Assembly (NCBI GenBank): GCA_040222015.1
Contig: JAVJWO010000164.1
Location: 1 to 13,606 of the forward strand
Reading direction: 5' to 3'
DNA length: 13,606 nt
Origin: Coleofasciculus chthonoplastes F2-STO-03
Lineage (GTDB): Bacteria > Cyanobacteriota > Cyanobacteriia > Cyanobacteriales > Coleofasciculaceae
The translations under genes and the position numbers were made by a program. Below, in pieces: positions 1 to 13,606 of the stretch. Under the pieces are notes generated by a model. It saw only the letters and a list, made by a program, of their open reading frames with translations. It had not been told where the DNA came from and ran no database searches. Position 1 is the first letter of the stretch. Every line of letters begins with the position of its first letter.

Positions 1-102
1 CTTGTTTCATGGCTAAACTATACCACTACATGGGATAGAAAGAGAGAGATTGAAAATACTTCGGGGATTGACCCCTCGCATTTTCCGCTATCCCCCTACC
101 CC

Positions 103-825
103 TTACTTCGTTGAAGGGGTAGCCCCTTGCGATTCGGGTGGCGCAAGTTTTGAACCAACCCCTAAAAAGTTGATGACTTGGTGCAACAAGTCTGCTTTTG
201 TCACCACAAGTATCGTTGATCCGGGTTCAAGTACCGTATTGTCATTAGGAATGACTAAATCCGCATGGGGATGGGATTGATAACCAATAATTAAGGAACC
301 CTTTGGAAACCGAGAATCCTGAATCACTTGAGCCACAGTACGCCCTGCAACATCCGATTCCCCTGGTACTCCTAGTTTAAATACTTCCACCTGACCCTGT
401 TCATAGTGCATAATCGATTCCACTTCTGGATATTCGATCGCGTTGACCATGCGATTGACAGCTAAGTCAACAGTGCTAATGATATGATGAGCGCCAGCAA
501 TGCGTAGAGGCTCCTTAAAATCCCGTTGGCGGATGCGAGTAATAATATGGGGAACACCAAAATGTTTCGCCAGGGTAACCATTGCCAAATTCAACGCATC
601 ATCTCGCAGCACCGCCGCCATTGCATTGGCTTTGCGAATCCCAGCTTCGAGTAGCACTTGGGTAGTGACGGCGCTCCCTTCAAATGCCATAACCCCCACT
701 TGTTCGCGAGCATACCGACAAGCTGTCGGATCTGTATCAATAATCGCGATCGTATGTCCTAATTCCACTAACTGCTGGGCTAAACTCAACCCCACTAATC
801 CCGCGCCGCCGATTAATACGTACAT
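103..825 (-). CDS. trkA: TrkA/KtrA-family K+ uptake regulatory protein (RCK_N Rossmann + RCK_C domains)
   Basis: N-terminal MYVLIGGAGLVG (GxGxxG), 'IIDTD', 'GSA...LLEAGI', 'DALNL', and a C-terminal 'VIPNDNTVLEPGSTILVV' typical of TrkA_C. Start set at ATG 825 (AAGGA just upstream) instead of 846, whose extra codons come from the heptamer repeat. Confidence 0.88.
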   Translation of the reverse strand: MYVLIGGAGLVGLSLAQQLVELGHTIAIIDTDPTACRYAREQVGVMAFEGSAVTTQVLLEAGIRKANAMAAVLRDDALNLAMVTLAKHFGVPHIITRIRQRDFKEPLRIAGAHHIISTVDLAVNRMVNAIEYPEVESIMHYEQGQVEVFKLGVPGESDVAGRTVAQVIQDSRFPKGSLIIGYQSHPHADLVIPNDNTVLEPGSTILVVTKADLLHQVINFLGVGSKLAPPESQGATPSTK

Positions 826-831
826 GATTCC

Positions 832-857
832 TTGGTCATTTGTCATTTGTCATTTGT
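832..857. repeat. Heptamer tandem repeat TT(G/T)GTCA, STRR2-like
   Basis: ttggtca-tttgtca-tttgtca-tttgt matches the STRR2 consensus of filamentous cyanobacteria. Confidence 0.8.
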
Positions 858-866
858 GATGGGACT

Positions 867-912
867 ATCTCCCTCATCTCCCCCAGATCTCCCATCACCC
901 CATCTTCCCCAG
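867..912. repeat. Degenerate 7-9-nt C-rich tandem repeat (ATCTCCCC-like)
   Basis: atctccctc / atctccccc / ag / atctccc / atcacccc / atcttcccc / ag. Confidence 0.6.
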
Positions 913-992
913 CCTAGCGGATGACAGAGGCTAACTAAAAATGGTACAACATCTTAGTTTAAATAAACGGGATAATTAAGTGAGGAAGCGGA

Positions 993-2471
993 ATGTACAT
1001 TATCCAGGTTGCCTCTGAATGCGCCCCTGTGAGCAAAGCCGGCGGCTTAGGGGATGTGGTTTATGGGTTGAGTCGGGAGTTAGAGATTCAGGGACATTGC
1101 ATCGAACTGATTCTGCCCAAATATGACAATATGCGCTATGACCACATCTGGGGACTCCATGATGCCTATATTAATCTCTGGGTACCCTGGTACGGTGCGG
1201 CGATTCACTGTTCCGTCTATTGTGGTTGGGTTCATGGACGAGTCTGTTTCTTTATCGAACCCCATTCCCAGGATAATTTCTTTAATCGGGGCTGCTACTA
1301 CGGTTGTGATGACGATAACATACGGTTTGCTTTCTTTTGTAAAGCCGCTTTAGAGTTTATACTTCAGAGTAATAAGCGTCCTGATGTTATCCACTGTCAC
1401 GATTGGCAGACGGGTTTACTTCCAGTCATGCTCTTTGAGATCTACAAATATCATGGCATGGAAAATCAACGGGTATGCTACACCATTCACAACTTTAAGC
1501 ACCAAGGAATGGGGGGAAGTGAGATCCTTTGGGCAACAGGGTTGAATCGGGAAGCCTATTATTTTCAGGATGATCGCCTGAAAGATAATTTTAATCCCTT
1601 TGCCTTAAACTTTATGAAAGGCGGTATTGTCTACTCTAATGCGGTGACAACTGTTTCCCCTCATCATTCCTGGGAAGCTCGTTTCACACCCATCGGATGT
1701 GGCTTAGGTCATACGTTACATTTACATCAGGATAAGTTTACTGGGATTCTCAATGGCATTAACGATGATTTTTGGAATCCGGAACAAGACCGCTATATTC
1801 CCTATCACTACGCCTCGGATAGTTTTGAAGATAAAGCGAAAAATAAAAAAGCGTTGCGGGAACAGCTTTTAATTCAGGATGTTGATAAACCAATTGTGGC
1901 GTTTATTGGTCGTTTAGATGATCAAAAAGGTGTTCATCTTGTCCATCATGCCATCTATTACTCTCTGCATAAGGGCGCTCAATTCGTTTTGTTAGGGTCG
2001 GCGACAGCGGCGGCGATTAATTCCTGGTTCTGGCACGAGAAATACTACTTAAATGATAACCCTGATGTCCATTTGGAACTGGGCTTTAATGAGGAATTAT
2101 CTCATTTGATTTATGCCGGAGCCGATTTTATTCTGGTGCCGAGTAATTATGAACCCTGCGGACTGACTCAAATTATTGGCTTAAAGTACGGAACCGTGCC
2201 AATTGTGCGGAGCGTGGGGGGACTGGTTAATACGGTGTTTGACCGCGATCACCACCCGAATCACCCCATGGAAAAACGCAATGGCTATGTGTTCAATCAC
2301 ACCGATTATTATGCGTTGGAATCTACGATGGATCGGGCATTAGGATTGTGGTATGACTATCCGGACGAGTTCCGTAAACTGGCGCTTCAAGGTATGGCTT
2401 ATGATTACTCGTGGAGTACTTCGGCATCTAAGTATGTGAAGATTTACGACATGATCCGACATAAATATTAA
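993..2471 (+). CDS. glgA: Glycogen synthase (GT5), GlgA2-type
   Basis: KAGGLGDV (KxGGL ADP-glucose motif), HCHDWQT, TIHN, GILNGI, GRLDDQKG, PSNYEPCGLTQ, VGGLVNTV. The N-terminus MYIIQVASECAPV resembles the Synechocystis GlgA2 clade as I recall it. GAGGA lies upstream of the ATG. Confidence 0.96.
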   Translation: MYIIQVASECAPVSKAGGLGDVVYGLSRELEIQGHCIELILPKYDNMRYDHIWGLHDAYINLWVPWYGAAIHCSVYCGWVHGRVCFFIEPHSQDNFFNRGCYYGCDDDNIRFAFFCKAALEFILQSNKRPDVIHCHDWQTGLLPVMLFEIYKYHGMENQRVCYTIHNFKHQGMGGSEILWATGLNREAYYFQDDRLKDNFNPFALNFMKGGIVYSNAVTTVSPHHSWEARFTPIGCGLGHTLHLHQDKFTGILNGINDDFWNPEQDRYIPYHYASDSFEDKAKNKKALREQLLIQDVDKPIVAFIGRLDDQKGVHLVHHAIYYSLHKGAQFVLLGSATAAAINSWFWHEKYYLNDNPDVHLELGFNEELSHLIYAGADFILVPSNYEPCGLTQIIGLKYGTVPIVRSVGGLVNTVFDRDHHPNHPMEKRNGYVFNHTDYYALESTMDRALGLWYDYPDEFRKLALQGMAYDYSWSTSASKYVKIYDMIRHKY

Positions 2472-2482
2472 CTGCCTCGTGA

Positions 2483-2527
2483 TCAAACTCTTACATAAAC
2501 ATAAGACAAATGAGAATCTCCGCCGTT
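2483..2527 (+). repeat. Partial copy of the dispersed repeat at 4441-4518
   Basis: 2483-2508 matches 4441-4466 at 25/26 nt; TCTCCGCCGTT occurs at 2517-2527 and 4508-4518. Confidence 0.8.
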
Positions 2528-2549
2528 AACTTTAATTGGTCTCACTAAC

Positions 2550-4265
2550 TTAGAAAGGTTGAAAAAGAATGGAAAAGGTAATCCCATTGTCTTGTAGAGA
2601 ACCGCCTTCATCCTCAACGCTATTTAGAGGAATCCCCCAATAAAGTTGGGCTGACCACGATGGATCGCGTTGCCACAAAAGTCCTAACCCAATACTGGCT
2701 AAGGTGTTAGGATTAGTAACCTCACCCTTGTGGTTCCAAACGGTGCCAATATCGAAAAAAGGAGCAATTTGGACAGTCCCAATTCCCTCCGGTTGGCGGA
2801 TAATTGGTAAACGAACTTCCACGGAACCAATAATTCCATTGTCAGCCACGCGCTGATTTTGGCGATAACCTCGTACTGTATCAATTCCGCCAATATTGAA
2901 CTGTTCTAGCGGTAAGAGAGAATCATGAGAGAGTTGCGCTCCAGCGCGAGCAATAATAATACTATCTTCACCTAAAGCTTGCACCCATTGAAACTGTCCC
3001 ACCCAACTCATAAACCGCCCATCTGTACCCGTGTCATTGATTGTGGCGTCAAATGCATTCAAGCCAAAACTAAACTGCGATCGCGCGGCTAAGACGCGAT
3101 CGGTTGAACGGTTGAGCCAGTCTTGACTAAACCGCAATACTGTGACTTTCGATTCCCCATCTTCGGGTCCCAGAGAAAAGGAAAACGGGATATCATCCAG
3201 GACAAAGGTTTGGCTTTGACGCAAATCCAGAGACAAGGAAAGGGCAAAGTCACTCGTTGGCGTATGGACAATCGGTTGGCGAAACCCCACGGAAAAGGTT
3301 TCTGAGTTGGAGTTAATATCTAAGACCGAAAACGGATCTTCAACAATATCACTATCGCTATGGTTGTAGCTGAGACTTAACGTACCATCCCTGGGATTGA
3401 GGGGAACTTCATAGCTCAGACTATACTGATCCACCCCTTCAGTTATGCCATAATCGGCACTTATGCGATCGCCTAATCCCAATAGATTCTGATTCTCCAC
3501 CCTCACTGTTCCCCCCAAGGAACCGACACTGGGAGAGTCTCGATTCTCTATAGTCACAGAACTCATCCAAGGGTTTGCCTCTTCTAGCTGTAGGTTTAAC
3601 ACACTGGTTCCACCCATGGTTCCTGCTGATAACTCGGCTTGAATTTGATCCAGTATCGGATCAAGTTGCAGCAGTTGCAACGCCTCCTCCAAACGACGAA
3701 TATTCACCGGGGTTTGCGTCGCCAACTGAATCCGCGATCGCACGTAATCATCCCGCAAACGCTCTAATCCTTGAATCTCAATGCGTTCGATGCTCCCTTC
3801 AACCACCTGAATTCTCACCACACCATCGGTAATATCCTGAGACGGAAGAAAAGCACCTGAGGTGGTGTAGCCATTGTCCGTATATAACTCGGTAATTGCC
3901 GTGCGAATCGCTAAGAGTTCTTCAAACGAAGCATTTTGACCAATAAAGGGCGCAACAACCGCTTGCAATTCAGCCGGGGAAAAAACAGTACTCCCGAGTA
4001 CCTCGACTCGTTCAACCGTGACATTAATCTCCAAATCGGGTACTGGCGTCAGGGGTGTTCCCGGCGTTGGTGTGAGTGGGGGAAGAGGTGGGGGCGTCTC
4101 TGGGGGCGTCGTTGGTAAAGAAGGCAGATTGGGACGAGTGGGTTCCAGGATACCTGGTGGAATATCTGGATTAGTTTGACTCATCGGTGGTAAGTCCTGA
4201 GCTAGGGCGGTACAGCTCCAGCTCAAGTACACCAGATTTAAAGTCCAAAGAAACCGTTTAAACAT
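2550..4265 (-). CDS. TpsB / ShlB-FhaC-HecB family outer-membrane secretion-activation protein (POTRA + beta-barrel)
   Basis: Signal peptide (MFKRFLW...ALA|Q), Pro-rich linker, POTRA (VERVEVLGSTVFS...YTDNGYTTSGA...VRIQVVEG), conserved VRGY loop-6 motif, APFFDIG, terminal Phe. ATG 4265 preferred over TTG 4280. Confidence 0.93.
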   Translation of the reverse strand: MFKRFLWTLNLVYLSWSCTALAQDLPPMSQTNPDIPPGILEPTRPNLPSLPTTPPETPPPLPPLTPTPGTPLTPVPDLEINVTVERVEVLGSTVFSPAELQAVVAPFIGQNASFEELLAIRTAITELYTDNGYTTSGAFLPSQDITDGVVRIQVVEGSIERIEIQGLERLRDDYVRSRIQLATQTPVNIRRLEEALQLLQLDPILDQIQAELSAGTMGGTSVLNLQLEEANPWMSSVTIENRDSPSVGSLGGTVRVENQNLLGLGDRISADYGITEGVDQYSLSYEVPLNPRDGTLSLSYNHSDSDIVEDPFSVLDINSNSETFSVGFRQPIVHTPTSDFALSLSLDLRQSQTFVLDDIPFSFSLGPEDGESKVTVLRFSQDWLNRSTDRVLAARSQFSFGLNAFDATINDTGTDGRFMSWVGQFQWVQALGEDSIIIARAGAQLSHDSLLPLEQFNIGGIDTVRGYRQNQRVADNGIIGSVEVRLPIIRQPEGIGTVQIAPFFDIGTVWNHKGEVTNPNTLASIGLGLLWQRDPSWSAQLYWGIPLNSVEDEGGSLQDNGITFSILFQPF

Positions 4266-4388
4266 AAAACAGTAGCGCAAAGGTCATCGGTTGACAAGGA
4301 TGCAGAGAAACCCCGGACTGTTTTAAGCGTATATTTACCAAAAAAATTAATTTATACCACAAAACATTCATGCTAGGTAATATTCTTT

Positions 4389-4527
4389 TAAGTAGGTTGG
4401 TGGAAATAAACTCAACCTTATGAAGTTATGTAAATATACCTCAAACCCTTACATAAACATAAGACATAAGACATAAGACGTAGCTTGCTTCTTTTCGGGC
4501 AGCGAGTTCTCCGCCGTTTTCTACTTA
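4389..4527. mobile_element. Putative MITE-like dispersed element (~139 bp) with an internal (ACATAAG)3 tract
   Basis: Inverted ends TAAGTAG (4389-4395) and CTACTTA (4521-4527), with weak further inverted similarity (GGTGGA / TCCGCC). Internal sequence is shared with 2483-2527. ACATAAG x3 at 4457-4477. No transposase in the window. Confidence 0.45.
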
Positions 4528-4704
4528 TTTCTTGTTCTGCTTTCACCATCAGTTACCGGAAAAAATAAAATATAGTGGCAGATTAGAAGACTGTTTATCC
4601 CCTGTTTTTGACCATTGATCAACCCTGAGACCTTCAAATTCAGACCTGCCAGTTCAGATAGAAATTGCTTAAGATAGAGTTAATCGTTATCGTTGTTCCG
4701 AAAA

Positions 4705-7299
4705 ATGTCCCACGGTTGGCAGATTTGGCGTCGATTTATTGGATTATCTTTAGCCAGCCTTGTCTTTTGTATCAGCTTTCATTCCTGGTCTACTGGGCAA
4801 GCCGAACCCGCGACAGAAATTCAACAACAGCAATTACTTACACCGGCTTCTGAAAAACAGCTGGTGTCCAAGGGAATTGCATCCTATCAAATCGGAGAAT
4901 TCTCCCAAGCCATTAACTTATGGGAACAAGCCTTACCTCAAATTACCGACGAAAATGATCGAGCAATTGTTCACAATAACCTGGCGTTAGCCTATCAGCA
5001 AACGGGGGAACTGGCTCAGGCGATCGCGCACTGGGAAAAGGCGATCCAAATTTACCAGGCTTCACCGGATGCCGAAAACCAGAAACGGATCGCTGGGCTA
5101 TTAACGGAACAAGCCCAAGCTTACAATGATTTGGGACAACATCCGCGAGCGATTACTCTCTTAGAGTCAGCCATTGAACTCGCCACTGAATACCCAGATT
5201 CCCTAGCAGAAGCTGCCGCTCAAGGCGCTTTAGGCAATGCCCACTGGAGTGTAGGCAACTATGATCAGGCAATTGCCGCCCACAAACAGAGCCTAAAAAT
5301 TGCCCGCGCCTTGAATAATAACAGTTTTATCGCCACGGCTTTAAATAACGTGGGGAATGTTTATGTCAGTAGAGCCAGCCGATCAAGTTATCAGGCGCAG
5401 GTAGCTGAGTTAGAAGGAGATCTCGAAGAGGCGACACGCTTAACCCAAGAGGCGCTTCAGGATTGGACGCAAGCGAGAACATTCTTTGAGCAAAGTCTGG
5501 AAACGGCGCAAGCCTTAGGAAGTTTAACCGAAATTAAAGCCTTAATGAATTTAAATCGCTGGGTGATTAGTCGTCATTGGGCCAATGTCGCTGACAACTC
5601 AGCCGAACCCTTGAGTGAGGACGATCAGGCATTTCTCCAGAGCAATTGGCAACGAGTCAGAGCACTCCTCCCTGGAATACCTGATTCACGACAGAAAGCC
5701 TATACCCTGATTCACCTAGCCGCAAGTTTTCAACAGATCGAGTCAGAAGCTTCAACTCAGGAGTCGATCCAGCTTTTAACCCACGCTTTAACGATAGCCC
5801 AAAAAATAGGCGATGCCAAAGCCCAATCCTTTGCCCTAGGGAGCTTAGGACAGGTGTATGAATCAGCCGGAGACTACAGCACGGCGATGAATTTAACCCG
5901 CCAAGCTGAATTTAGCGCCCAGCAAATTCAATCCTCTGATAGTTTATATCGCTGGCAATGGCAAGCCGGGCGGATGCTAAAAGCCAGAGGTAATATCGCC
6001 TCAGCCATTTCCGCTTATGAACAAGCGATCGCGACGTTGCAAAATATTCGCGGCGATTTAGTCGCCAATAAAGAATTACAACTAGATTTCCGGGAACAGG
6101 TTGAACCCGTTTATCGAGAATTAATTGATTTGCTCCTCAATGCTTCCAGTCGCGATTTGAGCGATCCTAACTCCCAGGAAGAGGTTTCACCCCTGAAAGA
6201 GGTGCTCGATATCGTCGAACTGTTCAAACTGGCAGAGTTGGAAAACTTTTTCGGCGATGAATGCGTGCAAATCGCCAAAGACAAAGCTCAAAATGAGGAA
6301 GGGTTAGCGGATGCCAATGCTGCTGTCATCTATTCAATCATTTTGAACGATCGCACCGAAATGATCCTGCGATCGCCCGATGGTTCCCTGAAAAACTATC
6401 CTATCCCCATCAGCAAGGAAGAGATGGAAGCCGAGATTGAGCAGCTACGCTACTTTCTGGAACTACGCACCACGGAGCAGTATATCCCCCAAGCACAGAA
6501 AATTTATAATTGGCTGATTCGTCCCCTGGAAGCTGATTTAGCCGTCATGCAACCCAAGACGTTAGTCTTCATCAACGATGGCGTCTTGCGTCAGATACCC
6601 ATGAGTGCGCTGCATGATGGTCAAAACTTTTTGATTGAGAAGTATCCCATTGCGATTACTCCCAGTCTGTCATTGACCACCAGCCAACCGTTAGATCGCA
6701 ATCAGTTAAGAGCGCTGAGTCTGGGTTTAACTGTTGCCAGACCTCCCTTTGCCGCTCTCACAAATGTAGAAGCTGAGCTAAATGTGGTTGAAGAAATCTT
6801 AGGCGGGACTGAGTTAATTAATCAGGACTTTACCTTCTCGAACTTGCAAGCCAAACTACGACGCAAAAATTTTCCCGTGGTTCACATGGCAACCCATGGC
6901 AAATTTGGTGTAGATTCCCAGAGTACATTTATACTGGGTTATGATCAACAAATTAGTATTGAACAACTCGACAATCTCTTGCGTTCTCGCGGTCGTCGAG
7001 AAGCGGTCAAACTGCTCACCTTGAGTGCTTGCCAAACCGCGACAGGCAACAATCGTTCCGCGTTAGGAATTGCGGGTGTCGCTGTTCGAGCGGGTGTTGA
7101 GAGTGCTTTAGCGACGTTGTGGTATATCAATGATGAAGCTACCGTACCACTCATTGCCGAATTTTATCGCCAACTGCGCCAACCTGACATCACTCGGGCA
7201 GAAGCGTTAAGACAGGCACAGCTTAAGATGATTTCTAATGTCAATTATAATCATCCAGGGATTTGGTCGCCGTTTATTCTGATTGGCAATTGGCGTTAG
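4705..7299 (+). CDS. Exported TPR-repeat + CHAT (caspase/HetF-like) cysteine protease
   Basis: Signal-like N-terminus (RRFIGLSLASLVFCISF...GQA|E), multiple TPRs (e.g. NNLALAYQQTGELAQAIAHWEKA), and CHAT motifs DGVLRQIPMSALHDG, VHMATHG (His, 6895-6897), LTLSACQT (Cys, 7030-7032), ATLWYINDEAT, HPGIWSPFILIGNW. Alternative TTG start at 4693. Confidence 0.93.
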   Translation: MSHGWQIWRRFIGLSLASLVFCISFHSWSTGQAEPATEIQQQQLLTPASEKQLVSKGIASYQIGEFSQAINLWEQALPQITDENDRAIVHNNLALAYQQTGELAQAIAHWEKAIQIYQASPDAENQKRIAGLLTEQAQAYNDLGQHPRAITLLESAIELATEYPDSLAEAAAQGALGNAHWSVGNYDQAIAAHKQSLKIARALNNNSFIATALNNVGNVYVSRASRSSYQAQVAELEGDLEEATRLTQEALQDWTQARTFFEQSLETAQALGSLTEIKALMNLNRWVISRHWANVADNSAEPLSEDDQAFLQSNWQRVRALLPGIPDSRQKAYTLIHLAASFQQIESEASTQESIQLLTHALTIAQKIGDAKAQSFALGSLGQVYESAGDYSTAMNLTRQAEFSAQQIQSSDSLYRWQWQAGRMLKARGNIASAISAYEQAIATLQNIRGDLVANKELQLDFREQVEPVYRELIDLLLNASSRDLSDPNSQEEVSPLKEVLDIVELFKLAELENFFGDECVQIAKDKAQNEEGLADANAAVIYSIILNDRTEMILRSPDGSLKNYPIPISKEEMEAEIEQLRYFLELRTTEQYIPQAQKIYNWLIRPLEADLAVMQPKTLVFINDGVLRQIPMSALHDGQNFLIEKYPIAITPSLSLTTSQPLDRNQLRALSLGLTVARPPFAALTNVEAELNVVEEILGGTELINQDFTFSNLQAKLRRKNFPVVHMATHGKFGVDSQSTFILGYDQQISIEQLDNLLRSRGRREAVKLLTLSACQTATGNNRSALGIAGVAVRAGVESALATLWYINDEATVPLIAEFYRQLRQPDITRAEALRQAQLKMISNVNYNHPGIWSPFILIGNWR

Positions 7300-7304
7300 T
7301 TATT

Positions 7305-7332
7305 TGTTCATAGTTGATGGTTCATGGTTGCT
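7305..7332. repeat. Degenerate heptamer tandem repeat
   Basis: tgttcat-agttgat-ggttcat-ggttgct immediately after the CHAT stop codon. Confidence 0.5.
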
Positions 7333-7339
7333 CAAAAGA

Positions 7340-7372
7340 GGGAGTAGGGGTATTTGGTATATCCCTACTCCC
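7340..7372. terminator. Stem-loop between the convergent CHAT and DUF928 genes; probable intrinsic terminator
   Basis: GGGAGTAGGGGTAT-ttggt-ATATCCCTACTCCC, 13/14 paired plus one G.T; followed by TCTTTT on the minus strand. Confidence 0.7.
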
Positions 7373-7436
7373 GATATTGTGCTACTGTTCACGCTCTACC
7401 CGCTTTCCCTTCAATTTGGCAGACTGAATTAGACAG

Positions 7437-8288
7437 CTATGGTCTTTTAGCAACATCAAGCCGTTCTTGTTGCGTGACTTGAGTCAAGCCAACTTGCTCA
7501 AGCAGAGCCAGAAAATCATCGTTGATGCCTAGCTCATTAGAATTCGCGGTTTGAACGTTGGACATCGCGGCTAAGGCATCGTACCAAAGCCCAGTCTCAG
7601 CATAACTCCAAGCGCGATCGCGCCACACCTGTGTTGGTACATTGCTCTTAGCAGGAGTTGACAGCCGTTGGGTTTCTAAAGCGGCTGGTGTGGATACCCG
7701 CTCAATCCAGCTAATAAATACGGGATTAGCCGACGGACGCTTGGTATTACAAACCAGAGTGACTGACCATTTGTAGGTTCGTCCAGTTTGCAATTCTGGA
7801 CGATCTTTGGGCACTTGCAACTGTATCATCCCGGCTTGGGGAGAGTCTATCTGTTTCTCAAACAGCGGTTTCGCCACTCCGGGTTCTACTAAAGCAAACC
7901 GCATGGGTACAGAGACAGGCTGTGATAAGTGCCAGAAAAAGGTAGGATGACCTGATATCGTTTGTCCAGCATACTCCTCGGATGGGATCAACAATGTGAC
8001 TAAATCGTTGGTTAACGATTGGCGACAGCCGCGTGAACCCGAGCCGATTGTCCGCCGTGGGTTACTTGCCACGGGTGGTATATATTGTTTAGACGAACGA
8101 TGGGTTGACGTTTTGTTTAACTCTGCGTTGGCAGGTAGATCGTTCCAGATCGAAGTCAGAATTTCTAAATTCTTCGACGACGAAAAAATCCGTGGTTCAG
8201 GTAGGTCGAAAAAGCCGAACATTTGCAGGGAAACAATTGAAGCTGTCCCGGCAATGATCGTTACTATTTTTTGCCGAGTGGTGTTCAT
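7437..8288 (-). CDS. DUF928-family exported protein
   Basis: Hydrophobic N-terminus plus family-typical YIPP...PRRTIGSGSRGC, GQTISGHPTFFWHL, YKWSVTLVCN, SWIERV, YAETGLWYDAL and LLEQVGL. AAGGA upstream of the ATG. Confidence 0.88.
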   Translation of the reverse strand: MNTTRQKIVTIIAGTASIVSLQMFGFFDLPEPRIFSSSKNLEILTSIWNDLPANAELNKTSTHRSSKQYIPPVASNPRRTIGSGSRGCRQSLTNDLVTLLIPSEEYAGQTISGHPTFFWHLSQPVSVPMRFALVEPGVAKPLFEKQIDSPQAGMIQLQVPKDRPELQTGRTYKWSVTLVCNTKRPSANPVFISWIERVSTPAALETQRLSTPAKSNVPTQVWRDRAWSYAETGLWYDALAAMSNVQTANSNELGINDDFLALLEQVGLTQVTQQERLDVAKRP

Positions 8289-8420
8289 GAGATTAATTCC
8301 TTCGTTTCATAAGGGTCTTTTACAAAGGTTTGAGATGTGATGCACCTACTCTAGCTGGTGAAGAATTTTGCCTGAAACATTTTGGACTCAATAGCGCTAT
8401 TGGCTGGCAAAATCTAAATC

Positions 8421-8426
8421 ATTATA
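8421..8426 (-). promoter_or_regulatory. Candidate -10 element (TATAAT) for an internal DUF928 promoter
   Basis: Perfect TATAAT on the minus strand in the cyclase-DUF928 gap. No recognisable -35 element. Confidence 0.25.
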
Positions 8427-8443
8427 CATGGCATTTTGAACAA

Positions 8444-10375
8444 CTACAGCAAAATTTGATAAACGGCGGTTAACTGTTCGCGCCCTTTGAGTCTCACCTG
8501 ACCAATTTGTTTCGTGGGGAATTGATTGTGTAGATGCTGGTATGTTTCGTCATTGATTAAAATCCGGCAAATTCCTCCATCGAGCGTTTTATCGTAACTT
8601 TCTAATCGAGCCGCTACATTTACGCTATCTCCTAGGGTGGTGTAGTCAAGCCGTTGAGCATTCCCCAAGCTACCTGTGACGACATCTCCGGTGGCAATTC
8701 CCACACGCATTGCTGTCTGCGGATAGCCTTGACGTTGCCATTCTTGATTTAGGGTTTGCAGTTTTTGTGCCATGGATAATGCACAGTTTACCGCCGCGAT
8801 CGCATCCTGGTCAATTTCCTCAGATGTCGTGCGTTTAATCGGCACACCAAACACAGCCATAACTGCATCTCCGATAAACTTATCCACAACACCGCCATGA
8901 TCTAGCACCGTTCCCGCCATGGCATCCATATATTGGTTCAGCCAAGCCATCAGCACTTCCGAACCCATATTTTCTGCTACTGTACTAAACCCTTTCAGGT
9001 CTGAGAACAGAACCGTGGCAGTCATCTTCTGACCACGTAGACGTCCTTCTTTGAGAAGTTGTTCGCGATCGCGCCAAATTGCTTCGGCGATTTGCTTCGT
9101 TACATGGCGACCGAATAAATTCATAACTGTGTGTCGCTCTTCACGCTCGAAATTGGCGATGTACCCTGTCGTTGCTGTAGCGGCACCCAATAACGCCAAA
9201 GCTGGGGGAATCACAGGAATCCACCAACTGCTGATGATAAAGGCTAAGTAGCTGCTCCCGACCAGACCGAAAAGTGCGAACAAAAGGCTGATTACTGTCC
9301 AACGTGGCAATAATTTAGCCAAACCTCCAGCATCTCGCAAAACCCAACACAGGGTTGCACCCGTCAAAGACCAGAGGAAAATCCAGATCCCTTCGATTGG
9401 TTCCGACCAAGTTTTTAGTCCAGAACGCCCCTCTAGGGCTGAACTCAGCAAGTGACTAATCATGTTAGCCTGAACTTCTATCCCAGGTGTGCGCTCTTGG
9501 GTGGCAATTTTATCACCACTGTAGGGGGTATAGAAGAAATCATTCAGGCTAGTTGCCGTTGCCCCAATTAAAACGAGGCGATCGCGCATTAAGTCTGGTG
9601 GTATCCGGTCTTCGAGTACCTCTGTCAATGACACCCTGGGAAAGGTACGAGCCGAACCCTTATAGTTTAACAAAATCTGGTATCCCCCGTCATCAGCACT
9701 CACATAACCACCGTCATTTGCTGAAAAAGGTTGAAACGTCCCCTTTCCTAAATGAATCATTAGGGGATTCGTTTGGGAGGGTTGAGATATGATTTCTTGC
9801 TCTGCTAAATACATCAACGCCAGTCTCATCCCAAAAGAGACGGTGACTTGATCGTTGTCTAGCATATAAAGCAATGATCGACGCAGCTTACCATCCGCAT
9901 CAATCACCACGTTATTAAACCCAACTTGTTCGCGTTGATCTAGCACGGGTGCGGGAGCCACACTAGCGCTAGGATCGTGCTGATTAATTTTTTCTATCCC
10001 GATTAAATTGGGAGTTGTTTCAAAAACATTGACTAATTCGTCATGACCGGGCAAAACCGGTAAATCTCGATACAGGTCAAGACCAATCACTCTCGGGTTT
10101 TGCGCTTTAATTTTTTTGAGGAGTTCAGCCAGGACAGCATCAGGAATGGGCCACTGTCCGACCTTTTTAAGATCCGCCTCACTAATTCCCACGATTAAAA
10201 TTCGCTCATCCACAGGTTCTTGGGGACGCCAGCGAAAATATTGGTCAAGAGCTGCCCATTCCCAAGTCTGTAAAAAGCCGAGCAGCCGCAATAGGATAAC
10301 AAGTCCAGCCACACCAGGAGCAACCGTCCAGACGCCTCGCCCTGCCCAAATTTTTTGTCTAAGGTCTTTCCACAT
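8444..10375 (-). CDS. CHASE2-domain membrane class III adenylyl cyclase
   Basis: N-terminal TM, CHASE2 (ILIVGISEADL..GQWPIPDAVLA, IGLDLYRD, DADGKLRR, VLIGATA, PGIEVQANMI), three TMs, and a cyclase domain (LFSDLKGFS, VDKFIGDAVMAVFG, RVGIATG, DYTTLGDSVNVAARLES, LKGRE). Confidence 0.94.
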   Translation of the reverse strand: MWKDLRQKIWAGRGVWTVAPGVAGLVILLRLLGFLQTWEWAALDQYFRWRPQEPVDERILIVGISEADLKKVGQWPIPDAVLAELLKKIKAQNPRVIGLDLYRDLPVLPGHDELVNVFETTPNLIGIEKINQHDPSASVAPAPVLDQREQVGFNNVVIDADGKLRRSLLYMLDNDQVTVSFGMRLALMYLAEQEIISQPSQTNPLMIHLGKGTFQPFSANDGGYVSADDGGYQILLNYKGSARTFPRVSLTEVLEDRIPPDLMRDRLVLIGATATSLNDFFYTPYSGDKIATQERTPGIEVQANMISHLLSSALEGRSGLKTWSEPIEGIWIFLWSLTGATLCWVLRDAGGLAKLLPRWTVISLLFALFGLVGSSYLAFIISSWWIPVIPPALALLGAATATTGYIANFEREERHTVMNLFGRHVTKQIAEAIWRDREQLLKEGRLRGQKMTATVLFSDLKGFSTVAENMGSEVLMAWLNQYMDAMAGTVLDHGGVVDKFIGDAVMAVFGVPIKRTTSEEIDQDAIAAVNCALSMAQKLQTLNQEWQRQGYPQTAMRVGIATGDVVTGSLGNAQRLDYTTLGDSVNVAARLESYDKTLDGGICRILINDETYQHLHNQFPTKQIGQVRLKGREQLTAVYQILL

Positions 10376-10598
10376 CTTATTTTTTTTTAGCGCTCCTTGA
10401 TGGTTAGAAAGCTAGATCTCTCTCCTTACTTTACTTTATTCAAGGGCGAAGTAATTGGAACAGAAAAACTGGGTTAGAAGGAATAAATTATTACAAAAAC
10501 TTTAAATTTGCGCTTTCTGGAATACCATTTTTGGAAAATTATCCCTGATCAAGGCGCATCGCTATCATTGGTGTCAACTTAAGCTGAAAGCAATATTC

Positions 10599-10620
10599 CA
10601 GACGTGGCATGGCACGTCTG
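10599..10620. repeat. Short palindrome, REP/SDR-like
   Basis: CAGACGTG-gcatgg-CACGTCTG, a perfect 8-bp inverted repeat. Confidence 0.6.
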
Positions 10621-10631
10621 AAAGCCGGGGT

Positions 10632-10696
10632 GTAGGGGCGGGTTTTACCGATAACATTTTTTCACAAACCGATAATTTGACTAAACGTGCCCCCAC
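10632..10696. repeat. GTAG-type REP-like inverted pair
   Basis: GTAGGGGCGGGTTT (10632-10645) versus AAACGTGCCCCCAC (10683-10696), 11/14 complementary. Internal direct ACCGATAA at 10647 and 10668. Confidence 0.55.
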
Positions 10697-10710
10697 TCAG
10701 GGAGCCTGTC

Positions 10711-10747
10711 AGTTTTGCCCATAAGTTCAAGTCGGTTGGGTAAAACT
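10711..10747 (-). terminator. Hairpin just downstream of the tpsA stop (terminator or mRNA-stabilising stem)
   Basis: AGTTTTGCCCA ... TGGGTAAAACT, 10/11 complementary, 15-nt loop. No clear U-tract. Confidence 0.35.
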
Positions 10748-10757
10748 ATCACGAAGC

Positions 10758-13250
10758 CTATTTCTCTTGCGATGCAGCCTGATAGCAGATTAAATCATCC
10801 GCATTCGCGATCGCTACCAGTTCCGGAGCCGTACCCACGACTACACGTCCATCAGACGTTACCATCATACCCTGAGCTTCTTGAATTGGGTCGCCCGGTT
10901 TCCAGAAACTGGGGGTTGAGGATTGGGAATTGACCGTTGGCGCAGTGGCTTGTTGTCCAGCATCGCCAGTAATTCCCTGAACCTGAGTGACGGAATAGCG
11001 ACCTGATAGAGGATCATAGGGGTTATTCGGTAAACCACCTGTACCTGTAACGATAAAGCTACCTTGCTCCTTGTTGCGGTGGGTGAGACAACTATCGGCA
11101 ATCACTTGCTCCGGCGGCAGAAAATTGGTCGATAGTGGCGAGAGGGAATCTTGATTCAAATTCAGAGAGGATATGAATATATTCCCAATCGTGCCGCTAC
11201 CCAATGCCTCAACTGAAATATCCACTCGGTCATTACCCCGAAATGGTTCAAAGGAACCTGGGTTGCGACCTACAGGTGTCCCTTGACCACTAGAGAAAAA
11301 GTCTGCCAGAAACACGGGAGAGATAATGGTGATATCACCGCCCCTGCCATCAAAGGCATTTGCCAGAATATCACTATCTTCTAGAGCTATAAACACATCG
11401 GAGTTAATGGTAATATTTCCACCACCACCGACACTCTCAAAAACACTGGCACTAATCAAGCTACCGTCGCGTAGACGAATATCTTCAGCATTGATGTCAA
11501 TGTTACCTCCCCCTGCTTGATCTGAGGTTGCCCTGATTTCTCCGCCATCTCGGAGTCTTAGGTTATTGGTAGCAATAGCTAAATTTCCTGCATCACCCGT
11601 TCCTTCGCTGGAAACTTCCAATCGACTGGGCAGACGCTGACCATCTTCTCCTAAACCATTACCAAGAACTTCTACAGTATCTGAGGCGCTTACCGTTAAC
11701 GTTCCACCCTGACCTGCACCCGAGGTCGCCGCTGATACAATTCCTCCATCTTGAATCCTCAAGTTATTGGTAGTAATCATTAAATTTCCCGCATCGCCAA
11801 TTCCTTCACTGGAAGCTTCTAACGTACTGGGATTCATCTGACCTTCCATACCAATACCTGTACCCATGATTTCCACCGAATCCGAGGCATTGACTATTAT
11901 CATTCCACCCTGAGCCGCATCAGATGTCGCGGCTGTTAACTTTCCCCCGTCCTCAATGATTAGTCGTGCTGTAGTAATCTCTAAAGTTCCAGCCTTTCCA
12001 TTGGTTTGAGTGTTAACTCTTAATTCACTCGCATCGACGATTGGGGAACTGCCACTTATTTGTACTGATTCAGAGGCAGTTACAGTTAAGTTTCCACTGC
12101 GACCTGTACTAACAGGACCTTTGAAGATTGGAAGTGAACTAGTAGATATTTCAGCTCCATCCCGAACAATTAACTGCCGAGTATTAACGTTTATGTTTCC
12201 TGCATCTCCGTCATCTCCCGTAATCGTGGTTATACTGCTAGACCCCAGAATATCTGAAAATCCACTCAGTTCTACTGATTCTGAGCCAGTCACGACGACA
12301 GTTCCGGCTGGGACTGACCCAAACGTGAAAGAAGAAATTTTTGAGCCATCGGTGAGGGTTACTTGTCTGCCTTGTACTTGAATATCTCCACTACCGATAT
12401 CTCCACTATTAAAATCCGGTAAAGGACTCAGATCGGTTACATCAATGATAGCCCCCTGGGATAGATGAATATTCTTGAACGTCTCAACCTCCTCATAGCT
12501 TAGAGCCAAACCTTGGTTCGTTGGGTTCAACGTAACCAGACTGTTACTACCAACACTTCCTACTGCAATCAGTCCACTTGGTGCGGTTAGATTACCGCCT
12601 TCTAAAATCACTTCACCGCCCACAAGTGCTAAACTTCTATCTGCATCTACTCTCAAACCGGCAGGAGCTTCAAAACCATTAAATTGTTCCTGCATATCAC
12701 CCCGACTTGCTTGAGAGCGGTTAATAATACGTCCTGGGGAATCTCCAAATTGCAGTCCTACAGGAACACTGACGGTCAGTACCGATGAGGCTGAGGGATT
12801 AGTGGCGCTGAACTCTGTGTCATCGGCAAATTCTACACTATCGGCTGTGCTGGCAATAAAAGAACCACCTAAATCTAGGGCAGCTTCAGCACCAAAGATA
12901 ATGCCATTGGGATTGAGAAGAAATAAATTAGCATTACCTTGTGCTTTGAGTAAACCATCAATGTTTGAGATTGAATCCCCGGTCACACGGCTGATAATGT
13001 TTTGAACGGTAGAAGTGTTGTCAAACCAAGCCGATCCACCTGTCGGCACGGAAAACTCATGAAAGCTATGGAAAAGGTTTTCTCCGGCTTGGCTGCCTCC
13101 AGTAATAGTGAATTGAAGATTGTCTGAACTATTAACATTTGTGGGTAATGTCCCATCTGGGACAACTTGCCCTTGAACGGAGCTGACTGAAATTAGAAAG
13201 CAATAGGGAAGAGTTTGAAGTAACCAGAATGGATAGGAGTGTCGTTCCAT
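10758..13250 (-). CDS. TpsA filamentous-haemagglutinin-family exoprotein (TPS domain + beta-helix + cyanobacterial C-terminal domain)
   Basis: Signal peptide (...VQG|QVVPDGTL), TPS motifs NLFHSFHEFSV, NIISRVTG and NLFLLNPNGIIFG, repeated GDAGNL/GGNI beta-helix turns, and C-terminal SFIVTGTGGLP and IQEAQG. GAGG 7 nt upstream of the ATG. Confidence 0.93.
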   Translation of the reverse strand: MERHSYPFWLLQTLPYCFLISVSSVQGQVVPDGTLPTNVNSSDNLQFTITGGSQAGENLFHSFHEFSVPTGGSAWFDNTSTVQNIISRVTGDSISNIDGLLKAQGNANLFLLNPNGIIFGAEAALDLGGSFIASTADSVEFADDTEFSATNPSASSVLTVSVPVGLQFGDSPGRIINRSQASRGDMQEQFNGFEAPAGLRVDADRSLALVGGEVILEGGNLTAPSGLIAVGSVGSNSLVTLNPTNQGLALSYEEVETFKNIHLSQGAIIDVTDLSPLPDFNSGDIGSGDIQVQGRQVTLTDGSKISSFTFGSVPAGTVVVTGSESVELSGFSDILGSSSITTITGDDGDAGNINVNTRQLIVRDGAEISTSSLPIFKGPVSTGRSGNLTVTASESVQISGSSPIVDASELRVNTQTNGKAGTLEITTARLIIEDGGKLTAATSDAAQGGMIIVNASDSVEIMGTGIGMEGQMNPSTLEASSEGIGDAGNLMITTNNLRIQDGGIVSAATSGAGQGGTLTVSASDTVEVLGNGLGEDGQRLPSRLEVSSEGTGDAGNLAIATNNLRLRDGGEIRATSDQAGGGNIDINAEDIRLRDGSLISASVFESVGGGGNITINSDVFIALEDSDILANAFDGRGGDITIISPVFLADFFSSGQGTPVGRNPGSFEPFRGNDRVDISVEALGSGTIGNIFISSLNLNQDSLSPLSTNFLPPEQVIADSCLTHRNKEQGSFIVTGTGGLPNNPYDPLSGRYSVTQVQGITGDAGQQATAPTVNSQSSTPSFWKPGDPIQEAQGMMVTSDGRVVVGTAPELVAIANADDLICYQAASQEK
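11547..11948 (-). repeat. Tandem 201-nt (67-aa) internal duplication in TpsA
   Basis: GGKLTAATS...NNLRIQD (11948-11748) and GGIVSAATS...NNLRLRD (11747-11547): 42/67 identical residues by hand count, ungapped. Confidence 0.85.
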
Positions 13251-13326
13251 ATAAGTACCTCAGGGGTTAATAATAAAAGTCTAACAACTTAAACCCCACC
13301 AAGGCTTCAATCACTTCTAATTGCCT

Positions 13327-13524
13327 TCAGTAACACCGAGTCCACCACCCTGAACACTGTAGACCATTTGCTGTGGTCGCATCCTCTATCTGCTGTTGAG
13401 GATTTACAGGCTGGTCTTGCCTAACTCTATTCTCCATGGTGGAATTGGCAGAAACAGGAGCTGCGCCAACTTGAGTAGAAAATGTTAAGCTGAGAGCGAT
13501 CGCGGTAGATGCAACGAGTTTCAT
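13327..13524 (-). CDS. Small secreted protein / candidate peptide precursor (65 aa) with a C-terminal CSGWWTRCY
   Basis: ATG at 13524 with GGAG 9 nt upstream; classical signal peptide MKLVASTAIALSLTFSTQVGAAPVSA; co-oriented and 76 nt upstream of tpsA. The ORF-track GTG start at 13575 is less likely. Confidence 0.72.
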   Translation of the reverse strand: MKLVASTAIALSLTFSTQVGAAPVSANSTMENRVRQDQPVNPQQQIEDATTANGLQCSGWWTRCY

Positions 13525-13606
13525 TTTTCTTTTCTCCGAGTAGATGTACGAACCTGTGAGCTTGGTGTGATTCACCTAGCTCTGAAAATTTGAGAGATAA
13601 CTTGCT

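What the first reader, a model, noticed from the sequence alone, without database searches (positions are those of the whole stretch)
2550..13524. Candidate trans-envelope proteolytic signalling system: peptide + TpsA/TpsB + exported CHAT protease + DUF928 + CHASE2 adenylyl cyclase
Seen: six contiguous genes whose products are all envelope-targeted and span surface (TpsA, peptide), outer membrane (TpsB), periplasm (TPR-CHAT, DUF928), inner membrane (CHASE2) and cytoplasm (cyclase). Known: TPS, CHAT, CHASE2 and DUF928 genes often cluster in cyanobacteria, but I know of no established mechanism or CHASE2 ligand. Partial analogies are Pseudomonas CdrAB/LapG/LapD (a periplasmic protease releases a TPS adhesin) and Sinorhizobium NsrA-CyaK (an outer-membrane protein signals to a CHASE2 cyclase). 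Inference: TpsA acts here as a surface sensor or adhesin, not a toxin; its state gates the protease, which cleaves TpsA, DUF928 or the peptide to produce the CHASE2 signal and cAMP.
Basis: partly seen in the sequence, partly recalled or inferred. Interest (0 to 1): 0.82.

Follow-up and report, generated by a model that had tools for sequence, protein, structure and literature searches.

The report
Cyanobacterial strain-specific peptide and surface receptor
This cyanobacterium carries a tiny, predicted secreted peptide whose tip differs from strain to strain, encoded beside a predicted surface filament whose middle also differs between strains; the two likely act as signal and receptor and would relay a 'kin nearby' message through a caspase-like protease to a predicted cAMP-making sensor.

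Summary
The six genes are real and intact, though the protease gene lies on the opposite strand. TpsA, CHAT, DUF928 and CHASE2 form a recurrent cyanobacterial module; this scan noted that core on other DNA before. TpsB linkage is weak. Not found in those notes or in my paper searches: (1) the 65-aa peptide has a near-constant signal and pro region but a hypervariable aromatic, mostly two-Cys tip; (2) it marks one TpsA clade (12 of 13 close TpsAs, 3 of 147 others) and duplicates with TpsA; (3) six genomes of other families hold peptide-TpsA-CHAT-DUF928-CHASE2 on one strand; (4) peptide tip and TpsA N-half form an old, swapped block, with variation concentrated on one helix face; (5) stand-alone TpsAs carry a two-Cys tail and neighbour a TPR-CHAT, while TpsA-CHAT fusions lack tail and TPR; (6) DUF928 folds like MtxA, whose gene also precedes a CHASE2 cyclase. 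Best reading (0.5): the peptide binds its own TpsA, the periplasmic tail activates CHAT, CHAT cuts DUF928, and CHASE2 changes cAMP.

The parts
13327..13524 (-). 65-aa prepro-peptide: predicted signal peptide, polar pro region, variable C-terminal tip
   Evidence: no Pfam family
13330..13374 (-). Hypervariable tip (residues 51-65), aromatic-rich, two Cys (predicted disulfide loop); candidate signal
   Evidence: mean pairwise identity 0.30 against 0.89 for the first 50 columns in 24 sequences; contigs of 4 of 4 runs break or diverge at 13376
10758..13250 (-). TpsA, 830 aa: signal, TPS domain, beta-helix to about residue 650, C-terminal two-Cys tail; no toxin tip
   Evidence: Pfam TPS; AlphaFold2; Foldseek best match HxuA 4rm6
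11991..12710 (-). Allele-variable TpsA region (residues 181-420); alternating residues of four stacked strands and flanking loops vary most; candidate peptide-binding face
10761..11153 (-). TpsA C-terminal tail (about 700-830) with invariant C721 and C822; predicted periplasmic anchor and docking site for TPR-CHAT
   Evidence: fold not modelled (pLDDT under 50)
8444..10375 (-). CHASE2 sensor, membrane helices, class III cyclase with D459, K499, D503, T579, N586, R590 (ATP-type by recalled consensus)
7437..8288 (-). DUF928: predicted exported protein, Ig/FnIII sandwich plus TPR-like helices, MtxA-like fold
8025..8045 (-). DUF928 arm motif G82-x-G-S-R86-G-C88; candidate CHAT cleavage site or CHASE2-binding motif
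   Evidence: G84, R86 and G87 in 104 of 105 rows
4693..7299 (+). Signal peptide-TPR-CHAT protease with dyad H735/C780 and an extra conserved C524
2550..4280 (-). TpsB (POTRA domains and ShlB barrel); probably a shared exporter

Best explanation
The locus likely encodes an allele-specific peptide signalling chain, in which the predicted secreted peptide would bind the variable face of its own surface-exposed TpsA filament, the TpsA tail would switch on the periplasmic TPR-CHAT protease, the protease would cut DUF928, and DUF928 would change cAMP output of the CHASE2 cyclase. Shown by calls: the genes, their conserved linkage, one peptide per TpsA copy in one TpsA clade, the polymorphic block (peptide tip plus TpsA N-half), intact catalytic motifs, the tail-plus-TPR versus fusion dichotomy, and the fold likeness of DUF928 to MtxA. 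From known families: export of TpsA through TpsB with a disulfide-closed C-terminus left in the periplasm (HMW1, HxuA, CdrA; PMC5422565). Inferred: peptide-TpsA binding, tail-TPR docking, CHAT activation, cleavage after DUF928 R86, DUF928-CHASE2 contact, outside-in direction, and a role in kin or density sensing among filaments.
For: Peptide present upstream of 12 of 13 TpsAs scoring at least 380 bits to the window's N-half (9 of 10 without the three that shaped the rule), against 0 of 42, 3 of 54 and 0 of 51 in lower bins; background 0.0034 per window. These TpsAs form one clade (SH-aLRT 96; 14 of 15 rows with peptide, the exception lacks upstream DNA). Tandem TpsAs of the clade each have their own peptide (L197 twice, L202 twice, G000 twice); in L208 only the clade member of four tandem TpsAs has one. 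Five genes on one strand in L199, L200, L202, L203, L205, L207. Synonymous divergence is 0.67 in the tip and 0.45-0.54 in TpsA 28-560, against 0.13 in the leader and 0.13-0.25 in CHASE2, DUF928, CHAT and TpsB. Tip similarity follows TpsA 181-420 (Mantel rho 0.70, p 0.001, 8 loci) but not the nearer 28-180 (0.17), CHASE2 (0.12), DUF928, CHAT or TpsB. One helix face has entropy 1.62 bits against 0.82 for other polar strand positions. 12 of 15 tailed TpsAs have a long stand-alone CHAT within 5 kb against 1 of 18 TpsA-CHAT fusions; fusions lack the TPR part (0 of 18, control 11 of 11). DUF928 lies within about 10 kb of CHASE2 in 25 of 32 genomes; its best fold match is MtxA (Z 9.7, rmsd 5.2, 163 aligned; next 6.0), whose gene precedes a CHASE2 cyclase (PMC4439547). 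Outer-membrane receptor to CHASE2 cyclase signalling by a protein signal exists in Sinorhizobium (PMC7529298).
Against: Tip-TpsA co-variation weakens with more loci (12 loci: rho 0.33 and 0.25, p 0.02 and 0.04) and is not significant with one locus per tip type (10 loci: 0.20, p 0.17; 0.03, p 0.40); in other families the C-half also correlates (0.46, p 0.03). Peptide and TpsA genes are adjacent, so shared transfer explains part of the signal. pN/pS is below 1 everywhere, so positive selection is not shown. The peptide rule was written after examples were seen, and a cruder rule was not above background (4 found, about 4.7 expected). 3 of 22 distinct tips have no Cys. Most DUF928-CHASE2 loci lack TPS or CHAT nearby (TPS 8 of 32, CHAT 10 of 32), G016 has peptide-TpsA-CHASE2-DUF928 without adjacent CHAT or TpsB, and the C166 copy has no sensor beside it. 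No conserved basic residue precedes the tips. Face assignment rests on secondary structure, not coordinates. Paralogues and kin are not independent.
Confidence: 0.5

Rival explanations
1. The peptide binds its own TpsA but is not a diffusible signal: it is a cell-tethered recognition tag, or a cap or chaperone that masks the cell's own TpsA, so that signalling follows contact with another filament or loss of the cap.
For: All evidence that pairs the peptide with TpsA fits equally. Peptides in L199, L200 and L201 have a lipobox-like Cys at the end of the signal (read by eye), which would tether them to a membrane.
Against: The same-genus peptides have no Cys near the signal end. A private cap need not diversify together with an exposed face, yet several tips occur in one sample.
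Confidence: 0.2
2. Inside-out adhesin control as in CdrAB/LapG: TpsA is an adhesin, CHAT cuts its periplasmic tail to release it, and CHASE2 with DUF928 sets protease activity; the variable face binds polysaccharide, cells or phage, and the peptide hitch-hikes.
For: Two-Cys tail in 82 of 88 tailed TpsAs resembles the HMW1/HxuA anchor, and LapG cuts the CdrA tail (PMC5422565). Fusions carry lectin-like laminin G domains (2 of 5 scanned). Co-variation is weak among distinct tips.
Against: 18 fusions end in CHAT and have no tail to cut, which suits a receptor with a tethered effector. It does not explain one peptide per TpsA copy across four families or a constant leader beside a variable tip.
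Confidence: 0.14
3. The peptide is a small antimicrobial or competition peptide (Trp/Arg-rich disulfide loop) and the cognate TpsA allele is a protective binder or detector.
For: Many tips are cationic and aromatic with a Cys pair; old balanced alleles are typical of conflict loci.
Against: Tips in other families are neutral and Pro/aromatic-rich; no immunity-type gene or dedicated transporter is adjacent; the downstream genes are signalling genes.
Confidence: 0.08
4. One reading: CHAT matures the peptide, which then binds CHASE2 directly.
For: Peptide, protease and sensor share one strand in six genomes; L003 and L008 share a tip type and a CHASE2 insertion.
Against: CHASE2 proteins are 91-98% identical across unrelated tips and do not follow tip similarity (rho 0.12, p 0.28). 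L012 has a related tip and a 643-aa sensor without the added length. Peptides duplicate with TpsA, not CHASE2. No conserved cut site precedes the tip.
Confidence: 0.06

Closest known systems
Bacillus ComQXPA pherotypes (PMC6334282, passages); Staphylococcus agr (recalled)
   Same: A peptide gene and the adjacent part of a presumed receptor gene form one polymorphic block between conserved flanks; several types coexist in one sample.
   Different: Gram-negative host; no ComQ or AgrB-type enzyme and no ComP/AgrC-type receptor among the Pfam matches; the co-varying partner is a TpsA, and the membrane sensor is conserved.
Sinorhizobium NsrA with CHASE2 cyclases CyaK, CyaD1, CyaD2 (PMC7529298, PMC13001267, passages)
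   Same: A protein signal outside the cell is relayed across the outer membrane to a CHASE2 adenylyl cyclase.
   Different: NsrA is a beta-barrel receptor and the signal is a plant protein; here a TpsA/TpsB pair, a CHAT protease, DUF928 and a self-encoded peptide are present.
Pseudomonas CdrAB/LapG and Haemophilus HMW1/HxuA (PMC5422565, passages)
   Same: TpsA with a C-terminal Cys pair predicted to stay in the periplasm; a periplasmic protease is associated; HxuA is a TpsA that binds a protein ligand and is the top Foldseek match.
   Different: The protease is CHAT, often fused to the TpsA C-terminus; the Cys pair spans 100 residues; no LapD/LapG-type gene in the locus.
Magnetospirillum MtxA with its CHASE2 adenylate cyclase (PMC4439547, passages)
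   Same: Exported Ig-plus-TPR protein encoded next to a CHASE2 cyclase; best fold match of DUF928.
   Different: 12% identity; DUF928 has a short N-terminal arm with a G-x-[ST]-R-G-C motif; the mtxA mutant had no phenotype under standard conditions.
EACC2-caspase systems (PMC8195603, passages)
   Same: Caspase-like domain and CHASE2 in one system; 3 such CHAT-CHASE2 fusions occur elsewhere in this genome.
   Different: Here CHAT is a separate signal-bearing TPR protein and CHASE2 is fused to a cyclase; the main text has no mention of DUF928, hemagglutinin or two-partner secretion.
Polymorphic toxins with Tox-Caspase tips (PMC3482391, passages)
   Same: TpsA-type filament with a C-terminal caspase-like domain in the fused paralogues.
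   Different: The C-terminus is constant and the N-half or middle varies, the reverse of polymorphic toxins; this TpsA has no toxin tip.

Membership tests
Two-partner secretion (type Vb) pair | TpsA with signal peptide, TPS domain and beta-helix | tested here: met
Two-partner secretion (type Vb) pair | TpsB with POTRA domains and ShlB barrel | tested here: met
Two-partner secretion (type Vb) pair | This TpsB exports this TpsA | not testable with these tools
   7 ShlB matches serve 41 TPS domains
CHAT protease (clan CD) | His/Cys dyad in a CHAT domain | tested here: met
   invariant in 29 of 29 aligned domains; H735 and C780
CHAT protease (clan CD) | Proteolytic activity and P1 specificity | not testable with these tools
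   Arg/Lys preference is reported for metacaspases and orthocaspases of family C14, not for this CHAT clade
Class III adenylyl cyclase | Two metal Asp, Lys plus Thr/Asp purine selectors, Asn and Arg | tested here: met
   D459, D503, K499, T579, N586, R590 located; the consensus is recalled
ComQXP/agr-type peptide quorum sensing | Polymorphic block of peptide plus adjacent receptor part | tested here: met
   weaker among distinct tips
ComQXP/agr-type peptide quorum sensing | Receptor is a membrane histidine kinase whose sensor part co-varies; dedicated modifying enzyme | tested here: not met
   CHASE2 does not co-vary; no such enzyme among the locus genes. Works-like claim only
ComQXP/agr-type peptide quorum sensing | Secreted peptide triggers an allele-specific response | not testable with these tools
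   needs a bench assay
CdrAB/LapG/LapD | C-terminal Cys pair on TpsA | tested here: met
CdrAB/LapG/LapD | LapG-type protease and LapD receptor | tested here: not met
   the locus protease is CHAT and the sensor CHASE2; the whole genome was not searched for LapG or LapD
NsrA-CyaK | CHASE2 adenylyl cyclase | tested here: met
NsrA-CyaK | NsrA-type beta-barrel receptor | tested here: not met
   the only barrel in the locus is TpsB; no direct comparison with NsrA was run
EACC2-caspase system | EACC2 plus caspase fused in front of a variable C-terminal domain, with TRADD-N or ECF sigma/DUF1822 genes | tested here: not met
   CHAT is C-terminal behind TPRs and separate from CHASE2; definition
Polymorphic toxin / CDI | Variable C-terminal toxin domain with downstream immunity gene | tested here: not met
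   C-terminal 130 residues are 84-99% identical among same-genus alleles; next gene is the cyclase
MtxA-like proteins | Ig sandwich packed on TPR helices | tested here: met
   Z 9.7, rmsd 5.2, 163 aligned; Foldseek TM 0.56 by target
MtxA-like proteins | Sequence homology | tested here: inconclusive
   12-14% identity; Atlas lead 0.81 with MtxA families on 14-15% of members

The most novel reading that the evidence does not exclude
Filamentous cyanobacteria have strain-specific peptide pheromones read by two-partner-secreted filaments acting as trans-outer-membrane receptors, and the roughly 33 tailed or CHAT-fused TpsAs of this genome form a receptor repertoire that converges, through caspase-like cleavage of DUF928 proteins, on CHASE2 cyclases, kinases and c-di-GMP enzymes; DUF928/MtxA-like proteins would be the long-missing protein ligands of CHASE2.
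Probability: 0.4. Interest if true: 0.93.

Novelty: categorically new. Interest (0 to 1): 0.82.

Why it matters
If right, it gives a Gram-negative peptide communication system with allelic 'dialects' in mat-building cyanobacteria, a signalling role for TpsA proteins, a job for the many exported caspase-like proteases of cyanobacteria (68 CHAT matches in this genome), and a candidate protein input for CHASE2 sensors. The natural alleles make it directly testable: tips are about 15 residues, can be synthesised, and predict a cognate versus non-cognate response matrix with cAMP as read-out.

Tried and rejected
A crude peptide filter was not above background; the stricter rule is post hoc. A profile search of 1.84 billion representatives with the peptide alignment gave 6 hits: one input sequence, three more distant peptides and two long unrelated proteins; the leader is too lineage-specific to reach the other families. 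Atlas hits for peptide and DUF928 were below 0.9. No solved structure matched CHASE2 or the CHAT profile by sequence. The TpsA tail was not modelled with confidence. Four runs labelled RNA covered intergenic DNA evenly with long contigs, so they do not show expression. Promoter and terminator scans were at chance level. Positive selection was not shown. The careful tree did not finish; the quick tree used 63 of 158 rows. TpsB as a dedicated member was rejected. Toxin/CDI and EACC2 membership were rejected (membership table). The DUF928 alignment was too divergent for the locus scan.
Full report
1. What is there. The window is a whole contig (G000:C164); homologue labels point to Coleofasciculus. 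Between trkA- and glycogen-synthase-like genes and the contig end lie six intact ORFs: TpsB, a signal-TPR-CHAT protein on the opposite strand, DUF928, a CHASE2 class III cyclase, an 830-aa TpsA and a 65-aa ORF behind a purine-rich ribosome-binding stretch. The CHAT His/Cys dyad is invariant in 29 of 29 aligned domains. The cyclase keeps D459, K499, D503, T579, N586 and R590, which fits an ATP-specific enzyme by recalled consensus. Order is kept in 7 of 8 same-genus genomes; the eighth contig ends after the peptide. One of 16 other same-family genomes searched has the peptide, followed by TpsA, CHASE2 and DUF928 without adjacent CHAT or TpsB.

2. The core module recurs. The genome has 25 DUF928, 23 CHASE2, 41 TPS over cut-off, 68 CHAT and 7 ShlB matches. 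DUF928 lies within 5 kb of CHASE2 in 12 of 25, CHAT 14 of 25, TPS 6 of 25 and ShlB 1 of 25; random placement gives 0.75, 2.2, 1.3 and 0.22. DUF928 was found in 39 of 121 genomes drawn from the phylum. I fetched one locus for 32 of the 38 other genomes (those with listed coordinates): CHASE2 within about 10 kb in 25, CHAT 10 (some as CHAT-CHASE2 fusions), TPS 8, ShlB 4. Of 76 loci found with the TpsA alignment (a scan that stopped after 7 of 64 parts), CHAT occurs in 34, DUF928 22, CHASE2 19, ShlB 7, many cut by contig ends. So DUF928-CHASE2 is the tight core, TpsA-CHAT a frequent input, and TpsB probably shared. Four earlier notes of this scan describe this core on other DNA; my counts were made before I saw them.

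3. TpsA and CHAT behave as two halves of one unit. In G000, 18 proteins fuse TPS to a C-terminal CHAT and 15 stand-alone TpsAs end in a tail with exactly two Cys. The profile search recovered 36 TPS ORFs of the 41 matches, three of them with neither feature. A long stand-alone CHAT lies within 5 kb of 12 of 15 tailed TpsAs and 1 of 18 fusions (Fisher p 1.4e-5; paralogues are not independent). Fusions lack the TPR part (0 of 18; control 11 of 11; no TPR family in 5 of 5 scanned). The 12 split CHATs examined have a hydrophobic N-terminus and an extra Cys just before the protease domain, absent from all 18 fusions (read) and present in 44 of 47 long CHATs of other loci (sets may overlap). 82 of 88 tailed TpsAs have two Cys in the last 160 residues. 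A review states that the HMW1 and HxuA C-termini are expected to stay in the periplasm, locked by a disulfide, and that LapG cuts the CdrA tail there (PMC5422565, passages). Inference: tail plus TPR replace the covalent link, and CHAT works in the periplasm under a surface filament. AlphaFold2 gives a beta-helix to about residue 650 but no confident tail; the top Foldseek match is HxuA, a TpsA that binds a protein ligand.

4. DUF928. The model is an Ig/FnIII sandwich plus helices. MtxA 4z29 stands clear (Z 9.7, rmsd 5.2, 163 aligned, 12% identity; next row 6.0). mtxA is followed by a CHASE2 adenylate cyclase gene, and its mutant showed no phenotype in standard assays (PMC4439547, passages). 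A flexible arm carries G84, R86 and G87 in 104 of 105 aligned rows; a small-small-x-R motif lies near the domain start in 15 of 25 and 30 of 35 DUF928s against 1 and 1 in control windows. Arg/Lys P1 preference is reported for metacaspases and orthocaspases (PMC5756287, passages), but not for this CHAT clade, so the motif may be a cut site or a binding motif.

5. The peptide. In 24 sequences the first 50 columns are 89% identical on average and the rest 30%; 19 of 22 distinct tips have two Cys and three have none. These rows are 90%-identity cluster representatives, so distinctness is partly built in; among ten copies in nine same-genus genomes I count seven tip types. Contigs of all four runs laid break or diverge at 13376, the leader-tip border, and run X7 holds several different continuations. 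TpsA is the only other variable gene: 72-97% among same-genus alleles against 87-98% for the other four, lowest in residues 181-420, while 701-830 stays at 84-99%. Synonymous divergence is two to three times higher from the tip through TpsA 560 than in the leader or the other genes; pN/pS is below 1 throughout. This is an old block exchanged between strains, as described for comQ-comX-5'comP (PMC6334282, passages). In 24 alleles, alternating positions of four stacked strands average 1.62 bits against 0.82 for other polar strand positions and 0.59 for the same face in later rungs; faces were assigned from secondary structure, and the positions were picked after seeing the entropies. Tip similarity follows TpsA 181-420 (rho 0.70, p 0.001, 8 loci) but not 28-180, which lies nearer the peptide gene, nor CHASE2. 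Against this: with 12 loci (three near copies left out) rho is 0.33 and 0.25 (partial, given 28-180: 0.46 and 0.37); with one locus per tip type 0.20 and 0.03, not significant (partial 0.39, p 0.04; 0.20, p 0.15). In nine loci of other families plus the window, 301-420 gives 0.61 (p 0.008) but the C-half also 0.46.

6. The peptide belongs to a TpsA clade. A search of 301 genomes (three candidates scored per genome) found close TpsAs in 13 genomes outside the genus. Nine of them, in three other families, have a signal-pro-tip ORF upstream with unrelated leaders and Pro/aromatic tips that end in or near Cys; one contig lacks upstream DNA; three with more distant TpsAs have none. Six show peptide-TpsA-CHAT-DUF928-CHASE2 on one strand, all with a histidine kinase output. 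A fixed rule, written after examples were seen, found a peptide at 12 of 13 TpsAs above 380 bits and 3 of 147 below; the thirteenth has one by eye. A cruder rule was not enriched. On a quick tree of 63 of 158 rows the peptide-bearing TpsAs form one clade (SH-aLRT 96) with two outliers, L076 and L169. Tandem clade members each keep their own peptide, and G000 has a second peptide-TpsA pair on C166 without sensor genes. C27 forks into C164 and C166, so C166 is either a second copy or strain mixture; the DNA behind it lies in another locus in five relatives.

7. Mechanism. Most likely (0.5): peptide export and disulfide closure, binding to the cognate TpsA face, activation of tail-docked TPR-CHAT, cleavage of the DUF928 arm, and a change in CHASE2 output. 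All these steps are inferred. I put peptide-TpsA binding of any kind at about 0.75 and DUF928-CHASE2 contact at about 0.75; the protease step and the direction are the weakest. Rivals: tethered tag or cap (0.2), inside-out adhesin release (0.14), antimicrobial peptide (0.08), direct CHASE2 ligand (0.06).

8. Known and new. The nearest tested pathway is NsrA to CHASE2 cyclases in Sinorhizobium, triggered by a protein signal (PMC7529298 and PMC13001267, passages). EACC2-caspase systems cover the CHAT-CHASE2 fusions, not this layout (PMC8195603, passages); Tox-Caspase polymorphic toxins vary at the other end (PMC3482391, passages). Searches of the open-access library found DUF928 in one paper, which notes a CHASE2 neighbour (PMC5587647, one passage), and no paper joining CHASE2, CHAT and two-partner secretion or a cyanobacterial peptide pheromone with a hemagglutinin (listings only). 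bioRxiv 10.1101/2021.11.05.467447 (passages) added nothing. Subscription papers are missing, and I read no supplements; those of PMC8195603 and PMC3482391 may list these neighbourhoods. Earlier scan notes returned nothing for the peptide or for MtxA. agr and the class III consensus are recalled.

9. Verdict. Observation confirmed; interpretation partly supported and sharpened. The genetic system is real and fits no family I tested; the mechanism is a testable inference. Interest 0.82.

Noticed in passing
G000:C166:83-2893 (L097): Second peptide-TpsA pair with a different tip, followed by a repeated element and DNA that lies in another locus in five relatives; C27 forks into C164 and C166 (second copy or strain mixture).
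   Followed up: partly
window about 10590-10700: Short intergenic element with an inverted repeat and many copies across the genome.
   Followed up: no
L199, L200, L201 peptide genes: Lipobox-like Cys at the end of the signal peptide, read by eye; these peptides may be membrane-tethered.
   Followed up: no
window 6262-6264: Extra conserved Cys (C524) before the CHAT domain, in split TPR-CHATs only; possible disulfide to the TpsA tail or cysteine switch.
   Followed up: partly
L003 and L008 CHASE2 domain: A 13-20 residue aromatic insertion shared by two loci with the same tip type; L012 has a related tip and a sensor of normal length.
   Followed up: partly
G000:C25:5026-9186: Four DUF928 genes in tandem; further pairs on C22 and in L055 and L059.
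   Followed up: no
L089, L090: TpsA-CHAT fusions with an inserted laminin G (lectin-like) domain, suggesting glycan-sensing receptors.
   Followed up: no
TpsA residues about 410-550: Beta-helix repeat number varies between alleles (proteins of 693-831 aa); in L013 the gene is split into two frames although L014 and L015 carry the same allele unbroken.
   Followed up: no
L076, L150, L169: Signal-pro-Cys peptides with unrelated leaders upstream of more distant TpsAs; two fall outside the main clade, suggesting repeated recruitment.
   Followed up: partly
L204 and L206, upstream of TpsA: Small acidic ORFs of 81 and 85 aa without signal peptides; by eye they recall RiPP-precursor-like leaders (recalled, not scanned).
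   Followed up: no
window 103-846 and 993-2471: TrkA-type and glycogen synthase genes; ordinary flanks, replaced in one relative (L003).
   Followed up: yes

Follow-up and report, generated by a model that had tools for sequence, protein, structure and literature searches.

A small, putatively exported protein with a hypervariable tail is encoded ahead of tpsA in Coleofasciculus and related cyanobacteria: TpsA as its candidate partner

What is the short reading frame at the head of a two-partner secretion (TPS) gene in Coleofasciculus chthonoplastes F2-STO-03, and on which of its neighbors might its product act? The window, by which we mean the whole 13,606-nucleotide stretch analyzed (contig JAVJWO010000164.1), carries genes for TPS, CHASE2, DUF928, CHAT, TpsB, GlgA and TrkA proteins. 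The first-pass annotation had described an ORF with a signal peptide and a polar spacer, ending in LQCSGWWTRCY-stop. Translation of the minus strand at 13327-13524 gives exactly that, a protein of 65 amino acids whose last nine residues contain its only two Cys (57, 64) and its only two Trp (60, 61). The ORF had also been placed at the head of the tpsA unit, and indeed the peptide gene stops 76 bp short of the tpsA start codon. The features are as follows, with their basis in brackets; the CHAT gene is convergent to the DUF928, CHASE2 and tpsA genes.

13327..13524, minus strand: peptide gene P0001, 65 aa (sequence, family members, dN/dS)
13447..13524, minus strand: predicted Sec signal peptide, codons 1-26, cleavage likely after V-S-A26 (sequence; A26 invariant in homologue alignments; dN/dS 0.10 over codons 2-20)
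13375..13446, minus strand: polar linker rich in Q/N/S/T/D/E, codons 27-50, conserved in the genus (identity and dN/dS)
13327..13374, minus strand: hypervariable tail, codons 51-65 and stop, with the Cys57-Cys64 loop (identity, drop in DNA identity)
13534..13537, minus strand: GGAG, resembling a ribosome-binding site, 9 nt before the peptide ATG (sequence)
13251..13326, minus strand: 76-bp spacer from peptide gene to tpsA, no terminator-like site found (terminator scan, z -0.10)
10758..13250, minus strand: tpsA, 830 aa (TPS domain PF05860)
8444..10375, minus strand: CHASE2 - transmembrane - adenylate/guanylate cyclase, 643 aa (domain match)
7437..8288, minus strand: DUF928 protein, 283 aa (domain match)
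4693..7299, plus strand: TPR-CHAT caspase-like protease, 868 aa, with a signal-peptide-like N-terminus and ATHG and LSAC motifs (domain match, motifs)
2550..4280, minus strand: tpsB, ShlB/FhaC-type transporter, 576 aa (domain match)

A short frame that has no family match and is known from sequence alone could be a chance ORF or a non-coding leader of the tpsA transcript. We find this scarcely credible, since the 14 Coleofasciculus alleles compared give a dN/dS of 0.10 over codons 2-20 and of 0.36 over codons 21-50, and since the open frame, the signal and the Cys tail are kept across at least eight families despite divergent DNA. By this measure, codons 1-50 of the peptide gene are under purifying selection in Coleofasciculus. 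Signal peptides were assigned by eye and with a crude hydrophobicity filter. Among the 5470 ATG-started ORFs of 55-80 amino acids in the host genome, 295 passed the filter and two also carried a Cys/aromatic tail, a pattern set after the family had been seen; the two are the P0001 gene and its second copy on contig C166. A longer, GTG-started frame of 82 amino acids was set aside because every database homologue starts at MK. Such ORFs had been thought easily missed by annotation, but homologues are already annotated as 'hypothetical protein' (e.g. MC7420_3133). A scan of the peptide-tpsA region for promoters and terminators found none, which says nothing about expression, and the AlphaFold2 model of the peptide alone (pLDDT 54) is too low in confidence to judge the disulfide.

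Iterated searches gave a family of 76 distinct sequences, nearly all of 60-76 amino acids, from seven families of the host's order and one of another order. Members are present in 9 of 9 Coleofasciculus genomes and matches in 14 of 52 genomes of the host's family (a count that includes one unpublished genome, G778, used for no other result). Across the order, at least 25 of 401 genomes hold an inspected member, out of 40 with a match at E<=0.02; 15 candidates per genome were scored in this search, so misses are possible. On inspection, profile matches L043, L044, L046, L130, L169-L172 and L174 proved to be due to chance or to the signal peptide only and were removed, as were P0030 and P0032 (>2300 aa), which are repeats; L128, L129, L131 and L132 (frames of 206-457 aa), order-wide matches above E 0.004 and G046:C308 were left out of the family uninspected. 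L170:1486-1887 is a 133-amino-acid signal-bearing ORF with a Cys-bracketed Trp-rich tail and no adjoining tpsA in the 3 kb fetched.

Scanning 65 members against Pfam and NCBIfam yielded no family matched by more than one member (best E 0.003). A PDB search with the family profile returned one chance match (E 0.67), and the best hit of an ESM Atlas structure search (0.83) lay under the 0.9 level and was not used. The literature searched, with subscription papers mostly outside it and supplements excluded, held no published description of the peptide family or its module, and DUF928 appeared in an unrelated mention only. We regard the family as real; it lacks a Pfam, NCBIfam or PDB family match and has no description in the literature searched. 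A RiPP precursor or a PatS/PatX peptide was rejected: no recognized leader family was found among the 65 members and no linked modifying enzymes among the window genes, RGSGR, the PatS motif, is absent from P0001, and the PatS/PatX model NF047413 matches 1 of 65 members (E 0.007). The DUF928 protein (7437-8288) contains GSGSRGC, one residue off RGSGR, which is probably the DUF928 family's own conserved segment.

At least two Cys stand in the last 17 residues of 71 of the 76 members; one member has a single Cys and four have none. The Cys-x6-Cys ring proposed for P0001 is there, with six residues between the two Cys, but it fails as a family trait: spacing runs from 2 to 10 residues, 8 being the commonest (25 of 67), and therefore 'x6' is not conserved. 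Cys-free alleles with a short Trp/Pro-rich tail (L125-L127, P0018, P0020, P0022, P0024) adjoin an intact tpsA, that of L126 sitting with the full module. The suggestion of a strain-specific identity signal likewise stood in part. The tail does differ among Coleofasciculus strains, but a PIPF/WWPWC-type tail (also PIPFWPWC-type) is seen again across three families, so that the loop is not strain-specific everywhere. Aromatic residues make up 26% of the loops and 3% of the linker (76 sequences), and 46 of 76 loops are net positive, features that would suit an unmodified disulfide-looped antimicrobial peptide varied by competition. We consider this very improbable: the remaining 30 loops carry a negative net charge or none, no immunity gene, dedicated ABC exporter or modifying gene recurs across the mapped loci, and the fixed link to tpsA would be left unexplained.

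That link is close. All 27 loci that were mapped have the peptide gene immediately before tpsA, and scanning for small ORFs before tpsA in related loci bore out both the C-terminal Cys pair and the linkage. When matches were picked blind, by profile alone, at E<=2e-4, all ten were Cys-tailed small ORFs directly before tpsA; so was one of six weaker matches inspected. Of the 20 peptide-linked TpsA in a 70-row tree of the TPS domain, 17 group in one clade (95/85), from which the 50 other TpsA are all absent. The exception to the linkage is in G046 (L145, G046:C429), where a 42-amino-acid Cys-free remnant of the peptide gene stands upstream of ABC-transporter-like genes with no tpsA within the 12.6 kb fetched. 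L061 has two tandem peptide-tpsA units with a different tail in each, its first tpsA (L061:5583-8185) being broken by a frameshift or a sequencing error into overlapping frames of 273 and 604 aa, and a single peptide gene heads two tpsA in L178 and four in L181.

The rest of the module is linked less rigidly. Among the 27 regions fetched, some of them cut by contig ends, CHAT occurs in 21, DUF928 in 20 and CHASE2 in 18, in varying order, and a cyclase output domain with CHASE2 was seen only in the Coleofasciculus family among mapped loci. In the host genome 2 of 41 TPS genes have a peptide family member and 39 do not, despite 11 DUF928, 20 CHASE2 and 43 CHAT matches, so the module can exist without the peptide gene. 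Among 74 generic cyanobacterial tpsA loci, one has a family member and three more have other Cys-tailed exported small ORFs. The latter (L058:9174-9473, L106:9570-9887, L050:9502-9831; 99-109 aa) occupy the same slot before tpsA and do not match the family profile; the start of the L050 ORF resembles the signal peptide of the TpsA next to it.

Comparison of Coleofasciculus loci located the variation. Mean identity is 91% for peptide residues 1-50, 35% for the tail, 79% for TpsA and 91-95% for CHASE2, DUF928, CHAT, TpsB and GlpQ. Within TpsA, most windows up to residue 520 show 61-79% identity, and residues 520-830, its most conserved part, 83-95%. The CHASE2 cyclase is 100% identical between L124 and L126, with TpsA at 76% and unrelated tails; between L124 and L022 GlpQ is 100% identical, TpsA 74%, and the tails differ likewise. 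DNA identity between near-identical strains is 92-100% up to peptide codon 50 and about 50% in the tail, whose codons 51-65 form the left edge of the block that differs; it is 62-79% over TpsA codons 1-490 in the L124 pairs, recovers at TpsA codon 560-630 and exceeds 90% after about codon 630. Synonymous divergence is 1.4 (saturated) in the tail, 0.7-0.8 in TpsA 160-520 and about 0.2 in flanking genes, and this several-fold excess over the flanks indicates old alleles kept and exchanged by recombination. On this sequence comparison, a single divergent block, which starts at codon 51 of the peptide gene and ends near TpsA codon 560, is swapped between near-identical Coleofasciculus strains. TpsA length ranges from 693 to 831 amino acids among strains, the changes corresponding to gain or loss of whole beta-helix repeats (10758-11900, tpsA 450-830, compared with L021, L024 and L028).

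Assembly graphs are interrupted at the tail, and there are single mat samples with more than one allele. The host assembly holds a second peptide-tpsA unit with a different tail at G000:C166:83-2893 (L138) and G000:C27:1-141; C27 has one 141-base overlap in common with the C166 unit and with the window, and on its downstream side a multicopy repeat connects it to an HTH/aroA region in place of the CHASE2 gene. The C166 unit may be the allele of a co-occurring strain, wrongly joined during assembly, or it may be a genuine duplication. In G027, too, a contig breaks off within the peptide gene. Three RNA libraries from a single study gave contigs that cover the peptide gene with 8-9 differences from the C166 allele, which attests presence in the libraries and is not proof of transcription; the X3, X5 and X6 contigs extend 720 bases into the DNA upstream, which leaves room for DNA carry-over. 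In the RNA-run contigs X2, X11 and X16 cover is low or absent over the HTH/aroA stretch and the greater part of tpsA, although absent cover and contig depth cannot rank genes.

To ask which protein varies with the tail, we compared tail similarity with that of neighboring segments by Mantel tests. Over 8-10 related loci, tail similarity tracked TpsA 160-520 (rho 0.35-0.36, p 0.02-0.03), these p-values being 2 of 11 tests and lost under Bonferroni correction, and it did not correlate with nine other segments, including the physically nearer TpsA 28-160. The CHASE2 sensor domain, the CHAT TPR region and DUF928 showed no covariation with the tail (rho -0.28 to -0.01). The covariation with TpsA is weakened by the fact that adjacent genes are co-inherited anyway, and six Coleofasciculus loci have TpsA 83-89% alike (one pair 97%) yet very different tails. 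In five pairs outside Coleofasciculus, tail identity was again variable (18-57%); identities of the TpsA N-part and CHAT were 85/86, 65/66, 92/85, 92/92 and 75/82%, so that TpsA was not clearly more divergent. That CHASE2, DUF928 and CHAT stay constant while the tail and the TpsA beta-helix vary points to TpsA, and not CHASE2, as the probable partner of the tail.

These data bear on the original proposal of a pheromone precursor, cut (perhaps by CHAT) to free a cyclic peptide that CHASE2 or the CHAT TPR domain would read directly. The signal-linker-core layout with a short, variable C-terminal core fits such a precursor, as does the presence of a CHASE2 gene in two thirds of the regions (18 of 27). 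Caspase-type proteases cut at Asp sites, and a QIEDAT-like motif resembling such a site precedes the tail in 36 of 76 sequences; the Asp itself is present in under half of the members (32 of 76), and no cleavage motif before the tail is invariant among the 76. Ten members carry a lipobox and look like lipoproteins, including an LAAAGC subfamily predicted to be lipid-anchored (L140:5282-5491, L141:6233-6442, L159:1501-1722), which makes a free, processed pheromone doubtful. The pro-region had been called disposable, a description hard to square with a linker under purifying selection. The position and output domain of CHASE2 vary while the position of tpsA does not, and an identical CHASE2 cyclase beside unrelated tails speaks against CHASE2 as an allele-specific receptor. 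Since neither CHASE2 nor the CHAT TPR region varies in step with the tail, we judge a free pheromone sensed by either of them unlikely.

The TpsA model shows a predicted beta-helix over residues 28-650 and a C-terminal region of low confidence that contains Cys721 and Cys822; in an alignment of 70 TpsA, Cys721 is invariant and Cys822 nearly so. A fold search gave HxuA, EtpA and HMW1 as the best likenesses, and a domain search found no toxin domain in TpsA. In the model, variable loops appear to project from the helix at about residues 180-200, 273-288, 332-341 and 370-385. HMW1 and HxuA have C-terminal disulfide anchors, and HxuA binds a protein ligand (PMC5422565); the TpsA here resembles them in its short beta-helix and in a C-terminal Cys pair comparable to the disulfide anchor, although this pair encloses 100 residues, a difference from the HMW1/HxuA type. 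Complex prediction for TpsA 28-650 with peptide residues 27-65 scored 0.02 in two runs with no folded controls, a score that weighs neither for nor against binding.

We tentatively propose, at somewhat less than even chances, that the tail loop is an allele-matched ligand of the TpsA encoded directly behind it and feeds the CHAT/DUF928/CHASE2 module. The mini-protein would be exported by Sec, and a disulfide would close the two-Cys aromatic loop, presented on its polar tether. The loop would bind the variable loops of its own TpsA helix (residues about 160-520), with the C-terminal Cys pair holding TpsA in TpsB. The conserved TpsA tail may then relay the bound or unbound state to the TPR-CHAT protease, DUF928 and the CHASE2 cyclase and so change cAMP, a relay proposed from gene neighborhood only. 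The loop/TpsA pair would thereby serve as a strain-identity input to an otherwise invariant signaling module.

The same block could instead encode a cis-acting accessory of TpsA, resembling BcpO, that stays in its own envelope and caps or plugs TpsA, chaperones it in export or masks self-adhesion. The peptide would then diversify only because TpsA does, under phage or predator pressure, with no signal between cells. Its fixed place at the head of the tpsA unit, the conserved rather than disposable linker, the succession of several tpsA behind one peptide gene and the lipobox in 10 of 76 members, which would be membrane-tethered, all agree with this. BcpO of the Burkholderia bcpAIOB TPS/CDI loci is a third component of 57-172 amino acids; one class is a 73-74-amino-acid lipoprotein needed for BcpA function and another varies with the cognate allele (PMC3415462). 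The likeness, compared by description, is that both proteins are small, exported or lipid-anchored, and encoded within the TPS unit. However, the BcpO gene lies between bcpI and bcpB and the peptide gene before tpsA; the lipoprotein class I has a varying signal and a nearly invariant mature part, the reverse of the peptide; and BcpA has a C-terminal toxin in place of the conserved tail and variable helix of this TpsA (PMC3415462 for BcpO and BcpA). Moreover, the tail diverges faster than TpsA (52% against 82-93% DNA identity between L022 and L126), and most TpsA lack such a gene. We regard an accessory role as the main rival of the matched-ligand proposal, possible though less likely than it.

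Contact-dependent inhibition (CDI) offers a further comparison. In CdiA-CT/CdiI, the variable part of TpsA and the small gene beside it are inherited and swapped as a block and pair allele-specifically; CdiI is cytoplasmic, encoded downstream and neutralizes a toxin, whereas the small protein here is encoded upstream with an export signal and only its last 15 residues vary (PMC3415462, PMC5422565). The peptide was therefore rejected as an immunity protein of the CdiI/BcpI kind, its gene lying upstream with a signal peptide and TpsA 520-830 being the most conserved part. In a TPS review, CdrA/LapG shows a neighboring exported protease, a place that CHAT would take here, and the review's section on additional TPS partners does not list a small Cys-loop peptide (PMC5422565). 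In Sinorhizobium, the CHASE2 cyclases CyaD1/CyaD2/CyaK are described as activated via the outer-membrane receptor NsrA for a protein signal, with Clr; that system has a plant protein signal and a beta-barrel receptor, and no TpsA, CHAT or self-encoded peptide is described for it (PMC13001267). By analogy, the system at this locus would work most like polymorphic TPS cognate pairs (CdiA/CdiI, BcpO).

In the plant S-locus pair SCR/SP11-SRK and in Gram-positive Phr/AgrD pherotypes, a small, secreted, variable peptide is encoded beside a covarying receptor. The likeness is one of analogy and not of homology, and TpsA is a putative receptor. A doubtful but possible extension of the allele-matched ligand proposal is a counterpart of the S-locus, in which the hypervariable disulfide-looped peptide and a beta-helical TpsA receptor are passed on and swapped as a single haplotype, subject to balancing selection, their match or mismatch on binding at the surface acts through the caspase-like protease and DUF928 on the CHASE2 cyclase, and the outcome is kin discrimination in mats and bundles.

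A loop of 10-15 residues that can be synthesized, a series of natural alleles within one genus and a clear-cut expectation (TpsA, not CHASE2) permit direct tests of cognate against non-cognate pairs; the allele series and the mapped swap boundary are what the locus contributes. It also bears on the input of CHASE2 receptors and on the role of the many cyanobacterial TpsA/CHAT/DUF928 modules. Even as an accessory, the peptide would be an undescribed third component of two-partner secretion. If the S-locus comparison is right, cyanobacteria would have their first known case of self-recognition through a peptide, with TpsA as a signal receptor, and if the loop does convey identity, the locus would bear on strain sorting among cyanobacteria that form mats and bundles.
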